From NCBI GenBank assembly GCA_031273835.1, contig JAISRD010000188.1, positions 1 through 36,849 of the forward strand: DNA of 36,849 nt, read 5' to 3'. The translations under genes were made by a program, and so were the position numbers. A model generated the notes under the pieces. The model saw only the letters and a list, made by a program, of their open reading frames with translations, did no database searches and had not been told where the DNA came from. The DNA is from Treponema sp. Its GTDB lineage: Bacteria > Spirochaetota > Spirochaetia > Treponematales > Breznakiellaceae. Shown here piece after piece: positions 1 through 36,849 of this stretch. Numbering within the stretch: the first letter of the stretch is position 1; the number at the start of each line of letters is the position of its first letter.

Positions 1-305
1 GTAACGGAGGCAAGGCTCCTGCAGTTATAGAAAGCGAACATGTCTATTTTCTCAACCCCTTCCGGAATGACAACGCTTGTTAGGGCGGCGTTTCCATTGA
101 AAGCACTCCTTCCAATTTCCTTTACCGGCATCTCCTGTATGACGGCGGGTATACGCACCGCTGCCGCTTTACCCACATACTTTTTAACCACCGCCCCGGT
201 TCCGTCTTCGGTGAGGCCCACCTCAAAATCAGCCTCCGTTTGGGCAAATGCCGCCGTAATTGCGGCCATTACAACAACCGTAACCAAAAGCATTTTTTTG
301 TACAT
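1..305 (-). CDS. BspA-type leucine-rich-repeat surface protein, N-terminal fragment (continues past the left edge)
   Basis: Absent from the ORF track because there is no stop in the window. A reverse-strand ATG at 305 gives MYKKMLLVTVVVMAAITAAFAQTEADFEVGLTEDGTGAVVKKYVGKAAAVRIPAVIQEMPVKEIGRSAFNGNAALTSVVIPEGVEKIDMFAFYNCRSLASV. This has a signal peptide (AFA/Q) followed by IP..V..IG..AF..C..L.SV repeats typical of BspA-like LRRs. Confidence 0.6.
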   Translation of the reverse strand, partial: MYKKMLLVTVVVMAAITAAFAQTEADFEVGLTEDGTGAVVKKYVGKAAAVRIPAVIQEMPVKEIGRSAFNGNAALTSVVIPEGVEKIDMFAFYNCRSLASV

Positions 306-334
306 AAAACACGCCTTTGTTGAAACTTGAATCC

Positions 335-363
335 ACTATATTCTTTCACTATCGTTTTATCAA
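335..363 (-). promoter_or_regulatory. Candidate sigma70-type promoter for the LRR gene
   Basis: The reverse strand reads TTGATA (363-358), 17 nt, TATAGT (340-335), about 30 nt upstream of the ATG at 305. Confidence 0.35.
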
Positions 364-484
364 GCCGACCGGTACCTATTAGACTTGTTTAATAACCACC
401 AGGGATGCATGAATCATGAGTCAAAGAAGCGGCCGGCTTCCCGGTTAAAAATTCTTGATTCTTCCCTTCTTTACCTTGGGTCCC

Positions 485-1597
485 TTACAGATCTTCGGGC
501 AGTATGGAAAGCTCGGTCTCCCTGTCGAAATACCGGACCTTCTCCATGTTGACGGTAAAGTTTACCGTATCCCCCGCCTTAAAGCTGCGCCGGTTATCCG
601 TGCGGGCCCTCAGGGGCTGGTTTCCAGCGCTGAGCCAAAGGTATATATCCGCCCCCATGGGTTCCACCACGCTTACTTCGGCGGGTATACAGGCGTCCCC
701 CGGGGGGGCGTCAATTTCCCCCGCATAGGAAAGATCCTCCGGCCTTATGCCGGCAAAGAGATCCCTGCCGCCGTACTTTTTCAGCGCCTCCCTGTGGGCG
801 GCGGCGGGGCGCAGTTCAAAACGCTCCCCGGCGAGAACCGGGCCGTCTTTATCGGCCGGCTTAAGGGTGAGGAAATTGATGGGAGGGGAACCGATAAAGC
901 CCGCCACAAATTTGTTGACCGGATGGTTGTACAGGTGGAGGGGGCTCCCTGTCTGCTGGACCCTGCCGTCCTTCATCACGACGATCTTTGTCGCCATGGT
1001 CATGGCTTCCATCTGATCATGGGTAACGTAAATGATGGTGGCCTCAAGCCTGCGGTGCAGTTCCGAAAGTTCCGCCCTCATCTGCACCCGGAGTTTCGCG
1101 TCAAGGCCGGACAGGGGTTCGTCAAAAAGAAAAACCTTGGGGTCCCGGACTACGGCCCGGCCTATGGCGGCCCGCTGGCGCTGACCCCCCGAGAGGGCCC
1201 GGGGCTTGCGGTCCAGGAATTTTTCAATGTCCAGGAGTTTGGCGGTTTCGCGGATACGCCGGTCGATTTCCGCCCTGGGGACCTTTTTCAGCTTAAGCCC
1301 AAAGGCCATATTTTCGTACACCGACATGTGGGGATAGAGGGCGGAATTCTGGAAGATCATGGCAATATTCCGGTCCTTGGGGGCCCTGTCGTTCATCTTT
1401 TCCCCGTCGATGAACAGTTCCCCCGATGAAATATCCTCCAGGCCGGCGATCATCCTGAGGATGGCGGTCTTTCCGCAGCCCGAGGGACCCACAAAAACCA
1501 CAAAATCCCTCTCTTCTATATCAATGGTAACATTATCAACCGCCGTCACTCCGCCGGCATAGATTTTACAGATATCCCTCAGCTCGACCCTTGCCAT
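485..1597 (-). CDS. Sugar ABC transporter ATP-binding protein (MalK/MsmK/UgpC family), with no adjacent permease or binding-protein genes
   Basis: Walker A GPSGCGKT, signature LSGGQRQR, Walker B FLFDEPLS and a C-terminal MalK-type regulatory/TOBE region are present. I set the start at the internal ATG (1597), giving MARVELRDICKIYAGG. The 33-aa GTG-initiated extension in the ORF track has no family counterpart. Confidence 0.9.
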   Translation of the reverse strand: MARVELRDICKIYAGGVTAVDNVTIDIEERDFVVFVGPSGCGKTAILRMIAGLEDISSGELFIDGEKMNDRAPKDRNIAMIFQNSALYPHMSVYENMAFGLKLKKVPRAEIDRRIRETAKLLDIEKFLDRKPRALSGGQRQRAAIGRAVVRDPKVFLFDEPLSGLDAKLRVQMRAELSELHRRLEATIIYVTHDQMEAMTMATKIVVMKDGRVQQTGSPLHLYNHPVNKFVAGFIGSPPINFLTLKPADKDGPVLAGERFELRPAAAHREALKKYGGRDLFAGIRPEDLSYAGEIDAPPGDACIPAEVSVVEPMGADIYLWLSAGNQPLRARTDNRRSFKAGDTVNFTVNMEKVRYFDRETELSILPEDL

Positions 1598-1603
1598 TGC
1601 CCC

Positions 1604-1632
1604 AGTGTAGAGGGGCGCCGGGGCTTTGTCAA
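1604..1632 (-). promoter_or_regulatory. Candidate promoter placing the transcription start at or next to the ABC ATPase ATG (leaderless geometry)
   Basis: The reverse strand reads TTGACA (1632-1627), 17 nt, TACACT (1609-1604), 6 nt (GGGGCA), ATG (1597). There is no Shine-Dalgarno at a usable distance. Confidence 0.4.
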
Positions 1633-1715
1633 GGAAAGATCCGCCCCCCGTAACGGCCAATAGAAAGGTTCCCCTGTTTCCGTTCAATGGAAACACCCCC
1701 TGATTTCCCGGTTCC

Positions 1716-1744
1716 TTGCCAAATTCCCCCCGGAATGATAAAAT
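1716..1744 (+). promoter_or_regulatory. Candidate extended -10 promoter for the Cys-rich mini-protein
   Basis: TTGCCA (1716-1721), 17 nt ending in TGa, TAAAAT (1739-1744). A GGAGG RBS lies at 1766-1770 and the ATG at 1780. Confidence 0.45.
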
Positions 1745-1779
1745 CCGGGTGGATTTTTTATTTCTGGAGGATACGCGCC

Positions 1780-1965
1780 ATGGCTTGTGAATTTAACCCG
1801 TCAATCGCCTGTTCCTGTACTGCTTCCTGCCCCCGCCGGGGAAAATGCTGCGAATGCGTGGCTTACCACCGGGGCAAAAGTCAGTTTCCCGGCTGTTTTT
1901 TCTCGGCCGCCGGGGAAAAAAAATATGACCGTAGCTGGAAAGCTCTGCTCAGCGACCGGAGTTGA
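1780..1965 (+). CDS. Small cysteine-rich protein (61 aa, 8 Cys), possibly a DUF6485-like metal-binding protein
   Basis: MACEFNPSIACSCTASCPRRGKCCECVAYHRGKSQFPGCFF... A GGAGG RBS sits 9 nt upstream of the internal ATG at 1780. The C.C...C.....CC.C pattern matches small conserved Cys-rich cytosolic proteins I recall from anaerobes, but the family name is from memory only. Confidence 0.6.
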   Translation: MACEFNPSIACSCTASCPRRGKCCECVAYHRGKSQFPGCFFSAAGEKKYDRSWKALLSDRS

Positions 1966-2032
1966 GGCATCGCCGGCGCTGTTAAAAAGGGCGTCTTGAA
2001 AGCTGGGGTCTAAAGGTATATTATCAAGGGCT

Positions 2033-3496
2033 ATGTACAGGCCCTACATCAAACCGGTGGCCGAGGCTTCGCCGGATGTAAAAGTACCCAAATCCCGGCG
2101 TTCCAAATTTGTGCTGCTGGTATGTAGAATACTGGGGCGTATCTACCTTTTCTTCTTTCTCGGCGTCGTCAGGATAGTGCTTCGTAAGGGCGAGCATATT
2201 GCCGGGGCGTATAAACGGGCCTTGGCGGGGGACAGCCGCTGCATCATAGCCTTCCGCCATCCCAACGGAGGGGAACCCCAGCTTTTAATGTGGTTTATTC
2301 TCTTCAAACTCAGGGCCATGGCCCGGAAATTCCGTATCCGCTTCGCGAAACAGCCCCATGTGTCCTTTGTATACGGCTATGAAGTGGTCCGCTGGGGCGG
2401 CGTTATTGCCCGGTGGGTCATGCCCGGTTTGGGGTCCCTGCCGGTACATCACGCCAAGGTGGATTCTGACGGCATGGCCCGGATCTTCAAGGCCATTTCC
2501 GAGGGCCCCTATCCCCTGGCCATCGCCCCGGAGGGGCAGGTCAGCTATACCACCGAAGCGGTGCCCCGTCTTGAACAGGGGACGGTACGCATAGGCTTCA
2601 AGGCCGCGGATCGCCTCTACCGGGAAGGAAAGACCTGTCCCGTGGAGATACTGCCGGTATCCATACATTTCCGCTACGGCAGGATGGGACAGTGGTCCTT
2701 AAATAAGCTTTTGCGCAAAATAGAGAAATATACGGGCTTCGGCGGGCTCCGGGACAAGGCCCCCTTTTCCGAGCGCCTCAGGCGGGCCAGGGATCGTATC
2801 CTGGAACATAACGAAAAACGTTACCGCCTCAGCCCCCAGGGTTCCGCCGACGGAAATCAGGATTCCGCTAGCGGAAACCGGGGTTCCTTTGACGAACGGA
2901 TCGACGCGATCATGGACGCCGCGCTGGACAGGGCGGAAAAGATACTGGGCATTAAAACCAAGGGCAACGATCTGATGGAAAGGGTCTACCACATCAGGCA
3001 AATCTGCTGGGACAGGATGATCATCCCCGGCATAACCTCCTTCAAGGGCCGCAGCCTCATGGAACGGGCTGTGGCGGATCTTAACTGCGGCGAAGCCTGG
3101 TATGCCTCGCGGCACATGGAATTGGTGGATTTTTGCTGGTATTTCAGGATACCCATACCGGAAGAAACGGCGCCCCTCTATATAAAGCTCGAATATGTTC
3201 AAAACCTCTGGGATTTTGCCAACCGCAGCATGGGCGGGGCCTATTCAAACCGGGTTTTCAATGTCCATCCGAAACGGGTGCTGATCCAGGTCGCCCCGGT
3301 GATAAACTTAAGCGCCCGGCTTAAGGAATACCATGAAAACAAAAAAGAGGCCATAAAAGCGGTCATGGAAGACCTTAAGAACTCATTTCTGGACTGCATA
3401 CAGGAAGCGGCGGAGTACCAGATCTGGGGGGGATTATGCCCTGCATCGCAGAAGCCCTTGCCTTCGGATGGGATAAACTCAAGTCGGGCGGTATAG
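2033..3496 (+). CDS. Phospholipid/glycerol acyltransferase (PlsC/LPLAT) family protein with a C-terminal extension of about 250 aa
   Basis: There is an N-terminal hydrophobic segment, an acyltransferase block I-like FRHPNGGEP (H-x4-E rather than H-x4-D) and a block III-like IAPEGQVS. Confidence 0.65.
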   Translation: MYRPYIKPVAEASPDVKVPKSRRSKFVLLVCRILGRIYLFFFLGVVRIVLRKGEHIAGAYKRALAGDSRCIIAFRHPNGGEPQLLMWFILFKLRAMARKFRIRFAKQPHVSFVYGYEVVRWGGVIARWVMPGLGSLPVHHAKVDSDGMARIFKAISEGPYPLAIAPEGQVSYTTEAVPRLEQGTVRIGFKAADRLYREGKTCPVEILPVSIHFRYGRMGQWSLNKLLRKIEKYTGFGGLRDKAPFSERLRRARDRILEHNEKRYRLSPQGSADGNQDSASGNRGSFDERIDAIMDAALDRAEKILGIKTKGNDLMERVYHIRQICWDRMIIPGITSFKGRSLMERAVADLNCGEAWYASRHMELVDFCWYFRIPIPEETAPLYIKLEYVQNLWDFANRSMGGAYSNRVFNVHPKRVLIQVAPVINLSARLKEYHENKKEAIKAVMEDLKNSFLDCIQEAAEYQIWGGLCPASQKPLPSDGINSSRAV

Positions 3497-4320
3497 CCGC
3501 CCCCGGACTTGACGCGTCCCTCCTTCTGGCGGAAGTTTTACATGTTACCAGAGAAAAGCTCCGCCTCCTGGAAGGGGAAACCCTTAAAGAAGAAGATTAC
3601 CGCCTTTTCCGCATCTGTCTGGATCGCCGGCTTTCGGGGGAATGTACGGCGTGGATTTTAGGCCGCAGGGAATTTTGGGGGCTTGATTTTCTTGTCGGTC
3701 CCGATGTCCTTGTCCCCAGGCCTGATACGGAGATCCTCGTGGAAAGGGCCCTGGAAGAACTTGCGTCCATGGAGGGACCTTTAAGGGTTCTGGATCTCTG
3801 TACCGGATCGGGGGCCGTAGCGGTGGCCCTGAAACATGAAAGGCCCGGTATGGATCTTTGGGGTTCCGATATATCCGAAAAAGCCCTGGCCCTTGCCCGG
3901 ACCAACGCGGATCGGCTTTTATCCAAAATACTTCAATCCAAAGGGGTGAACCCCCGGATCAACTTTGTTTTGGGGGATCTTTTCGCCCCCTTCAAGGCCG
4001 CGGACCCCTTTTCCCTCATCGTAAGCAACCCTCCCTATGTGCGTTCCGGGGATATTCCCCGCCTGGACATTGAGGTGCGGCTTGAACCCCGCATAGCCCT
4101 GGACGGAGGGGACGACGGCCTGGCCCTTATAAGGCGCATTATAGGCGAAGCGCCATATTATCTGGAAAGGGGCGGATCGCTTCTCCTGGAAGCGGAAAGC
4201 CGGCAGATGGGGCAAATCGGGGAACTCCTTAAAAAAAGGGGCTTTACGGATATTTCCCTGAGCCAGGATCTATCCGGCCTGGACCGGGTCATTTCCGCCC
4301 GTTTTGGAGGGGCCGCATGA
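3436..4320 (+). CDS. prmC: Release-factor glutamine N5-methyltransferase PrmC (HemK)
   Basis: SAM motif VLDLCTGSGAV, catalytic NPPY (VSNPPYV), and N-terminal LDASLLLAEVL typical of PrmC. It overlaps the upstream gene by 61 nt. Confidence 0.85.
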   Translation: MPCIAEALAFGWDKLKSGGIAAPGLDASLLLAEVLHVTREKLRLLEGETLKEEDYRLFRICLDRRLSGECTAWILGRREFWGLDFLVGPDVLVPRPDTEILVERALEELASMEGPLRVLDLCTGSGAVAVALKHERPGMDLWGSDISEKALALARTNADRLLSKILQSKGVNPRINFVLGDLFAPFKAADPFSLIVSNPPYVRSGDIPRLDIEVRLEPRIALDGGDDGLALIRRIIGEAPYYLERGGSLLLEAESRQMGQIGELLKKRGFTDISLSQDLSGLDRVISARFGGAA

Positions 4321-6344
4321 ATCCCGCCATAGCCCTTTTTACCGAAAAAACCCGGGGTTATTCCAGGAAGGATCAGGAAAGGATACTGAACGCCGCCCTG
4401 CTGGCCGATGAACAGAGCAGGGAAAAGCTCCATCAACTCCTGGGAACCGCGGCGATTCTCTTTGACCTGAAACTCGACGCCGTAGCGATCATCGCCGTAT
4501 TACTGCGGGATTGTATCGCCGTTCCCGGCGCGGCGGAAAATCTGGCGAAAAAATTCGATGGAAAAACGCTCCGCATGGCGGAGGAAGCGGCAAAACTCGC
4601 GGCCTTTTCCCCGGAAAGTAAAACAAAACAGGAAGCGGAAAATATACTCAAGATGCTCTTTGCCATGGCCGGGGACATCAGGATAATCCTGATCAAGCTG
4701 GCCGGTGAATTCCATACCATGCGGACCCTCGATTTTTTCCCCGCCGGGGAACGGCGGAAAACCGCCCGGCAATGCCTGGACATTTACGCCCCCCTGGCGG
4801 ACAGGCTGGGCATCTCCTGGATTAAGGATGAGCTTGAGGATCTTGCCCTCAAGCACCTTAACCGGGATACCTATATGCAGATCAAGGAAATCGTGGCCCT
4901 TAAGAAGGGGGAACGGAGCAGTTTCCTCAATGCGGTACAGGAGAGAATCGTCAAAGAGGCAAGGGCCCTGGGCTTAACCGTGGAAGCCCACAGCAGGGCT
5001 AAACATTTTTACTCAATCTACCAGAAAATGCGTCGGCGGAACAAAGCCCCGGGGGATCTCTACGACCTCTTCGGCCTCCGTATACTCTGCGAAACCGAAG
5101 ACAGCTGTTATATACTGCTTGGGCTGGTACACCGCCTCTGGAAACCCCTGGACGGCCGTTTCAAGGACTATATCGCCAGGCCCAAGTCCAACGGATACCG
5201 GAGTCTTCATACCACGGTCTCCGTCCCCGCCGCTTCCGGCGGGACGGAACAGGACGGAAAGATCCTGGAAATACAGATCCGTACCCGCGAAATGCACCAA
5301 AACGCCGAATACGGCGTGGCCGGACACTGGCTCTACAAACGGGGAAACGCAAAAACCGGCGATATTTCCGTTATCGGCGGCCTTAAAAATCTCTACCCCG
5401 ATCATCTGAACAGGGGGCCGGAAGAAAGTTCCCCCCCCGGCGCATCCCAGCTTTTTTTCGAGGATATCAAGCGGGAACTCCTTAAGGATCGCATCTATGT
5501 CCTTACCCCCCTCAATAAGGTGGTGGAACTTCCCGCGGGCGCCACCCCGCTTGACTTTGCCTACGCGATCCATAGCGCCATAGGCGATCACTGTTCCCTG
5601 GCCAGGGCCGACGGCGCAATTATACCCCTGGGGTCGGCGCTGAAAAATACCCAGGTGGTGGAGATCGTAACTTCCACCGCCGCCCATCCCCGGTTAAACT
5701 GGCTGCGGCTCGTGAAAACCGCAAAGGCCCGGAGCAAGATACGATCCTACCTTCAGCGGAACGACGAAGCCCCCACGGGCGCGGTAAAGGTAAAAAAGGA
5801 GGATGTAAAAAAAAGCGCCCAAAAAAAGAAATTTGAAGAAACCAGGGAGAGCGCCGGGGAAGAAGGCACGGCGGGCGAACAGGGGTTCATACAACATACG
5901 GGGGCCCCGGTATTCAAGGTCCGGGTGGCGGACGAAAAAAACATGATGATCCGCTTTGCCGGATGCTGCAAGCCCATACTGGGGGACCCCATAGTGGGCT
6001 ACGTCTCCCGGGGCAGGGGCATTATCATACACCGCCGGAACTGCGGCAATACCGCGCTGATTCCCGATTTTGCCGAGCGCAGGATAGAAACCCAATGGGA
6101 AAATACCGCTGTTACGATTAAGCGTTTCAGAATCGAGGCAAGAAAAGGCAAGGACCTCTTTGCGGAAATAGAAGAGGTTGTAAAAAAATTCCGGGGCCAC
6201 CTTATCGAGGGAAAACTTGAGGACGCCGGAGGAAACCGCCTCTGGGGGTACTTTACAATACAGATGGAAGTGCAGGATGATGTTTCCAAGGTGATAAAAC
6301 ATCTGCGGGGAATTCCTGTGATACACAAGATTCAAGGACTGTAA
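4317..6344 (+). CDS. relA: Long RelA/SpoT homologue ((p)ppGpp synthetase) with a degenerate HD hydrolase domain, followed by TGS, CC/ZFD and ACT domains
   Basis: Synthetase motifs: RAKHFYSIYQKM, DLFGLRI, RFKDYIARPKSNGYRSLHT, EIQIRTREMHQNAEYGVAGHWLYK. TGS: IYVLTPLNKVVELPAGATPLDFAYAIHS. CC domain: RFAGCCKP...HRRNC. There is an ATGA overlap with prmC. Confidence 0.9.
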   Translation: MNPAIALFTEKTRGYSRKDQERILNAALLADEQSREKLHQLLGTAAILFDLKLDAVAIIAVLLRDCIAVPGAAENLAKKFDGKTLRMAEEAAKLAAFSPESKTKQEAENILKMLFAMAGDIRIILIKLAGEFHTMRTLDFFPAGERRKTARQCLDIYAPLADRLGISWIKDELEDLALKHLNRDTYMQIKEIVALKKGERSSFLNAVQERIVKEARALGLTVEAHSRAKHFYSIYQKMRRRNKAPGDLYDLFGLRILCETEDSCYILLGLVHRLWKPLDGRFKDYIARPKSNGYRSLHTTVSVPAASGGTEQDGKILEIQIRTREMHQNAEYGVAGHWLYKRGNAKTGDISVIGGLKNLYPDHLNRGPEESSPPGASQLFFEDIKRELLKDRIYVLTPLNKVVELPAGATPLDFAYAIHSAIGDHCSLARADGAIIPLGSALKNTQVVEIVTSTAAHPRLNWLRLVKTAKARSKIRSYLQRNDEAPTGAVKVKKEDVKKSAQKKKFEETRESAGEEGTAGEQGFIQHTGAPVFKVRVADEKNMMIRFAGCCKPILGDPIVGYVSRGRGIIIHRRNCGNTALIPDFAERRIETQWENTAVTIKRFRIEARKGKDLFAEIEEVVKKFRGHLIEGKLEDAGGNRLWGYFTIQMEVQDDVSKVIKHLRGIPVIHKIQGL

Positions 6345-6345
6345 C

Positions 6346-7551
6346 GTGAAAAAATTGATAAAGGCGGTAAAATACGGCGTCTTTCCCCTATGTCTCCTCT
6401 GCCTGTTTGGGGGCTGTAAGGAACCGGACACCGTCGCCCCCCGTATAGAGGAACAGCCGCCTCCCGCTCCGAAAATCTCCACCCTCACCATAGTGGCCGC
6501 CGGGGATAATCTGATCCACGATATCATCTACCTGGCCCAAAGGCTCCCCGGCGCGGAGGAAAGCTACAATTTTGATTCCTGCTATGAGCATATCAAACCC
6601 CTCATAGAGCGGGCGGATCTGGCCTTTGTAAACCAGGAAACGATCATGGGCGGGAAGGCCCTGGGTCATTCGGGTTACCCCGTTTTCAACACCCCCCAGG
6701 AAAACGGGGACGCCCTGGTAAAAGCGGGCTTTGACGTGATAAACCAGGCTTCCAATCACAGCCTGGACAAGGGCGAGGCGGCGGTTTTCAATACCATGGA
6801 TTATTGGGATAAACGCCGGGACGTGAGTTATTTAGGCCTGTTCAGAACAGCGGAAGACAGGGCGAACCGTAAAACCATTGTCGAAAAAAACGGCATTAAG
6901 GTAGGTTTTCTTTCGTATACCTACGGACTCAACGGCTTTTCCCTGCCAAAGGACAAACCCTGGCTGGTCCCTCTTATCGATACCGCGGTAATGGCCGGTG
7001 AAATTGACGCCCTGCGGCCCCTATGCGATTTGCTGGTGGTTTCCATGCACTGGGGAAATGAATTCAGCCACGAGATCAGCCTCCGGCAAAAGGAACTTGC
7101 CCTGTTCATGGCGGAACACAGGGTAGATCTTATTCTGGGCCACCATCCCCATGTAACCGGGCCCATGCATGTTATTTTCAGGCCCGACGGCGGCAGACTT
7201 GTATGTTACTATTCCCTGGGTGATTTTATTTCTCACACCCAGTCCGACAGAACGCCGGATACCATGCTGGGCGCCCTGGCCTATGTCAGGGTAAAAAAGA
7301 CAAGCACAGCCCCCTCCGCCGGAGAGTCCGGCAAAAGCACCACGACCATTGAGGAGGCCCGGGCCATTCCCACGGTAAGCCACTACGGTAAAGGGAGGAG
7401 GCCCCCCTTTACCGTATACCCCCTCTACGATTACAGCGACGAACTGGCCGCCCTCCATTACAAGAACACTACCCTGGATTACCTTAAAGGGGTATCGTTA
7501 AAAATTTTCAGTATTTATATGCTGAACGAAAATCCCTTTAAGAAGCCTTGA
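6346..7551 (+). CDS. CapA-family (PGA_cap metallophosphatase-like) lipoprotein
   Basis: GTG start 1 nt after the relA stop. Lipobox LFGGC. CapA blocks IVAAGDNLIHD, NQETIMGG, ASNHSLD, VSMHWGNEF and GHHPH are present. Confidence 0.8.
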   Translation: MKKLIKAVKYGVFPLCLLCLFGGCKEPDTVAPRIEEQPPPAPKISTLTIVAAGDNLIHDIIYLAQRLPGAEESYNFDSCYEHIKPLIERADLAFVNQETIMGGKALGHSGYPVFNTPQENGDALVKAGFDVINQASNHSLDKGEAAVFNTMDYWDKRRDVSYLGLFRTAEDRANRKTIVEKNGIKVGFLSYTYGLNGFSLPKDKPWLVPLIDTAVMAGEIDALRPLCDLLVVSMHWGNEFSHEISLRQKELALFMAEHRVDLILGHHPHVTGPMHVIFRPDGGRLVCYYSLGDFISHTQSDRTPDTMLGALAYVRVKKTSTAPSAGESGKSTTTIEEARAIPTVSHYGKGRRPPFTVYPLYDYSDELAALHYKNTTLDYLKGVSLKIFSIYMLNENPFKKP

Positions 7552-7729
7552 CCGCGCTCTTCTTTCCGTGGGCCACCGCCGCCTTACAGGTCTTGCATAC
7601 CTTTACTTTAGTCCCCTCCGCTTCAAGTTCGTAGAGGATCTTTACATTCTTTCTTTCACAAACAGGGCAGGTTCCCCTTCCGCGGGAAACCTGATCCCGA
7701 ATTCCCTTACCCCTGTGCGCCTTCGACAT
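7538..7729 (-). CDS. Basic zinc-ribbon mini-protein (63 aa), last gene of the ribosomal alpha operon
   Basis: MSKAHRGKGIRDQVSRGRGTCPVCERKNVKILYELEAEGTKVKVCKTCKAAVAHGKKSAVKAS. It has CPVC...CKTC and is rich in Lys/Arg. An AGGGGG RBS lies 5 nt upstream, the gene starts 9 nt after the rplQ stop, and its 3' end overlaps the convergent capA-like gene by 14 nt. Confidence 0.6.
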   Translation of the reverse strand: MSKAHRGKGIRDQVSRGRGTCPVCERKNVKILYELEAEGTKVKVCKTCKAAVAHGKKSAVKAS

Positions 7730-7738
7730 ATCTACCCC

Positions 7739-8161
7739 CTAGGCTCTTTTTTTCGCGGACTTCTCGGCTTTCTTAGCCTTCTTGTCATCCTTGTCGGTTT
7801 TAAGAACATAATCCACCAATTCAAGGAACACAAGCTCCGCCGCGTCCCCGAAACGCTCGCCGAGTTTGATGATACGGGTATAACCGCCGGGCCTGTCCTT
7901 CATGCGAAGGGCTATATTGGTAAACAGCTTAGCTACTATGCCTTCATCGTAGAGGCGGCTGGAAACAATGCGCCGGTTATGAACCGAATCGATCTTTGCC
8001 CTGGTTATAAGCTTTTCCGCGCTCCGCCTTACCGCCAAAGCCTTGGTTTTAGTGGTTTTGATCCGTTCATGCCGGAACAGGGAGGTAACCATATTACGGT
8101 GCAGGGCCTTACGGTGAGCGGACATGCGCTCAAGGGGGTTAAAGCCTCTTCTATGCTTCAT
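7739..8161 (-). CDS. rplQ: 50S ribosomal protein L17
   Basis: [28 protein letters not shown]..., positioned after rpoA, with a Lys-rich C-terminal tail. Confidence 0.95.
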
Positions 8162-9206
8162 CTTCTTCTTCCTTCCGGGGTGTAACCCTTACAGCGTTCC
8201 GCAGGAGATTTACATCGGTAATCCCCAGGCCCAGGTTCCACTCCTTGAGTTTTTCCTTTATCTCCTGGAGTGATTTTTTGCCGAAATTCCTTGTCTTGGC
8301 GATATCGTCCTCGGTCTTTCTGGTAAGTTCCCCAATGGTTTTAATGTTGGCGTTTTTAAGGCAGTTGCTGGAACGGACGGATAACTCAAGCTCTTCCACC
8401 GGCGTACCAAGTATCTGCCTGATACGGTTGTCATCCGGATCATCATCCAGTTCGGCGCTCAGGCTGTTTTCATCAAAGTTGATGAAAACCGAAAGGAGGT
8501 CCTTTGCTATTTTCGCAGCCTCCGCCAGGGCGTCATCGGGTTTGACCGTACCGTCGGTCCACACTTCCAGGACCAGCTTATCATAATCGTTGCGCTGCCC
8601 TACCCTGGTGGGTTCCACGGAGTATTTTACCTTTTTAACCGGCGAATAAATGGCGTCCATGGGTATCGTACCGATCACTTCCACATAAAGCGCGTTGGAT
8701 TCGGCGGGCACATAGCCCCGTCCCAGATCGATCTGTACCTCCATTTCCAGCCGGGCGTTATCCATCAAGGTCATTACATGCTGGCCGGGGCTTAATATCT
8801 CTACCTGGCCTTCGCGGTTAAAATCCTCGCTCTTTATATCCGCCTTTCCCGACCATTCATACAGAAGAAGGTTCTGCTCCATATCCTGAGGGAGGCGCAG
8901 CCTTATCTGTTTGAGGTTGTTGATAACCTCAAGGGTATCCTCCACAATATTGGGGATGGTCTCAAATTCACTGGAAACCGTATGCGCGTTCCCGTCGGCA
9001 TCATAGGAGCTTATCTTGACCGCCGTAATGGCATACCCTTGAATTGAGGAAAGCAGAACCCTCCGCAGGGTATTCCCCACGGTCGTACCAAAACCCGGTT
9101 CAAAGGGAGCGGCAATGAACTTTCCGTAATTCGGCCTAAGTTCACTATGCTCAAAGGTAATACCTTTTGGACGTTTGAATCCTTTAGTCAGATTCTTACG
9201 GGCCAT
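8151..9206 (-). CDS. rpoA: DNA-directed RNA polymerase alpha subunit
   Basis: NTD motif [15 protein letters not shown] helix-hairpin-helix [22 protein letters not shown], and alpha-operon position. Confidence 0.95.
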
Positions 9207-9215
9207 GGGGCCTCC

Positions 9216-9851
9216 TTATTTAGAATAATATTCGACTATCATCTGTTCCTTGATATCCGCAAGGTCTGTGATGTCGCTGCGCCGCGGAGAAACAAGGAAT
9301 TTCCCCTTCATCGCGTCCGGGTCCAGCTGCAGCCAGGGCATAACGCCGGATTTCCCAAATTCTTTAAGAGCCTCCTTGACAATAATAAGGTTCCTGCTGC
9401 CCTCCCTGATTTCAACCTCATCTTCGGGTCTCACGAGATAGGAGGGGATATTTATCCGCCTGCCGTTTACCGTTACATGGCCGTGCAGTACAATCTGCCG
9501 GGCCTGGCTTCGGCTGGAAGCAAAACGCAGACGGTAGACCACATTGTCCAGCCTCCGTTCAAGAAGTACAAACAGGTTCTCGCCGGTAATTCCGGCCATA
9601 CGCAGGGCCCTTTCAAAAAACAGGCTGAACTGCCTTTCCTGCATCCCGTAAATACGTTTAAGTTTCTGTTTTTCCCGCAGCTGAATGCCGTAATCGCTTC
9701 TTTTCCCGGCCCTTCCCTTGGGGTCCTTCCCCGGGGCGGGACGCTTTCTATTTATCGGGCATTTATCGCTTTTGCATCGATCTCCCTTGAGCATCAGCTT
9801 TTTACTCTCCGCCCTGCACAAGCGGCAGACAGGCCCGGTATATCTTGCCAT
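9216..9851 (-). CDS. rpsD: 30S ribosomal protein S4
   Basis: MARYTGPVCRLCRAESKKLMLKGDRC... plus an S4 RNA-binding domain. Confidence 0.95.
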   Translation of the reverse strand: MARYTGPVCRLCRAESKKLMLKGDRCKSDKCPINRKRPAPGKDPKGRAGKRSDYGIQLREKQKLKRIYGMQERQFSLFFERALRMAGITGENLFVLLERRLDNVVYRLRFASSRSQARQIVLHGHVTVNGRRINIPSYLVRPEDEVEIREGSRNLIIVKEALKEFGKSGVMPWLQLDPDAMKGKFLVSPRRSDITDLADIKEQMIVEYYSK

Positions 9852-9894
9852 CTCTTACTCCTTACTCAGGTTCCGTATACGGAAAACCAGGCTG

Positions 9895-10278
9895 CTATAT
9901 ACGGCGCGTCTTGCGGGGACGGCATCCGTTATGCGGAATGGGGGTTACATCGTTGATAGACTTTACTTTAATACCCAGCACGCCCAGCTGGCGGATTGCC
10001 GATTCCCGGCCTATGCCGGGCCCCTTAACATAGACATGCACTTCCCGAAGGCCCACCTGAAGGGCTTTCTGGGCGGCGGTTTCCGTAACCGTCTGGGCGG
10101 CAAAGGGGGTGGACTTTTTCGCCCCCCGGAAATTTAAACCCCCGGAACTTGCCCAGGAAATAGCGTTCCCCATTAAATCGGTTATGGTAACAATGGTATT
10201 GTTAAACGTAGCCTGAATATAGACATTACCCTCATAAACCGACTTCTTTTCTTTCCGCTTCTTTGTAGTAGCAGCCAC
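9895..10278 (-). CDS. rpsK: 30S ribosomal protein S11 (GTG start)
   Basis: [16 protein letters not shown]..., [11 protein letters not shown], with a GGAGGAG RBS upstream. Confidence 0.95.
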
Positions 10279-10319
10279 TCACTCCTCCAAAATATTTTAA
10301 GGATTAGGATTTTCTAATC

Positions 10320-10685
10320 CTATTTCTTCTTACCCGCCACGGTTTTCTTTTTACCCTTCCGGGTACGGGCATTAGTTCTGGTTCTTTGACCGCGCAGGGG
10401 AAGGCCCTTGCGGTGCCGCAGCCCCCGGTAACAGCCTATATCCATAAGCCGCTTAATATTCAGGGCAACCTCGGTCCTCAGCCGCCCTTCCACCTTATAG
10501 TCGTTTTCAATGAGCTGACGCAGTCCGTTCAGCTCTTCCGGGGAAAGATCGTTAATCAGCCTTAAGGGATCGATCTTTGCCTTGGCGCAGATCTCATCGG
10601 CGCTTGAACGGCCTATACCGAAAATATAGGTAAGGGCGATATTAACGTGTTTGTTGGGGAGGTCAATCCCTGCTATACGTGCCAT
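10320..10685 (-). CDS. rpsM: 30S ribosomal protein S13
   Basis: [25 protein letters not shown]... Confidence 0.95.
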
Positions 10686-10691
10686 CCTTAC

Positions 10692-10805
10692 TTACCCCTG
10701 TTTCTGCTTATGTTTAGGATTCTGACAAACGATGCGGATTATACCGTTCCGCTTGATGATCTTACACTTGTCGCAGATGGGTTTTACACTTGTCCGGACT
10801 TTCAT
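10692..10805 (-). CDS. rpmJ: 50S ribosomal protein L36 (zinc-binding C+ form); not in the ORF track
   Basis: The reverse-strand translation is [37 protein letters not shown] followed by a stop. An AAGGAG RBS lies 8 nt upstream. Confidence 0.9.
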
Positions 10806-10890
10806 CCTCTCAACTCCTTATCCCCGCAATTCCGGGATTAGCCTGAATTCCTCTAATGTAAACGGAATTCGGCGCTTCGTCTATATTGCC

Positions 10891-12222
10891 CTAGAGGTTC
10901 CTGCCCCGGAGCCGCCCCTTGCGGGTCAATCCGTCATGGTGGTGCATCTTTAAGAGGCTCTCCACCTGACTCATGGTATCCAAATCCACCCCTACCAGAA
11001 TGAGCAGGGAGGTCCCGCCCATCAGATACGAGATATTGGCGGGAAAATCAAAGAGATACTGAATTATCGTCGGTATTATGGCAATCACCGCCAGATAAAT
11101 TGAACCGGGCAGCACAATACGGTTCAGTATCTTGGTAAGGTACTCTTCTATACGGTCCGATCTAATCCCCGGAACGGACCCGCCGTTTTCCCGTATATTT
11201 TTGGCTATTTCAATGGGGTTAAGGCTTACCTGAGTGTAGAAGTAGGCAAAAAAGACGATCAAAAACACGTACAGTATATTGTACAGCCAGCCCCGGGGGG
11301 CCAAAATTTCCGAAATTTGCCTCAGCCAAACCACATTGGGCCCTATGGTCGAGGCAATCTGAACGGGAAAGGTGAGTATTGAGGAGGCGAAGATAACCGG
11401 AATAACCCCGGAGGGGTTGATCTTAAAGGGAATAAAGGCGTTGGGAATGCCGTACATACGCCGCCCCACGACGCGCTTGGCATAGTTTACCGGGATCTTC
11501 CGCTGTCCCTGCTGTTCAAAGACAACCAGCCCCACAATAACAATGAACAGGACAAACACGAGGATCACAAATACCGGGTGGGGTCTGCCGGTGGAAACCA
11601 CCCGTTGAATAAGTTCCCAAATAGCCTGGGGCAGACGGGCAACGATGCCGGCATAGATAAGCAGGGAGATTCCGTTTCCTATGCCCCGCCGGGTAATCTG
11701 CTCCCCCAGCCACATAAGGAACATGGTCCCCGTGGTTACCGTCAATATGGCCACCATGGAAAAGAACACAAAATTATTAATCGTAAAGAGGTTGTCCACC
11801 TGGGTAGAGATGTACTGGGCATAACGGGTGATGGCAAAGGCCTGGATAATGCAGACCCCCACCGTACCCATACGCTGATAACTCTGGATCTTCTTCCGCC
11901 CCCCCTCTTCCTGGGAAAGCTTTTTGAGGGAGGGAAATACGATCAGCAGGAGCTGCATGATAATCGACATGGAGATATAGGGCATGATGCCCAGCATAAA
12001 TACGGAGAAATTGGAGAAAGCGCCGCCGGCAAAGAAATCAAGGTAATCCACCACGGCATTGCCCGAATTGGTTTCCCTGAAAAAATTGGTCAGGGCCTGA
12101 ATATTTATCCCCGGTACGGGTATAATCGCCCCAAGCCGGAAAATCAACAGGAGTATCACGGTAAAAAGTATCCGCTCCCGAAGTTCCTTGACCCTAAGAA
12201 TACCGGTAAAAGGATTTGCCAT
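10891..12222 (-). CDS. secY: Preprotein translocase subunit SecY
   Basis: 443 aa with 10 TM-like segments, conserved GIMPYIS and GEQITRRGIGNGISL blocks, and a position after rplO. Confidence 0.95.
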   Translation of the reverse strand: MANPFTGILRVKELRERILFTVILLLIFRLGAIIPVPGINIQALTNFFRETNSGNAVVDYLDFFAGGAFSNFSVFMLGIMPYISMSIIMQLLLIVFPSLKKLSQEEGGRKKIQSYQRMGTVGVCIIQAFAITRYAQYISTQVDNLFTINNFVFFSMVAILTVTTGTMFLMWLGEQITRRGIGNGISLLIYAGIVARLPQAIWELIQRVVSTGRPHPVFVILVFVLFIVIVGLVVFEQQGQRKIPVNYAKRVVGRRMYGIPNAFIPFKINPSGVIPVIFASSILTFPVQIASTIGPNVVWLRQISEILAPRGWLYNILYVFLIVFFAYFYTQVSLNPIEIAKNIRENGGSVPGIRSDRIEEYLTKILNRIVLPGSIYLAVIAIIPTIIQYLFDFPANISYLMGGTSLLILVGVDLDTMSQVESLLKMHHHDGLTRKGRLRGRNL

Positions 12223-12225
12223 CGC

Positions 12226-12696
12226 CTATTCCTGCGCTTTCTTTGTTCCGGCGTTTTTGACCGTAACGGTCCCGCCGGCTTTCTCAATTTTTTCCCTGGC
12301 GGAAGCCGAAAGGGCCTCCACCGATACATTGAGCTTCTTGGTTAAATCCCCCATTCCGAGGATCTTCACAGGTACGGGGCCCTTTGCCAGGCCCTTTTTG
12401 ATAAGAGACGCGGGATTAACCGATTCCCCGTTTTCATAGCGTTTTTCTAATTCCCCCAGATTTACCACCTGGTATTCTTTCTTAAAGGGATAGTTGGAGA
12501 AACCCCGCTGCGCAAGCCTGCGGTACAGGGGCATCTGGCCCCCTTCAAAACCCACATAGGTTTTTCCGCCTGAACGGGCCTTCTGTCCCTTATTGCCCTT
12601 GCCCGCGGTGGTACCCCTGCCGGAACCGGCGCCGCGGCCAATGATCCGTTTCTTTTTATTGGCCCCCTCGGGGGCGTGTAAATCAAAATCCTGCAT
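12226..12696 (-). CDS. rplO: 50S ribosomal protein L15
   Basis: GRGAGSGRGTTAGKGNKGQKARSG. I placed the start at the ATG at 12696. The TTG at 12711 used by the ORF track lies inside the GGAGGAGG RBS (12701-12708). Confidence 0.93.
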   Translation of the reverse strand: MQDFDLHAPEGANKKKRIIGRGAGSGRGTTAGKGNKGQKARSGGKTYVGFEGGQMPLYRRLAQRGFSNYPFKKEYQVVNLGELEKRYENGESVNPASLIKKGLAKGPVPVKILGMGDLTKKLNVSVEALSASAREKIEKAGGTVTVKNAGTKKAQE

Positions 12697-12737
12697 TTCT
12701 GCCTCCTCCAAACGTCATATAAGCGCCTGTAAACGCT

Positions 12738-12926
12738 TTACGCGTTCGGAATCTCCTCAACCGAAACCAGGTGGGAAACTTTTTTCACCATACCCAATAT
12801 GGCGGGATTAGCTTCCTGTACAATACTGGAACCAATCTTTCCAAGCCCCAGGGAACGCACCGTTGCCCGCTGTTTGGGAAGTTTCCCTATAACGCTCCGG
12901 ACAAGCTTAATTTTCAGCTTTGCCAT
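12738..12926 (-). CDS. rpmD: 50S ribosomal protein L30
   Basis: [28 protein letters not shown]. The ATG at 12926 lies 2 nt after the rpsE stop. Confidence 0.9.
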
Positions 12927-12928
12927 GC

Positions 12929-13465
12929 TTAACCCCACAATTCCTTTAGGGACTTACCCCTGCTCTTCGCCAGGGCCCTGGCGTCCATCATTCTGCTGAT
13001 ACCTTCAAAGGTAGCCTTAACCACGTTGTACTGGCTTGAGGCGCCTATGGATTTGGAAAGCACATCGGTTATGCCGCCGGCCTCCATGATAGCCCTGACG
13101 GGACCGCCGGCGATTATCCCCGTACCGGAACAGGCGGGCTTAAGGTATACCCTTGAAGCCTTAAATATCCCCTGAATCTCATGGGGGATGGTCCCGTTTT
13201 TAATGGGAAGTTTTATCAAACTGCCCTTTGCCTTTTCTATGCTTTTGCGTATCGCTTCGGAAACATCGTTGGCTTTGCCGAAGCCGAAACCAACCCTGCC
13301 CTTCCTATCCCCCACCACGGTAAGGGCGGAAAATGAAAAGCGGCGGCCCCCCTTTACAACCTTGGCGGTACGGTTAAGCTTAACAAGCTTTTCGACAAAT
13401 TCCTTGTCCTTTTCCTGATTCCTGTCCCGATCCCGCTCTCTGCGGCCGTCTCTTGAATGTTCCAT
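12929..13465 (-). CDS. rpsE: 30S ribosomal protein S5
   Basis: [36 protein letters not shown]. Confidence 0.95.
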
Positions 13466-13473
13466 TCCGCCCC

Positions 13474-13836
13474 CTAGAACTGTATCCCGGCTTTCCGGGC
13501 GCCGTCGGCCATTGCTTTCACCAGGCCATGATATAAATAACCGTTTCTGTCAAAGACCACGGCGCTTATATTTTTTTCCAGCAGCCTTTTTCCCATAACC
13601 TCGCCGAGCCGGCCCGCCCCCTCGACCGTGGGTTTAAGATCCTTAAGGTCCTTTTCCAGGGTTGAAGCGGAAGCAAGGGTATGTCCCTTGGCATCGTCGA
13701 TAACCTGCATATAAAGCGCCCTATTACTCCTGGTTACGCTGAGCCTTGGCCGTTCCGCCGTCCCGGAGAGGGTCTTCCGTATATGGACTTTCCGTTTCCG
13801 CCGTTTCCTGTCCTTTTCCAACATCTTTTGCAGCAT
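13474..13836 (-). CDS. rplR: 50S ribosomal protein L18
   Basis: [20 protein letters not shown] ... [27 protein letters not shown]. Confidence 0.95.
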
Positions 13837-13891
13837 ACTCTTCCTCTACCTATACAAGTCAAACAGGCGCCGAACGCATGGGCGTCCGGGT

Positions 13892-14431
13892 CTATTTGAC
13901 GCCGGATTTTCCGACTTTCCTTCTGATTTTCTCGTTCTCATAACGGATACCCTTACCCTTGTAGGGTTCGGGTTTCCGCAGCTTACGGATCTGGGCGGCA
14001 AACTCGCCGACCCTCTGCTTGTCAATTCCGGAAACAATTACCTTACCGCCCGCCTCGGCGCTGACGGCTATTCCCTCAGGTATACCCACATATATGTCCA
14101 TCGAATAGCCCAGGTTCATTACCAAAAGCTTATCCTGAACCTCGGCGCGGTAACCTACGCCGGTGATAATAAGGGTTTTGCTAAAACCGGACGAAACCCC
14201 CGCCACCATATTATTCAGCAGATTCCGGTACAAGCCGTGAAAGGCCTTGGTCTGCTTTTCCTCATTGGTCCGTCCGACCAGAATCTCGCCATCCTTCATC
14301 TGAAAATTGATAACCGGATGGTATTTCTGGGTCAGCTTTCCCTTGGGACCCTCCACGACGATAAGCTCGTCCTGGAAATCCACCTTAACGCCCTGGGGAA
14401 TCTTGACCGGTATTTTTCCGATACGCGACAT
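13892..14431 (-). CDS. rplF: 50S ribosomal protein L6
   Basis: [17 protein letters not shown]..., [14 protein letters not shown]. Confidence 0.95.
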
Positions 14432-14440
14432 ATACTCACC

Positions 14441-14839
14441 TCACCAAATGGTACAGATAATCTCGCCGCCGACCTTTTTTTCGGCCGCCTTCTTCCCGGT
14501 GGTTACCCCCTTGGAAGTCGAGACAATCAGGGTACCATAACCGTTATACACCCTGGGCATGTTCTTATAACCCGTATAAACCCGGCGACCGGGCTTACTT
14601 ACCTTTTCAATGCCGTGAATTACCGGCCCGGTTTCGTCGTCATATTTCAGGAAGACCCTAATGGCATTGGCCCCTTCCTGGCTTACCTTCTTAAAATTCT
14701 TGATATAGCCTTCGGTCTTTAAGATCTTGACGATCTCAAGCTTAAGTTTTGAGGTAGAAATATCAACTTTTTCATGCTTCGCCATTCCGGCATTCCGGAT
14801 TTTTGTCAGCATATCCGCAACTGGATCAGAAACGCTCAT
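14441..14839 (-). CDS. rpsH: 30S ribosomal protein S8
   Basis: [14 protein letters not shown] ..., [10 protein letters not shown]-terminus. Confidence 0.95.
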
Positions 14840-14849
14840 CCTTACTCTC

Positions 14850-15035
14850 CTACCAGCTTGATTTTGTGACGCCGGGTATCAGCCCTTCGCTCGCGAACTT
14901 GCGGAAACAAAGGCGGCACATCTCAAATTTTCTAAGATAACCCCTGGCCCGTCCGCAGATACGACAGCGGTTGACTTTCCTTGTTTTATACTTGGGCGTC
15001 CGTAAAGCCTTTATGATCATCGCTTTTCTTGCCAT
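14850..15035 (-). CDS. rpsN: 30S ribosomal protein S14, type Z (zinc-binding, 61 aa)
   Basis: [62 protein letters not shown] used the internal ATG at 15035, because the upstream extension in the ORF track overlaps rplE. Confidence 0.93.
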
Positions 15036-15042
15036 GTATACC

Positions 15043-15594
15043 TCACTTCCTAAAGGGCATGCCGAATTTGGCGAGGAAGGCCTTAGCCTCCGCGTCGGTC
15101 CGGGCGGATGTAACAATCACGATGTTAAGACCCGCAACCCGTTCTATTTTATCAAAATCAATTTCGGGGAAAATAATCTGTTCCGTGATGCCCATTGCAT
15201 AGTTCCCGCGTCCGTCAAAGGCATTCTGGCTTACCCCCCGAAAATCCTTAACGCGGGGCAGGGCCGCATTCACAAGCCTGTCGAGGAATTCATACATCAT
15301 GGCGCCCCGAAGGGTTACCTTGGCGCCGATTTCCTGGCCGGTCCTGATCTTAAAGTTGGCGATACTCTTCTTCGCCTTGGTCTTGACGGCCTTCTGTCCG
15401 GTAATGGTGGTAAGATCCTCTATGGCCGCGTCAAGCAGTTTCTTGTTCTGCAGGGCCTCCCCGACTCCCATGCTGACCACGATCTTTTTAAGCCTGGGGG
15501 TCTGCATGACCGAGGTATAGCCGAACTCCTTAAACATCTCAGGAGCAACCTGCTCACGGTACAGTTTCTTTAGCCGCGGTTCGTAGTTACCCAT
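15043..15594 (-). CDS. rplE: 50S ribosomal protein L5
   Basis: [11 protein letters not shown]..., [19 protein letters not shown]. The start at 15594 overlaps the rplX stop by 1 nt (TAATG). Confidence 0.93.
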
Positions 15595-15914
15595 TACAGC
15601 GCCTCTCCGCATTTTCTGCAGACCCTTAGTTTTTTATCACCCGCAAGCTTGTACCCTATGCGGGTGGGTCCGCATTTTTTGCAGACGATCATCACATTGG
15701 ATGCGTGGATCGCCGCCTCAATTTCCACGATGCCGCCCCTGTCCTGCTGGCTCCGGCGTTTCTTGGTTTTCTTGACCATGTTAAGGCCCTCTACCAGCAG
15801 CCGGTCCTTGTCCCTGAGTATTCCCAGTATGCGTCCCCGCTTTCCCTTATCCTTGCCGGCAATGATCTGGACGGTGTCTTCTTTCTTCAGTTTATATTTA
15901 TGGGCCGTTTTCAT
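15594..15914 (-). CDS. rplX: 50S ribosomal protein L24 (with a C-terminal CxxC...CxxC zinc knuckle)
   Basis: [22 protein letters not shown] (KOW motif), C-terminal CKKCG...CRKCG. Confidence 0.95.
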
Positions 15915-15926
15915 AGCATATTCCTC

Positions 15927-16298
15927 TTACAGTACCTCGGGTGCGAGGGAAACTATCTTCATGAACTCCCCCCTTTCCCGCAGTTCCCTGGCAACGGGAC
16001 CGAATACGCGCTTTCCCTTGGGATTAAGGGCCGCGTCGATAAGCACGCAGGCATTATCGTCGAAACGTATATAGGTGCCGTCGGGACGGCGGTATTCCTT
16101 ATGGGTACGCACCACCACCGCTTTTTCCACGGAACCCTTTTTAACCGTCGAGGTTGGGAGGGCGCTCTTAACCGCCACCACGATAATGTCCCCGATACCA
16201 GCACACCTGCGCTTTGAACCTCCGAGAACCTTGATACACTGAACGATCTTGGCCCCCGAATTGTCGGCCACATTCAGGAACGTTTCAACCTGAATCAT
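15927..16298 (-). CDS. rplN: 50S ribosomal protein L14
   Basis: [17 protein letters not shown]... ATG at 16298, with an AGGAG RBS 7 nt upstream. Confidence 0.95.
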
Positions 16299-16309
16299 CA
16301 CTGCTCTCC

Positions 16310-16579
16310 TTAGCGCGCCCGTTCAATAACAGCCGTAAGCTTCCAGCATTTTTCCTTGCTGATGGGACGGCATTCTATGACCCGTACCCGGTCGCCGGTT
16401 TTGGCTTGATTCTGTTCATCATGGGCCTTAACCTTTTTTGTCCGGGTAACGTACTTCTTATACAGGGGATGGAGGGCCTTGGTCTCGACGGCGACCACAA
16501 TGGTTTTGTCCATTTTATCGCTCTTTACGATGCCCACAAACTCTTTTTTCCCGCTCTTGGCCCTAAGCTGTTCTTCCAT
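16310..16579 (-). CDS. rpsQ: 30S ribosomal protein S17
   Basis: [21 protein letters not shown]...HPLYKKY. I used the internal ATG at 16579, just after the rpmC stop (16581-16583). Confidence 0.92.
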
Positions 16580-16580
16580 G

Positions 16581-16784
16581 CTATGCCTTCTTCTCCGCTT
16601 TAAGTTCCTCGGCCCGGATAAGCGTATGAAGCCTGGCAAGCTGCCGGCGCATCACCCGCTTCTGCAGAGGATTATCCACATGCCCCATCACCATCTGGAA
16701 ACGGAGATCCATGTATTTTCTGGAAAGTTCATCCCGCTTTGACTTGAGTTCCGGAAAGGACAGGTTCTTAAAGGAATTCTTCAT
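16581..16784 (-). CDS. rpmC: 50S ribosomal protein L29
   Basis: [23 protein letters not shown], positioned between rplP and rpsQ. Confidence 0.93.
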
Positions 16785-16793
16785 GGCGACCTC

Positions 16794-17219
16794 CTATGCC
16801 CCCAGCTCAAAATCGGAACGGGCCACAAAGCGAGTCTTGATGGGAAGCTTTGCCCCGGCGAGGATCATCGCCTCTTCGGCAAGTTTCTTCTCAATGCCCC
16901 CCAGTTCAAACATCACCGTACCGGGTTTTACCACCGCCACCCAGTATTCCGGGGCGCCCTTGCCCTTGCCCATGCGGGTTTCCGCGGGCTTTTTGGTATA
17001 GGGCTTGTCGGGGAAGATCCGTATCCAGAGCTTTCCCCCCCGCTTTACATGACGATTCATGGCCACACGGGCCGCTTCTATCTGCCTGTTGGTGATCCAC
17101 ATCCGGTCCAGGGCTACCAGGCCGTACTCGCCGAATACCACGGTGTTTCCCCGGGTAGCGTTGCCGGGCATATTGCCCCGCTGGACCTTACGATGCCTTA
17201 CACGTTTGGGACTAAGCAT
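16794..17219 (-). CDS. rplP: 50S ribosomal protein L16
   Basis: [17 protein letters not shown]..., [19 protein letters not shown]. Confidence 0.95.
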
Positions 17220-17234
17220 AATCTAACTCCTCGA

Positions 17235-17285
17235 CCGCACGGCTGCGGAGCCGCGCGGTAAATCGAATGTGAAACACCGTTTCAC
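17235..17285 (-). other. Two RNA hairpins filling the rpsC-rplP spacer
   Basis: 17269-17285 is GTGAAAC-N3-GTTTCAC, a 7-bp stem 1 nt after the rpsC stop. 17235-17258 is CCGCGCGGCT-ccgc-AGCCGTGCGG in the mRNA sense, a 10-bp stem with one G.U pair, ending about 3 nt before the GAGGAG RBS of rplP (17226-17231) and about 15 nt before its ATG (17219). Confidence 0.5.
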
Positions 17286-17286
17286 A

Positions 17287-18024
17287 CTAAGTCCTTACAG
17301 GCGCCCGATCACGCCGCTTCCTGACAAGTGCGCCGGCGTCTTCTTTCTGTTCCTTGCCGTAGCGCATGCCGTTATATACCCATACCTTGACGCCGATGGC
17401 CCCGAAGGTGGTATGGGCCTCGGCAAAACCGTAATCAATATCCGCCCTAAGGGTATGAAGGGGAATACGCCCCTCCTTGGCCTCCTCGGTACGGGACATT
17501 TCGGCCCCCCCCAGGCGGCCTGAAAGCCGGACCTTGATCCCCTGGGCGTTGCCCCGCTTAATCGCGTTGGAAATGGCCTGCTTCATGGTACGGCGGAAAC
17601 TGCCCCTGGCTAAAAGCTGCCGGGCAATACCCTGGGCCACAATCTGGGCGTTACTGTCCGCGTTCCGTACCTCTTTGATCTTGATCTGTATCTTCTTGGC
17701 GGACTGGTCTCCCTTGGTCTTTACCGGACCCTGTATATGCTTTTGCAGTTCCGAGCCGATTTTTTCGATATTGGCGCCCTTAACCCCGATAATAACCCCG
17801 GGCCGCGCAGTATGGATCACAATGGTAATACGCTGGGAATAGCGGATTATTTCCAGCTCGGCAATATCCGCCCCCTTGGTCTCGGGTATGCTGAGGATAA
17901 ATCTGCGAAGCTTAAGATCCTCATGCAGAGTAGCGGCGTATTCCCTTGGGTCCACATACCAGCGGGAAACCCAGGTTTTGTTGATCCCTATCCGCAGTCC
18001 AATAGGATTTACCTTCTGTCCCAT
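17287..18024 (-). CDS. rpsC: 30S ribosomal protein S3
   Basis: [18 protein letters not shown]..., KH domain, basic C-terminal tail. The start overlaps the rplV stop by 1 nt. Confidence 0.95.
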
Positions 18025-18395
18025 TATTTCCCCGCCTTTACCGCCGCCGCAGTTTCGTCAATTACCACGGTAATGTGGCACATTCTTTTAAGGAGCATAT
18101 CGGCCCGGCCCCGGCCCCGGCACCAAACCCGCTTCATCCGGGGACCTTCGTCCACCATTACCTCTTTAAGATAGAGCATGGTCTCGTCAAGTTTTTTATT
18201 ACGGTTCAGCGCGTTGGACGCCGCGGATTTGACGGTCTTCCGCATCAATTTTGCCCCCCGGTGGGGCATATTTTCCAGAACAGCCATGGCGTCAGGATAT
18301 GTTTTACGCCGTACCAGATCCGCCACGGGCCTGACTTTGTAGGGTGAGGCGATGATAAATTTAGAAACCGCCTTATATCCGCTCTTTGTTTCCAT
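18024..18395 (-). CDS. rplV: 50S ribosomal protein L22
   Basis: [15 protein letters not shown]..., [28 protein letters not shown]. Confidence 0.95.
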
Positions 18396-18401
18396 ACTAA
18401 C

Positions 18402-18683
18402 CTACTTCTTGGCTGCTTTCTTGTCGGAGCCGCTGTGGCCCCGGAAAATCCGGGTGGGGGAAAATTCCCCCAGCTTGTGTCCCACAAGGTTCTCGGTCAC
18501 ATACACGGGGACCCACACCTTGCCGTTATACACGGAAATGGTTCCCCCCACCATCTCGGGGATAATCGTGGAACAGCGGGAATAGGTCTTAATCATCTTC
18601 CTATCCCCGGCCTTGCTCATCTCAAGTACCTTTTTGTAAAGGCTCTTTTCGATAAAGGGCCCCTTCTTAATCGACCTCGACAC
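18402..18683 (-). CDS. rpsS: 30S ribosomal protein S19
   Basis: [15 protein letters not shown]..., [16 protein letters not shown]. Confidence 0.95.
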
Positions 18684-18720
18684 CTGCTAAACTCTCCTTA
18701 AAAACCGGCGTTTTTCGGCT

Positions 18721-19551
18721 TTATTTTTTCTTCCCGCGGCTCACGATAAACCGCGATGAAGGTTTATGTTTCTTTCTGGTCTTGAATCCCTTGGTGGGCT
18801 GTCCCCAGGGGGAAACCGGGTGTATGCCCTTATTCTTGCCTTCGCCGCCGCCATGGGGATGATCCACCGGATTCATCGCCATGCCGCGCACCGTGGGCCG
18901 CACGCCCAGCCAGCGCCGACGGCCCGCCTTGCCCAGGGTAACATTCATGTGATCCTCATTACCCACAACCCCTATGGTGGCGTAGCACTTCTTGAAGATC
19001 ATCCGCATTTCCCCCGAGGGAAGCTTAACCGTCACATAGTCCCCTTCTTTGGCGGCCACCAGGGCCCCCGTTCCGGCGGAACGGACCATCTGCCCCCCCT
19101 TACCCAGGGTAAGCTCAATGTTGTGGACCGTAAAGCCCAGGGGGATATTTTCCAGGGGAAGGGCGTTGCCGGCCTCAACGGGGGCGCCCGGACCGGCGAT
19201 GATCCTGGCGCCGGCGGACAGACCCTTGGGGGCGATGATGTAGCGCTTATCCCCGTCGGCATAGGAAACCAGGGCAATATTGGCGCTGCGGTTAGGATCG
19301 TATTCTATCGTAACAACCCTTCCGGGAACGCCGATCTTGTTCCGCTTAAAATCAATTTCCCGGTAACGGCGTTTGTGGCCGCCTCCCTTATGGCGGACGC
19401 TGATCCTGCCGTTGGAATCCCGGCCCGCCTTTTCGGGGCGGCCGGAGACAAGGGATTTTTCGGGCTTAACCTTTTTGGTAAGCTCGGAAAAATCGAGGCT
19501 GGTCCACTGCCGCATACCCGCGGTTATCGGTTTATATGTTTTAACGCCCAT
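18721..19551 (-). CDS. rplB: 50S ribosomal protein L2
   Basis: [22 protein letters not shown]..., [13 protein letters not shown]. Confidence 0.95.
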
Positions 19552-19553
19552 TT

Positions 19554-19838
19554 TTATACGCCCTCAAAAACAGCTATCTTCTCTTCCTTGGGAAGCCGCA
19601 CTATGGCCTTTTTCCAGGTTGAGGTATGGCCGGGCCTGTTCCGCAGCCGCTTTGGTTTACCCCCCACCACCATGACCGTACAGGAAACGGGATGGACCTT
19701 GAAAAGCCTGCGGACCGCTTCTTTGATCTCAATTTTGTTGGCCCTGGGATCTACCTTAAAAACATACTTCCCCTGCTCCCGCAGTATATTGGCCTTTTCG
19801 GAAAGTACCGGCTCAATCAGGATTGATTCGTAGTTCAT
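19554..19838 (-). CDS. rplW: 50S ribosomal protein L23
   Basis: [10 protein letters not shown]..., [19 protein letters not shown]. Confidence 0.93.
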
Positions 19839-20473
19839 TGGGCGGCCTCTTTTCCGTAAAATTCGCTGAGATTTTTCGCCGCTGTTTCAAACAGCAGCAC
19901 CCTGCGGCCGTAGAATAGATCGTGGGCCCGCAGGCGGTTATAGGAGAGGAAAGAAAGCCAGGGAATATTCGCCCCCGCCCGCTTTACCATGGGATCGTCG
20001 TCTTTGAGGATCACCACGGTCCGTTCCGGGACGCCGAAATTATTCAACAGCGCCGCCAGATCCCTGGTTTTTCCCGATTCTATTGAAAAATCCTCCACCA
20101 CCTTGAGGTTATCGCTTTGAACCTTGAGGCTGAGTATGGTTTTAAGGGCAAGGCGTTTTGCCTTTTTGGGGATAGCGTAGGAAAAGTCCCTGGGCTTGGG
20201 TCCGAAGATCGTTCCGCCGCCGACCAGGATCGGGGATTTTTTATCCCCCCGCCGGGCGCGGCCGGTTCCTTTTTGTTTATAGGGCTTGGCGTTTGAACCG
20301 TGGACTTCGCCGCGGTCCTTGGTCGAAGCGGTACCAAGCCTTTTATTGGCAAGCTCGTTATTGACGGCATACCAGATAAGATCGTCGTTTATGGGCAGGC
20401 CGAATACGCTGTCGTCCAGCTCTATGGAGCGCAGTTCCTTGCCTTCCCTGGAATACACTGTACGGTTCATCAT
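19835..20473 (-). CDS. rplD: 50S ribosomal protein L4
   Basis: [34 protein letters not shown]. It overlaps the rplW start by 4 nt. Confidence 0.95.
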
Positions 20474-20481
20474 CGTCCTCG

Positions 20482-21102
20482 TTATTTTTTAACCGCGGCC
20501 CTGACCGTTACCAAACTGCGGTTAACGCCCGGTACGGCGCCCCGCACCATCAGAAGCTGCTTTTCCGTATCCAGCTTAACCACCCTAAGGCTCAGCACGG
20601 TTACCTGTTCCCGCCCCATGCGTCCGGGAAGTTTTACATTCTTGAAGGTCTTATGGGGATAGGTGGACTGCCCCGTCGAGCCGGGCTCACGGTGAAATTT
20701 AGAACCGTGGGTACGGCGGCCTCCGGCAAAACCCCAGCGCTTCACAACGCCCTGAAATCCCTTGCCTTTGGAAATTCCCGTTACATCCACATAACGGCAG
20801 CCTTCAAACAGTTCCGCCCCCAGGGCGTCTCCGGCCTGTACGTTCTTTTCAAAATCCCTGAATTCCCTTACGGTTTTTTTCGGGGGGATATTCTCCGGAA
20901 ACTGGCCGGCATAGGGCTTCTTGATTTTAATTTTCTTCATATCATCAACCCCAAGAAGCACCGCCTCGTAGCCGTCCTTTTCCTTTTCTTTCCGGGCTAT
21001 GACCATGTTAGGATCGATGCGCAAGACCGTTACCGGCACAAGGTAACCTGTCTCGTCAAAGATCTGCGTCATTCCCACTTTTTTGGCCATAAGACCCAGC
21101 AT
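20482..21102 (-). CDS. rplC: 50S ribosomal protein L3
   Basis: GLMAKKVGMTQIFDE..., KGKGFQGVVKRWGFAGG. Confidence 0.95.
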   Translation of the reverse strand: MLGLMAKKVGMTQIFDETGYLVPVTVLRIDPNMVIARKEKEKDGYEAVLLGVDDMKKIKIKKPYAGQFPENIPPKKTVREFRDFEKNVQAGDALGAELFEGCRYVDVTGISKGKGFQGVVKRWGFAGGRRTHGSKFHREPGSTGQSTYPHKTFKNVKLPGRMGREQVTVLSLRVVKLDTEKQLLMVRGAVPGVNRSLVTVRAAVKK

Positions 21103-21184
21103 GATAACCTCTGTTTTGCACGGCTAAAAGCCGCATCTCTTATCAACGTAAATAAAAAATTCATGACCCGCATGAAAAATCGAA

Positions 21185-21493
21185 CTACTGCTTAATTTCC
21201 ACATCCACACCAGCGGGAAGCTCCAGCTTCATCAAGGAATCCATCACCTCCGAAGAGGGATTGATAATATCGATCAGCCTCTTGTGGGTACGCATCTCAA
21301 ACTGCTCACGGCTCTTTTTGTTCACATGGGGCGAACGGAGTACCGTAAACTTATTTATACGGGTAGGAAGGGGAATGGGACCGGTTACTTTGGCCCCCGC
21401 CTTCTGCACCGTTTGAACGATAGATTTCGCACTCTGATCGATCAACTCCACATCGAAACCGCGTAGTTTTACGCGAATTCGTTCCATAGCCAT
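21185..21493 (-). CDS. rpsJ: 30S ribosomal protein S10
   Basis: [22 protein letters not shown]..., [23 protein letters not shown]. Confidence 0.95.
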
Positions 21494-21529
21494 TACTCCT
21501 CCGCCCCAAGATCATTGGGGAAATAAACT

Positions 21530-21569
21530 AAAAACCCGGCGCTTCCCCAGAGGGGCTTGCCGGGTTTTC
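21530..21569 (-). terminator. Intrinsic-terminator-like hairpin plus T-tract between tuf and rpsJ (probable attenuator or partial terminator)
   Basis: In the mRNA sense it reads AAAACCCGGC-(18 nt with an inner CCCC/GGGG stem)-GCCGGGTTTTT AGTTTATTT. It begins 8 nt after the tuf stop and ends about 36 nt before the rpsJ ATG. Confidence 0.6.
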
Positions 21570-21576
21570 CGCGCAA

Positions 21577-22776
21577 TTACTCTACGATTTCCACAACCTG
21601 GCCGGAAGCGACGGTTTTGCCCCCCTCACGGATGGCAAAACGGAGCCCCTTTTCCATGGCGATAGGATGGATCAGCTCGCCGAAGATTTCGGTATTATCG
21701 CCGGGCATAACCATTTCCTTGCCTTCGGGCAGTTCGACCGTACCGGTAATATCGGTGGTCCGGAAATAGAACTGGGGCCGGTAACCCTTAAAGAAGGGGC
21801 TGTGACGTCCGCCCTCTTCCTTGGAAAGACAGTAGATCTGACCCTTGAATTTGCTGTGGGGATTGATGGAACCGGGTTTTGCGAGAACCTGTCCGCGCTC
21901 CACTTCCTTCTTTTCTATGCCGCGGAGCAGGGTGCCGACATTGTCGCCGGACTGGGCCTGATCAAGGAGCTTGTTAAACATTTCAATGCCGGTAACAACG
22001 GTCTTCTTGGTAGGTCTAATGCCGACGATTTCGATTTCTTCGCCGAGCTTGAGTATGCCCCGCTCCACCTTGCCGGTAACGACCGTACCGCGACCGGGTA
22101 TCGTAAAGACATCCTCGATGGGCATGATGAAGGGCTTCGCATCGTCCCGGATAGGATCGGGGAAATAGCTGTCCATGGCGTCGAGGAGTTCCTGAATACA
22201 GCCGGTATCTTCGTTTTCCTCACCCTTATTGAGGGCCTCCATGGCCTTAAAAGCGGAACCCTTAATAATGGGAATCTCATTGCCGGGGAAACCATTGGCG
22301 GTAAGCACATCCTTGACTTCCTCTTCCACGATTTCCAGCAGATCCGGATCGTCCACCGCGTCAATCTTGTTGAGGAACACAATGATATTGGGGACCCCTA
22401 CCTGGCGGGCCAGAATGATATGCTCCCGGGTCTGGGGCATAACCGAATCCGGCGCGGAAACGACAAGAACGGCGCCGTCCATCTGGGCCGCCCCGGTGAT
22501 CATGTTTTTAATGTAGTCCGCGTGGCCGGGACAGTCGATATGGGCATAGTGCCGCTTATCGGACTGATATTCCAGGTGCCGGGTATTGATAGTGATGCCC
22601 CGGGCCTTCTCCTCAGGAGCATTATCAATATCATCAAATTTCATGACCTTATCACCGTAGTGCTTTCCGCAGTACATTGTGATGGCTGCGGAAAGGGTGG
22701 TCTTGCCGTGGTCAACATGTCCTATGGTGCCCACGTTCATGTGGATCTTTGTTCTATTGAACTTATCCTTTGCCAT
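21577..22776 (-). CDS. tuf: Elongation factor Tu
   Basis: [40 protein letters not shown]; 399 aa. Confidence 0.97.
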
Positions 22777-22939
22777 TACTTCTTCCTCCTCAATATATTA
22801 AAGCCAAAATACATTCACTTCTCACGCCGAACCGAAAAGGTTTTTAAGGAGGGGACGAAAAGACAAGCATAACCCCGGAGGGATAACAAGACTATCGTTC
22901 CACCTATCCCATCAAAACTGATGATCGGTTTGGACATCC

Positions 22940-22984
22940 GGCAATTGCCAGGGGCAATTACCATAATTTGCTAAAGCAAATTAT
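22940..22984 (-). repeat. Two abutting perfect or near-perfect hairpins/palindromes immediately downstream of rpsG
   Basis: GGCAATTGCC (22940-22949), agg, GGCAATTACC (22953-22962). The first copy is self-palindromic, so in the mRNA sense the pair forms a 10-bp stem with one G.U and a 3-nt loop. This is followed by ATAATTTGCT-aa-AGCAAATTAT (22963-22984), a perfect 10-bp inverted repeat. Confidence 0.6.
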
Positions 22985-22994
22985 CTATGGCCCT

Positions 22995-23465
22995 TTACCA
23001 CCTATAATGGGCAAAGGCCTTATTTGCCTCCGCCATTTTATGCGTATCCTCACGCTTTTTGAAGGCCGTTCCGGTGCTATTATACGCGTCCAGCAACTCC
23101 GCCGCAAGCCTGTCTCCCATGCCGCGGCCGGTACGGCTCCTGGCGGCGTTGATAATCCACCGCATACCAAGGGCTTCCCGCCTGATCTCCCTGATCTCCA
23201 CAGGAACCTGGTAGGTAGCGCCCCCGACCCGCCTGGATTTAACCTCCACCATGGGCTTTACATTATCAATGGCCTTGAGAAACACCTCCAAAGGTTCTTT
23301 TTCCACCTTTGACTGGAGTATCCCCATGGCTTCATGGACGATACGGAGGGACACGGAACGTTTACCCTCCCACATCATACGGTTTACAAATTTAGAAACC
23401 ACCACGCTGTTGTATTTAGGATCCGGAAGTATGCCCCGGTCCACCGTTTTCTTCTTCCTGCCCAT
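22995..23465 (-). CDS. rpsG: 30S ribosomal protein S7
   Basis: [28 protein letters not shown]...[11 protein letters not shown] (156 aa). The 94-aa upstream extension in the ORF track overlaps rpsL out of frame and is rejected. Confidence 0.95.
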
Positions 23466-23470
23466 AACGC

Positions 23471-23845
23471 CTATGCCTTTGGCCGTTTGGCGCCGTATTT
23501 TGAACGGCTCCGCTTGCGGTCTTCCACGCCAAGGGTATCCTTGGCGCCCCTGATAATGTGGTAACGGACCCCGGGGAGGTCCTTTACCCGGCCGCCCCTG
23601 ACCAGAACAACCGAATGTTCCTGCAGGTTGTGGCCTATGCCGGGAATATAGGCGGTAACCTCGGTCCCATGGGAAAGCCGTACACGGGCAACCTTGCGGA
23701 GGGCCGAATTCGGCTTTTTGGGCGTAACGGTCATCACCCTGGTACAAACCCCCCGCTTTTGAGGGCAGGATTGCAGGGCCGGTGACTTTGTTTTGGAAGT
23801 GATCTTCTGCCTTCCAAAACGGACCAACTGGTTGATCGTAGGCAC
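23471..23845 (-). CDS. rpsL: 30S ribosomal protein S12 (GTG start)
   Basis: [13 protein letters not shown]..., [30 protein letters not shown]. An AAGGAG RBS lies 6 nt upstream of the GTG at 23845. Confidence 0.95.
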
Positions 23846-24111
23846 TAAAAGCTCCTTATACCGCGGTTAAGGGACCATCCCGGCGGAACCGGAACAAAAC
23901 CGCAACTGCGGCACAGCATCAGAGACTCCAAAAAAAGGTACTAATAAAACCAGGAGTCAAAATATATAGAAAACGGGAAACCCGTATTCTTTCGCCAAGG
24001 AGCTATAGTTTTACCAAAAAACAAAAAAAAGATCAAGCCCCCGGTGAAAAAAACTTACAAAAATCCTCTAAGTTTTGCCGATTTTGCGGAAATTTCGCCG
24101 GATTTACCGGT

Positions 24112-24139
24112 TTGCTCAATCTTAAAAACATGTTAGAAT
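24112..24139 (+). promoter_or_regulatory. Near-consensus extended -10 promoter for the 24163 gene pair
   Basis: TTGCTC (24112-24117), 16 nt ending in TGt, TAGAAT (24134-24139), with the ATG at 24163. Confidence 0.5.
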
Positions 24140-24162
24140 CTTAATATAACAAAGGCAATGCT

Positions 24163-24807
24163 ATGAAGGAAATAGAAAACTCCGGATACGGGTCCCTCCG
24201 GGCCTCTTTCCTGGAGTTCCGTGAAAAATACCGGGAGCGGAAAGAAGAAATCCGGGCCCTCCTTGCGAAAACAGAGGCCGCAAAGAGGGAAACCCTTGGA
24301 TTTCTAAAAAAGGCAAACCGCTGTACCCGGTATTTAACCGGAAAACAAAGGCGGGAAACGGGAATTTTGTACCACCCCGGTTTTTTTGATTCCCGCATCA
24401 GAGGGCATACCCGGCCTGTCCCCGTTACCCCTTCCTCCCCCGATCTGAAAAGGGAAATTCCGCCGGAATTTCCCGGAAAAAAGCTCCCCCGGGAGCTAAA
24501 GGAGGAAGAAATAAAACTGCTCCGCCTTATCAATTCCCTAAAAAAAGAACTTTTAGCCCTGGATCTCCTGGAAATGCGGTGCCGGGAACTGCTTCTTTCG
24601 GCCGCAAAAGCCCTGGAAGCGTTTACCCATGAATACCGCCTCATACGCCGCCGTATCTACCCCTTCAGGTTCTTCAGCGCCCTCTCCAAATCCTTCCGTC
24701 GCCTGCGGGGGCTTTCTTATTTTTCGTCCGGGGATCTGCGGGAACTGACGGTTCTGGGGGAGCTTACCGGCCATGTAGTAAAAATAGCCGATTCACCGGT
24801 ACTATAA
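24163..24807 (+). CDS. Hypothetical basic coiled-coil protein (214 aa), no recognisable family
   Basis: An ATG ORF downstream of the strong promoter. It has a K/E/R-rich helical N-terminus, a Pro-rich linker (HTRPVPVTPSSPDLKREIPPEFPGKKLP) and a helical C-terminus (RRRIYPFRFF). No signal peptide or TM segment. The antisense ORF is a Ser/Arg/Phe-rich shadow. Confidence 0.6.
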   Translation: MKEIENSGYGSLRASFLEFREKYRERKEEIRALLAKTEAAKRETLGFLKKANRCTRYLTGKQRRETGILYHPGFFDSRIRGHTRPVPVTPSSPDLKREIPPEFPGKKLPRELKEEEIKLLRLINSLKKELLALDLLEMRCRELLLSAAKALEAFTHEYRLIRRRIYPFRFFSALSKSFRRLRGLSYFSSGDLRELTVLGELTGHVVKIADSPVL

Positions 24808-24841
24808 AAAAGACCGATACTAAAAGAAACAGAGGAGCGGA

Positions 24842-25222
24842 ATGCCGGGTAAGCACATAGCCAAGATATTGAAAAACGCCGCCCCCATTCCCGCCGAGGA
24901 AATTCCCCGGTTTTTTGAACTGCTCCTGGAATGTCAGCATGAATCGGAAATAACCAAACGGGAAATAGAAAAACTATCCTCCATGAAGGAGGTGATGATC
25001 CGGGAGATCACCGGAAAGTACAGTTTTTATGAATTTTTCTTTAACCGGATCTTTGCCGAACGCCAGGAAGCGATAAAAAAAGACTTTGAGATAATTGATA
25101 AGGGCATAAAGGAGAATAACCGTGAACTGCTGTCCGCGGGGATCTCCGGCCTCTCCCAGGTGGTGGCCTCAAGCCCCTTTACCGACCTGGACAAGCTCCG
25201 TAAAATGCTTGAATCCTTTTAG
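24842..25222 (+). CDS. Hypothetical helical protein (126 aa), no recognisable family
   Basis: An AGAGGAG RBS lies 4 nt upstream of the ATG, 34 nt after the preceding gene. It is helical, rich in charged residues, and has no motif I can recognise. Confidence 0.6.
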   Translation: MPGKHIAKILKNAAPIPAEEIPRFFELLLECQHESEITKREIEKLSSMKEVMIREITGKYSFYEFFFNRIFAERQEAIKKDFEIIDKGIKENNRELLSAGISGLSQVVASSPFTDLDKLRKMLESF

Positions 25223-25420
25223 GGGCGGAATTTAAGGGGCCTTGAGGAATTTCCGGTTTCGATTAAGCGCCTGGAGATCCCGGCAATTCTCAGTTTACCC
25301 GCCGCCCTACCGAACTCTGCGCTTTCCGGTACTCCCCGTCACATATCTCCAATGTCGTGTGAAACCGGAACGCCGATAGATTCAACAGAAAAAATATCTC
25401 CGCATAAACGGGATCTCGCC

Positions 25421-26830
25421 TTAAGTACCGCGCTCCGCCGCCGCTTCCAGGGCCGCCCTGATCCGCTCCGTTTCGTTTTCCGCCCCCCCGTATTCGGCGA
25501 GGATACGGCTTACTTTTTCGTAGCCCAGTACCGGCACATAGGACGCGGCAAAGGCACGGGAAGCGTTGAGCAGGGCGGCGCAGCGCTCGGGGTCGGCCTT
25601 GAGGGTTTCCACGCATTTGGTACGGAAAAGGAAACAGCCGTCTTTAAGGAGGCTTAGGCTTTCCAGCAGCGCGTCGGCCATGAGGGGGGCAAAGGCGTTC
25701 AGTTCAAATTCCCCACGGGAGGCGGCCATGGAGATCGCAGCGTCGTTGGCGCAGATCTTGATGCCCAGTTGTATCACCATTTCGGGGATCACGGGGTTGA
25801 CCTTACCCGCCATGATCGTGCTTCCCTTTTGAAGCGGGGCCAGGCGGATCTCGGCGAAGCCCCCACGGGGGCCCGAATTCATCAGCCTGAGGTCCCCGGC
25901 TATCTTCATCAAGTTCACCGCCAGGGCTTTAAGGAGTCCCGATACTTCCACAAAGACGTCCCAGTTCTGGGTCAGGTCCATGGGGTACTCCGCCGCCGCC
26001 AGGCCTATGCCGGTGATCCTCCGCAGTTCCTCGACGACCCGGTGGCGGTAACGGCGGAACGCCGCGGTATCCCCGGCCTTTGCAGCCGCGCCGCCCGCCC
26101 CGGGGCCCGCAAGGAAACCGGGGCCCCCCACCGCCGCGCCGCCGAGGTTTACCTGACGGAGCCTTTCTTCCACCTTGTAAAGCCGCCACCTGTCCCGGGC
26201 TATGGCCTGGGCGTAGGCGCCGAATTCCTCCCCCAGGGTAACGGGCACGGCGTCCATGAGCTCGGTGCGGCCCAGCTTACCTATACCGGCGTATTCGTTT
26301 TCTTTTTTTTGCAGGGCCTCCTGGAGGGCGGCGCAGGCTTCGGAAAGCTCCCGTAAAAGTTCGACGGCGGCAATGCGGAGCGCCGTGGGGTACACGTCGT
26401 TGGTGGACTGGAAACGGTTCACGTCCTCCAGGGGATGAAGGGCGCCGTAATCGCCGGGTTTCTTCCCCATGATGACCAGGGCGAGGTTGGACAGCACTTC
26501 GTTGACGTTCATGTGGGCCGAGGTTCCCGCCCCGCCCTGGAGGGCGCTGGTGATAAAGTCGCCGTCCGCTTTTCCGGCCAGGACCCTGTCGCAGGCTTCG
26601 GCGACGGCGCGGAATTTTTCCGCCTCCCCCGGCCTTTCCCCGGTTTCGGCGTAGAGTTCGGCGAAGACCAGGGCGGCGGCTTTCTTTACCTTTACCATGG
26701 CGTAAATAAGGCGGAGGTTTACCCTTTTATAGTCCAGGGCGAAATTCTCCCCCGCCCGGGCGGCTTCCAAACCGTAGAGGGCCTCATCGGGAAGGGATAA
26801 GGACCCCAGCCCGTCCTTTTCGATACGCAT
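25421..26830 (-). CDS. Aspartate ammonia-lyase-like protein (fumarase/aspartase lyase_1 superfamily)
   Basis: GAGTSAHMNVNEV, FQSTNDVYPTA (aspartase-type STND) and SS-loop signature GSTIMAGKVNPVIPE. It starts 5 nt after the hydF stop. Confidence 0.8.
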   Translation of the reverse strand: MRIEKDGLGSLSLPDEALYGLEAARAGENFALDYKRVNLRLIYAMVKVKKAAALVFAELYAETGERPGEAEKFRAVAEACDRVLAGKADGDFITSALQGGAGTSAHMNVNEVLSNLALVIMGKKPGDYGALHPLEDVNRFQSTNDVYPTALRIAAVELLRELSEACAALQEALQKKENEYAGIGKLGRTELMDAVPVTLGEEFGAYAQAIARDRWRLYKVEERLRQVNLGGAAVGGPGFLAGPGAGGAAAKAGDTAAFRRYRHRVVEELRRITGIGLAAAEYPMDLTQNWDVFVEVSGLLKALAVNLMKIAGDLRLMNSGPRGGFAEIRLAPLQKGSTIMAGKVNPVIPEMVIQLGIKICANDAAISMAASRGEFELNAFAPLMADALLESLSLLKDGCFLFRTKCVETLKADPERCAALLNASRAFAASYVPVLGYEKVSRILAEYGGAENETERIRAALEAAAERGT

Positions 26831-26834
26831 CGCC

Positions 26835-28085
26835 TTAAACGCCGTCCAGTTCGGCCAGGATATGGGGGAAGACGGCGATACAGCGCCTGAGTATGCCCTG
26901 GATGTGGGCGATGGCGACCCCGTAGTTGGTAAAAGCTACGCGCTGATCGGCGGCGCAGTCCCGGCGGTAACGCAGTTCCCTGTCGTTGAGCATACAGGCG
27001 CCGCAGTGGATTATCATCCTAAAGGGAGAAAGATCTTCGGGAAAATCCCCGCCGGAGCTGAAAACAAATTCCGGCCTTTTCCCCGTGTGCTGTTTTATCC
27101 ACCGGGGGAGTTTTACCGTGCCGATGTCGTCGCACTGCCGGTGATGGGTACAGCCCTCGCAGATCAGCAAGCGGTCCCCGTCCTCGATGCGGTCAAGGAC
27201 CGCCGCTCCCCGGACCGCGGGGGCGAGGAAACCCTTGTACCGGGCGAAGAGTATCGAAAACGAGGTGAGGGGTATGTCCTCGGGCGTATCGGCGGAGACC
27301 TTGGCAAAGACCTGGCTGTCGGTGATTACCAGGGCGGGTTTTTTCCCGATATTTTCCAGGGTTTCCCGCAGCTCGAATTCCTTGACCACCACGGCCGCCG
27401 CGTCCGCTTCCAGTATGTCCCGTATGGTCTGCTGCTGGGGAAGGATCAAACGGCCCCTGGGGGCGGCTTTGTCGATGGGGGTTACCAGTACCACAAAATC
27501 GCCGGGCCGGATCAGGTCCCCGGCGATACGGAGTTTCGGTTCTTCAGGTTTAGCCAGGGCGGCCATACGCTCCTTGAGCAGGTCAATGTTGAAGCCCGTC
27601 TTCGCGCTGACCAGGAGGGCGTTGTCCGGTCCCGCCGGGCCGCCGGCAGGTTCCGCCGCGGCGGCGCTTCCCGGTCCCGCCGGGCCGTCAAGTAAATCGC
27701 TTTTATTGTACGCGGTAATCCAGGGGATGCGCTTTTCCTGAAAAAGGGCGGCCAGTTCCCGGTCGGCGGCGCTTAAGCCCGCGGGGGCCTCCGTTACCAG
27801 TACGGCCAGATCGGTCCTGTTAAGAACCTGTTTGGCCTTCCGTACCCGCAGTTCCCCCAGGGGCCCTTCGTCGTCAAAGCCCGGCGTATCTATGATCAGC
27901 ACCGGCCCCAGGGGGAGCAGTTCCATGGCCTTGGAAACGGGATCGGTGGTGGTTCCCTTGATTTCCGAAACAACCACAAGGTCCTGGCCGGTAACGGCGT
28001 TTACCAGGCTTGATTTGCCGGCGTTTCTCCGACCGAAAAAACCGATGTGGACCCGGCCGGCCGCGGGGGTGTCGTTAAGGCCCAT
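26835..28085 (-). CDS. hydF: [FeFe]-hydrogenase H-cluster maturation GTPase HydF
   Basis: GTPase motifs G1 GRRNAGKSS, G3 DTPG, G4 NKSD. The C-terminal FeS motif is CEGCTHH ... 45 residues ... HCGAC (the CxHx(44-53)HCxxC pattern). Confidence 0.85.
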   Translation of the reverse strand: MGLNDTPAAGRVHIGFFGRRNAGKSSLVNAVTGQDLVVVSEIKGTTTDPVSKAMELLPLGPVLIIDTPGFDDEGPLGELRVRKAKQVLNRTDLAVLVTEAPAGLSAADRELAALFQEKRIPWITAYNKSDLLDGPAGPGSAAAAEPAGGPAGPDNALLVSAKTGFNIDLLKERMAALAKPEEPKLRIAGDLIRPGDFVVLVTPIDKAAPRGRLILPQQQTIRDILEADAAAVVVKEFELRETLENIGKKPALVITDSQVFAKVSADTPEDIPLTSFSILFARYKGFLAPAVRGAAVLDRIEDGDRLLICEGCTHHRQCDDIGTVKLPRWIKQHTGKRPEFVFSSGGDFPEDLSPFRMIIHCGACMLNDRELRYRRDCAADQRVAFTNYGVAIAHIQGILRRCIAVFPHILAELDGV

Positions 28086-28087
28086 AC

Positions 28088-28945
28088 TTAGACCGGTATT
28101 TCAAAAACCCCTTCAAGGATGTGCCGGGGCTGATAGGGATAGCGGTTTACCTCCTCCAGTCTGGTTACTCCTGAAAGTACCAGAACGGTTTCGATCTCCG
28201 ACTCGACCCCGGCCTGAATATCCGTATCCATGCGGTCCCCGATTATGGCCGTTTCTTCCCGTTTAACGTTAAGCCTGCGGAGGCCGTGCCGCATCATCAG
28301 CGGATTGGGCTTTCCCACAAAATAGGCCTTCTTACCCGTGGCAAGTTCTATGGGGGCCACCAGGGCGCCGCAGGCGGGTACGATGATCCCCCCCTCAATG
28401 GGGCCGCTCAGGTCGGGGTTTGTTCCGATAAGCCGGGCGCCGCCTTCAATAAGCTTTACCGCCCGCTCAAGAGCCTCAAGGCTGTAACCCCGGCCCTCGC
28501 CGACCACCACATAATCGGGATTCACGTTGTTCATCGTAAAGCCCGCGTCGTAGAGGGCCTGGATCAGCCCCGGCTCGCCTATGGCGTACACCGACCCGCC
28601 GGGCCGCTGGGAGGCAAGAAAACCCGCCGTGGCCAGGGCGCTGGTGTAAAAGTGTTCCGGATCAACGTTGATCCCCAGCCGTGAAAGCTTTTGGGACAGT
28701 TCCAGCGGAGAGCGTTCGCTGGAATTGGTAAGGAAAAGGAAGGCCTTGTTATTGGCCTCCATCCATTCCACCAGTTCAAGAGCGCCCTTAAGGAGCTGAT
28801 TTCCATGGTAGATCACCCCGTCCATATCAATGATAAAGGCCTGCTTGGACCTTATCTGATCAATATCCGGTTTCATATACAAACTATAATCTTCTTTTAC
28901 TCCGGTTTGCAATGCCCCGTTGAAATCAAAAGGCCGTTCTTGCAT
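28088..28945 (-). CDS. HAD-IIA (NagD-like) sugar/nucleotide phosphatase
   Basis: FIIDMDGVIY (DxDG), FLTNSS, GKPNP, GDRMDTDI. The alternative ATG at 28876 would give 262 aa, which is closer to typical NagD length, and it is preceded by a promoter-like element (see next feature). Confidence 0.8.
   Translation of the reverse strand: MQERPFDFNGALQTGVKEDYSLYMKPDIDQIRSKQAFIIDMDGVIYHGNQLLKGALELVEWMEANNKAFLFLTNSSERSPLELSQKLSRLGINVDPEHFYTSALATAGFLASQRPGGSVYAIGEPGLIQALYDAGFTMNNVNPDYVVVGEGRGYSLEALERAVKLIEGGARLIGTNPDLSGPIEGGIIVPACGALVAPIELATGKKAYFVGKPNPLMMRHGLRRLNVKREETAIIGDRMDTDIQAGVESEIETVLVLSGVTRLEEVNRYPYQPRHILEGVFEIPV
28883..28912 (-). promoter_or_regulatory. Candidate promoter giving a leaderless transcript from the alternative HAD start (28876)
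   Basis: The reverse strand reads TTGCAA (28912-28907), 18 nt, TATAGT (28888-28883), 6 nt, ATG (28876). Confidence 0.3.
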
Positions 28946-28965
28946 TGATTTAACTTTTCTTTCAT

Positions 28966-28978
28966 ACTGTATAACAGT
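28966..28978. promoter_or_regulatory. Perfect 13-bp palindrome ACTGTATAACAGT overlapping the likely -10/TSS of the ferritin gene (candidate operator)
   Basis: The inverted repeat ACTGT-ATA-ACAGT lies 25 nt upstream of the ferritin ATG. The candidate promoters are TTGCAT (28940-28945)-17-CATACT or TTGATT-19-TATAAC. Confidence 0.35.
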
Positions 28979-29002
28979 TCAATTAAAACTGGAGTAAAAA
29001 CC

Positions 29003-29521
29003 ATGATAAAAGAATCCATCGCAAAGGCCCTCAGCGAGCAGGTCAACGCCGAATACTATTCGGCCTATCTGTACCTTGCCATGTCGGCCCACGCGGACAG
29101 GGCCGGTTATAAGGGCATAGCAAACTGGCTTTTTGTTCAGGCCCGGGAGGAGACGGCCCACGGGACCCATCTGTATCAGTATATTCTTGAACGGGGGGCC
29201 TCTCCCGTCTTCAAGGATATTAAAGCGCCGGAACTGTCCTTTTCAGGGGTTACGGAAATTTTTGAAAAGGTTCTGGCCCATGAACGGTATGTAACGGGGC
29301 TTATCAATAAAATTGCCGGATTGGCCCAGGAAGAACAGGATCACGCGGGCTATAACTTTATTATGTGGTATGTGAATGAGCAGGTAGAAGAAGAAGCTAC
29401 TGCGGATGAACTCCTTACCAAGATCAGGATGGCGGAAAATTATCCCGGCCTGCTCTTTACCATTGACGCCGAACTGGGGAACCGGACCTTTGTCGATCCC
29501 TTTGGGGGGACCGCCGGCTGA
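29003..29521 (+). CDS. ftnA: Non-haem bacterial ferritin
   Basis: LSEQVNAEYYSAYLYLAMS, ferroxidase ligands in REETAHG and WYVNEQVEEE, 172 aa, with a GGAG RBS at 28991. Confidence 0.88.
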   Translation: MIKESIAKALSEQVNAEYYSAYLYLAMSAHADRAGYKGIANWLFVQAREETAHGTHLYQYILERGASPVFKDIKAPELSFSGVTEIFEKVLAHERYVTGLINKIAGLAQEEQDHAGYNFIMWYVNEQVEEEATADELLTKIRMAENYPGLLFTIDAELGNRTFVDPFGGTAG

Positions 29522-29531
29522 GCTCCCTCCC

Positions 29532-31502
29532 ATGATAGTCGTACTTTCCAGGGGCATTTCATCCTACGATAAAGAATTGGTCCGCATTTATCTGCGGGAC
29601 CGGGGCTTTGCGGTCCGGGACCAGCAGTTCGGCGACGATGAGGTAATCGGCGCGGCGGGCAAGGGGGTCCTCGATCTGCGGGAACTGGGGCTGCTTCCCG
29701 GTGTGGAACGGGTTGCCGCCACCAGCAAACCCTATGAACTGGCCTCCCGGGAAACCAAGGCGGAGGATACCATTGTCAGCGTCGGCGGAAGCGGGGGAAT
29801 GGTAAAGATAGGCGGCTCCCGGATCACCGTGATTGCCGGACCCTGCGCCGTGGAAAGCAGGGAGCAGATACGGGAGACCGCCGCCCGGGTGCGGGAATCC
29901 GGGGCGGTGCTGCTGCGGGGGGGGGCCTTTAAGCCCCGGTCCAGCCCCTATGCCTTTCAGGGCCTGGGGATGAAGGGCCTTGAGTACATGAAGGAAGCGG
30001 GGGACGCCGAGGGGATGCCTATTGTTACCGAGGTGGTTTCCCCCGAATATGTGGTGGAGATGAAGGACCTTACCGATATGTTCCAGATTGGGGCCCGGAA
30101 TATGCAGAACTTCGCCCTCCTGAAAAAAGTGGGTTCCGTGGGAAAACCCGTGCTCTTAAAGCGGGGGCCCTCGGCGACCATTGAAGAATGGCTCCTCTCG
30201 GCGGAATATCTGCTTGCGGCGGGGACCAACGACGTGGTGCTCTGCGAGCGGGGTATACGTACCTTTGAAACCTATACCCGTAATACCCTGGATATTTCGG
30301 CGATTCCCGTGGTGAAGACCCTTTCCCATCTTCCGGTCATTGTCGATCCCAGCCACGCCGTAGGCATACGGGCCAAGGTCGCCCCGGCGGCCCTGGCGGC
30401 CATCGCGGCGGGGGCCGACGGCCTTACCGTGGAAGTCCATCCCCGGCCGGACGAAGCCCTCTCCGATGGCCCCCAGTCCCTTTACCCGGAACAGTTTGAA
30501 AAGCTTATGCGGGACATTGAAGCCCTGGCCCCGGTGGTGGGGAAGGAACTGCTCCGTACGCCGCGGCCTGAGGGAACGGCGGCGGGCAGGCGGGGGGGCC
30601 CGCAGGCGGGCAGCCTCTTTGAGGGATTTACGGCTTTGCCCGTGGCCTATAACGGGGAAAGCGGGGCCTTTGCCGAACAGGCGCTGATGCGTATTTTCGG
30701 GGAAGACGTAAAGCGCAGGCAGGTCCAGTCATTCAAGGAGGTCTTTGACGCCGTGCTGGACGGTTCGGTCTGCGCCGGGGTGATGCCGGCGGAGAACAGC
30801 CTTTCGGGGAGCATCCATGAAAATTACGATCTCTTTCTGAGGTACCCCGATATTGCCATCGTGGGGGAACTTAAACTCAGGATCGTACACTGCCTTATAG
30901 GGGATGAACACGCCCGTTTGGACACGATTTCCATAGTCCGCAGCCATCCCCAGGGTTTTGCCCAGTGCAAGGAATTCCTGGACAAGTATCCCGGATGGCA
31001 GCTTGAGGCCTGCAACAATACCGCCGCGGCGGTGGCCTCAATCGCCCGGGAAGGGGCCGTTAAGGTGGCGGCCATTGCCGGCGCCGCCGCCGCCAGGGCC
31101 CACGGATTAAAGGTGTTGAAGGAAGGGATTGAGACCAACCCCCTCAACTATACCCGTTTTCTTATTATCAGCAGAAAAATTTCCGGCAGGGATGGAGAGT
31201 GGTTCGGCAATGCCTGGGTTCCCCCCAGCCTGGGTTCGGAAAAGCCCAACAAGGCAAGCCTGGTATTCTCGGTCCCCGATAAACCCGGATCGCTTTTTGC
31301 CTGCCTCAAGATCATGGCCGACCGGGGGATCAACCTTTCCAAGCTCGAATCCCGGCCCATTCAGGGAAAGCCCTGGGAATACCAGTTCTACGCGGACGTA
31401 TCCCTCCCGGAAACCGAGGGGGATTTTGCCCTGATCATGGAAGAGTTAAAAACCAAAACCGAGGACTTTAGATTTTTGGGCGCTTACCGGGGTTCGCTTT
31501 AA
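29532..31502 (+). CDS. Fusion protein: N-terminal ACT/ferredoxin-like regulatory domain + type I-beta DAHP synthase + prephenate dehydratase + C-terminal ACT domain
   Basis: The start MIVVLSRG... matches my recollection of the N-terminus of Thermotoga-type regulated DAH7PS. DAHPS blocks: IAGPCAVES, LRGGAFKPRSSPYAFQGLG, FQIGARNMQNF, KRG, CERGIRTFE, VDPSH, VEVHP.P..ALSDG. PDT blocks: VAYNGESGAFAEQA, MPAENSLSGSI, SHPQGFAQC, TRF. ACT block: KASLVFSVPDKPGSLFACL...ESRP. The upstream extension in the ORF track overlaps ferritin and is rejected. Confidence 0.85.
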   Translation: MIVVLSRGISSYDKELVRIYLRDRGFAVRDQQFGDDEVIGAAGKGVLDLRELGLLPGVERVAATSKPYELASRETKAEDTIVSVGGSGGMVKIGGSRITVIAGPCAVESREQIRETAARVRESGAVLLRGGAFKPRSSPYAFQGLGMKGLEYMKEAGDAEGMPIVTEVVSPEYVVEMKDLTDMFQIGARNMQNFALLKKVGSVGKPVLLKRGPSATIEEWLLSAEYLLAAGTNDVVLCERGIRTFETYTRNTLDISAIPVVKTLSHLPVIVDPSHAVGIRAKVAPAALAAIAAGADGLTVEVHPRPDEALSDGPQSLYPEQFEKLMRDIEALAPVVGKELLRTPRPEGTAAGRRGGPQAGSLFEGFTALPVAYNGESGAFAEQALMRIFGEDVKRRQVQSFKEVFDAVLDGSVCAGVMPAENSLSGSIHENYDLFLRYPDIAIVGELKLRIVHCLIGDEHARLDTISIVRSHPQGFAQCKEFLDKYPGWQLEACNNTAAAVASIAREGAVKVAAIAGAAAARAHGLKVLKEGIETNPLNYTRFLIISRKISGRDGEWFGNAWVPPSLGSEKPNKASLVFSVPDKPGSLFACLKIMADRGINLSKLESRPIQGKPWEYQFYADVSLPETEGDFALIMEELKTKTEDFRFLGAYRGSL

Positions 31503-31536
31503 CCGCGGGGACAGCCTGAACGCCGTATTGTTTGGC

Positions 31537-32928
31537 TTATCTTCCGCCGACGCCGCCAGAAGCAACCTGCATACCTTCCCGCAGGGGGGCGCCGTTACCA
31601 AGGGCAATCACTTCCCCGGCGGCAAGGCCCGAAAGAACTTCCCGTTCTCCCCCGGGAAGTTCCGCTCCCAGCGCCACCTTCCGTTCAAAGGCTTTTCCCC
31701 GGATAATAACAAATACGGTTCCCTCGTCTCCGTTCCGGTTAAGTACCGCGTCCTGGGGAACGGCAACACAGCGCCTGGGGGGTCCCGCGCTGATACTGAC
31801 CCTGGCAAACATGCCGGGCTTTAAGCTTTCCCCCACTTCCTGTCCCGAAAGTAGTATACGGACAGTAAAGGTAAAGGATTGGCTGTCCGCCTGGGGGGCG
31901 ACAAGATCGACCGTTCCGCCGTAGGTCCCCCCGGCGCCGTCCACCGTTACGGATGCATCCATGCCCTTTTGAAGGCGCATGGCGTCCCCTTCATTCAGGG
32001 TGATTATCGCATAGAGCGATTCGGTGTCGATGAGGGTAAGTATCTTATCGCCCCGGCCGGCCCGTTCCCCCGTCTCCAGATAGCGGGCCCCCACGGTCCC
32101 CGATACGCCGGCATATATATTCAGTTCCGCAAAGGCCAGCCGGGCGGATTCCAGTTCCTTGGCCGCCGCTTCCAGCTGGGCTTCGGCGGCTTCCAGTTCC
32201 GCCCTAAGGGTAGAAACGGCAAGTTGAACCAGGGCGGCGCTGCGGTCGGCCTCACCGGGAAAGCCCCCCGGAGGTATCAGGCCCGCGGCGGACAGATCCC
32301 TGTCCCGGAGGCCCACGGTCCGTATCTCCAGATCCTGTTCCATGAGCCGTATCTGTTCCGCCCCGCTGTCCAGGTTAAAACGGCTCCCCCGTATCTCTTC
32401 TTCGCTCAAACCCCCGGCTTCATAGAGTTTTTCCTCACCGTTCTGTTTGCGCTGGGCTTCGGCATAGGCCCTGCGGGTCTGGGCCAGTTCCGCCTCGGTT
32501 TTAGCGATGCTCAACAGCTCCGCCTCGGCGCTGAAACGGCCCTCAAGCAGGCGGGCCTGTGCGAGCTTTACCGCCGCCTGGGTCTGGGCATAGGCGTTCT
32601 CCGCCCTGCCCACCGCAAGCTTGATCTGGGGATTGTCCAGGATCAGAACCAGGGCGCCTGCCCGCACGGCGTCCCCCTCACGGTAGTAAAGGCGGCCGAT
32701 AATTCCGTCCTGGGGGGCGGTAATATCCACCTTGGTCAGGAAGGAAAGGGCGCCGAATCCTGAAAGTTCATCAGGGATAACACGTTCCGTAACGGTCAGG
32801 GTTTCAACGGTATGGACCGCCCCGTCGATATTAAGGTTCCCGGCCCTGCCGGCGCAGGAAGAAAAAACCATGCCGAGTAAAACCGGCGTAAACAGGATGA
32901 TTTTTCCCCGTCCAAAAAGATGGTTCAC
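31537..32928 (-). CDS. Efflux/secretion periplasmic adaptor (HlyD/MFP family) lipoprotein
   Basis: GTG start in a GTGA overlap with the OMF stop. Lipobox VFSSC. It has a lipoyl-like half (ITAPQDGIIGRLYYREGDAV ... IYAGVSGTV), a long Ala/Glu-rich coiled-coil hairpin and beta-barrel/MP domains. Confidence 0.85.
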   Translation of the reverse strand: MNHLFGRGKIILFTPVLLGMVFSSCAGRAGNLNIDGAVHTVETLTVTERVIPDELSGFGALSFLTKVDITAPQDGIIGRLYYREGDAVRAGALVLILDNPQIKLAVGRAENAYAQTQAAVKLAQARLLEGRFSAEAELLSIAKTEAELAQTRRAYAEAQRKQNGEEKLYEAGGLSEEEIRGSRFNLDSGAEQIRLMEQDLEIRTVGLRDRDLSAAGLIPPGGFPGEADRSAALVQLAVSTLRAELEAAEAQLEAAAKELESARLAFAELNIYAGVSGTVGARYLETGERAGRGDKILTLIDTESLYAIITLNEGDAMRLQKGMDASVTVDGAGGTYGGTVDLVAPQADSQSFTFTVRILLSGQEVGESLKPGMFARVSISAGPPRRCVAVPQDAVLNRNGDEGTVFVIIRGKAFERKVALGAELPGGEREVLSGLAAGEVIALGNGAPLREGMQVASGGVGGR

Positions 32929-34403
32929 CGTATTCCTCCTTGATGTACTATAAATTCACCCAGCGTTCCGGGTTTTAAATTCAACAGCCGTTCCAGTTCC
33001 CATTCCGCGGTCAGCAGGGCGGCCGCCGCTTCCACGGCCTCCGCCTCCTTCTGGGCATAGAGGAGCCGTTCTTCCATCAGTTCCACCCTGGTGATACGCC
33101 CCAGGGTAAGGAGCAGTTCCTGGAGCCGGTATTTTTCCTCCGCCAGGCCGAGGGCTTTCAAAGCCGAGGCTTTCCTTTCCCCGCTGAGTATCATCTTTTC
33201 CAGTCCCAGCGCCGCGGATCGTCCTACCCTTTCCCGGCTGAGGCGCAGATTTTCCCGTTCCAGCGCCAGGGCAAGCCGGGCCTGTTTTGGGTTCAGCGCC
33301 GACGCCGGATCGGGCAGGGGGCTTACGCTGGTTTGGGCCCTGGCGGTTCTGTCGTAGGGCGGTTCCCAGTCGGCGTTTCCCCCGGCGGAGACGCTGAACC
33401 AGGGGGAGGAAAATTGTACCGTAAGCCCCAGGGACCAGCTATAACGGCTTAGGGGGTAACGCTGACCGCTTACCGTAAAGGAAGCGGAACCCCGCAGCGA
33501 GGGAATCCACGACAGGGACGCAAACTTTGATTCGGCCTGCTTTTGCAGGACACTGTGGTACAGGGCGGCAAGATCGGCGTTCCGTACCAGCGCCGCCCGG
33601 CGGATCAGCTCCGCCTCCGCCTGGGGAGGAGACCGGTGCAGGTCCACGGTCTCACTCAACGGGGGAAGTTCCTCAAGTCCCAGGATTGCGGCAAATTCCT
33701 TTTCCAGTTCCTGAAGTTCCAGCCTTAGGGAGTACAGTTCCAGTTCCGCTTCCTTAACGGTGATTTCCCCCTCCTTAAGTTCCAGGGGGATCACCAGCCC
33801 CAGGGAAAGTTCCTCGGCAAGTATACGCTGCTGTTCCCGCAGGGATTCCAGGGCCGATTCCCGTATGGAGACGATCATGCGCGCCGAAAGTATCTGCCGG
33901 TAAGCGCCCAGGGCGGATTCGGCAAGCCGGGAAGAAAGGCCCTCAATTTCATCCGACATGAGGGTAATCTCAGCCTTTTCAAGGCCCCGGGACATCCGGG
34001 TCCTTCCCCCGTCCCACAGGAGCTGATCAAGGCTGACGGTATAATTTTTCAAAAAGGAATCGCTGCCGATTTTGGAAAGCCTGTCGTCCTCCGAGGCGCC
34101 CAGGGAAAACTGGGGAAAATAAGCCCGTAATCCCAGGACCCAGCCCCCTTCCCGCAAAGCCCGGCGGGCATGGGCGGCCTTAAGTTCCGTTGAATTGACC
34201 AGGACGAGGTTTACCGCGTCGTCAAATCCAAGGGGCCTTTCCTGCCGTCCCGAAGCCTCCGCCACGGGGCGTACCGGGCTTTGTTCGGCGGGGCCGGTGG
34301 AATATGCCGGCGGGGTCCCGCCCGGCGGCAGAAACAAAAACAGCGGCAGGAAAAGCATAAGGCCCGGCCTCCGTCCCGGCAGGGCTTGTCCCAGGGCCCT
34401 CAT
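32925..34403 (-). CDS. TolC-like outer membrane factor (OEP family)
   Basis: It has a signal peptide, the N-terminal motif LGFDDAVNLVLVNSTELKAAHAR and two internally repeated helical/beta units. 492 aa. Confidence 0.8.
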   Translation of the reverse strand: MRALGQALPGRRPGLMLFLPLFLFLPPGGTPPAYSTGPAEQSPVRPVAEASGRQERPLGFDDAVNLVLVNSTELKAAHARRALREGGWVLGLRAYFPQFSLGASEDDRLSKIGSDSFLKNYTVSLDQLLWDGGRTRMSRGLEKAEITLMSDEIEGLSSRLAESALGAYRQILSARMIVSIRESALESLREQQRILAEELSLGLVIPLELKEGEITVKEAELELYSLRLELQELEKEFAAILGLEELPPLSETVDLHRSPPQAEAELIRRAALVRNADLAALYHSVLQKQAESKFASLSWIPSLRGSASFTVSGQRYPLSRYSWSLGLTVQFSSPWFSVSAGGNADWEPPYDRTARAQTSVSPLPDPASALNPKQARLALALERENLRLSRERVGRSAALGLEKMILSGERKASALKALGLAEEKYRLQELLLTLGRITRVELMEERLLYAQKEAEAVEAAAALLTAEWELERLLNLKPGTLGEFIVHQGGIR

Positions 34404-34930
34404 TTTTGTTCCGGTCCGGCGCTCCGGTCCAGGCCCGCCAGGGCTTTTGAAAGGGCAAGCTTCAAGAGCCTGGTGAGTGTCTTGGATGACGCAAGGCTTT
34501 TCTTCCCCGAAAGCACCGCCCGCCCCGCCGACGCAAGCGGGGCCCCGCCATCCTCCTTCCAGATCCGTATTTCCGTGGAAAGGGAACGTTTGGTAGTCCA
34601 GCCCGAAGGATACTCCCGTTCAATCACCACCGTGTCTATACGGTAATCCGCCCCGCCTTCCACCGGGACATAACCCCGTTCAAGCAGCAACAGGGGAAGG
34701 AGCCCCCCGATTTCTCTTTCAAGGGAATTCCAGTCCGAACCCTTATCGGCCTTAACCGTTCCGATCCGTACCCTTCCCCCAGGAAAAACATTACGCCGGG
34801 TCTCCGGGCCGGACCAGCCCTGTCCCGAAGCTATGGGCACATCGAAGGTCGAACAGGCCGTAATCAAACAAAAAACACAGATAAAAACCGGGACGGCGAT
34901 AAAAGCGCCGCAGGTAAAATTCCCCTTCAT
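34400..34930 (-). CDS. Uncharacterised lipoprotein (176 aa)
   Basis: Signal peptide with lipobox LITAC. Mixed alpha/beta mature domain. ATGA overlaps on both sides. Confidence 0.7.
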   Translation of the reverse strand: MKGNFTCGAFIAVPVFICVFCLITACSTFDVPIASGQGWSGPETRRNVFPGGRVRIGTVKADKGSDWNSLEREIGGLLPLLLLERGYVPVEGGADYRIDTVVIEREYPSGWTTKRSLSTEIRIWKEDGGAPLASAGRAVLSGKKSLASSKTLTRLLKLALSKALAGLDRSAGPEQK

Positions 34931-35598
34931 GGCTGATCCTTTGTTTTTCCCGCCGAGGCAATGCGAAAACGGAGTTCCCCGACGCTCCGGCTGATATAAC
35001 TATCCCTGGGAAGCAGAGCCTCCGCCCTGCCCAGATCCTCCAAAGCCCCCGTCCCGTTCCCCCCGGTCCAGCGGAGTTTCGCCCTGTCAATAAACACCAG
35101 GGCCGTCTCGGAGGAATGTTCCACGGCCCTGTCCAGCAGGGCCGCGGCGCTTTCCGTATCTCCCCCTTGAAGGGCAAGGTCCGCGCCGAGCCGCAGGGCC
35201 CTTAAATCCTGGGGATTATCCCTGATAAGGAGTTCCGCCGTTTTGCGGGCTTCCTCATTCCTGTCCGTATCCCGGAAGATCCGGGCAAGAAAAAGAGAAG
35301 CCTCCGCCGAACGGGGATTGTATTTCAGCGCCCTGTGGAAGGATTTCTCCGCCTCCTCAAGGCCGCCGCTAAAGTACAGGGCCTTTCCCCGCAGTACCAG
35401 CGCCGGGGAAAAATCATCTATTTCGGCAAGCATCAAAGCGGCCTTGTCAAAATTCCCCCGGGAATATTCGGCGGAAGCCTGGGCATAGCGGAACAGCGTT
35501 TCCTCACCGGCCTTTTCCCCGCCGCATGAAAGGAAGAAGGCCATGATGAACATGGCGATCCCCATACGGCGGGGTTTTATAAAGAGGCGGACCCTCAT
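34927..35598 (-). CDS. TPR-repeat lipoprotein (223 aa)
   Basis: Basic n-region followed by FFLSCGG. TPR-like units include GNFDKAALMLAE, LEEAEKSFHRALKYNPRSAEASLFLARIF and EEARKTAELLIRDNPQD. Confidence 0.75.
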   Translation of the reverse strand: MRVRLFIKPRRMGIAMFIMAFFLSCGGEKAGEETLFRYAQASAEYSRGNFDKAALMLAEIDDFSPALVLRGKALYFSGGLEEAEKSFHRALKYNPRSAEASLFLARIFRDTDRNEEARKTAELLIRDNPQDLRALRLGADLALQGGDTESAAALLDRAVEHSSETALVFIDRAKLRWTGGNGTGALEDLGRAEALLPRDSYISRSVGELRFRIASAGKTKDQP

Positions 35599-36611
35599 AA
35601 AGCGGTCCCGGTAATATACTCAAGCCTTTCCGCTAAACGGCCCCGGGCCTTTTCCGCTTCCCCGTTGAGCCAGCTCTTGAACATGGGCTCAGCGGTAAGG
35701 GCGCGGAGTATGCCGGCGGCATAGATCGTATGAAGGTTATCCGGTAAAGCTATGAGGGGAAGTATATCTTCGAGAAGTTCCGGCTTTTGCCGGATAACGG
35801 CGTCCTGTATGAGCCCCTCAATCTCGGCGCGGGTCCGCAGGGCCTTTCCGTCATCGGCGCCGAGCCCCGAAACGCGGGCCAGTATGGACCTGCATTCGGG
35901 GGCAAAGGGGCCGGAACCGGCCAGGTCGATACAGCGTTCCGCATAATCCCCGGCGGCGTTTCCTGAAAAGGTCCGGGCCCCCCGGTACCAGTATTCGGGG
36001 AAGGAACTGTAACGGGCCCTTACCGCTCCATAGGCGGAGCGGGTTTCACGGGAGATTCCTCCCCCTTCCAGGGAACATACCAGCAGCATCCACCGGATAA
36101 ACGAATCGGGTTCCGTTTCCCCGGGAAAGAGTTCCGTTAAAAGGGCTTGGGCCTCGGTCCAGCGGCCGTTAAAGAAATCCAGCGCGGCCCGGGCGGCTTT
36201 GTCCGCTTCCTCCGCCGCCTTGGGACCGCCGGAACCGGCAAATTCCAGTTCCCCGACCTTGGCAAGACCTTCTTCAATAGCTTCCCTGTTTATCCCCTCC
36301 AGCCCGTGGGCATAGGCCCAGGAAAGCTCTTTATAAACGGCGATCACCGCGCCGGCATAATCCCCCGACTCTTCCCGCAGTTTACATTCCGCAATACCCA
36401 TGCCGGGAACAAAACCGCCGGACCGCTCCAATTCGGCAAGTTCCTCAAGTTGTTCAGGATACCCGGAAACGGCGGAATCCGTTTGAATGACGGACCGCTT
36501 CCGTCCCGCCGTATCCGGCGCTTCCGGAGAAGGGTCCGAAACGGTACAGGCGCCGAAAACCAGCAGGACGGCGAGGAAAGCCGGAAAAACCGGTACATTC
36601 CGTATTGTCAT
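35595..36611 (-). CDS. Uncharacterised helical lipoprotein (338 aa), first gene of the envelope operon
   Basis: Signal peptide with VFGAC lipobox. A GGAGG RBS lies 5 nt upstream of the ATG at 36611. All-helical, repeat-like composition. Confidence 0.7.
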   Translation of the reverse strand: MTIRNVPVFPAFLAVLLVFGACTVSDPSPEAPDTAGRKRSVIQTDSAVSGYPEQLEELAELERSGGFVPGMGIAECKLREESGDYAGAVIAVYKELSWAYAHGLEGINREAIEEGLAKVGELEFAGSGGPKAAEEADKAARAALDFFNGRWTEAQALLTELFPGETEPDSFIRWMLLVCSLEGGGISRETRSAYGAVRARYSSFPEYWYRGARTFSGNAAGDYAERCIDLAGSGPFAPECRSILARVSGLGADDGKALRTRAEIEGLIQDAVIRQKPELLEDILPLIALPDNLHTIYAAGILRALTAEPMFKSWLNGEAEKARGRLAERLEYITGTAL

Positions 36612-36849
36612 AATAACCTCCGGGAGGGAAATTTCCCCCTTTCACTCCCTAAGAGGCGCTTGACATCATCTTTGCTTTAATTATTCACATGGAGCCGGGT
36701 GTTTTTTTGACAGCCCGGGCAATCGGAGGGAATGATTTTATGTAAAGACTCAAAAAAAGTATTTCTGAAAACTCACCACAAAAATCCTCTTATTCACTAT
36801 ATTTCCATTGCGCGATATACTGGTAAACTGAGCTGGAAAGGGCTTTGGC

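Follow-up and report, generated by a model that had tools for sequence, protein, structure and literature searches.

Genomic organization of the hydF locus

The DNA analysed here (the window) is a 36.8 kb contig of a termite-gut Treponema-like spirochaete. It carries genes for a HAD-IIA phosphatase, HydF and an aspartase-family lyase, in that order and all on the minus strand, and a ferritin gene next to them. The features are as follows.

28088..28945, minus strand: NagD-like HAD-IIA phosphatase (285 aa), gene 1 of an apparent three-gene unit
28086..28087, minus strand: 2 nt spacer between the HAD stop codon (TAA) and the hydF ATG, read from the sequence
26835..28085, minus strand: hydF, [FeFe]-hydrogenase H-cluster maturation GTPase/scaffold (416 aa)
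27611..27670 (approximate), minus strand: Gly/Ala/Pro-rich loop expansion of HydF between G4 (NKSD) and G5 (SAK), placed by alignment with 11 relatives
26831..26834, minus strand: 4 nt spacer between the hydF stop codon (TAA) and the lyase ATG, read from the sequence
25421..26830, minus strand: hyd-linked aspartase-family lyase (469 aa)
26066..26140 (approximate), minus strand: Gly/Ala-rich insertion in the lyase, about residues 231-255, placed by alignment
29003..29521, plus strand: ferritin (PF00210, 132 bits; NF007638), outside the unit

The ORF coordinates and the letters at the two junctions (...GTC TAA GT ATG GGC... for HAD/hydF and ...GTT TAA GGCG ATG CGT... for hydF/lyase) bear out the 2 nt and 4 nt intervals given in a preliminary description of this DNA, and this close spacing suggests that the three genes are co-transcribed; a search of public runs gave none that contains this stretch. 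The ferritin gene is divergent from the trio, as also described there, with its start 57 nt from that of HAD; ferritin is absent from beside HAD or hydF at every related locus compared. The same description had found the window to be without hydE, hydG or a hydrogenase gene, and this holds: tblastn gives no match to hydE or hydG in the 36.8 kb, and there is no hydrogenase domain among the scanned window ORFs of at least 150 aa. Genes for the glycine-cleavage H- and T-proteins are also absent from the window, whose other long ORFs constitute a ribosomal-protein operon.

HydF has a canonical architecture and a hypervariable loop

The HydF assignment is secure, with a score of 534 bits against TIGR03918 placing it above the equivalog threshold (326). 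It has the three-domain architecture of a GTPase, a dimerisation and a tetramerisation/cluster domain (MMR_HSR1, HydF_dimer and HydF_tetramer), and its closest solved structures are themselves HydF proteins (5LAD, 3QQ5 and 5KH0). The GTPase motifs GRRNAGKSS, DTPG, NKSD and SAK and the Fe-S cluster motif CTHH...HCGAC (of the CxH...HCxxC type) are intact and are kept in 12/12 aligned sequences. The window protein shares its domain architecture and CxH...HCxxC motif with HydF of Thermotoga neapolitana and Thermosipho melanesiensis (3QQ5, 5LAD, 5KH0), but differs in having an additional Gly/Ala/Pro segment of about 17 residues in the G4-G5 loop. This segment, GPAGPGSAAAAEPAGGPAGP, lies between NKSD and SAK, as noted earlier for the low-complexity insert; in the alignment the site is a hypervariable loop. 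Its length and sequence differ in every lineage in the alignment with 11 relatives, and the longest versions are in the window copy and in the related loci L005 and L006. The position is variable among all termite treponemes.

The lyase belongs to a distinct hydF-linked clade

The lyase contains the Pfam Lyase_1 domain (216 bits), and its best NCBIfam match is the aspartase subfamily NF008909, for which it scores 502 bits, just 8 bits short of the cut-off of 510 that three other members of its clade pass (531-557). Scores against the aspA equivalog TIGR00839 are well below the cut-off of 681, both for the window lyase (389) and for the three other clade members (413-457). The closest solved structure is Bacillus AspB (1J3U, E 9e-94), and the Lyase_1 fold family is shared with Bacillus sp. 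YM55-1 AspB (1J3U, 3R6V) and E. coli AspA (1JSW) in an alignment spanning residues 1-446. The substrate-binding motifs QGGAGTS and QSTND are of the aspartase type, invariant in 120/120 lyase homologues and the same in E. coli AspA, whereas E. coli FumC has the fumarase-type QTGSGTQ and QSSND. These residues suggest that the window lyase is an aspartase, converting aspartate to fumarate and NH4+.

The signature motifs of the window lyase are GRTELMD and GSTIMAGKVN, the second belonging to a conserved loop of the form GS(T/S)xMxGKxN. The characterised aspartases share with the window lyase the GRT and, in the SS loop (GSSxMPxKxN), the catalytic first Ser, the Lys and the Asn. They differ in that the window protein has Glu in place of His/Gln after the Thr of GRT (residue 190), Met two residues further on (M192), and Thr for the second Ser of the loop (GST for GSS), changes that lie beside active-site residues and are specific to the clade; the window copy also has Ala for the loop Pro. 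The C-terminus of the clade is about 20 residues shorter than in characterised aspartases, and there is no FumaraseC_C Pfam match for the window lyase. The window copy also departs from the characterised enzymes in its Gly/Ala insert. Most members of the clade lack this insert, as do E. coli AspA and FumC; the closest relative, L002, shares it, and L003 and L009 have shorter forms. Like the HydF insert, it lies in a hypervariable loop.

All of the hydF-linked lyases form a single clade from which E. coli AspA and Bacillus AspB are excluded, so that they are distinct from housekeeping AspA. No assay of any enzyme of the hydF-linked clade was found in the literature searched.

Linkage of hydF and the lyase

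The association of the two genes was surveyed from both directions. Among the 80 loci of the closest HydF proteins in species-representative genomes, 27 have the lyase on the same strand and no more than 89 nt from hydF; in the reverse survey, which started from the closest lyases, 74 loci are assessable and 66 of them have hydF no more than 400 nt away. By chance alone, any two given genes among some 3000 in a genome would be neighbours in fewer than 0.1% of cases, and both frequencies are far above this. The hydF-linked loci of the lyase-first survey are from Spirochaetota, Bacillota, Thermodesulfobacteriota (including Desulfovibrio) and Campylobacterota, to which the HydF-first survey adds Lentisphaerota. 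The lyase is also present without hydE or hydG in 10 of the 31 HydF-first loci that have about 10 kb on both sides.

Two related genomes provide a point of comparison. Treponema primitia ZAS-10 and Leadbettera azotonutricia ZAS-9 contain a hydF-lyase-TM1266-hydG-hydE cluster, an order that has an ancestral look. Their HydF proteins are 72-75% and their lyases 66-69% identical to those of the window, and hydF precedes the lyase on the same strand in each, although in ZAS-9 a flavodoxin-like gene sits between the two. TM1266-like, hydG and hydE genes are directly downstream in both strains, whereas the window has a split cluster with the HAD gene upstream. A hydF-lyase pair apart from hydG and hydE is a common arrangement in termite treponemes. 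In three related assemblies (BNUY01, BNUR01 and JAIROH01) hydF is separated from hydG, which is on another contig, and in two of the three hydE and TM1266 are likewise on other contigs. BNUY01 and BNUR01 contain the hydF-lyase pair, and JAIROH01 has HAD-hydF on a contig that ends before any lyase position is visible.

The HAD phosphatase precedes hydF only in a few relatives

The HAD protein is a member of HAD subfamily IIA, scoring 142 bits against TIGR01460 (cut-off 100), and the four catalytic motifs DMDGV, LTNSS, GKPNP and GDRMDTD can all be read in its sequence. The closest solved structure is the nucleotide phosphatase NagD of E. coli (2C4N, E 9.5e-59), with which it has the subfamily and the four motifs in common. 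However, its score against the NagD equivalog NF007762 (237) is below the cut-off (368), and it falls in an unnamed subfamily whose members are 60-81% identical across several anaerobe phyla. None of the 80 closest orthologue loci in this identity range has a hyd gene within 6 kb of HAD, and there is no recurrent neighbour gene among them.

At the loci examined, HAD directly precedes hydF only in the window and in two related Treponema metagenome-assembled genomes; these three carriers aside, HAD does not adjoin hydF in any of about 150 other hydF or lyase loci. The two genes are separated by 2 nt in the window and by about 11 nt in L005, and they overlap in L003. The HAD-hydF-lyase trio is retained, with spacings of 0-11 nt, in three species-level genomes with differing flanks, and the closest lyase relative (L002/L242) is without HAD. 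A neighbourhood of HAD and DAHP-synthase-PDT genes is common to the window and Breznakiella homolactica, in which HAD ends its own transcription unit and hydF is not part of it. Because this neighbourhood also occurs in Breznakiella without hydF, HAD appears to be in its old place and the hydF-lyase pair to be the newcomer. The preliminary description had left the HAD partner unexplained, and it can now be seen to be lineage-specific, given the 80 orthologue loci and the three carriers.

A proposed model for a split H-cluster maturation gene set

The juxtaposition of hydF with an aspartase gene has been described previously. Pagnier et al. (2024, J Biol Chem 300:107760, PMC11736057) found hydF and aspA to be associated, with aspA neighbours defined by Pfam domains, and showed in a defined in vitro maturation with E. 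coli AspA that the nitrogen of 15N-aspartate appears at the bridgehead of the dithiomethylamine (DTMA) ligand of the H-cluster. They proposed that the hyd-associated aspartase supplies NH4+ for the dithiomethylamine bridge via the glycine-cleavage H-protein; paralogues, Treponema and a phosphatase are not mentioned. An aspartase-like gene by hyd genes had been noted before this, in a Pelobacter paper (2012) and a Sulfurospirillum / D. vulgaris paper (2016). The statement in the preliminary description that such genes recur beside hydE/F/G is therefore correct, but its qualification that they lack a proven role is outdated since the 2024 study. The suggestion there that the lyase provides ammonia for the azadithiolate NH bridge is supported, and it coincides with the published model. 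Of the outcomes named there as adverse to it, chance-level linkage and grouping of the lyase with housekeeping AspA are contradicted by the surveys and the clade structure, and for hydG a location elsewhere in the genome is seen in three close relatives. The window resembles the hyd operons of Pagnier et al. in having an aspartase-family gene immediately beside hydF; it differs in that the pair is detached from hydE and hydG with HAD in front, and in that the enzyme used in vitro was the housekeeping E. coli AspA, which is outside the hydF-linked clade.

The most likely scenario, to which we assign a probability of about 0.7, is that the locus is half of an [FeFe]-hydrogenase maturation gene set that has been split up, in which hydF is paired with a dedicated aspartase-type lyase feeding the bridge nitrogen of the H-cluster, and HAD is a bystander. 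The analysis itself establishes what the genes are, how they are spaced and how often they are linked, the structure of the lyase clade and the conservation of catalytic residues; the passage of aspartase-derived ammonium to the DTMA nitrogen comes from the in vitro work with E. coli AspA (PMC11736057). HydF is the GTPase scaffold that carries the 2Fe subcluster to completion, and it would be co-expressed, and probably translationally coupled, with the lyase. NH4+ released by the lyase, together with fumarate, from aspartate would enter the aminomethyl-lipoyl form of the H-protein through the glycine-cleavage T- and H-proteins, and from there the CH2-NH-CH2 bridge of the dithiomethylamine ligand at HydF. 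The lyase of the window thus probably acts as an NH4+ donor in vivo. Weighing against this reading are the scores of the clade against the aspA equivalog (389-457, cut-off 681), its altered residues beside the active site, its shorter C-terminus and the use of an AspA from outside the clade in the published experiment; against a bystander role of HAD stands the retention of the trio in three genomes. By analogy with the close relatives, hydG, hydE, the small TM1266-like gene and the hydrogenase genes should lie at other sites in the genome. In one small treponeme lineage the hydF-lyase pair would have come to lie behind HAD, which would have no role of its own and probably lends only its promoter. 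HAD is a broadly conserved stand-alone gene, none of the 80 orthologue loci being hyd-linked, and it is most likely a bystander, since its placement before hydF is confined to the window and the two related Treponema genomes.

The lyase could instead be a catabolic aspartase that neighbours hyd genes because aspartate fermentation and fumarate production are coordinated with hydrogen metabolism, with no part in providing H-cluster nitrogen. This was proposed in the Pelobacter carbinolicus genome paper, and it accords with the ordinary aspartase residues at the substrate-binding site and with the use of fumarate as an anaerobic electron acceptor (PMC11736057). It is unlikely, however, as the linkage is specifically to hydF (66/74) and not to hydrogenase structural genes or dicarboxylate transporters, and it survives separation from all other hyd genes; moreover, aspartate 15N reaches DTMA via an aspartase in vitro. 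The absence of hydE, hydG and hydrogenase genes from the contig, along with the HydF-like proteins without hyd neighbours mentioned in PMC11736057, could also indicate that hydE, hydG and the [FeFe] hydrogenases have been lost from this genome, leaving hydF and the lyase as relics or repurposed. We regard this as highly improbable: neither ORF is truncated, the GTPase and Fe-S motifs of HydF and the catalytic motifs of the lyase are all intact, HydF is far above its equivalog cut-off, and the three relatives with hydF apart from hydG carry hydG on other contigs (two of them also hydE and TM1266).

With regard to HAD, the tight spacing to hydF, the retention of the trio despite differing flanks, and nearest characterised relatives that include the nucleotide phosphatase NagD and PLP phosphatases could be taken to reflect recruitment of an H-cluster maturation accessory in the treponeme lineage, either a HydF GDP/GMP nucleotide phosphatase or a PLP/phospho-metabolite phosphatase of the serine/glycine-cleavage branch. 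The orthologue survey, the lack of HAD beside hydF at the other hydF and lyase loci including L002/L242, and the HAD-DAHPS-PDT neighbourhood of Breznakiella make this quite improbable. A further and somewhat doubtful possibility is that the hydF-linked lyases are a dedicated additional maturation factor and not interchangeable with other aspartases. They may dock on HydF or on the aminomethyl-H-protein for local hand-over of ammonia, or accept something other than free aspartate as substrate. The points cited for it are the distinct clade with its RTE(L/M)MD core, GST-type SS loop and shortened C-terminus, and the co-inheritance with hydF at roughly 90% of loci across several phyla; as a weaker addition, a NagD-like HAD phosphatase would have joined this module in one treponeme lineage.

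As both the hydF-aspartase arrangement and its explanation as an ammonia donor were published in 2024, and HAD stands in front of the pair only in a few close relatives, the finding is real but ordinary, and as a discovery it carries little weight, being one further example from an uncultured termite-gut spirochaete. HAD can be set aside: annotations, and predictions of function from gene neighbourhoods, should not list it among the hyd accessory genes. For the lyase family, the in vitro test employed E. coli AspA and not the hydF-associated paralogue, which forms its own clade and a signature adjacent to the active site.

Organization of the gene trio

Three closely spaced genes are transcribed leftwards in the window, with a ferritin gene transcribed divergently from them.

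28945..28088, minus strand, HAD-IIA phosphatase, 285 aa (ORF)
28085..26835, minus strand, HydF, 416 aa (ORF)
26830..25421, minus strand, aspartase/fumarase-superfamily lyase, 469 aa (ORF)
29003..29521, plus strand, ferritin, divergent, 57 nt from the HAD start

Read from the sequence, the HAD-hydF junction is GTC TAA GT ATG with a gap of 2 nt, and the hydF-lyase junction is GTT TAA GGCG ATG with a gap of 4 nt. Neither hydE or hydG matches nor hydrogenase domains are present anywhere in the 36.8-kb window, and the preliminary description of the trio is accurate in every detail: the gene order, both gaps, the divergent ferritin and the missing hydE, hydG and hydrogenase genes. A scan for promoters and terminators returned sites no more numerous than in shuffled sequence. 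We weighed whether the ferritin might supply iron for the assembly of the cluster, but it lies beside hydF or the HAD gene in no related locus and was rejected as a member of the unit.

In profile searches HydF reaches 534 bits against the equivalog TIGR03918, whose cut-off is 326, contains MMR_HSR1, HydF_dimer and HydF_tetramer domains, and has the HydF structures 5LAD, 3QQ5 and 5KH0 as its top matches in the structural database; it retains intact GTPase motifs and an intact CxH...HCxxC cluster motif. The HAD-IIA phosphatase scores 142 bits on TIGR01460 (cut-off 100) and does not reach the cut-off of the NagD equivalog; among structures, that of E. coli NagD is the nearest to it. The lyase matches Pfam Lyase_1 without a FumaraseC_C match, scoring 502 against a cut-off of 510 on the aspartase subfamily model NF008909 and 389 against 681 on the aspA equivalog. 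Its best homologues (76-77% identity) are in Treponema and Spirochaetaceae MAGs; Leadbettera azotonutricia ZAS-9 and Treponema primitia ZAS-10 are cultured relatives.

Both HydF and the lyase carry low-complexity inserts. The HydF loop between the G4 (NKSD) and G5 (SAK) motifs differs from each aligned treponeme to the next in both length and sequence, the Gly/Ala/Pro version in the window being the longest among them. The lyase insert is also in a loop; the closest lyase relative (L002) has it too, and the related loci L003 and L009 carry shorter forms. Local GC around the inserts is 0.63, and both fit a GC-rich loop expansion without functional meaning; we infer that the 8-bit shortfall of the lyase on the subfamily model is due to its insert.

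The window appears to span an entire contig of 36,849 bp. Its remainder contains a region of ribosomal-protein genes and rpoA, along with relA, prmC, an ABC ATPase, a fusion of DAHP synthase with prephenate dehydratase, and an efflux-type operon. Between the lyase and rpsL, and convergent to the lyase, are two ORFs of 214 and 126 aa (24163-25222, plus strand) with no Pfam or NCBIfam match, an orphan cassette where rpoB and rpoC might be expected. At 21577-23845 (minus strand) tuf comes directly after rpsL and rpsG; fusA is missing from between them, and 218 nt separate rpsG from tuf.

Linkage of hydF and the lyase

The neighborhood survey proposed in the preliminary description recovers the linkage from both directions. 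Among 80 species-representative genomes with the closest HydF proteins (58-75% identity), 27 encode a lyase on the same strand no more than 89 nt away; for the 72 loci whose sequence continues for 1.5 kb or more downstream, the count is 24. Where about 10 kb is available on both sides (n=31), the lyase occurs in 12 loci and hydE or hydG in 10; an isolated hydF-lyase pair is common, since 10 of these 31 have the lyase without hydE or hydG. When the survey starts instead from the closest lyases (80 loci, 47-77% identity), 66 of 74 assessable loci have hydF no more than 400 nt away, and hydE or hydG is nearby in two further loci. The carriers belong to the Spirochaetota, Bacillota, Thermodesulfobacteriota (including Desulfovibrio) and Campylobacterota, to which the HydF-first survey adds the Lentisphaerota.

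Among long representatives we found no Rosetta-stone fusion of the lyase to hyd domains; the fusion partners are cNMP-binding, malic enzyme, peptidase S51, CoaE and PNPOx domains. One member of the representative library (P0122, 1420 aa) is an unusual aspartase/fumarase fusion with two Lyase_1 and two FumaraseC_C stretches plus cyclic-nucleotide-binding domains, and has no relation to hyd genes.

Relationship of the lyase to housekeeping aspartases

In a library of representatives at 50% identity, the window lyase's own cluster scores 593 bits and the next full-length single-domain representatives about 400 bits (47-54% identity). Maximum-likelihood trees (quick search, SH-aLRT support) were built from the lyases encoded beside hydF and 70 representatives, with E. 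coli AspA, E. coli FumC and Bacillus AspB added. In this phylogeny, of the kind proposed in the preliminary description, the hydF-linked lyases are set apart: a single clade contains all of them (70 rows, support 99) and includes neither E. coli AspA nor Bacillus AspB. Nested within it is a core clade of 36 rows (support 100) to which the window lyase belongs.

The clade retains both aspartase-type motifs, QGGAGTS and QSTND, as well as the threonine of GRT and, in the SS loop, the catalytic Ser, Lys and Asn; the lyase is aspartase-like at every residue that could be checked. The core signature comprises a Glu at the site that is His in AspB and Gln in E. coli AspA (119 of 120 homologues), a Met two residues beyond it, GST in place of GSS (110 of 120), and a C-terminus about 20 residues shorter, which is why the FumaraseC_C match is missing. 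Of the NCBIfam models, clade members exceed the cut-off only for the broad subfamily and fall short of that for the aspA equivalog.

Organization of hyd genes in termite treponemes

Three layouts are seen. In the first, hydF-lyase-TM1266-hydG-hydE are together, as in T. primitia ZAS-10 (TM1266 being a small gene that accompanies hydG and hydE); ZAS-9 has an additional flavodoxin-like gene of 159 aa between hydF and the lyase (L001, 9522-10001), overlapping each by a few bases. In the second, hydF-lyase is at one site and TM1266-hydG-hydE at another, and in the third hydF-hydG-hydE occur without the lyase. Three assemblies have hydF apart from hydG, with hydG on a different contig. BNUY01 and BNUR01 have the hydF-lyase pair, and their hydG contigs include TM1266 and hydE; JAIROH01 has HAD-hydF on a contig ending about 670 nt past hydF, and its cut hydG locus shows hydG only.

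The hyd cluster can fragment beyond the state seen in the window. In one Treponema subclade (L270, L286, L290, L254) the hyd-type lyase is solitary, with hydF absent within 8 kb, and in two of these (L270, L286) TM1266-hydG-hydE are on a separate contig of the same assembly (hydG loci L187 and L177). A suspected hydG insertion, seen as matches of 1.9-2.1 kb (L169, L175-L177, L183, L184, L197-L199 and others), is an artefact of cross-matching to the adjacent radical-SAM gene hydE; tblastn puts every hydG at about 1.4 kb.

The lyase tree and the HydF tree alike place sequences of termite-gut MAGs assigned to Helicobacteraceae, Desulfovibrio, Desulfarculales and Peptococcaceae among or beside those of termite Treponema (L261, L296, L303, L257, L274), which suggests that hyd maturation genes have been exchanged horizontally within the termite gut community.

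Context of the HAD gene

The 80 closest HAD orthologues (L086-L165, 60-81% identity) derive from Spirochaetota, Bacillota, Bacteroidota, Lentisphaerota, Verrucomicrobiota and deltaproteobacterial MAGs. Within 6 kb, none of the 80 loci contains hydF, hydE or the lyase, and the sole match, a HydG-like radical-SAM protein of 32% identity at one locus, is not a hydG. No gene family occurs in more than six of the 80 neighborhoods that were searched for clues to the substrate. This HAD-IIA subfamily, a widespread phosphatase scoring below the NagD and TIGR01457 cut-offs, is unusually conserved across at least six anaerobe phyla with no conserved neighborhood.

The HAD gene is immediately upstream of hydF in only three places, all in Treponema sp.: the window, Gsp477_bin110 (L003, also L244) and Cd354_bin69 (L005). 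The closest lyase relative (L002, also L242) is without it. A single origin of the adjacency is possible, since in the HydF tree the latter two carriers are sisters and the window is in the same 15-member clade. In Breznakiella homolactica a HAD orthologue (80% identity) is about 4 kb from a DAHP-synthase/PDT gene (79% identity), the two being divergent in the same relative orientation as in the window, with convergent genes after HAD; the window counterpart (29406-31502, plus strand) is one ORF with DAHP_synth_1, PDT and ACT domains. Because this arrangement is common to both, the HAD gene is taken to occupy its ancestral place, hydF-lyase being the later arrival behind it. The HAD gene may have been recruited for a function with hydF-lyase, for which the tight HAD-hydF spacing is the sole support; the most economical reading is that promoter sharing between HAD and hydF-lyase is an accident of rearrangement, the HAD neighbor being lineage-specific and probably irrelevant.

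Relationship to the published mechanism

In 79% of cases an authentic hydF gene lies no more than 20 ORFs from aspA, ilvA or sdaA, and in lysate-free maturation E. coli AspA with 15N-aspartate places 15N in the dithiomethylamine bridge, the route running from NH4+ to the glycine-cleavage aminomethyl-H-protein (Pagnier et al. 2024, J Biol Chem 300:107760, PMC11736057). The suggestion in the preliminary description that the lyase supplies ammonia for the H-cluster bridge is sound and corresponds to this mechanism. The placing of aspartase-like genes near hyd genes, also mentioned there, had been noted with its role unproven in Pelobacter carbinolicus in 2012 and in Sulfurospirillum cavolei and Desulfovibrio vulgaris in 2016, and later HydF papers leave the published picture unchanged. 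The observation is real and its mechanism sound, and both are already known from the literature. The enzyme used in vitro is E. coli AspA, whereas the window lyase is in the hydF-linked clade from which AspA is excluded, and it represents a separate hydF-associated paralogue family distinct from the enzyme tested. The window locus is an ordinary example, from a termite-gut spirochaete, of what is probably a split hyd cluster.

Follow-up and report, generated by a model that had tools for sequence, protein, structure and literature searches.

The five genes on the minus strand at 36611-31537 of the window (the whole 36.8-kb stretch of DNA analysed here) belong to an efflux-type operon that comprises eight genes in related loci and is conserved in gut spirochaetes and across the Spirochaetia. 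The operon is undescribed, and we found no literature on this cluster in treponemes. The five genes probably make up the portion of a spirochaetal envelope system nearest the outer membrane, together with its adaptor, with the RND pump of this lineage encoded elsewhere.

Operon organization in the window

ORF calling in the window gave the order L1, TPR, L3, OMF, MFP. L1 (35595-36611) is a 338-aa lipoprotein, TPR (34927-35598) a 223-aa lipoprotein, and L3 (34400-34930) a lipoprotein of 176 aa. These are followed by a 492-aa TolC-family outer-membrane factor (OMF; 32925-34403) and a 463-aa RND-type adaptor lipoprotein with a GTG start (MFP; 31537-32928). All junctions are 4-nt start/stop overlaps, reading ATGA, ATGA, ATGA and GTGA on the minus strand, and GGAGG-type ribosome-binding sites lie 5' of the first gene (L1) and the fifth (MFP). 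Lipobox-like signals are present in four of the five products (FGAC with Cys22 in L1, FLSC in TPR, ITAC in L3, and FSSC in MFP), and the OMF has a plain signal peptide.

Downstream, 34 nt (31503-31536) separate the MFP stop codon from that of a convergent DAHP synthase/prephenate dehydratase (PDT) gene; this is the site occupied by three further genes in relatives. Upstream of L1, 238 nt of non-coding minus-strand sequence (36612-36849) extend to the window end and presumably contain the promoter. Their GC content is 42%, compared with about 60% within the genes, and a search of this stretch for a minus-strand consensus sigma-70 site found none. L1 is also the first gene, following an intergenic gap, in relatives.

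Re-reading the sequence recovered the five ORFs, coordinates and overlap junctions given in the initial annotation, along with its four lipobox products, short convergent spacer and AT-rich upstream stretch. The block is, as it proposed, one tightly packed operon, and the packing reflects co-transcription and, probably, translational coupling. The further proposal that uniform overlaps signify fixed stoichiometry was not supported by comparison: every relative has tight junctions, but the 4-nt overlap is not conserved, and in 106 of 134 loci L1 and TPR are separated by a short gap. The observation that the locus has no pump gene does hold for the window, where we found no RND, MFS or efflux-type ABC gene over 36.8 kb. 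The sole ABC component is the ATPase of a MalK-type importer (485-1696). Similarity to the three downstream genes of relatives (BigA, BigB and RND, described below) was sought over the whole window and not found.

Outer-membrane factor and adaptor

The OMF matches Pfam OEP in two stretches with 91.8 bits (cutoff 22). Its score against the TolC family model TIGR01844 (61 bits) is under the cutoff of 225, and no PDB sequence was matched at E <= 1e-3. A consistent lipobox is missing from OMFs across the family. The MFP is recognized by TIGR01730 (RND_mfp) with 170.6 bits against a cutoff of 94.9, and also matches HlyD_D23 and HlyD_3. The HlyD_D23 match uses 193 profile positions yet stretches over MFP residues 69-375, and the lipoyl half-motifs are set apart by a long insert. 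Scores are well below cutoff for the MacA equivalog (61.5 bits, cutoff 342) and for TIGR01843, the type I HlyD model (44 bits, cutoff 208.65), and are likewise far under that of the EmrA equivalog. The nearest PDB proteins are AcrA, a MexC-like protein and MacA, at about 49 bits. Of the components of a tripartite RND system, the window thus encodes an OMF and an RND-subfamily adaptor, and no RND permease beside them.

Three lipoproteins upstream of the duct

Profile searches and structure prediction, which had been proposed as checks on the lipoproteins, were run on L1 and L3. Neither has a match in Pfam, NCBIfam or PDB sequences, and both belong to no described family. L1 has more than 240 homologues, all labeled "hypothetical," in Treponema/Spirochaetaceae, and the family comprises 245 cluster representatives among 1.84 billion; an exact-protein look-up returned no other contig. 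Conserved motifs include FPEYWYRGAR and GRLAERL, in addition to three near-invariant cysteines. The AlphaFold2 (AF2) model (pLDDT 89) contains 17 helices, and Foldseek returned only weak TPR-type matches (E >= 0.03, TM <= 0.3). Based on this model, L1 is predicted to be an all-alpha, TPR-like solenoid, and it is the signature protein of the system. These generic TPR and solenoid matches pointed to no specific function for L1. Distant homologues of 470 aa were considered as "Rosetta-stone" fusions of L1 with TPR, a reading rejected because a separate TPR gene is still present in those loci.

The second lipoprotein matches TPR_16 (E 2.6e-16) and TPR_19 (E 1.7e-13), and this 223-aa protein scores far under the cutoffs of all specific NCBIfam TPR families. 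L3 evolves fast: a search with the single sequence found only five homologues, a profile search found 40, and the gene is missing from one large sub-clade, where TPR directly adjoins the OMF. Lipidation of the OMF as compensation for missing L3 was considered and rejected, as OMFs are non-lipidated with or without L3. The AF2 model of L3, built with an alignment of database proteins, has a pLDDT of 83 and gives Foldseek matches to the CC_3750 lipoprotein, PelC, LptE and GNA1162 (E 2.5e-4 to 8e-3, probability about 1.0). In the comparison with LptE and PelC on this model, E is 2.5e-4 to 3e-3, TM is 0.32-0.57 (target-normalized 0.45-0.57) and rmsd 5-8 A. Thus L3 appears, with modest TM, to share the LptE/PelC/GNA1162-type alpha/beta outer-membrane lipoprotein fold.

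LptE partners LptD, and PelC partners PelB. L3 resembles LptE and PelC in being a small lipoprotein encoded beside an outer-membrane channel and TPR proteins, and may resemble them in the alpha/beta fold of its model. It differs in lacking sequence similarity to them, in being dispensable in a large sub-clade, and in its neighboring channel, which is a TolC-type duct and not an LptD/PelB beta-barrel translocon; no LptD- or PelB-like neighbor of L3 was found.

An eight-gene operon in related Spirochaetia

Across about 140 related loci, the full order is L1, TPR, (L3), OMF, MFP, BigA, BigB, RND, all on the same strand. BigA and BigB are two lipoproteins with Big_5 Ig-like domains, and RND is a divergent AcrB-family pump. 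The block occurs in termite-gut Treponema MAGs, in the isolate Treponema sp. TIM-1, and in non-termite Spirochaetales MAGs. L1 is followed by TPR in all 126 evaluable loci, TPR by OMF in all 112, OMF by MFP in 98 of 99, and BigB by RND in 69 of 70; an RND permease lies downstream in 69 related loci. The order of the five genes is far beyond chance, because many homologues occur in the same order elsewhere. Conservation of the block, another of the checks proposed, extends across related Spirochaetia loci, with BigA-BigB-RND added to it. Moreover, the lipoproteins are dedicated partners of the OMF, since they accompany it at every related locus.

Comparison does not support the idea that lacking a pump is the nature of the system: 84 of 86 evaluable loci continue from MFP into BigA-BigB-RND, the exceptions being the window and one related locus, L062. 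The absence of a pump gene at a single locus is thus not safe as a design principle, and comparative context reverses the reading. Between the two alternatives offered earlier, a duct with dedicated lipoproteins served by a distant pump fits best: the dedicated partners are borne out, and we infer that the pump is elsewhere.

The RND protein of relatives shares about 22% identity with AcrB and reaches 377 bits, where the NCBIfam cutoff for multidrug RND permeases is 1250. Equivalents of AcrB D407 and R971 are kept, and those of D408, K940 and the Phe-cluster residues are absent, in an alignment whose 22% identity makes single-residue assignments unreliable. Sequence searches of BigA and BigB against PDB chains returned nothing meaningful. 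No ABC exporter, MacB-type included, was found in the window or related loci.

The atypical RND protein and the fold of L3 bear on a different, quite improbable reading, in which the eight genes, and with them the five left in the window, encode no small-molecule efflux system but a machine peculiar to spirochaetes that exports or assembles an envelope polymer, glycolipid or lipoprotein. L1, TPR and L3 would then sit near the outer membrane on a TolC-like duct, in an assembly like PelBC or LptDE. The proteins matched by L3, LptE and PelC, are partners of the LPS and Pel polysaccharide translocons, and polysaccharide export typically features TPR lipoproteins next to an outer-membrane channel (AlgK/AlgE, PelB, BcsC, PgaA). 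The low AcrB identity, the low bit score and the absent D408, K940 and Phe-cluster equivalents point the same way, but this support is at the level of fold or analogy, and the single-residue calls share the unreliability of their alignment. Furthermore, the inspected loci have no glycosyltransferase, synthase or Lpt/Lol gene linked to the cluster. It is similarly doubtful that the Spirochaetia-wide cluster is a new trans-envelope machine made from RND/TolC parts and not a drug pump. We also give a low probability to its proposed architecture, a duct ringed by one LptE/PelC-like and two TPR-type lipoproteins, with the atypical RND and two Ig-like lipoproteins exporting envelope lipid, glycolipid or polymer.

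A truncation shared by two sister loci

In a tree of concatenated L1, TPR, OMF and MFP, the window and L062 are sisters, and their sister clade (L005 and L008) has all eight genes. L062 likewise stops after MFP, facing different convergent genes. These relationships place the separation of BigA-BigB-RND from the operon in an ancestor that the window shared with L062. At a divergence of dS about 1, dN/dS between the two is 0.20-0.38 over the five genes (0.24 for MFP), compared with 0.18-0.25 for an eight-gene sister pair. Because the truncation is common to a sister pair with different flanks, and dN/dS is like that of eight-gene relatives, it is attributable neither to decay nor to an assembly artefact. 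As judged from sequence, the five-gene form is a derived truncation, inherited and maintained by purifying selection.

That the block is a decaying remnant, or an assembly chimera in which unrelated DNA meets the operon at 31.5 kb, is accordingly very hard to credit, even though the operon stops exactly where relatives go on, the contig is of metagenome type and its flanks are syntenic with no relative. Five intact ORFs span 5 kb under the constraint just given, an independent contig has the same five-gene ending beside a different neighbor, and the break falls at a clean gene boundary with MFP complete and GC of 0.58-0.60 on either side. To test for a simple deletion, we compared the genes on either side of the operon with those of related loci and found no synteny. 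The initial annotation had also raised the prospect of an ordinary MacAB-TolC locus, recently rearranged, with its pump adjacent. An adjacent pump is indeed found in relatives, but it is RND and not MacAB; five conserved accessory lipoproteins set the locus apart from an ordinary one, and a dS of about 1 makes the rearrangement old rather than recent.

The window MFP retains 117 of 122 family-conserved columns, and that of L062 only 104. OMF conservation is somewhat low in both (76-77 of 86 columns, ranks 9-10 of 83). The low values for the OMFs and the L062 MFP could reflect some relaxation or retuning after the split.

All truncated variants keep L1-TPR-(L3)-OMF. One of them, L052, consists of L1-TPR-L3-OMF only and has an intact OMF; an OMF-plus-lipoprotein module can therefore evidently persist alone. 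A spare complete copy is not a general explanation, because a genome scan found no second L1-bearing locus in the MAGs of L022, L032, L038 and L052. Alternative transporters were sought after the truncated L052, L038 and L022 loci, and the neighbors are unrelated (TPR, cNMP-binding, amidohydrolase, OpuA-type importer, FKBP).

Such variants, broken at other boundaries, favor a pump-independent module, in which the OMF, three lipoproteins and adaptor work without an inner-membrane transporter, either as an outer-membrane channel or as a tether that crosses some of the periplasm, or with the OMF shared among unrelated pumps and the adaptor otherwise employed. TolC-type ducts commonly serve several pumps, as E. 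coli TolC does. On the other hand, we know of no function for an RND-type adaptor without an inner-membrane partner, and the conservation of the window adaptor at 117 of 122 positions, with its dN/dS of 0.24, would be difficult to account for were its pump-facing surfaces useless. We consider this module unlikely. The related suggestion that L1-TPR-L3-OMF, with or without MFP, belongs to a new machine and is autonomous enough to persist alone, as in the window, is also improbable.

Proposed function and comparison with known systems

In the reading that we prefer, a non-lipidated TolC-like trimer would form the exit duct in the outer membrane. L1, TPR and L3 may act as lipid-anchored scaffolds on its periplasmic side, positioning or stabilizing the OMF; two would be helical-repeat proteins and one would have an LptE/PelC-like fold, in a role like that of YbjP for E. 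coli TolC. The RND-type adaptor would join this duct to an RND pump of the inner membrane, whose gene would lie in another part of the genome.

TolC is bound at its equatorial domain by the lipoprotein YbjP in a 3:3 complex (PMC13082787, PMC13095208), and YbjP has the Tai3/DUF3828 fold (PMC13082787). The window also has a non-lipidated OMF with lipoproteins, a likeness that may be drawn as functional analogy only: none of the three lipoproteins matched DUF3828, and their genes lie inside the operon, unlike ybjP, which is not linked to tolC. Like AcrAB-TolC, the window has an OEP-family duct and an RND_mfp adaptor lipoprotein, to which relatives add an ACR_tran pump in the operon. It differs in having no pump gene and three dedicated lipoprotein genes upstream of the OMF, and relatives differ in the two Big_5 lipoproteins between adaptor and pump and in an RND protein far from AcrB and under the multidrug-RND cutoffs. 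BesABC of Borrelia burgdorferi is likewise an RND-type system of a spirochaete, built from an OMF, an adaptor and an RND pump (PMC2279261). It has been described as comprising three genes, and BesA lacks the alpha-hairpin (PMC3807786). In contrast, the 463-aa window adaptor has the long inter-lipoyl insert, and the eight-gene system adds five lipoprotein genes. MacAB-TolC and HlyBD-TolC share the OMF-adaptor pairing, and the adaptor is weakly similar to MacA and HlyD, but those models score under cutoff and the ABC transporter of MacAB-TolC and type I secretion is missing from window and relatives.

Implications

That TolC-type ducts have accessory lipoproteins has been recognized only recently, with YbjP in 2026. 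Here three lipoprotein genes before the OMF and two before the pump are fixed in the operon throughout a bacterial class, and their products would therefore be functionally required partners rather than incidental binders. L1 and L3 define families absent from Pfam and NCBIfam. In the window and L062, which naturally lack the pump, and in L052, which keeps the OMF without adaptor or pump, the outer-membrane module is parted from the inner-membrane one, providing a natural experiment on how each depends on the other. These ideas are testable, because the cultured Treponema sp. TIM-1 carries the full cluster.

Results

Gene content of the operon and its surroundings

The five minus-strand reading frames (36611-31537) have exactly the lengths given in the initial annotation, and each junction is, as described there, a start/stop overlap (ATGA at 35595-35598, 34927-34930 and 34400-34403, and GTGA at 32925-32928, all on the minus strand). 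Profile searches bore out the TPR assignment of the 223-aa lipoprotein (TPR) and the TolC-like nature of the 492-aa outer-membrane factor (OMF; OEP/TolC-family match of 91.8 bits against a cutoff of 22). The 463-aa protein (MFP) had been described as a HlyD/MFP adaptor. It is indeed an adaptor, of the RND type (NCBIfam RND_mfp, 170.6 against a cutoff of 94.9); its scores with the MacA and EmrA models, and with that for type-I HlyD, are far too low to pass. On these adaptor scores, both MacAB and type I secretion were rejected as identities for the operon. The 338-aa (L1) and 176-aa (L3) lipoproteins matched no family in Pfam or NCBIfam. Lipobox-like signals occur in four of the five products, in agreement with the earlier reading, and the OMF carries a plain signal peptide.

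The operon is preceded by the AT-rich stretch noted previously (238 nt, 42% GC, reaching the window end) and stops, again as noted, 34 nt from the stop codon of a convergent gene. The latter (29406-31502, plus strand) is a single ORF whose product is a fusion of DAHP_synth_1 (DAHP synthase), PDT (prephenate dehydratase) and ACT domains, bringing the opening reaction of aromatic amino-acid synthesis and a late one together in a single polypeptide. As listed, this 698-aa ORF overlaps a ferritin gene (29003-29521), so its true start is probably further downstream. The other window genes encode ribosomal proteins, SecY, RpoA, EF-Tu, RelA/SpoT, HydF, ferritin and similar proteins. The reported absence of a pump gene holds throughout the 36.8 kb, in which a MalK-type importer ATPase is the sole part of any transporter. 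The highest GC content of the window (0.62-0.64) is found at 25421-28945 (minus strand), where the gene for the [FeFe]-hydrogenase maturation GTPase HydF (26835-28085) lies between Lyase_1-family and HAD hydrolase genes. Three ORFs lack Pfam hits at E <= 1e-5 and could be either genes or spurious reading frames (2033-3496, plus, 487 aa; 7568-8185, plus, 205 aa; 24141-24644, minus, 167 aa).

An eight-gene cluster in related Spirochaetia

L1 has hundreds of homologues, every one annotated as "hypothetical" and nearly all from termite-gut Treponema/Spirochaetaceae; among 1.84 billion cluster representatives, profile searching recovered just 245 relatives. On long contigs of these relatives, the five genes occur in the window order, and three further genes lie downstream on that strand, encoding two Big_5 Ig-like lipoproteins of ~480-520 aa (BigA and BigB) and an ACR_tran RND permease of ~1010 aa. 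Gene order was read from blastx matches to reference proteins in 58 loci from species-representative genomes and 80 from metagenomes, and each junction was tallied over those loci whose sequence extends far enough downstream. L1 is followed by TPR in 126/126 loci and TPR by OMF, with or without L3 between them, in 112/112. The next steps are nearly as constant: OMF to MFP in 98 of 99 loci (exception L052), MFP to BigA in 84 of 86 (exceptions the window and locus L062), BigA to BigB in 77 of 79 (L022 and L032), and BigB to RND in 69 of 70 (L038).

The most distant L1 relatives are ~470 aa long, have extra N-terminal TPR repeats and come from non-termite Spirochaetia MAGs. Their loci show the full eight-gene order again; therefore the architecture is old within Spirochaetia, with the window genes as its first five. 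The window operon almost certainly represents the leading portion of an RND-type system of eight genes, and its central surprise, the missing pump, is explained by comparison with relatives.

Distant L1 homologues of 470-540 aa from non-termite Spirochaetia (L147:10001-11464, L148:2104-3519 and L145:10001-11623) have ~170 additional N-terminal residues containing the TPR repeats. In L145 and L146 (3.5-Mb genomes), OMF does not come after the L1 gene; an ORF of 181-189 aa and then transposase (rve) genes take its place, and mobile elements seem to have broken up this copy of the cluster. In five loci (L021, L036, L037, L043 and L147), the cluster RND gene has another ACR_tran gene immediately after it, a divergent one that shares 24-30% identity with it.

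Junctions in the relatives are all overlaps or gaps of <= 30 nt, which is consistent with a single transcript. The four-nucleotide form itself is not conserved: L1 and TPR are separated by a short gap in 106/134 loci, and MFP and BigA share a longer overlap. The uniform ATGA/GTGA pattern, previously taken to suggest fixed stoichiometry, is particular to the window lineage and therefore uninformative on stoichiometry.

Inheritance of the pump-less form

A neighbour-joining tree of concatenated L1, TPR, OMF and MFP places the window beside L062, an independent metagenome contig whose operon likewise stops after MFP, with different convergent genes. Their sister clade (L005 and L008) has all eight genes. 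The pump-less form is thus derived, and the simplest history would be a single split of the operon in an ancestor shared by the window and L062. These two loci have diverged considerably (dS ~1, amino-acid identity 60-75%), each retains five intact ORFs, and dN/dS values of 0.20-0.38, close to the 0.18-0.25 of an eight-gene sister pair, reveal purifying selection. Family-conserved columns are largely kept in the window proteins (MFP 117/122, L1 73/77, TPR 49/50, OMF 76/86); the somewhat low OMF conservation, seen in L062 as well, hints at some retuning. GC content is continuous over the operon-end junction. Taken together with the intact ORFs, the kept columns, the low dN/dS and the ending shared with L062, this makes both decay and an assembly chimera unlikely.

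The gene convergent on MFP in L062 (5901-6422, minus strand) encodes a "small multidrug export" membrane protein (PF06695) and runs 4 nt into the MFP gene at the stop codon; the pairing is probably coincidental, since the window has a different neighbour.

Other shortened variants are also heritable, as L022 and L032 are sisters, and unrelated genes follow them. Every shortened variant retains L1-TPR-(L3)-OMF, so the duct and its lipoproteins form the minimal module. The main rival reading is that this outer-membrane module persists independently of any pump; it gains plausibility from L052, which retains L1-TPR-L3-OMF alone, and the good conservation of the window adaptor speaks against it.

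The L1 and L3 lipoproteins

The L1 model (pLDDT 89, from a 108-sequence alignment) is a TPR-like solenoid of 17 helices. Foldseek returned generic TPR proteins alone (E >= 0.03, TM <= 0.3), and L1 is thus predicted to represent a new family of helical-repeat scaffolds, with motifs that are strongly conserved. Besides the lipobox cysteine, L1 (35595-36611) has an invariant C227 and near-invariant C179 and C240 among 108 homologues; these may form periplasmic disulfides or bind metal.

L3 is fast-evolving, with five homologues found by single-sequence search and 40 by profile. Modelled at pLDDT 83, it adopts a beta-alpha-beta-beta-beta-alpha fold, with the small outer-membrane lipoproteins CC_3750, PelC, LptE and GNA1162 as best PDB matches in Foldseek (probability ~1.0, E 2.5e-4 to 8e-3, target-normalised TM 0.45-0.57), a modelled likeness at the level of fold only. 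L3 is dispensable, as its gene is missing in a large sub-clade where TPR abuts or overlaps OMF (L021, L026, L031, L035-L037, L039-L045, L049, L050 and many metagenome loci). A lipidated OMF compensating for L3 loss was ruled out: OMFs are non-lipidated family-wide, with or without L3.

Discussion

Judged from its genes, the eight-gene system would work like a tripartite RND pump. Two of the three genetic hallmarks of such pumps are present in the window; the remaining one, a neighbouring RND permease gene, occurs in relatives only. The cluster RND itself appears atypical. In a MAFFT alignment of L035:17146-20181 and other loci with E. coli AcrB, uncertain at ~22% identity, equivalents of D407 and R971 are kept, I/T/V/L stands at D408 and N at K940, and Phe-cluster residues are absent, which suggests an unusual proton relay or substrate pocket. 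A system that exports not drugs but a lipid or polymer of the envelope would fit the RND's low identity to AcrB, its low score (377 bits against a cutoff of 1250) and its lack of D408, K940 and Phe-cluster equivalents in that alignment, as well as the modelled LptE/PelC-like fold of L3 and the TPR lipoproteins; we nevertheless regard it as improbable.

In our proposed mechanism, the OMF would form a TolC-like trimeric exit duct, coupled by the RND-type adaptor to an RND pump, and L1, TPR and L3 may serve as lipid-anchored scaffolds in the periplasm, holding the duct in position or stabilising it, by analogy with YbjP, which binds the equatorial domain of non-lipidated E. coli TolC 3:3 (PMC13082787, PMC13095208). 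In the window lineage, the gene for this RND pump would lie at another site in the genome, which the Big_5 genes may or may not share, and we lean slightly toward such a placement. The initial annotation had offered such a duct, with a remote pump and dedicated lipoproteins, as one of two alternatives, and of these it fits best; the arrangement is derived, and the RND adjoins in relatives.

The analogy with YbjP extends to role and not to fold, which in YbjP is that of DUF3828. The cluster differs from AcrAB-TolC/YbjP in its five operon-encoded accessory lipoproteins, two unannotated protein families and naturally split variants, and the same features set it apart from the three-gene BesABC system of Borrelia (PMC2279261, PMC3807786). 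Our literature searches found no description of the eight-gene cluster. Its conserved accessory lipoproteins, together with a pump-less module that has been maintained, are informative on the question of OMF partner lipoproteins.
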